The translations under genes were made by a program, and so were the position numbers. The notes under the pieces are model-generated. The model ran no database searches. It saw only the letters and a list, made by a program, of their open reading frames with translations, and was not told where the DNA came from. DNA of 64,000 bases from Paramoeba atlantica (taxonomy: Eukaryota; Protista; Discosea), in NCBI GenBank assembly GCA_977017575.1, contig CDRNVI010000001.1:1-64000 (forward strand). The letters are read 5' to 3'. The stretch's first letter is position 1; each line of letters begins with the position of its first letter. This document shows positions 1 to 64,000 of the stretch, piece by piece.

Positions 1-139
1 GTATTGTGCCTTTTGACTCCGAAGAGTTATGGCCCCTCAACTCCCCAAACGGGCAGTCCGAATACGTCTTGCGACGTATCCGGAGAGCCAGCCATAGCAA
101 GCTACGGCTGACCTCCGCTTGGAGAGGAGTTAGGTTACA

Positions 140-932
140 GCTAGGGAGGTGGGGTGTGCTATACCCCTGCGCCTTAGGTAATGCAAATAAGGTGCCCCTT
201 GACCAAAAAAAACCACTCTATCTTTTGAGGGTGGGTAAAAAACACACACACACATTCCAAAAATTAGCCCGAATGGCACCCACCCTAGTTTCTTAGTACC
301 TTGTTATATTCGGTACCGGGCGGTGCCACCCATTCTGCATTGTCGGAATGGCATCTACCCTAACTATTTAGTGCCTCGGTTTGCTGGCACCGGGCAGTGT
401 CGTCCATATTGTTTTCATCGTGCTCACCCTAGCTATTTAGCGCCTTGTTATGCGACGCCGGGTGAGTTAGCTCGGGAGGCTGGGATCGCTAAGTCCCATC
501 ATCCGACATACAACGTAAGCCGGACGCTACATACCTAGGGTCTAGGTCAGGGCATTCGACTTTTGGTCGGATGATGGGGCGTAGCGACCCTAGCTTCCCT
601 AGCTAACTCACCCGGCGTCGCATAACAAGACGCTAAATAACTAGGGTGAGCACGATGAAAACAATATGGACGACACTACCCGGTGCCAGCAAAACAAGGC
701 ACTAAATAATTAGGGTAGATGCCATTCCGACAATGCAGAATGGGTGGCACCGCCCGGTACCGAATATAACAAGGTACTAAGAAACTAGGGTGGGTGCCAT
801 TCGGGCTAATTTTTGGAATGTGTGTGTGTGTTTTTTACCCACCCTCAAAAGATAGAGTGGTTTTTTTGGTCAAGGGGCGCCTTATTTGCATTACCTAAGG
901 CGCAGGGGTATAGCGCACCCCACCTCCCTAGC
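140..932. repeat. Long imperfect inverted repeat formed by two diverged, oppositely oriented SINE-1 copies
   Basis: 140-508 is the reverse complement of about 566-932 with scattered mismatches; spacer about 57 bp. Confidence 0.9.
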
Positions 933-1069
933 TTAGGCGCACGACTGACAACCCTTGCTGCGATGATCTGCTCTCGCGCGGGTTGAGCGCCGAGAGGCAC
1001 CTCAGCTCTAATCTGGGGAAACCATAGCCCTCGTTGGCCAAACGGTTTTAATAACAATAACAAAAATAA
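546..1069 (+). mobile_element. SINE-like element family 1 (composite of hairpin modules, (AAT/AAC)n tail)
   Basis: Near-identical to 47071-47597, which has a 13-bp TSD; A-rich simple-repeat tail 1050-1069; CTAGGGT at 535-541 and 1070-1076. Confidence 0.75.
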
Positions 1070-1557
1070 CTAGGGTAGGTGTCACTCGGAGGATTGCTTT
1101 GTTAACATCAGGGAGTGCGGGTCTGTACCACTGCGGTGGGCGGCCGGATGGGTACAGCGCTTGCAACCGAGGAAGTCGCGTCCTCGGGCGTCTCCCAGCG
1201 AGAAGAGTCACCTTGCTGCTGCGGAGTGGCGAAATGCCTACCGCGCGCAAGGTCCTGTCTAGGAAAGATTATTTCTTTCCTAGCAGTGGCACGACCCATC
1301 AGGCCAACCATAGGCCAAAATTGGATCAGGACAACCATAGGCCAAAATTGGCGGGTGTAACAGTTTTCGTGCCCCCCCCCCTGTATATAAATTTATTTAA
1401 TATATAAATTTATTTTATATATATATAGATTTTTTTTTTTTTTTTTTTTCACTTGAACGTTCGGCCTGTTCGCGAAGCTGTGAACGGGTCAGAACCATAA
1501 AAAACTTTTTACTATGGAAATAGTGGATTAACGTCCTAGATAATAAAATAAATATAT

Positions 1558-1678
1558 ATTTTCTTTTTTAGGCTCTTCGTTAAACGCGGTGGTTGCTTTC
1601 AACTTAGAAGTCACTCATGCTGCGCGCTTCGCGTTGAAAACTACCGCCGCGTTTAACGAAGAGCCTAAAAAAGAAAAT
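1558..1678. repeat. Foldback/MITE-like hairpin, 46-bp arms, 29-nt loop
   Basis: 1558-1603 vs 1633-1678 are inverted with 3 mismatches. Confidence 0.85.
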
Positions 1679-2828
1679 TTAGCCTGGAAAACGGAAAGAT
1701 TATAGCCAAAAATAGCCGAATTTCGGGTACAAATGGGGTCATTTTCGCATATTTTTGCTCTCAGAGCACTAAATCCGACATTTGCGCGTGGGAAATCACT
1801 CGCAGGCATGAATGAAAGCCTACCGAACGTATTGGGTAGAGAATACGACTCCAACCATACCATTCTTTCGACACAAAAATGCCCCTTTAGGTCCGAAAAA
1901 TACTTTTTCACCTTTTTTAGTCAAAAGTGGGTCATTTTGAGGGGCGCACCACAGTTCGAAGAAGTGATACCTTGCGAAAACAACTGCGTAGAAAGCTAGT
2001 GTAGGTCCCAAACTATCAAAATACAATAGGGGAAACGATTTTGGAAAAATATTTTTTTTGTCATTTTTTTCGCCAAGTTGAATTTTTTTTCGAAAAAATT
2101 TTTCCGAAAAAATCCGAACTTGGCGGACCCGTCCTGCGGATACGCGGGGGGGTCACCCCAGGGTAGGGGGGTGGAAAATGCGCGCCAAGACCCCGGCTAC
2201 CCTTTCTGCGGTTTTTTTTCGAAAACTAATTTTTTCGAAAAAATTTGATCGACCATGCCCCCCCCCCTGGACCCCCCCCCTGGACCCCCCATTTTTTCAA
2301 AAATTTTTTCAGTTTTGGACCACCGGAGCCCCCTTTTATATTTTTTTCTTCTATTATATTACTGTGTTCCTCTTTATATTTTCACTGTTTTTGTTCACTT
2401 TTTTTTCAATAATCGAGTGTAGAGCGGTAGTTTTACAACCACCGCAATATATAAGTAATATTCTGTTGTTGTTTGTGATATTATATACGCGCCGATTACT
2501 ATCACTCATTCCAATTTCAATAATTGGTTGTAAAAAGGCGCAAAAGTATACTGTTGAGAGAGTGGAACCTTGAACGTACACCGTTTGTACTCGAAAGAAC
2601 CCCGGTGAGTTGACCCCATCGATCCGTAATAGCACAGCTCCGACGCCTCCGAGTACTCTGCATAGAAGAAGCGATGAAAGGGCTTCAAAGTGGCTAACCT
2701 AAAAACTGCTTTGGCTATCTTCGTGCGCGAAGGGGAATTGAATGCGTTTTTGACGTCAATGGATACAATGTTTGAGCCAGCAAGATACAGATCATTTAGG
2801 GTGTGTACTACCCGTTCGCTCTAAAGTA

Positions 2829-4126
2829 ATGCCTCGGCTTGGAATCTCACATCCGAAAATCCCACAGAATTTATTGTGTCCCGGGTGTCGGAAAATACTG
2901 GACGGACGAAGCGCCCTGATACATACAGGGGCGGTTGTTGATCTTGCCCCCTCCTGGGAAATTTTAATTTTTTTTATCCGTTTTTGCTCATCTTTGCAGC
3001 ATTGAAGAGATCTCGTTCCCCTAGCGAAGAGCTTTGCCGCCTTTTTTATATAGAGACCCCCTGGTGCCCCCTGGGTCCAAAAAACACTGTTTTTTTGGAC
3101 GTGTTCTGTGTACACAACCATTTTTTCACGATAATTTCATGTTTTTGTGGTTTATTTGAATGTGTGTAAGCTTAAATAGTCTTCTAATTTCTTTATGCTC
3201 AAGCAATGTTTCTGTAGAAACATCAATAGCTATTTAATAGAGTTTTTCAAACCTCAACAACATGAATACAAGACCGACTAACCCTAAAAGTGGTGAATAT
3301 GTAGAAGGGTGGAAAGATAATAGGCAAAACTACCTCCCAATATCGCACAAAGGCACTATAGGAGTGTCTCTTTCAGAGCGTCTCGAAATAATAAAACAAT
3401 ACAAGAATGGTATAAATGCAATACAAGAATGGTGGGACAAATGGATAAAATTATAAAAAACAAAATTAAGCCTCACGATCACGCCACCCTTGCACAAGCC
3501 ATTAAAAAAGCTTTTTCCTTCCTAAAACGATCCCCTGAGAAACAAAAAGTGTTAAACTCCATTGATTCGGTTCCCAATAGGCTTCGAAAAGTACTGCAAA
3601 ACAATGGAGGACATTCTGGTTATTGATTCGTTGTAGTTTTCTTCTAGGATAAGCATTTTTAAATATACTTTTTTCGTTGGTGTTACTTTTTCTGAATATG
3701 ATTAAAAATCCAAAATTTCTGTTTTTTGCCAACTTTCGAGTCACCGACAGGGCACCTGGGGGTCTCTATGAAAAAAAGGCGGCAAAGCTCTTCGCTAGGG
3801 GAACGAGATGTCTTCAATGCTGCAAAGATGAGCAAAAACGGATTAAAAATTAAAATTTCCCGAAAAAAATTAAAATTTCCCAGGAGGGGGCAAGATCAAC
3901 AACCGCCCCTGTATAAAGATGAGCAAAAACGGATAAAAAAATTAAAATTTCCCAGGAGGGGGCAAGATCAACAACCGCCTCTGTATCCCAGGCTGTGGGC
4001 AATGCCCAGGCTTTAACGCTACATCGAAACATAACGCCCTCGTAAAGTATATCTATGATCTATGCATCAAAACGGGGATCCCCTGTGAAAGAGAGCCACG
4101 ACATTTCAGCACATGGACATGCCGGA
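2829..4126 (+). pseudogene. CRE-like zinc-knuckle/pre-REL fragment split by a Tc1 insertion
   Basis: Removing 2926-3985 gives MPRLGISHPKIPQNLLCPGCRKILDGRSALIHIPGCGQCPGFNATSKHNALVKY, colinear with ORF 56196-56681. Confidence 0.8.
2926..3983 (+). mobile_element. Internally deleted Tc1/mariner element with a partly duplicated right TIR
   Basis: TA-flanked CAGGGGCGGTTGTTGATC...; about 145-bp TIR; right ends at 3911 and 3983, each followed by TA; C-terminal remnant SVPNRLRKVLQNNGGHSGY (3429-3626). Confidence 0.85.
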
Positions 4127-4312
4127 ACAAAAGGCGGAGGTTTTCGCATCACATTTCGAAAAATTATACAATACGAAAAAACCAAAGTTCTGAAAGCTTG
4201 CGTAAGTAATTGATAAACGGGTGGGTATAATAAGATAATAGGGATACAACCGTATTTTCTATAAATTGTCTAGTATCCATTTTGTACTGTTCATATCCAA
4301 GATAAAAAGTTT

Positions 4313-5641
4313 ATGCCCCTCACACGTGCCCAAGCCGCGGCTCGCGAGGCAACAACTGCTTCGCACAATGACGCCGGAGAGCGGACACCGGAGCCTTTGC
4401 CTATTTATCCTGCTACGCGAAAGTCGACCCGCCAGAGGTCTCAATCGTTGCCGCGCTTGTCGAACCCGTTTACGCAAGCCCGGGAGAACTTTCCTGCAGT
4501 AGAGGGCGAGGCCCGTGTACAGGCAGCCAATTTAATGGTTGACGTGTTCGGGAGACTTTCGAAGCAGCTAGAAGGAGTACTCAAAAGCCAAGAAGAACAA
4601 CAAAAGCGATGGGAGCGTCGTGAAGTTGAGGCACGCGAGAGGATGGAGGCACTAATTGAGGGCTTGCGCTCTCCTGTTGTGGGGAACGCGGCGCGCGTAC
4701 CCGACCGTACGAATCCAACAAATATAAACAGTTTTCAAGCTGAGTCCCACGCGGCACGAGATCAACCAGCTCAGGATCCTACACAGCCCCGACAGGAACA
4801 TTTAACGAACCTGACCGAACAACAGGTAACAACAAAAATCGATGAAATCAAGAGTCTGGTCGAGCAATATGTCGTGGAGATTGTGGTGGTTTGGCGCTGG
4901 GAAACCGATGATTCCGATGCATCTTACACTTGGCGTGGGGTGGTCCATGAAAATGACTCGATGCAGTCCGGAGCTCTCACTGTAACCTTTGCACATGCTA
5001 CAGTGGATATCCCGATGCGTGACGTTGCGTATCGAAGTATAGAAATCGTAGACAAGATTCCAATCGACGTCCACACGGTATCCGGAGAGGGGGAAGGACC
5101 GGCAGTTGCATTGGAGAAAGGCGATGGTTTTGCTTTGCACGATGTCATAACGTGGGGCGCACTTCTGAAGCCGGGCAAAGAGTATGATATACTGGAGAAT
5201 CGCATTCGCCTTGGACTAAAGCTTCCGCTCGTATTGTCAGAAGAGCTGCAATGTATCTGGGAATTATTCCACGAGTGGGTAGTTACAACTCAAGAAAAAG
5301 GTGGTCTTGAAGTGGCTGGCGCCAATGATGCCCGAATGGGCCAAATGATATTGGGTCGAATACGGATCAAGCACGCCATCGCACAGGAGCAGATCCCAAG
5401 TATGTTGAATCACATTACGTAGCTCAGAAGGATCCGACAGACGTTCTCGGTCAGATCTTAACCACAAGCATCGTGGTTAACCACAATTACTTAACCACAA
5501 TTACAATCGTGGGCGAGGAGTGGGGAGTTACTCCCGGTATCGAGGGAATCGGAGTTTCGCCGCCTCGAATCGCCCGTACACTCCCGAGGCAACTCAACAG
5601 CGCCGGGATTTCGCCGGTCGGGGGTCTGGCGCAAAGAAGTG
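4313..5641 (+). pseudogene. Gag-like ORF1 of a VIPER/TATE-like YR retrotransposon (frameshifted near 5400)
   Basis: 369-aa ORF homologous by eye to 8773-9681 (TWRG.V, L.LP...S..LQ..W, QKDP motifs); lies upstream of a YR. Confidence 0.7.
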
Positions 5642-6770
5642 ACAAATGCAGGTCCGCCCCCGGACAAAACGCCAGTTATTTATAAAAAAGATAGTTTCAG
5701 AAAAAATCGAAAGATAGCAAGTATAAATAGAATTGTCAAGGAAAAATTGAATCAAATTGTAAAAACAAGCATTGGTCTCGAAGCGAACAATATCGCGCAC
5801 AAACAAGTGGCGACAGTAAGTTTAACCGAAGCAAAAAGTCAGAGGAATCAAGGCCGTTCCGCACAAAAACGCGTTTTGAAGTCCTCCGCTGCATCCCGCA
5901 GGACGGGCGGTTTCATGAACGACGTCCGTTACGTTATGGCCGAGATAGGCATAAAGAGCGCGGAAACTCAGAAGGAGCTAATCACATTATGGGCAAGAAC
6001 AACGTGGTCGACACGGGCCCGTTTGCTGCGTCAGATGCGTGCGGCGAACATGGAGTTAAACGACGACAACGTGGTGGCTTTCATTTTCGCGTTAAAAGTA
6101 ACACCACAAACCAAGCACACGTACATCAAACACATGATTTCGATACTAACACAGGCATTCACGCCCAAATGCTCGCCAAAACGCTAGTGAGGGCAGGCGC
6201 CATGATCCCGACGCACCAAGCATGCCCAATTACAAAGGACCAAATCCAATACCTTTTGCCGAAGATGACACCACTAATGGAAATCGTCATGTTAGTAGCG
6301 TACAAAACAGCATCAAGAGCTGGCGAAGTGGCAAAGATGCGGCGCCGGGACGTCATAATACTGCGACCAGATCGCATTATAATAGACTGGGGGCAACGTA
6401 CCAAGGCAACGCGATCTCAACCCTACCGCCCGGACACGTTCACGGTAATAGAGGGGACCTACAACTGTATATCAACAGAATATTCCAATACCTTATAACC
6501 TTGGGCCCTGCCCAGCGCTTCAGTACGGTGACGACAGAGTAAATTTCCCAATTCCTCAGGACGCATCTTGTCCCAGGTTACAGCTCCCACAGCTTAAAGC
6601 ATGGGGCGATCCGCCATCTAATGACCCGAGTGGCGGAGAATACGCTCACAATCGAGGAGGTACAACGTATGGCGCAGCACAAGCAATTGAGCACACTTCT
6701 CCGATATTCTGGCCGCAACGAGACAACTGCAATGGCGTTGGGTACCCAGAGGGCAACGCGAACTTTGTAG
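5639..6770 (+). pseudogene. Tyrosine recombinase (VIPER/TATE type), two frameshifts and one in-frame TAA
   Basis: KTASRAGEV, SHSLKHGA, AQHKQ, LLRY motifs across frames; colinear with the intact YR at 7520-8554. Confidence 0.85.
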
Positions 6771-6853
6771 GATCAAACACAAAGTCACGCGATTCCCCGA
6801 ATCATCCAGGAATAACATCTCCATACATCGGAAAGCCCCAAGACGGAGAAAGA

Positions 6854-7206
6854 ATGGCATGCGTGTACGAAAACGGCCTGAATGACGCGGCTTGGAGCCC
6901 AAAGAGGGTATGGTCGCGTATACACTGGAAAACTGAACGTCCGACCCAGGAAATGATGCAAACATTGCCGATACATGCACGTCGGGTAAAGCCGCTACGA
7001 CTGCACCGAATTAGAGATTTGATGTTGCCACACGTACGTACACGCTTTGATCAGATATGGGGGAAGATAACGAATCCAACAGGATTACTACCCCAACTAA
7101 AACCCTCCCCTGTCACAACAAAGGATTTGACGCACTCAGATATCAAATCTTTAATGCAGGCTGACATAATCGAGCGCGTGGAACATACGTACAGCAACCC
7201 CACAAG
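6854..7206 (+). pseudogene. N-terminal fragment of YR-element Pol (pre-RT), truncated
   Basis: QTLPIHARRVKPL...RTRFDQIW matches LPLHVKK...TRFRKV in 44511-45107 and IPLHIKK...ERFDETW in 37673-40438. Confidence 0.7.
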
Positions 7207-8438
7207 ATGCATACGTCTTTCTTGCTCAGACATGTGGGAGCTACGAGAGGTATAGTGGTGATTGGTGCATCGTTCGTTGGGTTAATAAGTAGTTCCCACA
7301 CTTGTGTGAAGCGTTCTCGCGTAGGCGCATTCATCAAAGAAGTTAAACGTTCCAGGTACAGCGGCGGTACATGTTTCGCGTGGATAGGTAGCGTCTGCAT
7401 CTGCTCCGCCGTAGGGCGGCATGTTCGGCGAAACATTCTGGTTATCGTACGTCGAATACCGTACTGCATTTTCTCCGTGATTCCGATCCACCCACCTTGG
7501 TATTCGAGCGTCTTAGATTTCATAGGAGTTTGGTCAGCTTCTGACTTCCTAGTGCCAGTGCAGTAGTCTCGTTCATACCTGCATAGCGCATAAGGGTTGA
7601 CAATTGTTTGTGTTTGGCCAGCTGCATGACTTGCGGTATAGTTATGGAGCCTTTGGCGACTTGCCACATCAGGCATTGGACTGATCCATGCTTGAAGGAG
7701 TGGGAACTGTAATTGCTCCCCAGTCCTTTCTTGAGCGTCCGAGTGAGGTCTTGTGTTGTACAGTTACTGATCCGCTGATGCGGGCTTAACCTCTTCAAGT
7801 AGTTGTAGATACGCCTGGTGGTTTCTCCCTCGATTACCACTAGATTGTCGGGGCGGAATGGTTGTGCCTTGGAGGTTTTCGATTTCGTACCCCAGTTGAT
7901 GGTAATACGTGACGGGCGGAGCACTATAGCATCCTTCCTGCGTAGCTTGGCGATTTCCCCAGCCCGGGAAGCTATTTTGAAAGCAAGGAGTGCAACCACT
8001 GCTCTGTCTTCCGGCATGCTCATAAGCGTTTTCTGCAAATCCTTCTTGGTTACTGGGGCCGCCTGGTGCTGTGGGATAGATGCCCCCTTGCGGATCAACA
8101 CTTTCGTGTACATTTGGGATTGCCGCGTACAGAGTTCCAGTCGCTTCAAAATTGCTATAAGGTGTTTTAGGTACGTGAGCTTGGTCTGTGTAGATATCGG
8201 GCGTCCCATAATAAATCGTATGACCCCCGTATCCGTAATGGGTATTCCCAAACTCCGCATATAGCATAGCAGACGGCACCTGGTAGTCCATGTTGTCTCC
8301 GCACACATAGGCTTCAACGTCTCCATTACCGAAGGAGATGTCATGTTGAGGAAATTGGACATAACGTAAGGGGGTCTGTTCCTGGTATGTTGTGTCTCGG
8401 TGGCTGGGTAATATTCGATATTTTGATGTGGGATCCAT
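7207..8438 (-). pseudogene. Pol frame overprinted on the YR, one TAA at 7764, truncated at about 7210
   Basis: ORFs 7764-8438 and 7143-7676 are in the same frame with a single stop between them; contains QTLPIHAKHVPPL. Confidence 0.65.
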
Positions 8439-8554
8439 TGGTCTGACGATGAGCCTTGGTGATGATACGTCGGGTAGTGGATCTGTGGGTATCGATATTG
8501 CTGATTCGAACTTTGCACGTGTGGGACGGTAGTTTTTCCGTTTGTGTCTTGCAA
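7520..8554 (-). CDS. Tyrosine recombinase of a VIPER/TATE-like retrotransposon
   Basis: Intact 344-aa ORF with IASRAGEI (R), KSK (K), SHSFKHG, AKHKQ (H), LMRY (Y). Confidence 0.88.
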   Translation of the reverse strand: MQDTNGKTTVPHVQSSNQQYRYPQIHYPTYHHQGSSSDQWIPHQNIEYYPATETQHTRNRPPYVMSNFLNMTSPSVMETLKPMCAETTWTTRCRLLCYMRSLGIPITDTGVIRFIMGRPISTQTKLTYLKHLIAILKRLELCTRQSQMYTKVLIRKGASIPQHQAAPVTKKDLQKTLMSMPEDRAVVALLAFKIASRAGEIAKLRRKDAIVLRPSRITINWGTKSKTSKAQPFRPDNLVVIEGETTRRIYNYLKRLSPHQRISNCTTQDLTRTLKKGLGSNYSSHSFKHGSVQCLMWQVAKGSITIPQVMQLAKHKQLSTLMRYAGMNETTALALGSQKLTKLL

Positions 8555-8772
8555 ACGGGTCGGATAGAGGTGCTGGTCTGTAATACTGGCTGATAAATGT
8601 TTTTCCGTTTTGTACTTGCTTTGTTTATTGCAATTTGACTTTGTATTTTAATTTTCGTTTTCGTGTTCTGCTTCATATTGATATTTTTGTATTTTAGATT
8701 CTGTATTTGATCTTTTAACTTCCTTTTTATTGGTGTGTACTTGCTTTTCCTCGGGGGGAGGACTCTTGAGAG

Positions 8773-9681
8773 TCAGTGCTGTGGACCGATCCCCCGTCCA
8801 CGAAAATCCGGAGCGCGTGGTGCGATGGTCGCTTGACGCGTAATGCCATGTTCTAGTATGCCAGTCCGATTTATGGGGGTCCGATTTGCATATACTCGCC
8901 CTCGTATCGGCATGCGAGGCGTATAGCGGGTCCGCTGGGGTCCACGGCTCGTATACGTGGTTGCTTGATTGTAGGTTACGCTTTGCTCAATTACATTACC
9001 AAGTCGGTCCTGTGGGTCTTTCTGGGTAACGTATTGTGAGCGTATATATCAAGCATCTGCTCCTCGATATATTCCTTGCAGAATGCGTATCTGGTCAACT
9101 GTGCTTTGGCCGACGTTTTTGTGATTGACGGCGTCGCTGTTCACGCCCCCTCTTTCTGCGCTATCGTCTATCCAAGCACACAAGATATCCCAAAGGGCTT
9201 GTAGCTGTGGCGACATTCGAGAAGGGAGATCCAGCGCCGTTCGCAACCGCTGTTTCAATATTTCAATCCCTAGTGGCCCCTGGGTAATGTATGTGTTCTA
9301 TGTTGTAACGTCCCGGGGGTTGAAACTGTCGTTCGTCTCTTCTGATGGTGCAGTTTCATCGTCCGATTCGGGCAATTTGCCTGGCATCTTTGGCTCACTT
9401 GCTGATATCACGATGCGCGTATAACACACGTTGCTATTAGGCAGAGGATAGTTACCCCATGGGTAGGGAACAATGATAGGATTTTCCTCGTCTCCATTGT
9501 CCTCTACCGTACCTCGCCATGTTGTCGCTGTCTCTTTCCTACCTCCAACGGGGAACCAGGTTACTTCGACTTCTATGTCATTCTGTTGCATGGTCGCCAT
9601 AACCTCATTGACTTGACTCTCTACTTCCTCTGGGAGCATAACCCTTTGTGCGGCGTATTGCTTGTTGAGCTCTTCTGGCAC
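8773..9681 (-). pseudogene. Gag-like ORF1 with in-frame TAG and TGA (also present in each tandem unit)
   Basis: ORFs 9298-9681 and 9049-9258 share a frame; the TAG falls at a conserved Trp of the 4313 homolog. Confidence 0.7.
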
Positions 9682-9751
9682 ACTGCATCTCTTTTTGGAT
9701 CCGTAATGTCTCTTTTCACTTTTATTCGTGCGAAATACAAATAAGAAAAGT

Positions 9752-9788
9752 CAACAAGGTACAGAAACTGTATCTTTATCGTTAAAGT
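9752..9788 (-). other. Spliced-leader exon copy (also in tandem units 2-4, about 14845, 19938, 25030)
   Basis: ACTTTAACGATAAAGATACAGTTTCTGTACCTTGTTG; euglenozoan ACAGTTTCTGTAC core and TTG end; not followed by GT. Confidence 0.8.
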
Positions 9789-10159
9789 CAACTTTTATTC
9801 GTGCGAAATACAAATAAGAAAAGTCTGTCTAATTTTGCAAATAATATCATACCGTAGTTCACGAATAAATCCTTCATGTTTAATTCCTGACACTAGTACA
9901 AAGGCCCAATTACATTTTCAAGAGTTTTATTAAGGCAGGGTAGTGGATTAACTTGTTAATCCACGCTGGGGAGTAGCGAACCCCTCCTACCCTGGAGCTA
10001 ATAATTATTGGTTTCCTTTCATAGGAGGATAAGTCGGGTGTGTGCCCTCTATGGTTGAGATTACTCCTGTGTTGGCACAGATGCTTCGAGCATCAGCATC
10101 CGCACAGCGGACCTAGGCTGGAACTAGGGGGCCATATCTCTTCGGAGACAAACGGCCTT

Positions 10160-10375
10160 GTGATAAAACAAAACAAACAAACTACCCGTTCGCACCCTGC
10201 CTTCGAGAGTACTCCATGCTGTAATGGCGCGAACAGTGGCTCTAGAATGTTCTCGTACCTTTGTATGAGAATGCATCCCGCTAATTTCATCAACACTTCC
10301 CCAATGGCGACAGGTCTTATTCCACTATTCGGTTTATGGAGCGCGACCAGCCTGGCGCGGGTGAGACGACGCATC
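10160..10375 (-). pseudogene. CRE-clade RT N-terminal fragment (third family; x4 with the tandem)
   Basis: LTRARLVALHKPNxGIRPVAIGE...QHGV...GCERVV matches RLCALEKGEDDVRPIAAGE...QYGV...GAERVI of the CRE ORFs. Confidence 0.8.
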
Positions 10376-10585
10376 ACTTCTTTTTTCATCACCCCCTTTT
10401 TGTTTATCACCCCCTTTTTGTTTATCACCCCCTTTTTGTTTATCACCCCCTTTCTGTTTAATCACCTTTTTTTTGAGAGAATCTACCTCCAAAAATACAT
10501 ATCAATCTTTCATAATTCCCGCCTACAGTGCAGCGGTTAAAATACAATATTGCCCCTTAAATTAGGGCTTCTTCTTCACATGATG

Positions 10586-10711
10586 ATCTCGGAGATTTAT
10601 CCCCCGTGGAGATCTCATTCGTCCTCAAAGGATCGAGAACTCACGTTTAGACGGGCGAGACTTGATCTCCTTTACCCCCCGTTATCTTCCCTCTACCCTG
10701 TATCCCATACC
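10586..10711. repeat. About 130-bp dispersed repeat (x4 in tandem plus a diverged copy at 49520-49645)
   Basis: GGAGATTTA.CCCCCGTG.AGATCTCATTCGTC...TATCCCATACCG followed by TA in both. Confidence 0.75.
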
Positions 10712-10890
10712 GTACAATAATATTTGTAATAAAATTTACACTGTGAAATCCACGCCGCGGGCCTTAATAAATAACATGTATCGAATAGTAAACAAAGAAA
10801 CAACTAAAATGTATCTGATTGCTCACAAGCCCTATTTCCCAATCTCAAAACATAACATCAACATTAAACTGTAAATAATATGTTCTCACG

Positions 10891-11434
10891 ACAATTTTAG
10901 GCCTGCAAACATATATGTCACTGTCACTCTGTTAACGGGGTTCCCCCCACCGGAACCCTCGACCAACCTGCCCGCACACACGTCACACAAAAGAAAACCT
11001 GTATAAAAATGCCCGGACACATAGTAAATCATATATAGAAAAGAAATCATAATCAAACCTCACTTACAGAACTCGTACAAGGATAACGATAGCAATAGAT
11101 GACCAGTCCACTGCCACGCCCTTTACAAGCTCACACGAGCTACACAGGTTACGCTTTCAACCTCTGCCCATGCACCAACTTGGGACCTAGAAGTGTGGAG
11201 CAACTAGGCGTGGTGTACGGCCGTGTCAACAGTGATGCGGTTAAAAAACATTAAGGCGTTAATCGTAGAATAAAGAAAGCTTTACTCATCTTTATCTCAC
11301 ATTGGGGAACCTTGTTTTCGAAAAAAACAAGGCGTGAGGATAAAGCCTGTCAACCGATTAACATCCATAATCTTCCAAAAATTATAGGGACAACCTCCAA
11401 ACCCCCGGATCCCGTCCGCTCTTTTTTTTTTTTA
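10891..11434 (-). repeat. About 540-bp body of SINE-like family 3 (x4), same as 36382-36922
   Basis: Near-identical by eye to 36382-36922. Confidence 0.85.
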
Positions 11435-11917
11435 ATTGGGGGGAGAAGTACGAAACGCGGCATTGCCTCTATATTACCCAATACATGAGCCATGAAGGGT
11501 CCATAGGGGGGGTTGTCATGTTCTATATAAAATAACTAGCAATTGGTGAGCCCAAAACTAGCAATTGTATGTAAATTATGCCGCTGAAAAACAATGAAAA
11601 TAAAAACAGAGAAAAAAGCATAACAAGCCATTCGCGCAGGTTCCGGACCGGGTCTTTCGACCTCTCCCGAGCCTGCATTGGGAACCCTTCCCTTGTTATA
11701 CGGGAGGGCGCAGGGCGGGCATGTGCCGACAGCGGCACGGTCGCGAAACAGGATGCTGGCCGACGGGGAGGGGCAGGGTCCCCAGCCCGGGTACTACTGT
11801 AAGTTGCATTAATAATTTTAAATTTGCACAAATTCTAAATTTATAATTATTAAGGGTTTATAATTCTTATATACTTTTATAATTATAAATTGGTTTTAAG
11901 CTTTTTGTTTTACTCGC

Positions 11918-13462
11918 ATGTCACGACCGAAGGGGAAAAGGGGACAAGATCAGAACGTAGGCAGCATTGAACAATTTACTAGCGTATCCGGCCGACCCCC
12001 TCCTCGATGGATGGAGAAAAAGCGGCGTTTTCTTACATCCTGCTTAGAAAATGGAGGGGAAAATTCTTTTTTTAAGGAACTTTTTGTAAATATGTTCCAA
12101 TCATTTGCGAGTGAGCATGAATCTCTTTTTCTCAGTTACGTCGAAACTTTATTGCTTGAAGACCGTACCAAGTTCATTATTGAGGAGCGCAAGGAGCGTG
12201 AAATGATAGCATGTAAATTTCATGGAGGTTTATTTAGTCTTAACGGCGACGGCATACCAATATTCTGGGACGATAATTCTACGTCGCTTCAATTTTCGTT
12301 TTCTTTTTGTTGGACGGCGCGAAGCGTTGATGCGCCGCGCTCAATGAGTGATGAAAGTAGTGATGCTCCTCTCGCTGAAGACGATGATTCTGAACATGTG
12401 GAAATGTCACATTGCGTAAAGAAGCAATTCGTCTCCAACGTGAAGATTTGTCTGTGTGATTCCATGGATTATTTCATGCATCAATCAGACTACTTCGTAC
12501 GTCTCCCAAAGAGGGGAGGACGGTTTCCTCATTACACTAACCTATGCAAAAAACTGAAATCTGTATATCCGAGCATTGCTGAACAAATCGAATATCAAAT
12601 TCTTCGTCTTTGGTGGCAAAAACGCGAGAAGCTCGGAGACGAGTCCTTAATTCCTAAGAATACATCTAACCAACGACCAAGCATGTTGTCATTCTATGAA
12701 CCCCTCATTCGCAGGCTATTGAATGAGCTAATATTTTACGGAATTCCTGTAGGTAAGAACCTGCTCTGGGCAATTACACGTGAAGCAATCATGCACGATT
12801 CTGACGACATTGATTATCTAACGAAACATCTCGTAGACAAAGTTAAATCTGGTGCCAAGGTAAAAGATGAAGAAACGTTTATACCATCCTATCATACCTT
12901 CATCCGGTGGCTGTCGAAAATGGATATTTCGATGAAATCGACAAGAAATACACCCGAAGGCGCTCTACCAACAAATTTAAACGACCTTGCGCGAGATATG
13001 CTACTGCGTATATGTTATTATGTAGGCATAGAATGGAACGACAAGGTTATTTCCCCTCTTCTAATTAACATGGACGAAACTGCCGTCGCCTATAATTCTC
13101 TTGCGGAGCGTGGCTTAACATATCAGGGGCAAGAAGCGCATAGCATTGCAGTAGGAGACAAACGAAGCGCAACTCTTGTAACTGCTGCATCTTTAAGCGG
13201 TGATTTGGTTCCACCATTCGTGATCTGGAATGGAAAAGAAGCCTATAAGGGTGCGCACGTGAAGACGTATGACACGACGGTTCAGTACCAAACTGAAAGA
13301 AAAAAAACTCGTATGACCCCCGTATCCGTAATGGGTATTCCCAAACTCCGCATATGGCATAGCAGACGGCACCTGGTAGTCCATGTTGTCTCCGCACACA
13401 TAGGCTTCAACGTCTCCATTACCGAAGGAGATGTCATGTTGAGGAAATTGGACATAACGTAA
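11918..13462 (+). pseudogene. Truncated pogo transposase fused to antisense YR sequence (514 aa)
   Basis: First 461 aa match 27196-29301; the tail is read from the opposite strand of the YR after the tandem junction. Confidence 0.9.
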
Positions 13463-16400
13463 GGGGGTCTGTTCCTGGTATGTTGTGTCTCGGTGGCTGG
13501 GTAATATTCGATATTTTGATGTGGGATCCATTGGTCTGACGATGAGCCTTGGTGATGATACGTCGGGTAGTGGATCTGTGGGTATCGATATTGCTGATTC
13601 GAACTTTGCACGTGTGGGACGGTAGTTTTTCCGTTTGTGTCTTGCAAACGGGTCGGATAGAGGTGCTGGTCTGTAATACTGGCTGATAAATGTTTTTCCG
13701 TTTTGTACTTGCTTTGTTTATTGCAATTTGACTTTGTATTTTAATTTTCGTTTTCGTGTTCTGCTTCATATTGATATTTTTGTATTTTAGATTCTGTATT
13801 TGATCTTTTAACTTCCTTTTTATTGGTGTGTACTTGCTTTTCCTCGGGGGGAGGACTCTTGAGAGTCAGTGCTGTGGACCGATCCCCCGTCCACGAAAAT
13901 CCGGAGCGCGTGGTGCGATGGTCGCTTGACGCGTAATGCCATGTTCTAGTATGCCAGTCCGATTTATGGGGGTCCGATTTGCATATACTCGCCCTCGTAT
14001 CGGCATGCGAGGCGTATAGCGGGTCCGCTGGGGTCCACGGCTCGTATACGTGGTTGCTTGATTGTAGGTTACGCTTTGCTCAATTACATTACCAAGTCGG
14101 TCCTGTGGGTCTTTCTGGGTAACGTATTGTGAGCGTATATATCAAGCATCTGCTCCTCGATATATTCCTTGCAGAATGCGTATCTGGTCAACTGTGCTTT
14201 GGCCGACGTTTTTGTGATTGACGGCGTCGCTGTTCACGCCCCCTCTTTCTGCGCTATCGTCTATCCAAGCACACAAGATATCCCAAAGGGCTTGTAGCTG
14301 TGGCGACATTCGAGAAGGGAGATCCAGCGCCGTTCGCAACCGCTGTTTCAATATTTCAATCCCTAGTGGCCCCTGGGTAATGTATGTGTTCTATGTTGTA
14401 ACGTCCCGGGGGTTGAAACTGTCGTTCGTCTCTTCTGATGGTGCAGTTTCATCGTCCGATTCGGGCAATTTGCCTGGCATCTTTGGCTCACTTGCTGATA
14501 TCACGATGCGCGTATAACACACGTTGCTATTAGGCAGAGGATAGTTACCCCATGGGTAGGGAACAATGATAGGATTTTCCTCGTCTCCATTGTCCTCTAC
14601 CGTACCTCGCCATGTTGTCGCTGTCTCTTTCCTACCTCCAACGGGGAACCAGGTTACTTCGACTTCTATGTCATTCTGTTGCATGGTCGCCATAACCTCA
14701 TTGACTTGACTCTCTACTTCCTCTGGGAGCATAACCCTTTGTGCGGCGTATTGCTTGTTGAGCTCTTCTGGCACACTGCATCTCTTTTTGGATCCGTAAT
14801 GTCTCTTTTCACTTTTATTCGTGCGAAATACAAATAAGAAAAGTCAACAAGGTACAGAAACTGTATCTTTATCGTTAAAGTCAACTTTTATTCGTGCGAA
14901 ATACAAATAAGAAAAGTCTGTCTAATTTTGCAAATAATATCATACCGTAGTTCACGAATAAATCCTTCATGTTTAATTCCTGACACTAGTACAAAGGCCC
15001 AATTACATTTTCAAGAGTTTTATTAAGGCAGGGTAGTGGATTAACTTGTTAATCCACGCTGGGGAGTAGCGAACCCCTCCTACCCTGGAGCTAATAATTA
15101 TTGGTTTCCTTTCATAGGAGGATAAGTCGGGTGTGTGCCCTCTATGGTTGAGATTACTCCTGTGTTGGCACAGATGCTTCGAGCATCAGCATCCGCACAG
15201 CGGACCTAGGCTGGAACTAGGGGGCCATATCTCTTCGGAGACAAACGGCCTTGTGATAAAACAAAACAAACAAACTACCCGTTCGCACCCTGCCTTCGAG
15301 AGTACTCCATGCTGTAATGGCGCGAACAGTGGCTCTAGAATGTTCTCGTACCTTTGTATGAGAATGCATCCCGCTAATTTCATCAACACTTCCCCAATGG
15401 CGACAGGTCTTATTCCACCATTCGGTTTATGGAGCGCGACCAGCCTGGCGCGGGTGAGACGACGCATCACTTCTTTTTTCATCACCCCCTTTTTGTTTAT
15501 CACCCCCTTTTTGTTTATCACCCCCTTTTTGTTTATCACCCCCTTTCTGTTTAATCACCTTTTTTTTGAGAGAATCTACCTCCAAAAATACATATCAATC
15601 TTTCATAATTCTCGCCTACAGTGCAGCGGTTAAAATACAATATTGCCCCTTAAATTAGGGCTTCTTCTTCACATGATGATCTCGGAGATTTATCCCCCGT
15701 GGAGATCTCATTCGTCCTCAAAGGATCGAGAACTCACGTTTAGACGGGCGAGACTTGATCTCCTTTACCCCCCGTTATCTTCCCTCTACCCTGTATCCCA
15801 TACCGTACAATAATATTTGTAATAAAATTTACACTGTGAAATCCACGCCGCGGGCCTTAATAAATAACATGTATCGAATAGTAAACAAAGAAACAACTAA
15901 AATGTATCTGATTGCTCACAAGCCCTATTTCCCAATCTCAAAACATAACATCAACATTAAACTGTAAATAATATGTTCTCACGACAATTTTAGGCCTGCA
16001 AACATATATGTCACTGTCACTCTGTTAACGGGGTTCCCCCCACCGGAACCCTCGACCAACCTGCCCGCACACACGTCACACAAAAGAAAACCTGTATAAA
16101 AATGCCCGGACACATAGTAAATCATATATAGAAAAGAAATCATAATCAAACCTCACTTACAGAACTCGTACAAGGATAACGATAGCAATAGATGACCAGT
16201 CCACTGCCACGCCCTTTACAAGCTCACACGAGCTACACAGGTTACGCTTTCAACCTCTGCCCATGCACCAACTTGGGACCTAGAAGTGTGGAGCAACTAG
16301 GCGTGGTGTACGGCCGTGTCAACAGTGATGCGGTTAAAAAACATTAAGGCGTTAATCGTAGAATAAAGAAAGCTTTACTCATCTTTATCTCACATTGGGG

Positions 16401-17010
16401 AACCTTGTTTTCGAAAAAAACAAGGCGTGAGGATAAAGCCTGTCAACCGATTAACATCCATAATCTTCCAAAAATTATAGGGACAACCTCCAAACCCCCG
16501 GATCCCGTCCGCTCTTTTTTTTTTTTAATTGGGGGGAGAAGTACGAAACGCGGCATTGCCTCTATATTACCCAATACATGAGCCATGAAGGGTCCATAGG
16601 GGGGGTTGTCATGTTCTATATAAAATAACTAGCAATTGGTGAGCCCAAAACTAGCAATTGTATGTAAATTATGCCGCTGAAAAACAATGAAAATAAAAAC
16701 AGAGAAAAAAGCATAACAAGCCATTCGCGCAGGTTCCGGACCGGGTCTTTCGACCTCTCCCGAGCCTGCATTGGGAACCCTTCCCTTGTTATACGGGAGG
16801 GCGCAGGGCGGGCATGTGCCGACAGCGGCACGGTCGCGAAACAGGATGCTGGCCGACGGGGAGGGGCAGGGTCCCCAGCCCGGGTACTACTGTAAGTTGC
16901 ATTAATAATTTTAAATTTGCACAAATTCTAAATTTATAATTATTAAGGGTTTATAATTCTTATATACTTTTATAATTATAAATTGGTTTTAAGCTTTTTG
17001 TTTTACTCGC

Positions 17011-18555
17011 ATGTCACGACCGAAGGGGAAAAGGGGACAAGATCAGAACGTAGGCAGCATTGAACAATTTACTAGCGTATCCGGCCGACCCCCTCCTCGA
17101 TGGATGGAGAAAAAGCGGCGTTTTCTTACATCCTGCTTAGAAAATGGAGGGGAAAATTCTTTTTTTAAGGAACTTTTTGTAAATATGTTCCAATCATTTG
17201 CGAGTGAGCATGAATCTCTTTTTCTCAGTTACGTCGAAACTTTATTGCTTGAAGACCGTACCAAGTTCATTATTGAGGAGCGCAAGGAGCGTGAAATGAT
17301 AGCATGTAAATTTCATGGAGGTTTATTTAGTCTTAACGGCGACGGCATACCAATATTCTGGGACGATAATTCTACGTCGCTTCAATTTTCGTTTTCTTTT
17401 TGTTGGACGGCGCGAAGCGTTGATGCGCCGCGCTCAATGAGTGATGAAAGTAGTGATGCTCCTCTCGCTGAAGACGATGATTCTGAACATGTGGAAATGT
17501 CACATTGCGTAAAGAAGCAATTCGTCTCCAACGTGAAGATTTGTCTGTGTGATTCCATGGATTATTTCATGCATCAATCAGACTACTTCGTACGTCTCCC
17601 AAAGAGGGGAGGACGGTTTCCTCATTACACTAACCTATGCAAAAAACTGAAATCTGTATATCCGAGCATTGCTGAACAAATCGAATATCAAATTCTTCGT
17701 CTTTGGTGGCAAAAACGCGAGAAGCTCGGAGACGAGTCCTTAATTCCTAAGAATACATCTAACCAACGACCAAGCATGTTGTCATTCTATGAACCCCTCA
17801 TTCGCAGGCTATTGAATGAGCTAATATTTTACGGAATTCCTGTAGGTAAGAACCTGCTCTGGGCAATTACACGTGAAGCAATCATGCACGATTCTGACGA
17901 CATTGATTATCTAACGAAACATCTCGTAGACAAAGTTAAATCTGGTGCCAAGGTAAAAGATGAAGAAACGTTTATACCATCCTATCATACCTTCATCCGG
18001 TGGCTGTCGAAAATGGATATTTCGATGAAATCGACAAGAAATACACCCGAAGGCGCTCTACCAACAAATTTAAACGACCTTGCGCGAGATATGCTACTGC
18101 GTATATGTTATTATGTAGGCATAGAATGGAACGACAAGGTTATTTCCCCTCTTCTAATTAACATGGACGAAACTGCCGTCGCCTATAATTCTCTTGCGGA
18201 GCGTGGCTTAACATATCAGGGGCAAGAAGCGCATAGCATTGCAGTAGGAGACAAACGAAGCGCAACTCTTGTAACTGCTGCATCTTTAAGCGGTGATTTG
18301 GTTCCACCATTCGTGATCTGGAATGGAAAAGAAGCCTATAAGGGTGCGCACGTGAAGACGTATGACACGACGGTTCAGTACCAAACTGAAAGAAAAAAAA
18401 CTCGTATGACCCCCGTATCCGTAATGGGTATTCCCAAACTCCGCATATGGCATAGCAGACGGCACCTGGTAGTCCATGTTGTCTCCGCACACATAGGCTT
18501 CAACGTCTCCATTACCGAAGGAGATGTCATGTTGAGGAAATTGGACATAACGTAA
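17011..18555 (+). pseudogene. Truncated pogo fusion, copy 2
   Basis: Same translation as 11918-13462. Confidence 0.9.
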
Positions 18556-21500
18556 GGGGGTCTGTTCCTGGTATGTTGTGTCTCGGTGGCTGGGTAATAT
18601 TCGATATTTTGATGTGGGATCCATTGGTCTGACGATGAGCCTTGGTGATGATACGTCGGGTAGTGGATCTGTGGGTATCGATATTGCTGATTCGAACTTT
18701 GCACGTGTGGGACGGTAGTTTTTCCGTTTGTGTCTTGCAAACGGGTCGGATAGAGGTGCTGGTCTGTAATACTGGCTGATAAATGTTTTTCCGTTTTGTA
18801 CTTGCTTTGTTTATTGCAATTTGACTTTGTATTTTAATTTTCGTTTTCGTGTTCTGCTTCATATTGATATTTTTGTATTTTAGATTCTGTATTTGATCTT
18901 TTAACTTCCTTTTTATTGGTGTGTACTTGCTTTTCCTCGGGGGGAGGACTCTTGAGAGTCAGTGCTGTGGACCGATCCCCCGTCCACGAAAATCCGGAGC
19001 GCGTGGTGCGATGGTCGCTTGACGCGTAATGCCATGTTCTAGTATGCCAGTCCGATTTATGGGGGTCCGATTTGCATATACTCGCCCTCGTATCGGCATG
19101 CGAGGCGTATAGCGGGTCCGCTGGGGTCCACGGCTCGTATACGTGGTTGCTTGATTGTAGGTTACGCTTTGCTCAATTACATTACCAAGTCGGTCCTGTG
19201 GGTCTTTCTGGGTAACGTATTGTGAGCGTATATATCAAGCATCTGCTCCTCGATATATTCCTTGCAGAATGCGTATCTGGTCAACTGTGCTTTGGCCGAC
19301 GTTTTTGTGATTGACGGCGTCGCTGTTCACGCCCCCTCTTTCTGCGCTATCGTCTATCCAAGCACACAAGATATCCCAAAGGGCTTGTAGCTGTGGCGAC
19401 ATTCGAGAAGGGAGATCCAGCGCCGTTCGCAACCGCTGTTTCAATATTTCAATCCCTAGTGGCCCCTGGGTAATGTATGTGTTCTATGTTGTAACGTCCC
19501 GGGGGTTGAAACTGTCGTTCGTCTCTTCTGATGGTGCAGTTTCATCGTCCGATTCGGGCAATTTGCCTGGCATCTTTGGCTCACTTGCTGATATCACGAT
19601 GCGCGTATAACACACGTTGCTATTAGGCAGAGGATAGTTACCCCATGGGTAGGGAACAATGATAGGATTTTCCTCGTCTCCATTGTCCTCTACCGTACCT
19701 CGCCATGTTGTCGCTGTCTCTTTCCTACCTCCAACGGGGAACCAGGTTACTTCGACTTCTATGTCATTCTGTTGCATGGTCGCCATAACCTCATTGACTT
19801 GACTCTCTACTTCCTCTGGGAGCATAACCCTTTGTGCGGCGTATTGCTTGTTGAGCTCTTCTGGCACACTGCATCTCTTTTTGGATCCGTAATGTCTCTT
19901 TTCACTTTTATTCGTGCGAAATACAAATAAGAAAAGTCAACAAGGTACAGAAACTGTATCTTTATCGTTAAAGTCAACTTTTATTCGTGCGAAATACAAA
20001 TAAGAAAAGTCTGTCTAATTTTGCAAATAATATCATACCGTAGTTCACGAATAAATCCTTCATGTTTAATTCCTGACACTAGTACAAAGGCCCAATTACA
20101 TTTTCAAGAGTTTTATTAAGGCAGGGTAGTGGATTAACTTGTTAATCCACGCTGGGGAGTAGCGAACCCCTCCTACCCTGGAGCTAATAATTATTGGTTT
20201 CCTTTCATAGGAGGATAAGTCGGGTGTGTGCCCTCTATGGTTGAGATTACTCCTGTGTTGGCACAGATGCTTCGAGCATCAGCATCCGCACAGCGGACCT
20301 AGGCTGGAACTAGGGGGCCATATCTCTTCGGAGACAAACGGCCTTGTGATAAAACAAAACAAACAAACTACCCGTTCGCACCCTGCCTTCGAGAGTACTC
20401 CATGCTGTAATGGCGCGAACAGTGGCTCTAGAATGTTCTCGTACCTTTGTATGAGAATGCATCCCGCTAATTTCATCAACACTTCCCCAATGGCGACAGG
20501 TCTTATTCCACCATTCGGTTTATGGAGCGCGACCAGCCTGGCGCGGGTGAGACGACGCATCACTTCTTTTTTCATCACCCCCTTTTTGTTTATCACCCCC
20601 TTTTTGTTTATCACCCCCTTTTTGTTTATCACCCCCTTTCTGTTTAATCACCTTTTTTTTGAGAGAATCTACCTCCAAAAATACATATCAATCTTTCATA
20701 ATTCCCGCCTACAGTGCAGCGGTTAAAATACAATATTGCCCCTTAAATTAGGGCTTCTTCTTCACATGATGATCTCGGAGATTTATCCCCCGTGGAGATC
20801 TCATTCGTCCTCAAAGGATCGAGAACTCACGTTTAGACGGGCGAGACTTGATCTCCTTTACCCCCCGTTATCTTCCCTCTACCCTGTATCCCATACCGTA
20901 CAATAATATTTGTAATAAAATTTACACTGTGAAATCCACGCCGCGGGCCTTAATAAATAACATGTATCGAATAGTAAACAAAGAAACAACTAAAATGTAT
21001 CTGATTGCTCACAAGCCCTATTTCCCAATCTCAAAACATAACATCAACATTAAACTGTAAATAATATGTTCTCACGACAATTTTAGGCCTGCAAACATAT
21101 ATGTCACTGTCACTCTGTTAACGGGGTTCCCCCCACCGGAACCCTCGACCAACCTGCCCGCACACACGTCACACAAAAGAAAACCTGTATAAAAATGCCC
21201 GGACACATAGTAAATCATATATAGAAAAGAAATCATAATCAAACCTCACTTACAGAACTCGTACAAGGATAACGATAGCAATAGATGACCAGTCCACTGC
21301 CACGCCCTTTACAAGCTCACACGAGCTACACAGGTTACGCTTTCAACCTCTGCCCATGCACCAACTTGGGACCTAGAAGTGTGGAGCAACTAGGCGTGGT
21401 GTACGGCCGTGTCAACAGTGATGCGGTTAAAAAACATTAAGGCGTTAATCGTAGAATAAAGAAAGCTTTACTCATCTTTATCTCACATTGGGGAACCTTG

Positions 21501-22103
21501 TTTTCGAAAAAAACAAGGCGTGAGGATAAAGCCTGTCAACCGATTAACATCCATAATCTTCCAAAAATTATAGGGACAACCTCCAAACCCCCGGATCCCG
21601 TCCGCTCTTTTTTTTTTTTAATTGGGGGGAGAAGTACGAAACGCGGCATTGCCTCTATATTACCCAATACATGAGCCATGAAGGGTCCATAGGGGGGGTT
21701 GTCATGTTCTATATAAAATAACTAGCAATTGGTGAGCCCAAAACTAGCAATTGTATGTAAATTATGCCGCTGAAAAACAATGAAAATAAAAACAGAGAAA
21801 AAAGCATAACAAGCCATTCGCGCAGGTTCCGGACCGGGTCTTTCGACCTCTCCCGAGCCTGCATTGGGAACCCTTCCCTTGTTATACGGGAGGGCGCAGG
21901 GCGGGCATGTGCCGACAGCGGCACGGTCGCGAAACAGGATGCTGGCCGACGGGGAGGGGCAGGGTCCCCAGCCCGGGTACTACTGTAAGTTGCATTAATA
22001 ATTATAAATTTGCACAAATTCTAAATTTATAATTATTAAGGGTTTATAATTCTTATATACTTTTATAATTATAAATTGGTTTTAAGCTTTTTGTTTTACT
22101 CGC

Positions 22104-23647
22104 ATGTCACGACCGAAGGGGAAAAGGGGACAAGATCAGAACGTAGGCAGCATTGAACAATTTACTAGCGTATCCGGCCGACCCCCTCCTCGATGGATGG
22201 AGAAAAAGCGGCGTTTTCTTACATCCTGCTTAGAAAATGGAGGGGAAATTTTTTTTTTAAGGAACTTTTTGTAAATATGTTCCAATCATTTGCGAGTGAG
22301 CATGAATCTCTTTTTCTCAGTTACGTCGAAACTTTATTGCTTGAAGACCGTACCAAGTTCATTATTGAGGAGCGCAAGGAGCGTGAAATGATAGCATGTA
22401 AATTTCATGGAGGTTTATTTAGTCTTAACGGCGACGGCATACCAATATTCTGGGACGATAATTCTACGTCGCTTCAATTTTCGTTTTCTTTTTGTTGGAC
22501 GGCGCGAAGCGTTGATGCGCCGCGTTCAATGAGTGATGAAAGTAGTGATGCTCCTCTCGCTGAAGACGATGATTCTGAACATGTGGAAATGTCACATTGC
22601 GTAAAGAAGCAATTCGTCTCCAACGTGAAGATTTGTCTGTGTGATTCCATGGATTATTTCATGCATCAATCAGACTACTTCGTACGTCTCCCAAAGAGGG
22701 GAGGACGGTTTCCTCATTACACTAACCTATGCAAAAAACTGAAATCTGTATATCCGAGCATTGCTGAACAAATCGAATATCAAATTCTTCGTCTTTGGTG
22801 GCAAAAACGCGAGAAGCTCGGAGACGAGTCCTTAATTCCTAAGAATACATCTAACCAACGACCAAGCATGTTGTCATTCTATGAACCCCTCATTCGCAGG
22901 CTATTGAATGAGCTAATATTTTACGGAATTCCTGTAGGTAAGAACCTGCTCTGGGCAATTACACGTGAAGCAATCATGCACGATTCTGACGACATTGATT
23001 ATCTAACGAAACATCTCGTAGACAAAGTTAGATCTGGTGCCAAGGTAAAAGATGAAGAAACGTTTATACCATCCTATCATACCTTCATCCGGTGGCTGTC
23101 GAAAATGGATATTTCAATGAAATCGACAAGAAATACACCCGAAGGCGCTCTACCAACAAATTTAAACGACCTTGCGCGAGATATGCTACTGCGTATATGT
23201 TATTATGTAGGCATAGAATGGAACGACAAGGTTATTTCCCCTCTTCTAATTAACATGGACGAAACTGCCGTCGCCTATAATTCTCTTGCGGAGCGTGGCT
23301 TAACATATCAGGGGCAAGAAGCGCATAGCATTGCAGTAGGAGACAAACGAAGCGCAACTCTTGTAACTGCTGCATCTTTAAGCGGTGATTTGGTTCCACC
23401 ATTCGTGATCTGGAATGGAAAAGAAGCCTATAAGGGTGCGCACGTGAAGACGTATGACACGACGGTTCAGTACCAAACTGAAAGAAAAAAAACTCGTATG
23501 ACCCCCGTATCCGTAATGGGTATTCCCAAACTCCGCATATGGCATAGCAGACGGCACCTGGTAGTCCATGTTGTCTCCGCACACATAGGCTTCAACGTCT
23601 CCATTACCGAAGGAGATGTCATGTTGAGGAAATTGGACATAACGTAA
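22104..23647 (+). pseudogene. Truncated pogo fusion, copy 3 (additional frameshift near 22250)
   Basis: GGGGAAATTTTTTTTT replaces GGGGAAAATTCTTTTTT. Confidence 0.88.
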
Positions 23648-26600
23648 GGGGGTCTGTTCCTGGTATGTTGTGTCTCGGTGGCTGGGTAATATTCGATATT
23701 TTGATGTGGGATCCATTGGTCTGACGATGAGCCTTGGTGATGATACGTCGGGTAGTGGATCTGTGGGTATCGATATTGCTGATTCGAACTTTGCACGTGT
23801 GGGACGGTAGTTTTTCCGTTTGTGTCTTGCAAACGGGTCGGATAGAGGTGCTGGTCTGTAATACTGGCTGATAAATGTTTTTCCGTTTTGTACTTGCTTT
23901 GTTTATTGCAATTTGACTTTGTATTTTAATTTTCGTTTTCGTGTTCTGCTTCATATTGATATTTTTGTATTTTAGATTCTGTATTTGATCTTTTAACTTC
24001 CTTTTTATTGGTGTGTACTTGCTTTTCCTCGGGGGGAGGACTCTTGAGAGTCAGTGCTGTGGACCGATCCCCCGTCCACGAAAATCCGGAGCGCGTGGTG
24101 CGATGGTCGCTTGACGCGTAATGCCATGTTCTAGTATGCCAGTCCGATTTATGGGGGTCCGATTTGCATATACTCGCCCTCGTATCGGCATGCGAGGCGT
24201 ATAGCGGGTCCGCTGGGGTCCACGGCTCGTATACGTGGTTGCTTGATTGTAGGTTACGCTTTGCTCAATTACATTACCAAGTCGGTCCTGTGGGTCTTTC
24301 TGGGTAACGTATTGTGAGCGTATATATCAAGCATCTGCTCCTCGATATATTCCTTGCAGAATGCGTATCTGGTCAACTGTGCTTTGGCCGACGTTTTTGT
24401 GATTGACGGCGTCGCTGTTCACGCCCCCTCTTTCTGCGCTATCGTCTATCCAAGCACACAAGATATCCCAAAGGGCTTGTAGCTGTGGCGACATTCGAGA
24501 AGGGAGATCCAGCGCCGTTCGCAACCGCTGTTTCAATATTTCAATCCCTAGTGGCCCCTGGGTAATGTATGTGTTCTATGTTGTAACGTCCCGGGGGTTG
24601 AAACTGTCGTTCGTCTCTTCTGATGGTGCAGTTTCATCGTCCGATTCGGGCAATTTGCCTGGCATCTTTGGCTCACTTGCTGATATCACGATGCGCGTAT
24701 AACACACGTTGCTATTAGGCAGAGGATAGTTACCCCATGGGTAGGGAACAATGATAGGATTTTCCTCGTCTCCATTGTCCTCTACCGTACCTCGCCATGT
24801 TGTCGCTGTCTCTTTCCTACCTCCAACGGGGAACCAGGTTACTTCGACTTCTATGTCATTCTGTTGCATGGTCGCCATAACCTCATTGACTTGACTCTCT
24901 ACTTCCTCTGGGAGCATAACCCTTTGTGCGGCGTATTGCTTGTTGAGCTCTTCTGGCACACTGCATCTCTTTTTGGATCCGTAATGTCTCTTTTCACTTT
25001 TATTCGTGCGAAATACAAATAAGAAAAGTCAACAAGGTACAGAAACTGTATCTTTATCGTTAAAGTCAACTTTTATTCGTGCGAAATACAAATAAGAAAA
25101 GTCTGTCTAATTTTGCAAATAATATCATACCGTAGTTCACGAATAAATCCTTCATGTTTAATTCCTGACACTAGTACAAAGGCCCAATTACATTTTCAAG
25201 AGTTTTATTAAGGCAGGGTAGTGGATTAACTTGTTAATCCACGCTGGGGAGTAGCGAACCCCTCCTACCCTGGAGCTAATAATTATTGGTTTCCTTTCAT
25301 AGGAGGATAAGTCGGGTGTGTGCCCTCTATGGTTGAGATTACTCCTGTGTTGGCACAGATGCTTCGAGCATCAGCATCCGCACAGCGGACCTAGGCTGGA
25401 ACTAGGGGGCCATATCTCTTCGGAGACAAACGGCCTTGTGATAAAACAAAACAAACAAACTACCCGTTCGCACCCTGCCTTCGAGAGTACTCCATGCTGT
25501 AATGGCGCGAACAGTGGCTCTAGAATGTTCTCGTACCTTTGTATGAGAATGCATCCCGCTAATTTCATCAACACTTCCCCAATGGCGACAGGTCTTATTC
25601 CACCATTCGGTTTATGGAGCGCGACCAGCCTGGCGCGGGTGAGACGACGCATCACTTCTTTTTTCATCACCCCCTTTTTGTTTATCACCCCCTTTTTGTT
25701 TATCACCCCCTTTTTGTTTATCACCCCCTTTCTGTTTAATCACCTTTTTTTTGAGAGAATCTACCTCCAAAAATACATATCAATCTTTCATAATTCCCGC
25801 CTACAGTGCAGCGGTTAAAATACAATATTGCCCCTTAAATTAGGGCTTCTTCTTCACATGATGATCTCGGAGATTTATCCCCCGTGGAGATCTCATTCGT
25901 CCTCAAAGGATCGAGAACTCACGTTTAGACGGGCGAGACTTGATCTCCTTTACCCCCCGTTATCTTCCCTCTACCCTGTATCCCATACCGTACAATAATA
26001 TTTGTAATAAAATTTACACTGTGAAATCCACGCCGCGGGCCTTAATAAATAACATGTATCGAATAGTAAACAAAGAAACAACTAAAATGTATCTGATTGC
26101 TCACAAGCCCTATTTCCCAATCTCAAAACATAACATCAACATTAAACTGTAAATAATATGTTCTCACGACAATTTTAGGCCTGCAAACATATATGTCACT
26201 GTCACTCTGTTAACGGGGTTCCCCCCACCGGAACCCTCGACCAACCTGCCCGCACACACGTCACACAAAAGAAAACCTGTATAAAAATGCCCGGACACAT
26301 AGTAAATCATATATAGAAAAGAAATCATAATCAAACCTCACCTACAGAACTCGTACAAGGATAACGATAGCAATAGATGACCAGTCCACTGCCACGCCCT
26401 TTACAAGCTCACACGAGCTACACAGGTTACGCTTTCAACCTCTGCCCATGCACCAACTTGGGACCTAGAAGTGTGGAGCAACTAGGCGTGGTGTACGGCC
26501 GTGTCAACAGTGATGCGGTTAAAAAACATTAAGGCGTTAATCGTAGAATAAAGAAAGCTTTACTCATCTTTATCTCACATTGGGGAACCTTGTTTTCGAA

Positions 26601-27195
26601 AAAAACAAGGCGTGAGGATAAAGCCTGTCAACCGATTAACATCCATAATCTTCCAAAAATTATAGGGACAACCTCCAAACCCCCGGATCCCGTCCGCTCT
26701 TTTTTTTTTTTAATTGGGGGGAGAAGTACGAAACGCGGCATTGCCTCTATATTACCCAATACATGAGCCATGAAGGGTCCATAGGGGGGGTTGTCATGTT
26801 CTATATAAAATAACTAGCAATTGGTGAGCCCAAAACTAGCAATTGTATGTAAATTATGCCGCTGAAAAACAATGAAAATAAAAACAGAGAAAAAAGCATA
26901 ACAAGCCATTCGCGCAGGTTCCGGACCGGGTCTTTCGACCTCTCCCGAGCCTGCATTGGGAACCCTTCCCTTGTTATACGGGAGGGCGCAGGGCGGGCAT
27001 GTGCCGACAGCGGCACGGTCGCGAAACAGGATGCTGGCCGACGGGGAGGGGCAGGGTCCCCAGCCCGGGTACTACTGTAAGTTGCATTAATAATTATAAA
27101 TTTGCACAAATTCTAAATTTATAATTATTAAGGGTTTATAATTCTTATATACTTTTATAATTATAAATTGGTTTTAAGCTTTTTGTTTTACTCGC

Positions 27196-29301
27196 ATGTC
27201 ACGACCGAAGGGGAAAAGGGGACAAGATCAGAACGTAGGCAGCATTGAACAATTTACTAGCGTATCCGGCCGACCCCCTCCTCGATGGATGGAGAAAAAG
27301 CGGCGTTTTCTTACATCCTGCTTAGAAAATGGAGGGGAAAATTCTTTTTTTAAGGAACTTTTTGTAAATATGTTCCAATCATTTGCGAGTGAGCATGAAT
27401 CTCTTTTTCTCAGTTACGTCGAAACTTTATTGCTTGAAGACCGTACCAAGTTCATTATTGAGGAGCGCAAGGAGCGTGAAATGATAGCATGTAAATTTCA
27501 TGGAGGTTTATTTAGTCTTAACGGCGACGGCATACCAATATTCTGGGACGATAATTCTACGTCGCTTCAATTTTCGTTTTCTTTTTGTTGGACGGCGCGA
27601 AGCGTTGATGCGCCGCGTTCAATGAGTGATGAAAGTAGTGATGCTCCTCTCGCTGAAGACGATGATTCTGAACATGTGGAAATGTCACATTGCGTAAAGA
27701 AGCAATTCGTCTCCAACGTGAAGATTTGTCTGTGTGATTCCATGGATTATTTCATGCATCAATCAGACTACTTCGTACGTCTCCCAAAGAGGGGAGGACG
27801 GTTTCCTCATTACACTAACCTATGCAAAAAACTGAAATCTGTATATCCGAGCATTGCTGAACAAATCGAATATCAAATTCTTCGTCTTTGGTGGCAAAAA
27901 CGCGAGAAGCTCGGAGACGAGTCCTTAATTCCTAAGAATACATCTAACCAACGACCAAGCATGTTGTCATTCTATGAACCCCTCATTCGCAGGCTATTGA
28001 ATGAGCTAATATTTTACGGAATTCCTGTAGGTAAGAACCTGCTCTGGGCAATTACACGTGAAGCAATCATGCACGATTCTGACGACATTGATTATCTAAC
28101 GAAACATCTCGTAGACAAAGTTAGATCTGGTGCCAAGGTAAAAGATGAAGAAACGTTTATACCATCCTATCATACCTTCATCCGGTGGCTGTCGAAAATG
28201 GATATTTCAATGAAATCGACAAGAAATACACCCGAAGGCGCTCTACCAACAAATTTAAACGACCTTGCGCGAGATATGCTACTGCGTATATGTTATTATG
28301 TAGGCATAGAATGGAACGACAAGGTTATTTCCCCTCTTCTAATTAACATGGACGAAACTGCCGTCGCCTATAATTCTCTTGCGGAGCGTGGCTTAACATA
28401 TCAGGGGCAAGAAGCGCATAGCATTGCAGTAGGAGACAAACGAAGCGCAACTCTTGTAACTGCTGCATCTTTAAGCGGTGATTTGGTTCCACCATTCGTG
28501 ATCTGGAATGGAAAAGAAGCCTATAAGGGTGCGCACGTGAAGACGTATGACACGACGGTTCAGTACCAAACTGAAAGTCACTACATTAGCACAGGGGCAT
28601 TCAAAGAATTTTTGTCACGCATTCTTCAGCCATATCATGAAAATATTGTTGGAAAACTGGATTTATCGACTCACACGCCTATGATTCTGCTTATTGATTG
28701 TTGCAGTGTTCATACATCAAGCGCTACCAAAGAACAGATTATTTCCCAATGTAATTCGAACGGAGCATTTCCGTGGCTGCGAATTGTATTTGTTCCTGCG
28801 CGATGCACGAGTGTGCTTCAACCATGCGATGTGGGGATCTTTAATCGATTGAAACCTAAAATACGGTACGAACGAACGTTGGTTCTTCTGTCGTATTGTA
28901 AGTATAAGAGACAAAATTCTGAATTGATTGGAAGGGCGAAGGAACTGAGTTCTCGTTTAAGTAAGGAACAACTTCTCCGTTCGATTCATAAAGCATATGA
29001 ATACATGAGCTCCCCAGAGCAGCGCAAAGCAAATGAGAAAGCATGGGAAAAAGTAGGTATCACTAGTTGCACGTTGGAGGATCGTCGCAACTTGGTTGAA
29101 GCATGGGGAAATCGAAGACGCTTATTTCCCTTGAGCGACGACTACCACCCATTAAGTAGTGACGAAAATACGGATTCCAAGGATGATTTCGAGGATATTC
29201 CCATTGAACTTGATGACCAACAATGGCTTGGTGTTGACACAAATGTCAATTCATTTTTTTTATTTCTGTCCGTTGGACAGAACTCAAAATCGGGAAGCTA
29301 G
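27196..29301 (+). CDS. pogo/Tigger-family DDD transposase, 701 aa
   Basis: LINMDETAV, ILLIDCCSVH, FVPARCTSVLQPCDVGIFN; DD43D spacing; uninterrupted. Confidence 0.9.
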   Translation: MSRPKGKRGQDQNVGSIEQFTSVSGRPPPRWMEKKRRFLTSCLENGGENSFFKELFVNMFQSFASEHESLFLSYVETLLLEDRTKFIIEERKEREMIACKFHGGLFSLNGDGIPIFWDDNSTSLQFSFSFCWTARSVDAPRSMSDESSDAPLAEDDDSEHVEMSHCVKKQFVSNVKICLCDSMDYFMHQSDYFVRLPKRGGRFPHYTNLCKKLKSVYPSIAEQIEYQILRLWWQKREKLGDESLIPKNTSNQRPSMLSFYEPLIRRLLNELIFYGIPVGKNLLWAITREAIMHDSDDIDYLTKHLVDKVRSGAKVKDEETFIPSYHTFIRWLSKMDISMKSTRNTPEGALPTNLNDLARDMLLRICYYVGIEWNDKVISPLLINMDETAVAYNSLAERGLTYQGQEAHSIAVGDKRSATLVTAASLSGDLVPPFVIWNGKEAYKGAHVKTYDTTVQYQTESHYISTGAFKEFLSRILQPYHENIVGKLDLSTHTPMILLIDCCSVHTSSATKEQIISQCNSNGAFPWLRIVFVPARCTSVLQPCDVGIFNRLKPKIRYERTLVLLSYCKYKRQNSELIGRAKELSSRLSKEQLLRSIHKAYEYMSSPEQRKANEKAWEKVGITSCTLEDRRNLVEAWGNRRRLFPLSDDYHPLSSDENTDSKDDFEDIPIELDDQQWLGVDTNVNSFFLFLSVGQNSKSGS

Positions 29302-29409
29302 GTCGGGACCTCCTTGTTGTCTTACCTGGTACTACCGCCTCACTGATGGCACTAACGCGGACATGTAGTAACCCTCCCCCTCGCTTATATATACACTTAC
29401 GGTTATATA

Positions 29410-30950
29410 CAGGGGTGCGAATCTAAAGGTGGGGGGGGGTCTAAAATTCGTAAAAGTTGTCCAATTTTGGAAAATAATAGCGCATTGGATAGCTCTCACA
29501 GAGTTGTATGTTTTAGGATAGGTAGCATCCGGGGTTTGGGGGGTACCCCCCTTTCATGTAAGGTTCAAAAACACATATTGCAATACTTTAGTGATGTCAA
29601 TAATTTCTGTAATTTGGATTGCAAAAGACAATTAGTAACCACAGTGCCCCCCGTTCCGACTAATAACAATTTCACAACGCTTCCTGAAACTCTTCAACGT
29701 TTTCTGAACCGTTGCAGAGTGGGTCTGTTTCAATTTAAGGAAAGACCCCTCAATGGCGGCTTCCAGTTGCTGTCGATTTCGGGGTCGAAGAAGATTTTTG
29801 TCTGTGTCCATCACAGACCACAAATTTTCGATCGGATTCAGGTCTGGAGATTTTGCAGGCCAGGGGAGAACGGAAATTCCTGTATCACGGAACGTGGCAC
29901 GCGCCTTGTTGTGGGCCGGGCAGTTGTCCATGGCAATCGTGGCCGCTGGATGTCGCTTTAAATATTGAAGAAAGCCCCGTGGCTTTTTCATAGCCTGATC
30001 AAAAATTTCACCCGTAACGGTGAGTTTCTGGCCTTCTGAATTTCGAGGAGGGAAAATGTGGAGATGGAAGCCGTGTTTGAGGCTCACACCCATCCAAACC
30101 ATAATCCCATTTCCGCCGTACCATGATTCTAGCTCGCCTCGTTGTTCCTTATGGGGGTCCGTCCTCCGACAAAGGTAAGTTCGCCCGGAACGCCCACGAA
30201 CGCAAGTAAACTTCTTTTCGTCACAATAAACAAAATGAAGGAGTTGAGCGTCGCTCTTCTCGAGCATCGCCTTACAAAATTGCAACCGTTTCTCCTTGTG
30301 TTCGAGTGTGAGTGATGGTCGTCGCCGAAGAGTGCGGAGCACAACGCCTTACTTCTTCAATGTGTCGACTAGGGTCCGTCGACTGCAGGTGAATCCTTGG
30401 CTACGGATCTCTCGCAGAAGATCGCTCCAGCTCTCTACGCCGTAAACAAGGTCGCGATACCCCTCGTCGACAAGCTTGAGAGCCACATCCAGGAACGCAG
30501 GGGTAACCACCGTCGAGACACGCTCTCGGGATGCCGTTAACACGTCACCCGTAAGGGTAAAACGTTCAACCCAACGTTTTACAGTGTTCTCATGAACACC
30601 AAAGTGCTGCGCCGTAGCGGAGTACGATCCTGTGCGCTCGTATTTCGCCACCGAAAGCATGCGGTGACTCTCTTTGACGGGGGCGGGGGAAGAATACGAT
30701 CTATCGCTCAGTACTCCACGGGAAGTCCTCGAGCGAGCGCGCTTTTGGGGCATTTTCTAGTAAAAAATGTAATTCCTGCGAGGGAAAAAAGCGAAATGTG
30801 GTATCAAAAAATATGTACGTTAAAATCACAGGATTTTAATGCGCCTAAAACATACAACTCTGTGAGAGCTATCCAATGCGCTATTATTTTCCAAAATTGG
30901 ACAACTTTTACGAATTTTAGACCCCCCCCACCTTTAGACCCGCACCCCTG
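29410..30950 (-). mobile_element. Tc1-type transposon
   Basis: About 108-bp TIRs (29410-29518, 30844-30950) starting CAGGGGTGCG; TA flanks. Confidence 0.93.
29632..30753 (-). pseudogene. Tc1 transposase with a single in-frame TAA at 30349
   Basis: HTH half and DDE half are in frame; YCDEKKF, MDNCPAH, WPAKSPDLNPIENLW. Confidence 0.9.
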
Positions 30951-30988
30951 TATACACTTACGGTTATATATACACTTACACTTATATA

Positions 30989-32057
30989 CAGGGTTCGCAG
31001 AAACTATAATATAGTAAAATATAGTTTTTTTCATTGAATATAGTTACTATATAGTACTATATTTACTATATTTTACTATAAAACTATAAAGTTTTTTTCA
31101 CTTTACAAGTGATATTTTTTGAGTCCTCTCCGCTTGTGAAGGACATACACACGCCTCTACATGCGTTCTTACACGCTTACATACGTATGATATGACAAGA
31201 AATTCTGAAAAAAATGTAACCCAAGCTAAAGTGGACGAGGGAGATACTAAAAGCACCTTTGGCAAACCACCATAAAAATGGAAGGGTATGTCCCTTAAAG
31301 ATTCTTTTGGCACGTCGGAATCCTTTACAAACCGGGAGATATCATTCCATTTTTGTGGTGGTTTAAAGGTTCTTTTAGAACCTCCCTCGTCCACTTTATC
31401 CTGGGTTACATAGCTATCGAAACATCCTCCCTCTTCCCCGCGATTCCATCACCGCCGAAAAATATCATCAACTAGTATGTCATCTCCTCGGAAATAGCAA
31501 TGAAACGCATGCGAAAGGAGTGACGATAGGAAGTACAAACTCTCCACTCGACAACACACCGCGTAATTTATTCAGACTCATATGATTGTATTTATTCAAA
31601 CTCATAGAATTGTGAGCAGCAGTTATTCAGTCCCAAGACATAACGTCGGTGGCTCCAGCCAAAGCGCGGCGACAGCGATGCAGTGAGAAGATGTTCGGGA
31701 CGCAAGAGGATTCGCACAAGGCAATCTGTCAAGGCCACGCGATGGGACTGGGGTACGTCCCCTCCTGACACAAGTTACATTCAGCCGCTTGTTTACTTCC
31801 CTCCGTGTGCAGCAGTTCAATAAAATAATCTTTGCAGAAACTACCCCTCGTAACTTTAATTTCGGGCATCAATTTTCGGGTTTAAAAATAAGAAAAATCG
31901 TACACAAATGAATTCGCCGTGTATTTATGGCGTGTTGGTGAGCTTCGGAGTGCTTAAAATGTGAAACAAAAAAATATAGTTTTTTATAGTTTTCGAAAAA
32001 AAATTATAGTAACTATATAGTACTATATTGATAGTTTTATAGTTTCTGCGAACCCTG
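30989..32057. mobile_element. Non-autonomous hAT-like element
   Basis: TIR CAGGGTTCGCAGAAACTATAA; 8-bp TSD CTTATATA (30981-30988, 32058-32065); ACTATA subterminal repeats. Confidence 0.85.
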
Positions 32058-32401
32058 CTTATATATACACATAAACACTTATATATACACATATTAGCTA
32101 CTTTCGCTTATATATACACTTACACTTATAACTTTTACATACAGATAATTATGTGTATATAACCAGGGGGGGTTAGTACATGTAGTAGTACATGTAGTAT
32201 CATTCGTAAAAAAGCAAGAGGCCCAGTTGCATAATTATTTATAATTATAATTATAATTATAAATACAAAAGTTTTATTTTTTATATTTATAATTATTAAT
32301 GCAACTCCCAGTACTTCACTTGGGGTACCTAGCCCGTGAGGGTTAGGCGTGAGCATAGACCCTGTCGACACGACCAACACCCGGAACCAGCAGGAGTAGG
32401 A

Positions 32402-35400
32402 TCACTCCTCTTTACCGTACCCCACAAGTATAGGGTCTGTATTCACCGGGGGGAGCCGCAACACGAGCATTCGCGCCTGGGTACGCATGAGGGTGACGTT
32501 TAGGGTGGTCAGTATCTGCTGAAACGCGTCCCCTTGGGATAATGTTCCCCCCGAGTATGCAGATCGGCTTTTTGACACCTCCCTCATGACCGATAACGCA
32601 GCCGGGCTCCAGGTGCCGTATGTTTCTACAGCCATGGCAGTGAACTTGTTTTTCGCTTTTTCGGCTTCTTCTCGCTGTCTTCGCTTGTGCTCCACGGCGT
32701 ATCTCTCAGCGAATGACCCTGCTGCCACCATGTTAGCATCACGGACAAGGTCCGTATACTTTTGTTGCTGAACATGTGTGACAGCGAAGTCAAGGACGAG
32801 AGCTTGGCCGACGCCACCGTTGCGAAGAAAAACGTCTGCAGGTCTTGTTAGGGCGCCACCGGGGCCCCTGTTTCCTAAAGAGACTTCTCGCTGAGGAGAC
32901 AGCCCGGCCTTAGTGCATTCCGCGGAGAACTGTTCGGCGAGGGCATTATGTCTGGTGATTATCCCGTGGCCACACTTGCAGGCCAAAGCGTGGTCGCCTT
33001 CGGGGCCGAGCGGTAGGCGACAGTTTGGGACCGGGCAATTACGGCCTTGAGGATAGATGTTTTCCCCGAGCCACCACCGAATCAGAGTCCGGAACTCCGT
33101 GGCGGTGTAAGCGTGACCGCAGAGAGCTGAGGGGATCGTGAAAGCCCAGTTTGAGGCCCCTTCCCCCGATTGGGAGATCCACCTGGCCCGTGTGCGGGGA
33201 TCCGCAGAAGTGTAGGAGTTATCGAATTCTCTGGCGGAGATTGCGTGACTTAAGTCGCGTTGTCGGGGAACGGCCAACTCTTGCGATAAGTCCATATCCA
33301 CAGAGGGCGAAAAAGGGCACGACTTTACGACTGATTCTTTGGGGATTTTTCCCGTAGATGCGTCCACTAGGTAACCCCCTGCGCGACGGTTGATGTCTTC
33401 CGCAGCGAAAGAGAAGCCCTCAGCCTCAGTCGCATCCCATCGGTCCTTATTCGACGCGAATGCCACTGAAGCCACATATGCAGAGGTGGCGTGCATCTCC
33501 GCAGAGCGAAGGCCGAGACCGCCGAACCGTTTATCCCTTTGCGCTTGCCATCGTGCCATATCACTTAGTGGGCAAAAGAAGTTTTCCAATGCACGCTGAA
33601 CGGCGTTGTCGAGTCTTCGGCATAGATCCATGAGTTCTTCCGTTGGTGTCGTGCGCAAGGAGTACACCATCTGGCAGAACCCTGTGCACTGCCTGATGAG
33701 AGACAGGGCGACCTGGGGGTCCTCCAGTTTCTCGATCGCTTCGAGGGACTCCTCTGCCTGCGAGATCACGCCGTCGATGAAGAACTGGCGACGGTATGCG
33801 TTCGATCCTATCGGGCTTCCCAGGATGCTCAGATTGCCCTCTGTGTTGATGTTCAGTCCTGGAATGTCAGGAAAGTGGGAGACTTGCTGGGAAGAGGACG
33901 GGTGAGTGATTATTTCGCACTTTGAGGGATTGAGGTTGAGTCCCCATTTCGGACCTCCGATTTCGATGATGTCTATAGCATGGCGCACGTCAGAGGCCTT
34001 GCCTGCCAGGACACCATCGTCAAGATACCAAAGATTAAGCCGAAGGTCGGGTGCCCCTGCCATTATTTCCGCAGCCATTTCTCGCATAACAAGCGAGAAC
34101 AAAAGGGGTCCGAGCGGGTCTCCCTGTTGGACCCCTTCAGAGGATAGGACGAAGCGTGGACCGAAAGTTAGGTGACTGTCCGCAGAATAACACCACTCCA
34201 CGAATGGGCTCAGCTCAGGGAAGTGTAGTCGCGTCAAAGCAATGAAGCTATCTCTGGAAACGTGATTGAAAGCGTTTCTGAGGTCGACCTTGCATATCAC
34301 GAAATCCTCGTCATCAATGTTGTGTGCCACCAGTCTTCTGCAAATGTGTATGACGCGCTCGGCCCCGGCAGGCGTCGCCACTCCATACTGCTGGTCTTTA
34401 AAGAGTGTTCGGTATTTCATCTTAGCAGAGAGGCACCCTACTTTGCTAGCGAGACGACGGAGCGTCTCCCCTGCGGCAATAGAACGAACATCGCCCTCCC
34501 CCTTGTGCAATGCGCATAAACGCCCTCCGGCAAAGCAGTGTTGGACTTCGTGTGGCATTTTTCCAGCTAACATATGGCTGGTAAGTTTCGTAAGTGTGAC
34601 GAGTGGGTCTGACCGGGCATCGTGGTGATATTGCACGGCAACTTGTAAATGTTCAGGGCGGAGTCCAAGTGCGCCCCCTGAAGATCCTCGGTGGAAACTG
34701 GAGAGGGCCGTAGTTATGTCTTCTGCGGTGGCCGTGAGCGGTTTAATATCCGAAGGGAGTGTGGCGATCGGACTCGGGTCAAGAAGACGGGAGGGATGTT
34801 TCGCCTGCAGCTTGTGGAAGGTCGTATCATCGTTGGGGGCAAGTGGTTCAGAGGTTAGCGCGGTCATCGCGCGGGAAAGTTCTCCGTCCCTCACCAAGCG
34901 GACTGCTCGTAGCGCTGCTTTCCTATCCTCCTCTTCGATGCTCTGAATCTGTGGGGTGCTTTTGTGCTTGCGCTTCATGCTTGCTGACGCCTCATTCCAG
35001 AGTGATTGATATTCCTTGTTTTTCCATCTGGTGAGGCATTTTCGGACAAAGGAGGCGTACGAAGCTTTGCCCTTGTCGCCACCACGGCGTGGTGCCGGAA
35101 TCACGCATTTCGGTAACATGGCCAGAAGTGTCCATGCTTCAATGGTGTTGTCGTAGACGGCCGTCGCCATGCATTCGGTGAGTGCTTTCGCCCACTCAGC
35201 CTTACAAGTGTTAGGAATGTTCTTGCACGTATTTATAGGCAAGGCGCAGATTGAGGATAGGGTCGGGAGATCTTCCCCTGTTGGTGTGTCTCGCGCAGTA
35301 CGCTCGTTGGGCTGTGCGTGTTCTTGTTCTAAATGAGGTGGCGATTGAATAAGTTCGTGGTTGGTGGTAATGTTACTGGATGATATGGTGGAGTCCTTAG

Positions 35401-36148
35401 CGTCGGCAAGATGGATATTTGGACATTGAGATGATTGTGAGTGGAACTTGCAATGCTTTTTGTGGTATTCTTGCTTACATATAGAGTAATGCCTGTTGCA
35501 TCCCGAGCATCGGAATCGCCTTTCTCCTGCCCACCACGCTTCCGAAACTTCCTCCCCGTGTCTGCGGGCTAGGTGATGGTAAAACGCTTGCCACTGATTG
35601 CCTTGTGACCCTGTTTGCCATGGACAAGATTCCACAGGACATTTCCTGGTGCCATATTGGGCTTTAGTCGGCGTTCACACATCATATGTGTAGTGGTGAC
35701 CTTCCGATTTCCGAAAATGACGCATGCACTGCTCCTTCACAGCCTTGTTGGATGACTTTAACTGGCTGGGTGAAGGATCATCTGCTCCCACGAATCGAAA
35801 AGACGAAGTAGAAGAGTCCGCTTCTTCAGACTGGACGTCGGATTGCTCGGTCGGACGGGCTCTGGAGAAAAGTTCCTCCTCCGAGTTCGGTTGCGCGTGT
35901 CCAGTATCAGGAGTTGCACCTTCCCTAGAGTTTGTAATGCTGATCGCAATCTCGTCGGCGCGCTGCGTTGATTCGGGCGAAGGGTACGGTGGAAGAGGCG
36001 TCGTATATAATTCTTCGGTGTACGTGCTCGCACCTTTTACGAGGTCTTTGTTCGCCTGGAATTGATCCCATGACCCGAGTTTGTGATCATTTGCCTCACG
36101 TTCAAAGCTCGAGTCCCGTTTTGTGTTAGATCTAGTTGAAACAACCAT
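32402..36148 (-). pseudogene. CRE A polyprotein (LsmAD-like, C2H2 fingers, RT, REL) with one in-frame TGA at 35675
   Basis: ORFs 35675-36148 and 32402-35635 are in frame; VDLRNAFN, QQGDPLGP, WYLDDG, RHNA, RPADV, LDFAV, AVETYG. Confidence 0.92.
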
Positions 36149-36200
36149 AGCGCGTGAAAAAATATAAAGAAAAAAAAATATAAAGAAAAGGAAAATAATT

Positions 36201-36238
36201 CAACAAGGTACAGAAACTGTATCTTTATCGTTAAAGTT
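36201..36238 (-). other. Spliced-leader exon at the 5' end of CRE A
   Basis: Full SL-like 38-mer preceded by an A-run and followed by AATT, a pyrimidine-rich UTR and ATG at 36148. Confidence 0.8.
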
Positions 36239-36267
36239 TTTTTTTTGCGTGTCAGTATAAGACTCTT

Positions 36268-36922
36268 TTTTTTTTTTAAACGCGGCATTGCCTCTATATT
36301 TTTACCCAGTAGACGAACCAAGTAGGTCCATTGGGGGGGGTTATATGATTTGTAAACAAAGGGGGTTACATGATTTGTAAACAATTTTAGGCCTGCAAAC
36401 GTATATGTCACTGTCACTCTGTTAGCGGGGTTCCCCCCACCGGAACCCTCGACCAACCTGCCCGCACACACGTCACACAAAAGAAAACCTGTATAAAAAT
36501 GCCCGGACACATAGTAAATCATATATAGAAAAGAAATCATAATCAAACCTCACTTACAGAACTCGTACAAGGATAACGATAGCAATAGATGACCAGTCCA
36601 CTGCCACGCCCTTTACAAGCTCACACGAGCTACACAGGTTACGCTTTCAACCTCTGCCCATGCACCAACTTGGGAACTAGAAGTGTGGAGCAAGTAGGCG
36701 AGGTGTACGGCCGTGTCAACAGTGATGCGGTTAAAAAACATTAAGGCGTTAATCGTAGAATAAAGAAAGCTTTACTCATCTTTATCTCACATTGGGGAAC
36801 CTTGTTTTCGAAAAAAACAAGGCGTGAGGATAAAGCCTGTCAACCGATTAACATCCATAATCTTCCAAAAATTATAGGGACAACCTCCAAACCCCCGGAT
36901 CCCGTCCGCTCTTTTTTTTTTT
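36268..36922 (-). mobile_element. SINE-like family 3 with a CRE-type 3' tail and poly(A)
   Basis: 540-bp body plus about 110 nt matching the 3' ends of CRE A and CRE B (CCCCCCAATGGACCTACTT.GTTCGTCTA; GCAATGCCGCGTTT). Confidence 0.65.
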
Positions 36923-37672
36923 ATATTTGGTGATCCTGTCCCCTAGGGTTTTTCCTCAATATGACTGCCTACCTTATCAATATCTCTCTCAATCTTACCC
37001 TTACATCTCTCCACCTTCTCCAACTCAACCTCCTTCCCGCGACTGACAGCATCCGCCGGGTTCTCATCCGTGGATATGTACGCTGCCTTCACACAAGAAT
37101 TGTTCATCATAAATATTGTAACTAAGAAAGAAATGAACTAAATCCAAGAAGTATATTAATTCCCCTCTGCACTCTAACAAAAGATAAAACTCAAGCCTAT
37201 ATATAGTTCGTCAAATTCATCATCTTATAGTTCGTCAAATATGCATAAGGTATGACCGGTCATTAAACAAACGACACTATTCCACAAATCTCCTTCCCTC
37301 TCCAAGCTAGCGAACGGGTCTCGCGGGGAGTGGTTAGGGGGTCGGTGGGTGGGAAAACGTTTTCTGTCGCGAATAATCAAAAGAAGCTAAAAATGTCAAA
37401 ACGTATGATTACCACAATAAACTTCATAACGGCGGGGACCGCCCATTCGCTCGTTTTATAATATTCACCCAATCGCGCGTTGATTGAATTTAGCGGTGCC
37501 TACTCCGCCAAACTAAATCATATTGAATTTCCCATTGAAATCGCTCAGCGTTTCTGTTCTGCTCGGGCATCAAAGGAATCCAAATCTCGCCGTCTTCTGT
37601 CTCTGTCCAATATCATTTCAGCACTATCCTTTTGTTATAACAATTTCTTTTTTTTTTTACTTGTCCTTTTTC

Positions 37673-40438
37673 TTACATTCGGCTGTATGGATCTGCCGGA
37701 TTTTCACTCGAACATATGTATTGCGCCTGCACTGCTATGCCATTCTTTTTTAAAAATTCCAATAAGCGTCGGAGTTCTGCCGTGATTCCATCTGAGCTGG
37801 ATATCTTTCGATTAATAGCTGCAACGCGAGAAGTATTGTCCACATATAAATCGACGCATGTCTCCTTATGAAAATGATGACCATATTTCTCAAACGCGAG
37901 TCTAACCGCCCGAGCTTCGGCGCGGTTGACCTCGTACGTAAAGTCTTCAGGCCATCGTGCTCCAGAACATAGCATTTGGCCGTAATCTAGGTACAACACA
38001 GCTCCCCATCCTTTTGATGATGCATCGGTACACGATATGTGACGGTGTGGGACAGTATCGGGATGCGGAGGGGGGGAAACCGGGGATTTATATAGCAAAT
38101 CATCTCGCCAAGAGGATAGGGCTACTCGAACGGGCGTTGGTAATGGCACTGCATTTTCTGCGAGTTGTGGTTCTCGATTTAGCTTATTGATTCTGCGCCG
38201 AACGATTTTCAATTCTAAATGGTACTGTGGAATGTTAATACCCATAATAGCAGACGCGAAAATTAAGCGACCTACCCCTGCCTCGAGAGAGCCGTACGTA
38301 GCTTCGGCAAAGTCATCTGTTTTTAGCCTCTTAGTCAATTTCGGACCCAGGGCAACCTTCCCCTCCCGACGGTGATAATCAATACCATTGAAAGTGTAAT
38401 ACTGTTCTGGAGCAACGCCCTTATCCTTGAACTGTGCGTTGACTCTTTCCGCTCTGTCGTCAACGAAACGAGCATACTCTCTCGTATGTATGTCCTTCCC
38501 GGCGTACCGAATTCCATCAATGTAGACGTCGGGCTTACCGTAAGAAAAGGTAGTTTTCGTGTTGCAAAAAGCCCTGTCGCCCGCCAGCGTAGCAGTGAGC
38601 GTATGCATCAGTTCTGGCGCGCATCGACGCCCCATTGGCATCACTGTCAGCTCAAACAAATCCCCTCGTTGATCAGTAAAGCGAAATTTCTGACGACTCT
38701 CCACGGGTATCTCCACTTGCCAAAATCCGCAGGCCAGGTCCCGTTTTACCGCGCTCTCCTCCTTTGCTCGGTGAAGATAGTACGCCGCGTGCTTCACAGG
38801 TACATACGGGTCATATTCACCCTTGATCCGATCGTTGTCTTGCTTTGTCCACGCTATAAACCTCCTCCGTTCACCGGTCCCATCCTCTGTAGGCTCAATT
38901 ACTGTGAATGGTAACACCCAGTCCATTGTCGGGCGATCCCTTTTCGCCATGACACTCACCTTTGTGACGAAACCAGCATCGATGAGTTGCTTTACGTCAG
39001 ATTGGGGCAGGAAAGAACGGTAGACGGGCACCCGAGATGGTTGTTCTGGTAAACGTAGTAATGTAGCCCATGTCTCATCGAACCGTTCCTGTGTCGTCTC
39101 GTTCATCATGTTCCGTAAACTATGCACTTGCATGCGAGGAATCCCCTTCTTAATATGCAGCGGTATGTTGAAATCCTTCGGTGAAGCTACCTTTGAGGTG
39201 CGACGCGTACGTGTAATCGTATGGCGGACTTTTTCATGCGGAAATTCCTCAAGAAACTTGCGAAAAACATCTTCTGGACTCATAATACCTGTAGCTTGGA
39301 CGACGCTTTTTGGGTACCAAGCGCTAAGGCTGTAGTCACTGGATCCGCATTGTATCTTAGCAGGGACTCGAGTGATTGGTGTTTTGCTAACCTCTGAACG
39401 TCCTCGAGCGCTGCATTCCCTTTGACCACCTCGGCAAAGAGCTGGGTTATCGCTCCACGTTTTGCTGAATGAGTTCCGAACCCCTCCCCTAGTATGTGGC
39501 GGATTCTCCGATCCACGTTTGAGACTGATGTGCGAGACATCGGCTGAAACCTCCCGAGGTTTGATACGTATGCCGCCAGTAGATCTGTCCCCGGTCCTTC
39601 CACTACAGTATACATAGACGGGCGGTACGGATTGAACCGAGACGTCTTCGTTTGGCGTCCCCACCATATCACAATCCTTGTCGGCGTCAATTCGTGAAAC
39701 TTGTCCCTTGTTAATACGGAGGTTTCGGCCCATCGGCTGGCCGCCTTCCAGCAAAGCAGAACAGTATGTTTTTCGTCGTCCGGAAGGTGATTCCACAGTT
39801 GATGAAGCGTCTCCGGAGTCAACGGCGTCATTTGCCGAATCGGCTCGCTCGCCCCCTCCGACATCAGTGACTTCACGTAAAACCGAAGAGGGTTGGTGTC
39901 CTTTCCCAGATTCAGTATTGCAGCAAGACTTCTGGCGTACGTTAATTTTCCTTGGATACGTATCGGCAAACTTGCAATGAAAGTGACTGCGTGAATAGGT
40001 GTTACCTCTATTTCTTTCCAGTGGCAATATGCTGTCAGTCGTTCCCAAAGCCGTGCGCGAGCTGTCCACGTCGCCGTGCTCCACATCTCCCACATGGCGT
40101 CCAACGCAACTCGAATTTCCGGAGTTAGACACGCCACACCCAACAACAGCTTGATTAACTGGAACCGCACCGGAGAAGCAGCCTGCAGACTCAACGTGCC
40201 GCCGTATATACTCTCTGAGCTCACTGATCTCCCCTTTAAGCACTGCGCATCCCGAACATCTAAATTTTCCATTTCTACTCTCCTCCTCTTTGGGGCTTGC
40301 GATATTATAGACACAATTTTCCTTTTGAAGCAAATTTGTGAACTGGCCGTTTGGGTGGGAGATAGTCATAAACTCTTGCTGCCTGGAGCAGGGCCAGCCA
40401 CCCGCGCCCGAAAATCCTGCTGAAAGCGCTTCGGACAA
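37673..40438 (-). CDS. Pol (RT + DIRS-type RNase H), N-terminus overprinted on the YR
   Basis: RDLACGFWQ, MPMG, YIDG, TDASSKGWG, NRAEARA, YVDNTS, SENPADPYSR; 921 aa open. Confidence 0.88.
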   Translation of the reverse strand: MSEALSAGFSGAGGWPCSRQQEFMTISHPNGQFTNLLQKENCVYNIASPKEEESRNGKFRCSGCAVLKGEISELREYIRRHVESAGCFSGAVPVNQAVVGCGVSNSGNSSCVGRHVGDVEHGDVDSSRTALGTTDSILPLERNRGNTYSRSHFHCKFADTYPRKINVRQKSCCNTESGKGHQPSSVLREVTDVGGGERADSANDAVDSGDASSTVESPSGRRKTYCSALLEGGQPMGRNLRINKGQVSRIDADKDCDMVGTPNEDVSVQSVPPVYVYCSGRTGDRSTGGIRIKPREVSADVSHISLKRGSENPPHTRGGVRNSFSKTWSDNPALCRGGQRECSARGRSEVSKTPITRVPAKIQCGSSDYSLSAWYPKSVVQATGIMSPEDVFRKFLEEFPHEKVRHTITRTRRTSKVASPKDFNIPLHIKKGIPRMQVHSLRNMMNETTQERFDETWATLLRLPEQPSRVPVYRSFLPQSDVKQLIDAGFVTKVSVMAKRDRPTMDWVLPFTVIEPTEDGTGERRRFIAWTKQDNDRIKGEYDPYVPVKHAAYYLHRAKEESAVKRDLACGFWQVEIPVESRQKFRFTDQRGDLFELTVMPMGRRCAPELMHTLTATLAGDRAFCNTKTTFSYGKPDVYIDGIRYAGKDIHTREYARFVDDRAERVNAQFKDKGVAPEQYYTFNGIDYHRREGKVALGPKLTKRLKTDDFAEATYGSLEAGVGRLIFASAIMGINIPQYHLELKIVRRRINKLNREPQLAENAVPLPTPVRVALSSWRDDLLYKSPVSPPPHPDTVPHRHISCTDASSKGWGAVLYLDYGQMLCSGARWPEDFTYEVNRAEARAVRLAFEKYGHHFHKETCVDLYVDNTSRVAAINRKISSSDGITAELRRLLEFLKKNGIAVQAQYICSSENPADPYSRM
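39280..40314 (-). CDS. Tyrosine recombinase
   Basis: KAASRWAE, QTKT, THSAKRGA, AKHQS, LLRY. Confidence 0.9.
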   Translation of the reverse strand: MSIISQAPKRRRVEMENLDVRDAQCLKGRSVSSESIYGGTLSLQAASPVRFQLIKLLLGVACLTPEIRVALDAMWEMWSTATWTARARLWERLTAYCHWKEIEVTPIHAVTFIASLPIRIQGKLTYARSLAAILNLGKDTNPLRFYVKSLMSEGASEPIRQMTPLTPETLHQLWNHLPDDEKHTVLLCWKAASRWAETSVLTRDKFHELTPTRIVIWWGRQTKTSRFNPYRPSMYTVVEGPGTDLLAAYVSNLGRFQPMSRTSVSNVDRRIRHILGEGFGTHSAKRGAITQLFAEVVKGNAALEDVQRLAKHQSLESLLRYNADPVTTALALGTQKASSKLQVL

Positions 40439-42661
40439 TTACGCCACATGTGGTCCGGGGATCTGCATCCAAAGCATAGAAAAGTCCGTCGTTGGGGGAA
40501 ACCAGTCGGCCGTGTCTGTCCAGGCGAGGGGCGCGTTGCCAATGCAGGAGGTGAACCGGCAAACGATTGATAACGGGCATATTGTTTCTGACGATCAGCT
40601 AACTGGTCACTCACATGATGGTAGAACTTGTCCTCCGGACGTACATCCTTCTCCAATTTCAGATGCACTAACTCCACATCGACACGGCGCGCGCGCCAAT
40701 ATGCGTCCCGCATGGTCTGTATAATTCCACGTCCCATCTCCAGATACACACCCTGGTTCCACTGCGGAGTAAGGCGCGCATAAATCAACCACTTGCAAAA
40801 CACTGTGTTGAAAATCCGTTCTTGCTGTTTCACGAAAGCTCGATCGTATATTTGACCTTGTTGATTACTAAAAACATACCCCCCATGCGCCCCTTCAACC
40901 CACCCCCCTCCCAGAGGAAAACCCCCTCGTATCACCGCCCCTTTGTGGCCGACGTCGCCCCCTTCACCCTGCGCCCTCCACTTCGTTGCTCCCTTCGCTC
41001 ACCCTGCCTCAACTCCCCCGCTCCTTCGCGGCCCTTTTTCGCCCCCCTCCGCGCCACGATCTCGGCCGCCCTCCCGCTCCGGTGCTCTCCTCGCCGCGCT
41101 CTCCCTCGCTGTTTTTTTTTGCTCCCTCCCGTGCCCCCCTCCGCGCTCCACGCAACGCTCTCCGTCGCCCTTCCCCTCTGGCGCTCTCCTCTCACGCTCT
41201 CCGCCGCTGTTTTTTTTTTCTTCGTTGCCTTCGTCCTCCCCTCGCCACCCCCTTGGTCGCCCTCTGTTGCCCCCTACGTCGCTCTGCCGCGCCGCTTTTC
41301 GCCCCCCACCCACTGCGCCGTCCCCCTCGCCGCCCATTCCCCCGCCCTCCCTGCTCCCACCTGCGCCACTCTTTCCCTTCATCCCCTCTGCCACCCCCTC
41401 ACGCTGCATCTCGAAGAATGGCGCCGCCCGGTACCGAATATAACAAGGTACTAAAAAACTAGGGTAGGCGTCATTCACGCTTTTTCTTTTCTTTTTTCTT
41501 TCTTTCTGCGGTTTGCAACTAGCCCATGATAACGGGGCTAGGGTAACAATTTGGAGAGATACGAGCTTGTTGAAGCTGAGATTTGGCCTGTTGAAGCTGA
41601 GGAGCCAGTCCGCTCGAGGGGATACCACCCTAGAAGACTTGGTCCGTTGAAGCTGAGGTGCTAAAACCGTTGAAGCTGAGAGTCGACACTCCCAAACTAT
41701 GCCAGCAAGAAGGCAAGGGGTCAAGGAGCACTGCTTTTGGCAGTGTCGGGGTGTGGCGAACCCCACCCTCCTAGCTAATCCAGCTTCCCGCAGCGGACTT
41801 TCAGTCTGCGCGTTAGCTGGATCGGCTTGCATTGGCTCTGTGCTGCGCTCCTTTTAGGTCTGCGCATGGGTCGTGCGGGTCGGAGCTACCTTCGGCTCTC
41901 TCCGAGGAGGCAACACCCCGTCTACGGGGTTTTTACCTGATACATAACATAACATAACATATTTGATTTATACGCAATTCAAATTCGGGCGCATCCCGAA
42001 GCTCCCTAATCAGGTCGCGTGTTCGGAAACCATCATCGTCAACTGCATTTATCCATGGACCGAACGTAAGGGGCTCATAAGGATTCAGGGCGTTCGGGTC
42101 GACGAGCAATGGGGCTCCATCTGAGGGATTTTTTGATGTCGAAACGAGCGGTACACCAATAGATCGTCCTCCGGCCAAATCGTTACGATTCGAAAAAGCC
42201 TCGTCGTGTAGTGGGCCCGGCGGCCGACCAGATGTCGACTGTAGAGCCACTTGAGTCGGATTTGAACTACTCGTTGAAGGATTAGAACTACTCGCTGAAC
42301 TACTCTCTGGCGGAGAATCGTCAATAACTTGAACAGCGTAGTAATCAAGCTCGGGGTGCGGAAACGGATACTCCTTGCTGGGTTTATCCTCCCATACGGC
42401 CCATAATTCGAGGCCCTCCTTTCGAACCTTTCCAAACAAAGTCTGACGACCCGCCTCGCTGTCATCCTTGCGCCGAAACGTAGCCTCCACCTTCATTACG
42501 GGATGATTTCCTGGCTTTAACATAAGCTTTTCCCGTACTACCGTACATACTAAACTCAGTTCCTGTTGCGTCAGCGGCTCGGTAGGCTCGAGCGACTGCA
42601 CAGGAGAGGAACTTCGCGAAGAGCGTAACGCCCGTGTCGATGGTGCGTCGATAGTTGGCAT
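40366..42661 (-). pseudogene. Gag with a CCHC knuckle, interrupted by SINE-2
   Basis: CFGCRSPDHMWRNC; deleting 40867-41968 fuses ORFs 41933-42694 and 40366-40935 in frame (ELRINQQGQIY). Confidence 0.8.
40867..41962 (+). mobile_element. SINE-like family 2, about 1.1 kb, (AACAT)n tail
   Basis: 6-bp direct repeat TTGATT (40861-40866, 41963-41968); a second copy is inverted at 50217-56058. Confidence 0.8.
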
Positions 42662-43990
42662 GAAAAAAAAACATTTTCTGTCGCGAATAGTCAAAAGAAG
42701 CTAAAAATGTCAAAACGTATGATTACCACAATAAACTTCATAACGTATTTACACAAGGGGGGTACATGGGGGGTGTAGAAAACGAATGTCAATATTATAT
42801 TCGACCAATTCTCTCCGTAAACTATAAATACCTTTCTCCTCTGTCAGTCGCAGGACCTCGCGCAATTCCATTGAAACCCCCTCTGACTTGGAGATCCTCC
42901 TGTTCAGTGCAGCCTGACAGGAGGTGTTATCAACGAAAACATCCAAGCAGGTTCCACGGGGGCAATGCGCGGAAAACTTCTCGAGGGCTAGGCGGACTGC
43001 TGCAGCTTCCGCACGATTCACCTCATACGAGGAGGACTCAGGCCACGCCTCTCCCGTAATCAAAACCTCTCCGCTGTCTAAATACATAATCGCTCCCCAC
43101 CCTTTCACCGAGGCATCGGTGTAGAGACGATGCTTGTGTGGAACAACATCGGGGTGGGGAGGTGGAGACCGTGGAACATTCTCCAACAACTCGTTTCTCC
43201 ACTCTGTTAGCATGGAGCGAGTGACGACAGGGAGTGCGACCGGACGGTCACATAACTTCGGGCAACGGTTCAACAAATTGATAAGCCGTTGCGCCACCTT
43301 CAGAGCGAAATAAAATCGCGGCATATTGAGCCGGAGAACTGCGGAGCCATAAATGAGGCGCCCCACCACCGCCTCTAGGTCAACAAAGGAAATGTTGAAG
43401 AAAGAATCGGCTCGCAGTTTCCTGATCACTCGCGGTCCCAGGCAGACCGTATGCGCATTATGGTCGAACGACACCCCATTAAACACGTACTGTGCTACAG
43501 GGGCCTGACCCCGATCTTTGAAAAGACCGTTCGCCTTATCGCAACGCTCATCAATGAACTGAGCGTACGTGGTGGCCTCGGAGTTGGTTCCTGCAAACCG
43601 AACTCCGTCAACATAAACGTCGATAGCGCCTCGGTGAAACGAGTAGCGCTGAGAACAGACCGACGTCTCGCCAGCAATCGCGGCGGTAATCGTGTGCATA
43701 ACCTCCGGTGCACACCTATGGCCCATCGGGAGGACGTTCATCTCATACACGTCTCCACTGTTCGTTCTAAGGCGGAATTTGGGCCGCGCCCTCTTCGGGA
43801 TACCAATCTGGTAAAACCCGCATGTGAAGTCCCGCTTCACAGCCATCGGCTCGTGCGCCTTATGAAGGTACTTGGAGGGATGATATAAAGGGACCTGTGG
43901 TTCATATCCTTTAAGTCTATCATTATCGTCCCGTGTCCACGAAATAAACCTTCTGCGCTGATTGCCCTGATCATCGGTCTCCACAACCGT

Positions 43991-45013
43991 GAAGGGAATC
44001 ATGAACTGCATCGATGGGCGCTTTCTCAACTCCTGCGCCGGGACCTTGGAGATTATGCCTGCGTCCTCTAACAATCGGACGTCCGCCGCAGGCAACGAAC
44101 CTTTCACATTAGGTTCGGGGTACGGGGCTTTAGGTACCCATAATAGCTCGTTCACTACCTTGCGAAATCGAGTGGCTGCTGACATACTCATCCACTCCTT
44201 AACCTGATCCAAATAACAGGTATCGACTTCTTGACATGCAAAGGTAGGTGTGCGTCGTGTGCCTTGGCTAGCCGTGAAGAGCGGCGTGCACAAACAACGG
44301 AGTGCCTGCGAAGGTAAGGCACTTCCCCGAAGCACTTTGCCACGTGCTTCGAGGTTACAGCACTGGAAGACGTCAGGGCATTCGAGGAAGAGTCAGGGCA
44401 TTCGACTTTTGTCGGATGATGGGGCGTAGCGACCCCAGCTTCCCTTGCTAACTCACCCGGCGTCAGTACAACAAGACGCTAAATAACTAGGGTAAATAAC
44501 TAGTAGAGGGCTAGAAGGGAATCATGAACTGCATCGATGGGCGCTTTCTCAACTCCTGCGCCGGGACCTTGGAGATTATGCCTGCGTCCTCTAACAATCG
44601 GACGTCCGCCTCAGGCAACGAACCTTTCACATTAGGTTCGGGGTACGGGGCTTTAGGTACCCATAATAGCTCGTTCACTACCTTGCGAAATCGAGTGGCT
44701 GCTGACATACTCATCCACTCCTTAACCTGATCCAAATGGATAACAGGTATCGACTTCTTGACATGCAAAGGTAGGTGTGCGTCGTGTGCCTTGGCTAGCC
44801 GTGAAGAGCGGCGTGCACAAACAACGGAGTGCCTGCGAAGGTAAGGCACTTCCCCGAAGCACTTTGCCACGTGCTCCGAGGTTACAGCACTGGAAGACGT
44901 CAGGGCATTCGAGGAAGAGTCAGGGCATTCGACTTTTGTCGGATGATGGGGCGTAGCGACGCCAGCTTCCCTAGCTAACTCACCCGGCGTCGCACAACAA
45001 GACGCTACATACC
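43991..45013. repeat. 523-bp tandem duplication of the Pol N-terminus plus SINE-1 module 1
   Basis: 43991-44490 repeats at 44514-45013; the first copy has a 4-bp deletion. Confidence 0.85.
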
Positions 45014-45110
45014 ATAAAAGTAAAGGTCTTAATAAAAGTAAAGGTCTTAATAAAAGTAAAGGTCTTAATAAAAGTAAAGGTCTTAATAAAAACAAAGGTC
45101 TTAACAAAAG
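45014..45110. repeat. 18-bp minisatellite x5
   Basis: ATAAAAGTAAAGGTCTTA. Confidence 0.95.
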
Positions 45111-45216
45111 ATTTTATGACCGTTTCTTTTAAAGCGTTTTTGTATGATATAAACTGCGAATCCTCTTCAAACAATTCTTTTCGTAAACTATGAGACTTCC
45201 TATGGTCCTAATATTA

Positions 45217-46155
45217 TAAACCCCCGCTCACGAAAAGTGACCCCCCTCTTTTTTTTTCGTACAAATGTCCGTTTGAGCTGTTTTTTGTTGCATTTTGCAG
45301 ATCTCAACACAAGGACTTTGCGCGTGCAGAAATGAGACAAAAAGAAACGAATATGCACAATTTAGAGAAGAATTACCATTTTGTCACTTTTTCGCCCTTC
45401 AATCTTATACACTCCTTAAGTCGAGAATCAAAACTTGATACTGTTTTGTCGATCACTTTTTGAGTTAAAAAAGACCATGCTTTACGTACACATCGGATAA
45501 GTGAAGGTTTGTCCGATGGGGTTTGTTCGTCTACCGCCTCTTGGACCATAGACCAGACGTTTTCTATGGGGGAAAGGTCGGGCGAGTTGGGGGGCCAATT
45601 TCTTAGAACATCACTCATTCAATTCTCAATATACTCTTTGGAGGCACGGGCAGTATGTGCCGTTGCCCCATCCTGTTGAAATACACTATTAGGGGGGAAA
45701 TCTACCTGTTTTAATGTTTCTACGTACGTCTCACTTGTAATAGATGTGTCATTGTAGATGTCTCACTTGTAATAGATGGTCACAGGACTCAAAGTGTATT
45801 CCCCGCTAGATTTTTTTTCGTTCAGATATTTTTTGATTATCCTTCTAGAGACGTTAAAATCACGGGATAATTGTTTTATCGGAACACCTTCTGCCTGTCT
45901 CATCTTCAAAAGAACCTTACCACTATCCGTAAGCCCCCCTTTTGGGAGCCGATATGGTGATTTGGTCATTTTTGGAAAAAAAAAGTTGAAAAACCAATTA
46001 TGTTTTTTGACTAAATTTTAAAATTTTAAAATGAGCTAAAAACAGCGGGAACGTAAAGATCTCGAAATTTTGAACGAAAAAGTGATATGATCACCCACCG
46101 ACGCCCCCCTGTGCTAAAAATAAGGGGGGGTCACTTATTCGTGAGCGGGGGTTTA
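45217..46155 (-). mobile_element. Internally deleted Tc1-type element
   Basis: About 30-bp TIR TAAACCCCCGCTCACGAA(T)AAGTGACCCCCC with TA flanks; HTH fragment 45763-45969; FQQDGATAH...*...WPPNSPDLSPIENVW. Confidence 0.88.
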
Positions 46156-46411
46156 TATTCGAAAGGTAATATTGAAATTGTCCGGAAAATGGGTCTGTGC
46201 TGTTATAGAAATTTGAGATAGAACTACTGGGTAAGATTGAAGCTATGTATCAGAAGAAAATGAAAATATGTTTTCTTGTAGTATGAAATTCTAAGCCTAG
46301 GCAATGGCATTACGTATTAAAAATGTTACGTATGTGAAAGCATATTACAAACTCTATAATATAGTTTTCTTACCGTGTTTGTCAGATTTCTTGATTTTTT
46401 GTAACAGGCGC

Positions 46412-48073
46412 ATGGAGCAGTGCTCGAAAAAGTGCAAGGACTCTTCTACTGGAATCGTAGAAGGGCCTATTCCCTTATCAGAGCTGTGGTCTGTCGCTCT
46501 TACGCTTAACAAAGGAGATATGGTACATTTCAAATGGCGGTTAAAGTCATCAAATGGTGGGAAAGCAGATCCTTGGCAAGAACAACAAGGTTACGTGAGA
46601 TACGTAATTTTGGACGGGGGAGATGACCCGGCCGAGGACAACTACTGCTGGTTGAAGTATCATCTTCCTGGAGAATATGAGAAACGAACAGTTGCGTTCC
46701 CACAAGACGGGCTATATGACAACGATGAAGTCGAATATACATCACTCGTGGTCGTTCCGGCAAAGAAGTCTTTTCGTATCCCAAAGAAGAATGAATCTGT
46801 TGAAGATTCGTCGTCTTGTTCGGAAGACATAGAAGACAGCGATTTGCTCCAAATTTCGGACTCGGAGAGCTCTGTGCCGTGCGGAAAGCCTAGTGAAACC
46901 ATTGCCGACGACCCCCGAGTTGCTATGGATCCTGAAGTTTGGCCGAACGAAATATTCACTCCGATGCATTTCTTCACGTTGCGGCAGTATTACCGTGACA
47001 TTCTGGATGACTTTGGTTACAAGCACCCGAACCGCACAGTTTTGGAGATTCATGTACAGCGCATTCGACCGTCAGGGCATTCGACTTTTGGTCGGATGAT
47101 GGGGCGTAGCGACCCTAGCTTCCCTAGCTAACTCACCCGGCGTCAGTACAACAAGACGCTAAATAACTAGGGTGAGCACGATGAAAACAATATGGACGAC
47201 ACTACCCGATGCCAGCAAAACAAGGCACTAAATAATTAGGGTAGATGCCATTCCGACAATGCAGAATGGGTGTCACCGCCCGGTACCGAATATAACAAGG
47301 TACTAAGAAACTAGGGTGGGTGCCATTCGGGCTAATTTTTGGAATGTGTGTGTGTTTTTTTTATCCACCCTCAAAAGATAGAGTGGTTTTTTTGGTCAAG
47401 GGGCGCCTTATTTGCATTACCTAAGGCGCAGGGGTATAGCGCACCCCACCTCCCTAGCTTAGGCGCACGACTGACAACCCTTGCTGCGATGATCTGCTCT
47501 CGCGCGGGTTGAGCGCCGAGAGGCACCTCAGCTCTAATCTGGGGAAACCATAGCCCTCGTTGGCCAAACGGTTTTATTAACAATAACAATAACAACAATG
47601 TACAGCGCATGCTCCACGTAATTGCAATGTTTCGCGGTCAACGAAGCCTCTCTTCTGATCCCAAATGGATTGCTAGCGTTCGTGACACGATACGTTCCAT
47701 TGATGTGATCCGGAAGGAAAAGCAAGGCTATACAAAAGCGGTAATTAGCGAGCTACAGCGATGTTACAAATCTAAGGCAGAACCAGCGTGGATGCGCGCC
47801 GTGCATCAGAGTGCTTTACAGAACGTGAAGGCAACGACCGTACAGTATGACCCGCAAGTGACATATTACGCAAAGCGCCAAAACGCGGCCCCAAAACCGG
47901 GAGGCACAACAACCCAGTCCGGTTCATTGGAATCAAAAAGCGCAGCCAAACGCAAGAAGAAGAAGGAAGCACTTTCTAGCAGAGTAGATAGTGTCATCTC
48001 TAAGTTGGGACCTGCATTTGACAAGTTATCGGTTGAAGAAAAGTCGGTGTTCCGTCGTGGGGGTTTTCAGTAG
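46412..48073 (+). pseudogene. Gag-like ORF of a VIPER-like element interrupted by SINE-1
   Basis: Removing 546 bp joins EIHVQR to MLHVIAMF in frame; pyrimidine-rich tract ending TAACAG before the ATG. Confidence 0.75.
47065..47597 (+). mobile_element. SINE-like family 1 copy with a 13-bp TSD
   Basis: ATGTACAGCGCAT at 47052-47064 and 47598-47610; (AAT/AAC)n tail. Confidence 0.88.
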
Positions 48074-48279
48074 GGCGTGGGGGCCCAGAAAAACCCCTAA
48101 AGCAACACCGTTACAGACAAGGCCTTGTCTCTTCGGGCCCAGATACAAGGCTCTTCGGCACGGGTCCAGTCGAAGGCTCAAAAGACGGAGGCAGTGAGGT
48201 CGGCTTTGTCCAACCCCGAAAGTGTGTTTTCGCTCGAAAAGGAGGCTTCTCACGTTCGAGATGTTTCGGAAAATCATCA

Positions 48280-48670
48280 ACGCACGCGTCAGAGAGTGGA
48301 AGAAATGTATCATCTGTCTGGGGAAAACAGCCTAGCGGGAAATAGCCTGCCTGGATAGATGGCGCCAGATTTATGCTCCAACAACTGCACTCCTGTATGG
48401 GAAAGTACACAATGCCTTGTATCCTCAAAAATGCCCGAAACAGTTTCGCGTACTTTTAAGCCATATCCGCCAGCAGAGCGGGGTTTTGAAGGTTCACCGC
48501 GCAACCGCTGTTACCCCGATTCAGATAGCTCAGATCCTAAGACGCGAAGATCAAGAGACGGCAGCAACGGTGTTGCTCATGTTTATCAGCGCGTCTCGTC
48601 ACATGGACCTCATGCGAATTTGGAAATACGAGTGGAACCCTCCGAACCTTTCCATGCAATGGAGCGTTGT
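48280..48670 (+). pseudogene. N-terminal YR fragment (VIPER-like)
   Basis: YAPTTALLY...VLLMFISASRHMDL (first catalytic Arg); in-frame TAG; truncated. Confidence 0.6.
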
Positions 48671-48750
48671 TGGCTTTTTTATTTTTCTACTTGGTTAAAA
48701 TTCCTATGATTCCTTGGGGCGGTCGCCCCGGCTCCGAAGACTTCACCAAC

Positions 48751-49424
48751 GCCGTGCCCTGCGTAGCCACGACTCTGCGAGGATCTGTGAGGAACAAGTC
48801 GGAAGAGCATGACGCCGGCTACACGATGGTAGTGGATCCCGATCTCGAGCGCCATAAATGCTTTTCAGTTCGGTTGGGGAATGCTGCTTTCCTGTGCTTT
48901 GTTGTGTTTAAAACGACGGAAGCCGTGCCCTGCGTAGCCACGACTCTGCGAGGATATGTAAGGAACAAGTCGGAAGAGCATGACGCCGGCTACACGATGG
49001 TAGTGGATCCCGATCTCGAGCGCCATAAACCCTTTTCAGCTCGGTTGGGGAATGCTGCTTTCCTGTGCTTTGTTGTGTTTGAAACGACGGAAGCCGCGCC
49101 CTGCGTAGCCACGACTCTGCGAGGATATGTGAGGAACAAGTCGGAAGAGCATGACGCCGGCTACACGATGGTAGTGGATCCCGATCTCGAGCGCCATAAA
49201 TGCTTTTCAGCTCGGTTGGGGAATGCTGCTTTCCTGTGCTTTGTTGTGTTTAAAACGACGGAAGCCGTGCCCTGCGTAGCCACGACTCTGCGAGGATATG
49301 TAAGGAACAAGTCGGAAGAGCATGACGCCGGCTACACGATGGTAGTGGATCCCGATCTCGAGCGCCATAAATCTTTTTCAGCTCGGTTGGGGAATGCTGC
49401 TTTCCTGTGCTTTGTTGTGTTTGA
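48751..49424. repeat. 171-bp tandem repeat x about 4 with alternating variants
   Basis: Units at 48751, 48922, 49093, 49264. Confidence 0.95.
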
Positions 49425-50975
49425 AATTAAGCTTGTGAATTTTATTAAGCTTGTGAATTTTATTAAGCTTGTGAATTTTTTTTTGTGTAATATCTTCGGT
49501 TTCTTTATCCGTTGCACTCTCGGAGATTTAACCCCCGTGAAGATCTCATTCGTCTTCAAATGATCGAGAATTCACGTTTAGACGGGCGAGACGTGATCTC
49601 CTTTACCCCCCATTATCTTCCCTCTACCTTATATCCCATACCGTAAACTTATAATAGCTATATTAATTATACTTTTTTTTTAAAGTTTCCAAGGTTTTTG
49701 TTTTTAAAGTCAAATTCTAGAGGCCCATGTTTTGTGAATCGTCATTAGATAAATAATTTCTCAGCTGAGAGAATACAATCGACTTTTTTGTATTAAGACC
49801 ACTTTTTGTATTAAGACCACATTTTTTGAATGAATATCTACCCGTAATCAAAACCTCTTTTTTTTTACACCATTTTTATAAGAACACCATTTTTATAAGA
49901 ACACCCTGCATAATTAATCATAAATAATTCGATCAGCATGCATACTTCTTATTCTACATATAAATGCTTCAATTACTTTCACAAGATCTCATTATCGTAT
50001 AATGATGATGTATATTTATAAGAAGATTTTTTTTGGGGGGGGTGTGCACCCCCCCTAGGCCCACCGGAAGCCTACCCTCTTTTCATATGGATTTTCATCA
50101 TATAAAAATCCATTTCTAAAGAAAATACCTTTCTTTCTTAAGCAAAAAGGAGTTTTGTCCTTTTAATAGCCCTCAGAGTTTCCAAAAAAAAAAGCCCTCA
50201 GAGTTTAGTGTCCTGTTTGTTTGTTTGTTTTTCAGGTAAAAACCCCGTAGACGGGGTGTTGCCTCCTCGGAGAGAGCCGAAGGTAGCTCCGACCCGCACG
50301 ACCCATGCGCAGACCTAAAAGGAGCGCAGCACAGAGCCAATGCAAGCCGATCCAGCTAACGCGCAGACTGAAAGTCCGCTGCGGGAAGCTGGATTAGCTA
50401 GGAGGGTGGGGTTCGCCACACCCCGACACTGCCAAAAGCAGTGCTCCTTGACCCCTTGCCTTCTTGCTGGCATAGTTTGGGAGTGTCGACTCTCAGCTTC
50501 AACGGTTTTAGCACCTCAGCTTCAACGGACCAAGTCTTCTAGGGTGGTACCCCCTCGAGCGGACTGGCTCCTCAGCTTCAACAGGCCAAATCTCAGCTTC
50601 AACAAGCTCGTATCTCTCCAAATTGTTACCCTAGCCCCGTTATCATGGGCTAGTTGCAAGCCGCAGAAAGAAAGAAAAAAGAAAAGAAAAAGCGTGAATG
50701 ACGCCTACCCTAGTTTTTTAGTACCTTGTTATATTCGGTACCGGGCGGCGCCATTCTTCGAGATGCAGCGTGAGGGGGTGGCAGAGGGGATGAAGGGAAA
50801 GAGTGGGAAGGGAAAGAGTGGCGCAGGTGGGAGCAGGGAGGGAGAGGGAATGGGCGGCGAAGGGGACGGCGCAGTGGGTGGGGGGCGAAAAGCGGCGCGG
50901 CAGAGCGACGCAGGGGGCAACAGAGGGCGACCAAGTGGGTGGCGAGGGGTGGGCGAAGGCAACGAAGAAAAAAAA

Positions 50976-53900
50976 AACTTTAACGATAAAGATACAGTTT
51001 CTGTACCTTGTTGAATTTTTCTTTCTCTTTATTGCTTACTAGGGTCGCACCATGCCGCCCGATGATTCCTTTGATGCCAACGCGTTACCAATGGATGATG
51101 ACTCTTTTCGCCAGGAACAAATGTCACACAAACCCGGAGATTGGGACCAATTCGCAGGAAACGCTCACCTGATTTCCGGCCAAAGCACCTACAATGAACT
51201 TTTGTATACGACACCTATCCCCGAAAACTTACCTAAACACTGGACCGAAAGAGCCTACAAGATCGCGGCAGAGGAACCTACACCGGACACAGGCAGAATG
51301 ACCGCGGACGAAGAGACAAATCACTCCCTTGTCGTGGCAAACAACGTGGGAATTACTTCGGAGGCCTCATCCGCCCACATTTTCTCTCCAACTAAGGCTA
51401 CAAAGCGCAAGAATACTGATTCTGCCCCTACCACATACCACAACGCCAATACGCAGCAGAAGGATGTAGAACGTCAATGCCCAGCAGAAGGATGTACGTG
51501 GAAAACCCCACCACATAGCAGAAAATGGCAGGCATTTTATCACCATGTGGCTCATCGACACGGCAAAAACATTCCAAACGAGTGGTGGGAGGGAGAGGGA
51601 AGATTCCTCTGCAGAGATTGTGGCAGACACTACGCCAAGAACAAGCTCAAGTCTCACCCCAAAAACTGCAGGGGCCGCAACAATTCCGGACGGTCATTAG
51701 CCCCACCTCTTCCAACGGCACGTCCCCAAAACGCAGAAGAAAATCCAACAGACAATTTGCCATCACTCGGCTCCATCTGCGCACTTCCCATGAGCACCTG
51801 CAAAGACGTCCCACACTGTTGCAGATTCCTCTGGGCGAGCATCCTCACGCAATCCTTGACATCCGCAGTGAAGGAAAACACGGTAGAGGCATGGACACTT
51901 CTCGCAATGCTCCCTAAGTGTGTCCTACCAGCACCTTTCCGAGGCGGTCGCAAAGGCCACACATCATACTCTACGTACGTCGAAAACCGCATGAAACTGT
52001 GGCTAGCGGGGGAGTACCTCTTGCTATGGGAAGATGCCGAGAGGGATCATTATAAAAAGCGCTCCAGATCACGCGACTCCGAAATCGATGCAGACAGAGC
52101 GGCAATTCGAGCCGAACTCTTGGCCCGCCAGGGGGAATTTTCCAGGGGAATGGAAGCCCTAACCGCAGCCCCCATGGCGCCAGACAACGCAGATACCCTC
52201 GAAAAGCTCTTGGAGAAGCATCCAGTCCCACACGAAAATCCCTTGCAGAATGATCTACCACCGATCGAGGGCAACCCCCTACACCTAGAGGAAACAGAGG
52301 TCAAAAAAGCGATCGTCAGCTTCCGCAGGGGATCTTCCGCCGGCACGATGGGCCTTCGTCCAGAGCACCTCCAGGCAGCCATCTTGGAACATGTGGACAA
52401 GGATGTGAATCCTCTCTCGGCCCTCACGCGACTAGTGAACCACATGCTTCAAGGAAAAGCGCCACAAGACGTCCAATCATTCTACGCTGGAGCCCGGCTC
52501 TGCGCCCTGGAAAAAGGCGAGGACGATGTTAGACCAATCGCAGCGGGTGAAACCCTTAGACGCCTCGTAAGCAAGGCGGCATGTATCTCGATAAAGGAGA
52601 AAGCGGGTACTCTGTTCAACGGGCGACAATATGGTGTAGCAGCCCCCTCGGGAGCCGAACGAGTTATCCACCTCTGCCGGAGAGCCATGCTCAATAACCT
52701 GGGGAGTGACAATTTTGTCTTCTGCAAAGTGGACTTAAGAAACGCTTTCAATAACGTCAGCAGGCCTGTTCTCACCCTAACCACGCGCTTAAATTTCCCC
52801 GAACTCTCACCTTGGGTAGAGTGGTGTTACTCCAACGTGAGCTGTCTTACCTACAGAGACAATGTCATACCCTCGGCGGAGGGGGTACAACAAGGAGACC
52901 CACTAGGCCCTCTTCTCTTCTCTCTAGTACTATCCAGTGTAACAGAAGAAATATCGTCTCGGTCGAATCTAGACACTCAACTTTGGTACCTAGATGACGG
53001 GGTACTCATAGGGGAGGCTGAGGAGGTCAGGAAGGCGCTCGATGTTTTTTCCGATGTTGGCTCCCGATGCGGACTTTTCCTAAACCCATCGAAATGTGAG
53101 ATAATAACACCGCCTGCTTCATCCCATCTCACAGGATTATTTCCAGAGATACCGAAGGCTAAAACTCGTACTGATGGAAATTTCGACATCTTGGGCTCCC
53201 CGATTGGGTCAGCGGAGCATTGCGTGGAGTTTCTCAGGTCAGAAGCCATTGAGCCCGCACGCGAAACACTAGACGCAATAGGTCTCATAGGAGACCCACA
53301 AGTAGCCATGTCCCTCATCCGGCAGTGCACTGGATTCTGTCAAATGGTCTACGCACTTCGCACGACACCCCCTCATGCGCTTTCTGAGCTTTGTAATTCC
53401 CTTGATGAAAATGTTCTAAAAGCCGCGGAATGGGCACTTTTCCCTCTGGATTCCCACGCGCGTGACCAAATCCAACGTAAGAAGCGCAACGGGGGTTTTG
53501 GTCTCAGGTCTTCGCTCCTCCACGCAACAGCAGCATATGTCTCCTCCGTTGCGCACGCCGCCGATGCAGACGATTGGGACCCTTCAGAAGCCGAGGGATT
53601 CACCACTTCCGTGCAAGACGTGAATAGAAAGGCGGGGGTAGAACTTGTGGATCCCGGTACAGGACGCATCCCGAAACAGAATAAACCACATCCAGAGTCC
53701 AGCCAAAGACACAACCTCACCTCGAGAAGCAAACGCCCACGACACATACTCAACAACATGGACGCGGATAAGACGGCCGAGCCGGAAATGGTTATCCCCC
53801 GGCAGCAGCAACTGAGCCAAGCCATATCGCAGCAGGAATTCACTACAGCCTACGGCCAGGCCGACCCCCGCACCCGAGCACGATGGGTTTCTCAGTCAGG

Positions 53901-55092
53901 AAAGGGAGCTGGGAGCTGGGCCTTCGTCACGCCCTCAAGGAGTAAAGGTTTTGCCTTCACACCAACCGAGTTCCGCACGTTATCGCGCTGGTGGTTTGGC
54001 ATGGACATTTATGGCCAAGACCGCCCCTGCCCAGCAAACGGGTGTTCCCTACCCCTACAGAAAAATGGGGAGCATGCATTATTGTGCAAGAACGGACATG
54101 GCCTCATCACGCGGCACAATGCGCTTTGTGTAGAATTCGCCTCCTTTTGCAGCAAGGCCAACATAGCTCCCCAGCGAGAAAAAAGTCTGGGAAATCGGGG
54201 GCCAGGAGGGGGTCTCACCAGACCGGCTGACGTTTTCCTCCCCACGTACACTCTAGGGAAAGGCATGGTACTAGACTTCGCAGTCACTCACGCACAGCAA
54301 ACAAAGTATTTGGACTCTGTCCGGAATGCTAGCTGGGTGGCTGCAGGGTCTTTCGCCGAGCATTACTCAGAAACGAAGGAAAAACAACGTCAAGAAGCAG
54401 AAGAAGCACAACTAGGGTTCACGGCCATGGTTGTCGAGTCTTTTGGCTCGTGGAGTAAAAGCGCAATGGCGGTCTTATGGAAGGTGGGAGCACTACGCGC
54501 CAACTCGTCAAAAGGTCTTCTCACGGATGCTCAAGCCCGAAATGACCTTCTGAAAGAGCTTAACGTCACACTCATGCGCTCTCAGGCCCGCATGATGGTC
54601 TCCCGGATAGTCGTCAGTGACCCCCAAGCTCCCCTGGAAGAGGAGTAGGGCCCACAGGCATGGTCCTCTAGGGTAACAAGACGATTAGGGTGCTGGTCGC
54701 GTCGACAGAGTCTATACTCACGCCTAGCCCGCGAGGGCTAGGTACCCCGAGTGAGGTAGTACACGGGCAGTGAATCTCCTCCCCGTCGGCCAGCATCCTG
54801 TTTCGCGACCGTGTCGCTGTCGACACAGGCCCGCGCCTGCGCCCTCCTGTATAACAAGGGAAGGGTTCACAAGTCAGGCCGTGGAGAGGTCGAAAGACCC
54901 GGTCCGGAACGCGCGAATGGATTGGGCATAGATTGCTTGTTTTTATTGTTATTGTTTTTATTGTTCTTATACTTACGGGAGATCGAATTGCTAGTTTTGG
55001 GGTCCAAAATATGAAATTGCTAATTTGATTGCTTGTTTTAAAATCATATACCCCCCCCAATGGACCTACTTCGTTCGTCTAAAAAAAAAAAA
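50976..55092 (+). mobile_element. CRE/SLACS-clade LINE B, apparently full length
   Basis: SL 50976-51013, single ORF, about 430-nt 3' UTR, poly(A) 55081-55092. Confidence 0.9.
51052..54648 (+). CDS. CRE polyprotein: LsmAD-like N-terminus, C2H2 fingers, RT, restriction-like endonuclease (1198 aa)
   Basis: RPIAAGE, VDLRNAFN, QQGDPLGP, WYLDDG, RHNA, RPADV, LDFAV, VVESFG; no stops. Confidence 0.95.
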   Translation: MPPDDSFDANALPMDDDSFRQEQMSHKPGDWDQFAGNAHLISGQSTYNELLYTTPIPENLPKHWTERAYKIAAEEPTPDTGRMTADEETNHSLVVANNVGITSEASSAHIFSPTKATKRKNTDSAPTTYHNANTQQKDVERQCPAEGCTWKTPPHSRKWQAFYHHVAHRHGKNIPNEWWEGEGRFLCRDCGRHYAKNKLKSHPKNCRGRNNSGRSLAPPLPTARPQNAEENPTDNLPSLGSICALPMSTCKDVPHCCRFLWASILTQSLTSAVKENTVEAWTLLAMLPKCVLPAPFRGGRKGHTSYSTYVENRMKLWLAGEYLLLWEDAERDHYKKRSRSRDSEIDADRAAIRAELLARQGEFSRGMEALTAAPMAPDNADTLEKLLEKHPVPHENPLQNDLPPIEGNPLHLEETEVKKAIVSFRRGSSAGTMGLRPEHLQAAILEHVDKDVNPLSALTRLVNHMLQGKAPQDVQSFYAGARLCALEKGEDDVRPIAAGETLRRLVSKAACISIKEKAGTLFNGRQYGVAAPSGAERVIHLCRRAMLNNLGSDNFVFCKVDLRNAFNNVSRPVLTLTTRLNFPELSPWVEWCYSNVSCLTYRDNVIPSAEGVQQGDPLGPLLFSLVLSSVTEEISSRSNLDTQLWYLDDGVLIGEAEEVRKALDVFSDVGSRCGLFLNPSKCEIITPPASSHLTGLFPEIPKAKTRTDGNFDILGSPIGSAEHCVEFLRSEAIEPARETLDAIGLIGDPQVAMSLIRQCTGFCQMVYALRTTPPHALSELCNSLDENVLKAAEWALFPLDSHARDQIQRKKRNGGFGLRSSLLHATAAYVSSVAHAADADDWDPSEAEGFTTSVQDVNRKAGVELVDPGTGRIPKQNKPHPESSQRHNLTSRSKRPRHILNNMDADKTAEPEMVIPRQQQLSQAISQQEFTTAYGQADPRTRARWVSQSGKGAGSWAFVTPSRSKGFAFTPTEFRTLSRWWFGMDIYGQDRPCPANGCSLPLQKNGEHALLCKNGHGLITRHNALCVEFASFCSKANIAPQREKSLGNRGPGGGLTRPADVFLPTYTLGKGMVLDFAVTHAQQTKYLDSVRNASWVAAGSFAEHYSETKEKQRQEAEEAQLGFTAMVVESFGSWSKSAMAVLWKVGALRANSSKGLLTDAQARNDLLKELNVTLMRSQARMMVSRIVVSDPQAPLEEE

Positions 55093-55842
55093 CTTTAACG
55101 ATAACTTTAACGATAAAGATACAGTTTCTGTACCTTGTTGAATTATTTCTCCTTTTCTTTCCTACAACATCTTCTGGACCATGGGAGGGCACCCCCCTCA
55201 AATTCTCACTCTGTTGCCGGCATCCCCCCTCCCTCTCTCATCCCATCATCCCCTCGCGTCATATCCCCCCACCTCTTCCTCCCGCCTCTGCGCGCTCGTT
55301 GTTCTTCTGTCTTTCTCTCTTGCGTCCCCCACCCCCGTGCCAGCAGCCCAAAGTATTGTATCCTTGCTCACGGGGTGGGGGCAGAGTTCCAGACGGATGG
55401 GCTGCGGCGTCGTTTTCCCTCGTCTCCGCGTCCGTCCCGCCATGTCTCTCTTCCCGCTTTTTGCCCTTGGCGCGACGGCGTCTTTGCGCTTCGTTACCTC
55501 CACGTCTCCCACCCTCGTACAGCAACACAAAGTATCTGATACTGCTAACGGGGTGGGAGCGGAGGTCACCTCCACATCTTCCACCCTCGTACAGCAACAC
55601 AAAGTATCTTATACTGCTAACGGGGTGGGAGCGGAGGCTCTGGACCACATGGGCGCTCGCGCGGACGAGTCGGTATAGGGTAGGGGGTAAGGACGGGGAT
55701 GGATGAGAGGGTTAAGGGAAAGTGTGGAAAGTGGGGAGTAAGTACGGTGAAGTGGGGAGAGTAAGTACGGTGAAGTGGGGAGAGTAAGTACGGTGAAGTG
55801 TGAAAAGTGTGCGAAAGTGTTCGAAAAGTAGATAAAAAAAAA
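55091..55842 (+). mobile_element. SL-capped non-autonomous retrocopy (element C)
   Basis: SL 55103-55140 with its first 12 nt duplicated; internal ~60-bp and 22-bp tandem repeats; ends in A9. Confidence 0.6.
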
Positions 55843-56269
55843 CTCCGGCGGAGAGCGCGGGAGGAGAGCGCCAGAGGGGAAGGGCGACGGAGAGCGTTGC
55901 GTGGAGCGCGGAGGGGGGCACGGGAGGGAGCAAAAAAAAACAGCGAGGGAGAGCGCGGCGAGGAGAGCACCGGAGCGGGAGGGCGGCCGAGATCGTGGCG
56001 CGGAGGGGGGCGAAAAGGGGCCGCGAAGGAGCGCGGGAGTTGAGGCAGGGTGAGCGAATTAGTGTCCTGTATCTGTGCCCATGTTGTTGTTGTTGGGTCC
56101 TGTATCTGTGCCCATGTTGAATAATACGAGATAGACTTGACTTTGGAGACTAGAAGATTATTTGGCTTCAAAGGCTTATGCCACCTAGTCATTTTTCACC
56201 CTGTATGTGGTTCCGCAATTGCGATACGATAGTTTGTTCTTTGATGAATGACCTGGTTCTCGTAGTTAA

Positions 56270-56566
56270 CATTTGCGTTGCATGCTTGACACGTCCACGT
56301 GGTGAAGGCCCGAGGTTCGATCTCACATGGAATTCCAGCCCGAATACATAGGTCACCAATGTACTTGACAAGAGCGTTGTGTTTTACGGTTGCGTTGAGG
56401 CCGGAGCATCGGACACATCCAGGGATGTGGGTGAGGGCCGTGTTGCCGTCTAATATAATCTTGCACCCGGGGCAGGTGAGGTTTCGAGGTAATTTGGGAT
56501 GGACAATTCCAAGTCGCGGCATGATCGTAAGTTCAAAGTTCCGTGGAGGTACGAGTCTGGTGTTTG
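56270..56566 (-). pseudogene. CRE-like zinc-knuckle/pre-REL fragment
   Basis: CPGCKIILDGNTALTHIPGC...VKHNALVKY...CEIEP. Confidence 0.75.
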
Positions 56567-56570
56567 ACAT

Positions 56571-58490
56571 GAATTGTGCATCATAAATATTATAAGAAAG
56601 AAAGAAAGCACTAAGCAAAACAATATCTTCATTCCCCTCTTCTATCTGATATTTGATACGTTCAATTCTATGCACATTCAAAATTCATATGAATACTGTA
56701 TGACCGGTCATAACATAACAAAATTAAATAATCCCACAACACTTCTGTCCTCTCCCAGCTTGCGAACGGGTGACGCGGGGAGTGGTTAGGGGGTTTGGCG
56801 GGTGGGGAAACTTTAACTGTCGCGAGTTAACAAAGGAAATAAAGTCTTGAATTTATAATCACCATAGCAAACGTCATATTCGTCTGTATACACATGGGGT
56901 TACATCTGGGGGGTGTATATATCAAATCAGTTGAATTCTTACAACAGGTACAATGCCCCTCGGCCATCACACAATAGATAAACTGGTATAACGTAAATAA
57001 TTTATTCGCCCAATTCTCTCCGTAAACTATGAGAATTGTGCATCATAAATATTATAAGAAAGAAAGAAAGCAGGGTACGAGGACACTTCCGTGAGTACTC
57101 ATCGAAACGCCCACGTGTCAAAACGAAAATCATCGAAACGAAAGAAACTCATCGAAGGTGATTTTAATTACTTTTGAGGTGGTAGCTGCATTTTCGACTA
57201 AAAAACAAATACACAATCCTGCGGAAGTGGCAGACATAGGTTTTCAGTGCGCGACCCGCGCGCTCCAGCGCTCGGGTCGCCAAAAAATATAATTCTGTCC
57301 CAGGGCTACGCTCACAGTTGGGCCTTGCTCGCAAACGGGGGCTTTTGCCTCCAGAAGTGGGCCTCTCTCAAAGTTGGGCCTTGCCTCCAGACACGTAAAC
57401 TAGGTGTCGTAGTATAGGAAAACAAATACACAAACCTGCGGAAGTGGCAGACACAGATTCTCAGTGTCGCCGCTTTCTTATTTTCATGTTCTCGATTTTT
57501 TTCTTTCCAAAGCAATTAAAATCACCTCCGATGAGAAGATTGACGTTTCGATGAGTCACCCTGTGACACGTAGGCACTTCGATGAGAAATCATCGAAGTG
57601 TCTCAAAAACTCACGGAAGTGCCCGTGGAGCCAGAAAGCACTAAGCAAAACAATATCTTCATTCCCCTCTTCTATCTGATATTTGATACGTTCAATTCTA
57701 TGCACATTCAAAATTCATATGAATACTGTATGACCGGTCATAACATAACAAAATTAAATAATCCCACAACACTTCTGTCCTCTCCAAGCTTGCGAACGGG
57801 TGACGCGGGGACCACACATTCGCTCGTCCTACTTCCATTTACAACCCAATCGCACGTTGATGTATTTCAGCGGTGCCTACTCCGCCAAAATAAATCATAA
57901 GGAAATTCCATATCGCTCACCGTACCCGTGCTTCTCGATATTCACTACTACATTTTTTTTTAATGATTCTATATAAATAACTATATAAATAAGATTTTTT
58001 TTTTTTGGTATCGTATCTTCAAATTCAAAGTAAGTCGACTACATGACATCTGCTTTATCCGGGTCTACCGTGCAGAGTCTACTATAAGGATCGGCCGGAT
58101 TTTCGCTCGAACAAATATACTGTGCCTGAACGGCGACACCTTTACGCTTTAAGAAATCTAACAACCGGCGTAGCTCAGAAGTTATACCGTCTGAACGTGA
58201 CATTTTTCTATTTATCGCAGCAACGCACGAAGTATTGTCAACATACAGGTCGACGCATGTATCCGAGTTGAAATGATGACCATATTTTTGAAAGGCCAAG
58301 CGAACAGCCCGCGCTTCCGCGCGGTTAACTTCATACTCGAAATCAGGGGGCCATTGAGATCCAGTGCACAACATTTGTCCGTAATCCAGATATAAAACTG
58401 CCCCCCAACCCTTCGAGGAGGCGTCTGTACATAAAATGTGCCGATGCGGAACTGTTTCCGGATGCGGAAGCGGAACTGGACTCTGTGAAT
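56571..58490 (-). mobile_element. 3' end of YR-element C: RNase H fragment (58039-58490) and B1-A2-B2 split direct repeats
   Basis: TDASSKGWG...SENPADPYSR; the block 56571-56780 recurs at 57033-57810 (split by a MITE); 56812-57030 is homologous to the 5' end of element A. Confidence 0.78.
57071..57632. mobile_element. hAT-like MITE with a damaged right end
   Basis: CAGGGT start; shared inverted CACTTCCGTGAGT; CATCGAA subterminal repeats; interrupts a sequence that is intact at 56590-56620. Confidence 0.6.
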
Positions 58491-58956
58491 AACACGTCTT
58501 CGCGTGCAGAATTGTGTGCGTTTTCCAGGGCATTGTCAATCGGACAACAGAGATCTCAAATATGCGTTATCCACGTAGACTCTGAATATGTTTGGAAATT
58601 CTGGCATTATTGGCGCATAGCATATCAACTGGATGGATATTCTGATTTAGAGAACGTTGATCTGTTGCGTACAATTGGGGCCAAAGCCAAACACATACTG
58701 AAAGCGCACACAATTCTAGTCATCAAAGTCAGGGCTCACTGTGGAAACATTCGCAATGAATTGGTTGATAGATTGGCATCTCACGCGTCAAAGAGCAACA
58801 TATCGCTGTTAACGCAAGAGACAATTTTTGAACTACCCAATGTAAACATAAGCGTAGTTGAAGTTGCATCAGAGCATAAGCAAGAGGAATGTAAACACAA
58901 GTGTAAGAACAAAAGCACGTGCGGTCACAAATGTTGCAAGCGGCATCTCCCTGTCT
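58485..58956 (+). pseudogene. RNase H1-like domain plus CxHxCxxKxxCxHxCC finger, truncated at both ends
   Basis: SRAELCAF, IHVDSEYV, KVRAHCGNIRNELVDRLA, then CKHKCKNKSTCGHKCCK. Confidence 0.75.
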
Positions 58957-61900
58957 ATAAAGATACAGTTTCCGTACCTTGTTGAATTAATTTTCATCTT
59001 TTGTACTAACTGTTATCACCCCTACAGGGGCATGTCACTCCACACCACTACCTCTGCCCCCCAGGCGCAAGGCGACCTCCCTGGAGGATCTGCTGGCGCA
59101 AAACCTTCACGCAAGCATACCTTCAACTTCACACAAAAAAGTGCGATTTCTGTAAAAATAAGACACTCAACTTCCACATCATGGCTCTATTTCCCTGACA
59201 TCCACGCGGCGGCTTGTTTTCTAACCAAGAAGAGGCACTTCAATGCCGAAATTTCAGCGGAACTTTCCTTAGCACGAACCCTTCGAAACAGGAGCAAAGC
59301 GGTCTGATGGTATATTAGTAGAAAAATGCACTTTACAAGACGTAATGAACGAGGAAGCATGCGAACATTTCGTATTCCGCGAAATTGCACCGCCACACAG
59401 GATATTCCGGCACACTAGCTGGGCGACAGCACACGCAGACGCATCTCTACAGCTAAATAAACAGTACTCTTGTCCTGGAACCCTTGGACGCGCCATCAAG
59501 AAGAAACTGGCTGGGAACAACATCTCGGGACTTGCGGCGTTCGACCTAACCCACGTCCACACTAAGGAAGTACACGATGAAGGCTCTTGGGAAAGAACTA
59601 GGATTGAGTACGGCGAACCTTTCCTGATCCGGAAGCCCAACCAGGCGGCGGCACAAGGAACGCGGACAGTGCGGCAACAACCTTGTACCCACCGCTGCTT
59701 GAATAAACGCACCTGTCTCCACCCGTGTTGCAAAGTTGGGATGGAACCCGAGCTCACCAACAATCGTCCAGAGGAACCGGGTGGCCACGCACCAAACAGA
59801 AGTCATCCGCTGCCTCGTACAACGGACGAACCAACCCCCAACCACGAAGCTCGACCCAGCCGTACTCAACCGTGTGCTCATCGATGTTTGAACAAGCGCA
59901 TATGCCTCCACCAATGTTGCAAGATCAGTATTGACCCCGAACCTATGGACCACCCCTCACCTCACCCAGATATGCAGAGAGCAGATAGTGCAATCCAAAA
60001 GTCTGATGCCAGGCCTGATGCTACACCATGGCTTCGAGATGAACAAACGTCTAGCACATGCGCGACACCTCGACGATCATGTAAACACATTTGCCAAAAC
60101 AAGCAACAATGTAAGCACATGTGTTGCAAGATTGGGGTAAAGATCGACCCTAGAAGACTTGAATCCCTAAACGAAGAAACAACAGTAATTGCCACCCCTC
60201 CCTCACCCGCCCCACGCACTCAGACACCGCCAGACAGAAATCTGCATCACATAACAAGGTCGGAAGAACAAGAACTCTCGCGCAGGCCCTGCAAGCACGT
60301 ATGCCGCAACAAGGCTGAATGCAAACACCAATGTTGTAAGGAGGGAGTACTCAGCCGCCCTCAGGACTCTCGGCAGGAACCCACCCGCTGGAGCCTACGC
60401 AACCTCTTCTCGTGGAATCTGTCTAACAACGAGACAAACGGACAAGCACCTGCTGGTCACAGCGAAAGATCCGTATCTTCTGAGCCCCAAAGACAGGTAG
60501 AAACCAAAATAGGCGCCGCACGGAGTTCACCACGAGATCAGCGCCACGAAAGACGCTCCACAAATGCCTCCGAAGAAACCCGCATCAATCAGTCTCCACG
60601 ACAACCAGCACATCCACCGGTGAACAACGTAACCTCGGAACCAGCGCCAACCTTCGGAACTGAAAGTAACACACAGACGCTTACCCAGACTCTCCCACCG
60701 CGGGGCGGACCACGGCAGACCCACGGGCCGAATGACAGCACGATCCTGAACTCACAGAGGAATAGATCTCGAAATGAAAACATATTAGACACCGAGACGG
60801 CTGAATACTTGTTAAGCACCATGCGTACGATCGAAGGAGGGCGGGTAATGATAAGCCTCTCACAGGACCAATGGCAGCTGGCAATAAAGAAGGCCATGGA
60901 TAGATGTAAAAAGTACTTAAAGCCTGCATCAACCCCGAGCGAAGCCCTACTACATACGGAATTACTGACAGCTTGCATGCGGTCTCGGTTTATGAAGTTG
61001 TACGGGAACTCGACCCCACCAAAGGGTTCAAATTGCGCTCCAAAATTGGCCATGCGAAACGCCCCACACGACCCCTTAGCTATGACCGCTCTGCGAAGCA
61101 ACTAGCAGGACACATCCGTCAACTGAAACGTACTCTTTCCTTTACCCACGGACGCTCAGAAAGGGACCGCTTGATCGGCAACATAAAAGAAGCGACCAAA
61201 GCGCATAAGCTGTACACGGAAGAAGCGAAACTAGTAACAAGAACGAGAGAAACGCTGGATGATGGACAGGTTCCAAAGAAACCCTTGGACAGCAGCCGGA
61301 GAGTGTCTTGACAAGAACGAGCAACTGGTAAATCAGCCGGCAACCTTTCCAGACTGCTCGCAAGCAGCTATCGAAACATTTTTCCAAGAATCGTTAAGCA
61401 CAGACACGGAAGATCATAGTCTACCTCCAACAAACCTCCTTGGCCTGGATCTAGAGAATGCAATGGAATGGGAAGCAATCGACGTACCAACCATAGCAGT
61501 GGCAATCTCCTCGAAACGCCCCTCGGCTGCCCCAGGCTCCGATACCGTGGGAAACGCACTTCTTCGACGCTGCGAAGAGCTCTACCCGTTCATCGCGCAA
61601 GTCTTCAACGACGTACTGAAGCATTCGGTCAGCCCTCCCTATTGGAAACAGGCCGTCACCCGACTCATTCACAAAGGCGGAGCTCCCAACCAATTGTCCA
61701 ACTGGAGACCCATCAGTCTTACGAGCTGCCTTGGTAAGTTACTCCACTCCATTATTGGCCACAGAATCTTGAGCCATGCTGTGACGACAGGAATAATTGA
61801 CACAACCATACGAAAAGGATTTTTGCCAAACGTAAATGGAACTATCGAGCATACCCAGTCACTCTGTGAACTATTGGACTTTCAACGACAGCATAAACGA

Positions 61901-63919
61901 CAATACTGCCTTGGTCAATTTGACTTAAAGAACGCGTTTGGTTCTCTCCCACACTCCATTCTCTTTCAAGTCCTAACGTGGGCAAAGGTATCACCTCAAA
62001 TCATCGCTTACATCCGCTCCCTATACCATGATGCGACTATCCGGATCAAATGTTCGGAAGGGCTGACCAAACACATCCCCGTCAAACGAGGTGTCCTCCA
62101 GGGCGACACACTATCCCCCGTACTATTCAATCTCGCCATGGAAGTGGTTCTACGATATCTCCGATCGAGCTTCCCTAGCTATGGTATTAAATGGGGCAAC
62201 CAAGAGTCGTTCTTAAAAGCCTTTGCAGACGATCTGGCTATCATCACGAACTCGGCTGAAGAAATGCAACACGTGACGAACGCCCTGGTGAACATGCTTT
62301 CCAGGTTAGGCATGCGCCTTAACGTACCGAAATGTCGTCTCCAACACATGTCTGTAGCAGAAGGCGGATATAAGACCCACAGACCCCGTATCTTGGCATA
62401 CGGTGAGAGTATTCCCAACGTTTGCGACAAAGGAAGTCAGTTCCTAGGTATGACACTCGCGCCGGGGGCCCAACAAGGGAAAGTACTGTTCAAAAGTCTC
62501 CTAAAGCAGCTACGATTTTGGTTGAACAATGTATCCAATAGTGCCCTAGATACCCCCGCTCGTCTCTGGGCCTATAATAACGTAATCATATCTCGCCTGC
62601 GATATGTGCTCACGGTCAATCCAGGAATCACACTAAACTTTATCCTTCGACTACAAAAATATGCGACGAGACACATTCGAAAATGGATAAACATGGCCAA
62701 AACAGCTACGAGCGAAGTTCTGTACTCTGAACGCGGCTGGGCTCTCACCAGCCTGTCTAAGCTTTGGTTACTCTGCACAGGCACAGCAGTTGAACAGATG
62801 AAAAAATCTCGTGATCCAGCAGTGCAACAAGCGCTGAGATATCGCATCCGTCGTGAACACGACAAACGTTCTTCCGGACAAGTGCGACCAGTCGTCGAGT
62901 TGTACGACCGCAGTGGAAATTACGCATCGACACGGCAATACATTGAACATGAATACGAAAGACATCTCTCAGAAGCTGTGCAGCGTCGAGCACCAATCGC
63001 GGGGCAGTGGTTTCGCATGGCTACAGAAGACGACCTCGCGAAAGACTTCGCTGCTGCTCTGTGCAATATTAAAAGTACGTCGCTCTCCAGATTTGCTTCA
63101 TCTGTTCTGACACAGACACTTACACCGCTGGGGCCTCAGTTCCCACACGAACCGTAAATGCCCCATTTGCACAGAAGACGTACAAACTGTGCGCCACGTT
63201 CTAACAGGCTGCAAGGCCGCCCTGCAACAGGGGCGGTATACCTTCCGTCACAACCTCATTCTACACGCCCTTGCAGATGCTATTCGACAATCCCCCGAAA
63301 CCGCACAGTATCACTTTGACCTCGCTCACCATCAGAATCCGCCAACCTGGCTGAGCGGGCAAGAAACGTCCCTCCGACCTGATGGATGGGTCCAACTTAA
63401 GAACGGTTCTGAGTTCATACTCGAACTGACATCTCCGTGGGAGGAAAACTTTATCTCCTCACACGAACGGAAGATGCAGAAGTATGGACATATGTATCTA
63501 CAACGGAAAATGTCGAACCCAGCCACTTTTCTCCTGGCCATTGAAGTAGGTGCCAGGGGAAAGCTCAACAGCTCAACTCGAGCACTGAACTCCCTTTTTG
63601 GTGGAAACAAGGCCACCGCCTCGCGATGTCGTCAGCATATGGTAACAAGAGCCCTTAGTGGCAGTTTCAAAATTTTTAATAATCGCGACATTGAGCAGTG
63701 GAGTGAGGGCACGTGCTGGTGAAGAGTTTTAAAAACCTAGGAGAAACTCGTTTTGTGCGAGGATTGCGTGCTAGTCATGCATCTTTTAGGTATCAATCTC
63801 TGCAGTTAAACTGCATGAATATCAAAAGCGTGTGCGTGATTGAAAGTCAAAATGCATAGGTACTTAGTCACACACACAAAAAAAAATGTGTGATGTATTA
63901 TTATTATATTATTATTAAT
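58957..63919 (+). mobile_element. SL-capped RLE-type LINE (NeSL/HERO/R4-like), at least 4 frameshifts, (TAT)n tail
   Basis: SL 3' part 58957-58984; RT NWRPISL, FDLKNAFG, QGDTLSP, AFADDL; CCHC plus YTFRHN, LRPDG, ELTSPWE, RKMQKY. Confidence 0.87.
61259..63157 (+). pseudogene. RT domain segment of the RLE LINE
   Basis: Canonical non-LTR RT motifs; frameshifted at both ends. Confidence 0.9.
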
Positions 63920-64000
63920 GCCGTGGCAGATCAGTTCGCCGACCTTTGCAGCAGAGCCAAACTGGCCCCACAACGAGAAAAAAGTCTTGGCAACAGAGGC
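63917..64000 (+). pseudogene. Start of another CRE REL fragment (runs off the window)
   Basis: NAVADQFADLCSRAKLAPQREKSLGNRG vs NALCVEFASFCSKANIAPQREKSLGNRG in CRE B. Confidence 0.85.

Follow-up and report, generated by a model that had tools for sequence, protein, structure and literature searches.

A covarying hairpin cassette shared by SINE-like retroposons and the 3'UTR of an RLE-type LINE family

The stringent recognition elements known from LINE/SINE pairs lie at the extreme 3' end of the RNA. In the eel pair UnaL2/UnaSINE1, the element recognised with such stringency is a 3' stem-loop that adjoins the 3' tail repeats, and the tails are shared. The R2 protein, from a LINE with a restriction-like endonuclease (RLE), binds the structured RNA of the R2 3'UTR, and the R2-derived non-autonomous SIDE elements carry that same RNA. 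Retrotransposons also carry HDV-like ribozymes, at the 5' end of R2 and as "Pr77" in the trypanosomatid elements L1Tc/NARTc, while the nematode Ur element, a stem-loop together with a motif that pairs with SL2 RNA, directs trans-splicing. Finally, SINEs can have middle bodies or central domains (CORE, V, Deu, Ceph and Meta; Kojima 2018, PMC5786205; MetaSINEs, PMC4824008), and those published bodies that have been traced to LINEs go back to 5' regions of animal RTE and Vingi LINEs (PMC5786205; PMC4824008).

One fold in three unlike sequences

In the window, by which we mean the whole 64,000-nt stretch of DNA analysed here, the plus strand of region 596-807 is composed of three unlike sequences with one common fold (ViennaRNA): a cassette of about 55-65 nt, present as three hairpins that are diverged tandem copies of one another. 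Each module has an outer helix of variable sequence with CCC/GGG(U) at its end, an inner helix of 5 bp closed by a G.U pair, a loop of 9-12 nt that usually ends in AACAA, and, on the 3' side, a conserved A-rich bulge of 9-10 nt, UAARWAAYUA. The initial annotation had proposed that three different sequences fold the same way, and every feature that it described is found, with two changes to its drawing. The outer helices reach 6-7 bp further, making the modules longer hairpins, and the "one G" that it took to be unpaired forms the closing G.U pair, with the U after the inner stem, in 17 of the 18 distinct sequences compared (A-U in the remaining one). The minimum-free-energy structure consists of two helices in a plain hairpin and lacks a second domain and a pseudoknot partner; loop and bulge, both being A-rich, are unable to pair with each other. 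The conserved motif CTAARWAAYTAGGGT occurs 12 times in the window (0.1 expected), and stop codons are read in all three sense frames of each module.

The folds are stable, at -19.6 kcal/mol for module 1, with z = -4.6 (-4.55), -19.5 kcal/mol for module 2, with z = -3.5 (-3.46), and -29.5 kcal/mol for module 3, with z = -3.8 (-3.81); for none of the three was an equally good fold seen in 200 shuffles. The fold is the same in all modules, z ranging from -3.5 to -5.5; the latter value belongs to the copy of module 3 at 41412-41480 (-29.3 kcal/mol), in SINE-2, where its recurrence had been noted. The minus strand folds worse for modules 1 to 3 (z = -2.2, -3.5 and -1.3), and for the first of two modules in a LINE 3'UTR, described below as module a, the sense strand reaches -16.6 kcal/mol versus -10.7 kcal/mol (z +1.2) for the antisense.

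Covariation was read from 21 instances, 12 of them full modules in the window and nine from other contigs of the same genome, with 18 distinct sequences among them. Their cells are paired in 87% of cases, against 29-47% when the 3' partner is slid by 1-3 columns; for the 12 window instances the corresponding values are 86% and 29-41%. In the distinct sequences, pairing of the inner helix amounts to 99%, with two-sided compensation at three of its six pairs (UA/CG, GC/AU, CG/UA). Transitions of CCC to UCC or UCU retain their pairing as G.U. Conservation at the unpaired bulge and loop-end positions is 83-100%, versus 55-72% at stem positions, in keeping with the claim that the stems change compensatorily around fixed single-stranded parts; the L004 instance (see below) is without the AACAA loop ending. 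Compensated changes are also found in the outer extension of module 2, in a divergent subfamily rebuilt from read variants, and in the outer helix of the SINE-2 module, where an A-U pair of SINE-1 module 3 has become G-C. The shuffle counts of 0/500 overstate the significance, since the modules represent only about seven independent paralogue types and the effective sample is small.

The tailed (sense) strand is the one favoured by G.U pairs and by fold energies. Over all 19 pairs, with the closing pair left out, G.U outnumbers A.C by only 23 to 17, a weak asymmetry because the register of the outer helix differs between paralogues, and our strand call is therefore based on the core pairs and the fold energies instead of this all-pair count. 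We take structure, selection on the structure, and strand as demonstrated: the three hairpins are real RNA structures under selection, and the cis-acting structured RNA on the tailed strand that the initial annotation envisaged is borne out by compensatory changes, strand-specific G.U pairs and conserved unpaired nucleotides.

Host retroposons and the LINE 3'UTR

The positions of the SINE-1 copies and of the other module sites are collected in Table 1; the covariance models used (R1 and R2) were run with filters off.

Table 1. SINE-1 copies, modules and related hairpins in the window
Feature	Position	Strand	Remarks
SINE-1 copy B	546..1070	+	head, three modules, linker, 3' domain, AAC/AAT-rich tail ending at 1070
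Module 1 of copy B	596..663 (core hairpin 607-650)	+	covariance-model match, 74 bits
Module 2 of copy B	664..732 (core 676-718, extended helix 668-727)	+	covariance-model match, 86 bits
Module 3 of copy B	738..807 (core 746-798)	+	covariance-model match, 83 bits
SINE-1 copy C	1..545	-	runs off window start; different head and 3' domain subfamily
Modules of copy C	410-477, 341-409, 266-335	-	covariance-model matches
SINE-1 copy A	47065..47597	+	533 nt; 13-bp target-site duplication ATGTACAGCGCAT
Target-site duplication of copy A	47052-47064 and 47598-47610
Modules of copy A	47121-47189, 47190-47258, 47264-47333	+	covariance-model matches
Module-3 copy in SINE-2 (41209-41960)	41412..41481	+	followed by polypyrimidine tract
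Module-3 copy in second SINE-2 (50218-50978)	50691..50760	-	covariance-model match
Lone SINE-1 head and module 1	44392..44501	+	97% identity to copy A 6-108; 57 bits; broken just past GGGT; inside 523-527-bp tandem duplication
Second head and module 1	44919..45011	+	partial covariance-model match 44986-45011; truncated past inner hairpin, adjoins 18-bp tandem repeats
3' half of module-3-like hairpin	1071..1089	+	joined directly to copy B tail; junction within A-rich bulge (direct-repeat family)
Hairpin in CRE-like LINE 3'UTR	54841..54867	+	9-nt loop has UAUAACAAGG as in module 3 loop

The host element SINE-1 is a true, mobile retroposon. It is short and non-coding, has target-site duplications and ends, after a terminal hairpin, in an AAC/AAT or CAT microsatellite, the tails of the host elements being variable microsatellites in general; when copy A is excised together with one copy of its duplication, a 407-aa ORF is restored. 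Its head is a conserved hairpin starting with GTCAGGGCAT, in which we find no pol III-type sequence, neither a tRNA with ARAGORN nor a tRNA, 5S or 7SL with Rfam. The element is thus best called SINE-like: the retroposon features implied by the name "SINE" hold, and the pol III-type head does not.

Copies B and A are 98% identical over 526 nt. Copies B and C lie head to head, with arms (139-507 and 566-933, about 370 nt) that are 96-97% complementary; the same three modules on the minus strand at 266-477 were not mentioned in the initial annotation. A full-length relative of copy C (L013, 15978-16507) has a 10-bp target-site duplication and a (CAT)n tail. As expected of a central domain, the three-module block is kept at 94-96% identity between types A/B and type C, which have different head hairpins and different 3' domains. 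SINE-1 carries the three modules as a conserved body and SINE-2 carries one, 86-92% identical to SINE-1 module 3 in an element that is otherwise unrelated. A third family, the L004 element, has one module directly upstream of a 3'-terminal hairpin and tail. The SINE-1 3'-terminal hairpin is seen only in SINE-1 and in this L004 element, and no LINE carrying it was found in the approximately 250 kb searched.

In addition, hairpins of the module 3 type stand as a tandem pair in the 3'UTR of an RLE-type LINE family. They are modules a and b, about 210 and 345 nt past the stop codon (53-59 bits, E around 1e-17). The RLE-domain ORF is followed by two such hairpins in L012 and L013 and by one in L008. 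This upstream ORF matches the CCHC-plus-RLE C-terminus of an RT-bearing ORF at 35% identity (E = 5e-31), and the RT-bearing ORF is in turn related to the CRE-like LINE of the window (E = 7e-15). Loose-end sequences beside module 3 in the public contigs match the RLE LINE 3'UTR, and the read depth of the module 3 type is about 10 times that of modules 1 and 2. The hairpin cassette is thus shared between a LINE 3'UTR and retroposons, in both sequence and structure. Its position is not at the extreme 3' end, and the tails are not of a common type: about 165 nt separate the end of module b from the 18-bp repeats and poly(A) of the LINE 3' end, and SINE-1 module 3 ends about 265 nt before its own, different terminal hairpin and tail. 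The distance from module to tail is 165-270 nt in the LINE and SINE-1, and about 50 nt in the L004 family.

The window's own CRE-like LINE has a 3'UTR hairpin (54841..54867) that is conserved in all fetched CRE-like 3'UTR copies, and ATAACAAGG is limited to the modules, this hairpin and one further site; a relationship to the module 3 loop may be read from these shared letters, and we treat it as a lead only. Two other sets of matches were set aside: covariance-model matches of 7-14 bits in LINE ORFs and elsewhere, which involve the outer stems only with the core deleted and are noise, and two matches in a metagenome scan with a degenerate module pattern, which lack hairpin context and are due to chance. 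A C/D-box or tRNA-like origin of the modules found no support in ARAGORN or Rfam.

Function of the cassette

Because it is shared with a LINE 3'UTR, the cassette is most likely a retrotransposition signal. We believe, with a probability of roughly 0.55, that it is a LINE-derived, cis-acting recognition hairpin for a retrotransposition protein, triplicated in the body of a retroposon. On this reading the cassette would first have been a component of the RLE LINE 3'UTR, from which several non-autonomous retroposon families would have acquired it. On the sense-strand RNA it would be a cis-acting site of recognition or assembly, and the retrotransposition protein concerned would most plausibly be the product of the RLE LINE's ORF. 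The helices would present the invariant unpaired nucleotides, and several module copies would raise the avidity. The role may lie in priming of reverse transcription or in RNP assembly, and a parallel would be the R2 protein recognising the structure of its own 3'UTR. The RT-recognition element that had been suggested as an alternative to self-cleavage gains support, in part, from the occurrence of the same module twice in the 3'UTR of an RLE-type LINE. Counting against recognition are the internal position of the modules, 165-270 nt from the tail, the L004 instance without AACAA, and the small number of paralogue types; the different 3' ends and different tails place a partnership of SINE-1 with this LINE in doubt.

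It is unlikely, in our view, that the cassette is a functionless by-product, a stable hairpin that would stall reverse transcriptase, provoke template switching and spread without purpose. Several rearrangements speak for it: one public contig contains a head-to-tail duplicate of exactly the 53-nt hairpin, contig break points lie at the hairpin base, the single module of L008 arose by recombination between LINE modules a and b, with loss of the intervening 134 nt, half a module is fused to the SINE-1 tail at the A-rich bulge (1071), and breaks at 44493 and 45011 interrupt module 1 at or near the bulge. Neutral hairpins would decay, however, while in seven paralogue types compensated changes have preserved both helices, and the unpaired nucleotides are the same although the stems differ in sequence, so that template switching accounts for the spread of the cassette and not for its conservation.

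A second alternative concerns the module-3-type hairpin and its stretch AACAAGGUAC, which could be a pairing element for spliced-leader (SL) RNA or SL-capped RNAs, either bringing the SL RNP to the polypyrimidine/AG acceptor downstream, which would yield SL-headed short retro-RNAs, or tethering or circularising the retroelement RNA through the SL. In module 3, AACAAGGTAC and AGAAACT are, barring a 2-nt insertion, the reverse complement of the 3' half of the SL, an antisense match of 10+7 nt that covers loop, 3' stem and bulge at 768-786 and whose alignment score is equalled in 2 of 5000 shuffles. The 10-mer is found in the window only on the antisense of eight SL copies and in five copies of module 3; predicted duplexes of module-3-type hairpins, LINE modules included, reach -17 to -22 kcal/mol (matched by 1-10 of 300 shuffles); a polypyrimidine tract and AG stand directly 3' of the module in SINE-2 and the LINE 3'UTR; and the loop of the CRE-like LINE 3'UTR hairpin contains AACAAGG. 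Against this, modules 1 and 2 have lost the SL complementarity, their duplex energies being no better than those of shuffles, although fold and unpaired motifs are preserved in both; pairing with the SL is therefore not common to all modules. The inner helix ties up half of the complementary stretch, the hairpin and the SL duplex are of about equal stability, the DNA examined contained no SL-headed derivative with its joint at the downstream AG, and the antisense match may be a mere fossil of the origin of the module. We consider a role in SL pairing improbable. An H/ACA-type guide (SLA1-like) for the SL was rejected, the internal loop being 0-1 nt on one side and 9-10 nt on the other, which gives no two-sided pocket. 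The SL of the window itself resembles that of Diplonema papillatum.

SL trans-splicing is used by this genome, and a polypyrimidine tract lies directly 3' of the module in SINE-2, L008, L012 and L013, as would suit an RNA-processing or stability element at a transcript boundary in polycistronic transcription, marking or protecting that boundary, for instance by positioning polyadenylation or trans-splicing near the tract or by blocking exonucleases. No such tract follows SINE-1 modules 1 and 2 or the L004 module, though, and three tandem copies in one short element are hard to explain as boundary marks; this possibility, too, is improbable. A mini-intron (GU...CUAA...AG) was also discarded: the distance is too short, no polypyrimidine tract lies inside the module, and no spliced-out form is seen among the contig joints.

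The initial annotation had seen a resemblance to HDV-like ribozymes and proposed self-cleavage at CUA|GGGU. A ribozyme, of that or of a new class, would agree with a compact, conserved, sense-strand-specific fold with invariant unpaired nucleotides, and two DNA junctions, at 1071 and 44493, do lie near CTA/GGGT. The evidence otherwise makes it very improbable. The Rfam search that had been proposed as a check gave no matching ribozyme or other family: the whole window has no match to any family at the gathering score (Rfam 15), there is no ribozyme match in SINE-1, SINE-2 or the LINE 3'UTR at E up to 10, and none to the hammerhead, twister, twister-sister, pistol, hatchet, hairpin or Hovlinc models, the best matches being to unrelated families with E >= 0.1, far under their gathering scores. 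The fold is a simple two-helix hairpin with no double pseudoknot. The modules are internal at varied positions, and none is at an element's 5' end: module 1 begins about 55 nt inside SINE-1, at least 200 nt of SINE-2 precede its module 3, in the LINE the copies belong to the 3'UTR, and the L004 copy is near the 3' end. All three modules are still present in full-length copies. In the public contigs the listed break points, 47270-74 and 47322-28, fall at the hairpin base instead, with no pile-up of molecule ends at 47313/47314. Lastly, a DNA-level feature, with the imperfect palindromes in tandem acting as cruciforms or as binding sites on double-stranded DNA, is scarcely credible, given that the G.U pairs (the near-invariant closing pair and CCC-to-UCU) work on one strand only, that antisense folds are weak or absent and that the host elements move via RNA, as their target duplications and tails attest.

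Significance and comparison with known systems

The genome paper of Diplonema papillatum defers its TE analysis (PMC10161547), and the TEs of the repeat-rich euglenozoan lineage in which we place this genome are essentially undescribed. Here, at least three non-autonomous families are tied to an RLE (CRE-like) LINE family by an RNA cassette that covariation supports. It is a clean case of a SINE "body" made by triplicating a LINE 3'UTR hairpin, and at about 55-65 nt and with two conserved single-stranded motifs it is a small target for studying the choice of RNA by RLE LINE proteins. The covariance model of the module can be used as a search tool for annotating such elements. If functional, the antisense match to the SL would tie retrotransposition to trans-splicing, and if SL pairing were true, the LINE would manufacture its own SINEs as SL-headed, 3'UTR-only retro-RNAs.

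Compared with the Ur element, only the module-3-type hairpins, upstream of a trans-splice acceptor, carry SL-complementary sequence; organism and sequence are different, modules 1 and 2 are without complementarity, and the candidate pairing of module 3 would involve the 3' half of the SL exon, not the 5' splice site. With the R2 and Pr77 ribozymes the modules have in common that they are a structured RNA borne by retroelements, in a related group of organisms, and a superficial G-stem-CUAA resemblance, whereas they are without the double pseudoknot, the covariance-model match and the 5'-end position of HDV-like ribozymes.

The RNA of R2 and SIDE is closer, in that an RLE-class LINE, a structured 3'UTR RNA and non-autonomous derivatives occur together, and by analogy the modules may be recognised in the same manner; there is, however, no sequence or Rfam similarity to R2, and the modules are short repeated hairpins compared with one fold of about 250 nt. 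As in UnaL2/UnaSINE1, a hairpin with a sequence-specific loop is found in a LINE 3'UTR and in non-autonomous elements, with stems free to covary; unlike in that pair, 165-270 nt separate the modules from the tail (about 50 nt in L004), and the tails of SINE-1 and the LINE differ. Finally, like the central domains of SINEs, the cassette block stays constant under exchangeable heads and tails, is common to unrelated retroposons and is partly traceable to a non-coding region of a LINE. Unlike in the published SINE bodies, the sequence was donated by a hairpin internal to the 3'UTR of an RLE-type (CRE-like) LINE in a euglenozoan, and the cassette is a tandem triplication with explicit covariation in an element with no pol III head.

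Fold and covariation of the module

The fold that the initial annotation drew for three tandem units of SINE-1 is seen on the + strand in all three: an outer helix ending in CCC/GGG(U), a 5-bp inner helix, a 9–11-nt loop ending in AACAA and, on the 3' side, an unpaired strand UAARWAAYUA of 9–10 nt. The minimum free energies of modules 1, 2 and 3 are -19.6, -19.5 and -29.5 kcal/mol (z = -4.6, -3.5 and -3.8), with 0 of 200 shuffles folding as well, and folding is poorer on the reverse strand (z = -2.2, -3.5 and -1.3). Two details of the drawing change: the “one G” is not free, forming a G·U pair with the U after the inner stem, and the hairpins continue outwards for another 6–7 bp. The module G·U pairs function on the tailed strand alone, as had been claimed for one in the SINE-2 copies.

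Scanning the window with a sequence pattern and with a covariance model gave 12 complete modules. Each SINE-1 copy has three, each copy of SINE-2 (an otherwise unrelated short retroposon) has one, and the twelfth lies in an isolated fragment made up of a head and module 1; one additional module is truncated, and no other window sequence matched above noise. Independent loci, found in a public assembly of the same organism via near-identical relatives of window-encoded proteins and later of one locus-encoded ORF, total ~190 kb and hold nine further modules. The covariation set thus comprises 21 instances (18 distinct sequences, ~7 paralogue types), in which 87% of cells are paired, versus 29–47% when the register is slid. 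For the inner helix the paired share is 99%, with compensation on both sides in three of its six pairs; the closing G·U is swapped once, for A-U, and where the CCC strand becomes UCC or UCU the pairing is kept as G·U. Unpaired bulge and loop-end positions are 83–100% conserved, versus 55–72% for variable stem positions. Read-derived variants of module 2 show T at 47197 and 47248 in most of the family, giving the full 7-bp outer helix, in which a divergent subfamily has an A-U to G-C compensation. Because the paralogue types are few, shuffle statistics overstate the significance; despite this, the qualitative pattern is clear, and the compensatory stems and fixed single strands first described are borne out.

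Elements carrying the module

SINE-1 is mobile: excising copy A with one copy of its 13-bp repeat re-creates the ORF that it interrupts. Copies B and C lie head to head and, if transcribed through, would form a long dsRNA hairpin. Copy C belongs to a subfamily whose head hairpin and 3' domain are both unlike those of A and B; a complete relative on another contig of this genome is flanked by a target duplication of 10 bp and ends in (CAT)n. No tRNA, 5S or 7SL head was found in SINE-1, which is therefore more safely called a “SINE-like retroposon”. The start of all copies at or close to GTCAGGGCAT points to a defined 5' end, and the 8-bp head hairpin covaries between subfamilies (CAUUCGAC, CGUCCGGC or CAUCCGGC paired with GUCGGAUG).

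Features of the window and of two other loci of the same genome (L008, L013)
Feature	Position	Strand	Remarks
SINE-1 copy A	47065-47597	+	533 nt; AAC/AAT-rich microsatellite tail; 13-bp flanking direct repeat
SINE-1 copy B	546-1070	+
SINE-1 copy C	1-545	-	extends past window start
Modules 1-3	596-807	+	three back-to-back units, 69-75 nt each
Arms of copies B and C	139-933		~370 nt, 96-97% complementary, 58 nt apart
SINE-1 head hairpin	552-573
SINE-1 head hairpin	481-520	-
SINE-1 head hairpin, L013	16483-16514	-
GGGG...CCCC hairpin, then CCTCCCTAGCT-like sequence	576-604, 905-933, 41745-41775, 9972-10000		in SINE-1 5' and 3' parts, SINE-2, 5093-bp unit
ORF interrupted by copy A	46304-48073		407 aa; no Pfam match
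ORF directly downstream of copy A insertion	47609-48073		154 aa; 96-aa clustermate P0015 on contig L011
Contig break points at hairpin base	47270-74, 47322-28
Tandem duplication	43991-45110	+	523-527 bp; SINE-1 head plus module 1; adjoins start of RT/RNase H ORF
RT/RNase H ORF	42749-44335	-
18-bp repeats	45014-45110		after the duplication; complement resembles tail repeats of module-bearing LINE
5093-bp tandem unit	8210-28700		4-5 copies, 99-100% identity; antisense retro-copied spliced leader between 34-bp direct repeats; antisense CRE-like LINE 3'UTR fragment; 18-bp microsatellite-like repeats; 514-aa ORF
Partial fifth 5093-bp unit	near 36180-36680
DDE-transposase-like ORF	27196-29301		continues from last 5093-bp unit
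171-bp tandem repeat	48751-49563		~4 copies, 97-98% identity; within ORF-like region
CRE-like LINE	50979-55092		1198-aa ORF; RT domain; weak LsmAD-like N-terminus; complete spliced leader at start, A12 at end
120-bp satellite array, L008	6900-7900, 9170-9760		split by 5'-truncated module-bearing LINE with long 18-bp-repeat array as tail

At loci L012 and L013 the 3'UTR of an RLE (restriction-like endonuclease) LINE holds two module-3-type hairpins (a and b), 134 nt apart, ~210 and ~345 nt past the stop of an ORF. The ORF (121 aa as called; motifs GPDL, YDITVVH and KQKY) shares 35% identity (E = 5e-31) with the CCHC-plus-RLE C-terminus of an RT-bearing ORF of this genome, itself related to the CRE-like LINE of the window (E = 7e-15). 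Tandem 18-bp repeats and poly(A) close the 3'UTR; L008 holds a single module, an a/b recombinant. In public contigs the word depth of module 3, which is not a copy number, is ~10x that of modules 1 and 2 and ~300x that of single-copy flanks, and its diverging flanks match this 3'UTR, which makes the LINE the chief carrier of the module-3 type. A polypyrimidine tract follows the module in SINE-2, and one does so in the LINE too. A third retroposon family (L004) has one divergent module, without the AACAA loop ending, directly upstream of a SINE-1-type 3'-terminal hairpin and AAC tail.

Competing explanations

A by-product of template switching is an unlikely origin for the modules, and pairing with the spliced leader (SL) is slightly less probable still. 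The genome is euglenozoan; the window contains CRE-like RT ORFs and eight SL copies (core ACAGTTTCTGTAC), which resemble those of diplonemids. After the A12 of the CRE-like LINE the next SL copy follows directly, so that the tail of one element adjoins the SL head of the next, in a chain. In the module-3 type, loop end, 3' stem and bulge read AACAAGGUAC-UA-AGAAACU, the reverse complement of the SL 3' half barring a 2-nt insertion; 2 of 5000 shuffles equal the alignment score, and within the window the 10-mer is confined to module 3 and the antisense strand of the SL copies. Predicted SL duplexes reach -17 to -22 kcal/mol for LINE modules and those of the module-3 type, while those of modules 1 and 2 are no better than shuffles; SL pairing is therefore not common to all modules. 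The match may be a trace of the cassette's origin or a special module-3-type function. A hairpin loop in the CRE-like LINE 3'UTR has (A/G)UAUAACAAGG in common with module 3, a suggestive likeness too short to be conclusive.

A processing signal is about as improbable as SL pairing. Module placement varies (near the 5' end, middle, 3'UTR, near the 3' end), which stands against the self-cleaving ribozyme proposed in the initial annotation, as do the contig breaks at the hairpin base. Rfam returned no ribozyme or other family for SINE-1, SINE-2 or the LINE 3'UTR, at gathering score or E up to 10, and the fold offers nothing for a pseudoknot to pair with, loop and bulge both being A-rich; a ribozyme is thus very improbable. 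One public contig duplicates exactly the 53-nt hairpin unit. A palindrome acting at the DNA level is scarcely credible: sense folds better than antisense throughout the compared modules, the fold of LINE module a being absent on the antisense strand, although the asymmetry counted over all 19 pairs is weak because the outer-helix register varies among paralogues.

A probable LINE-derived cassette and known systems

The best-supported reading, with a probability of roughly 0.55, is that the module is an RNA cassette acting in cis, which came from a LINE and is conserved for its shape and two single-stranded motifs; the cis-acting RNA module first proposed is retained in it. Most likely, a retrotransposition protein would bind the cassette; SINE-1 has triplicated it as its conserved body. 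The weak points of this reading are that the modules are internal, not terminal, and that SINE-1 and LINE tails differ. The three-module body of SINE-1 has known parallels in SINE bodies derived from LINEs (PMC5786205) and in the central domains of SINEs (PMC4824008); in comparison with these, the donor, clade and architecture of the SINE-1 cassette are all new.
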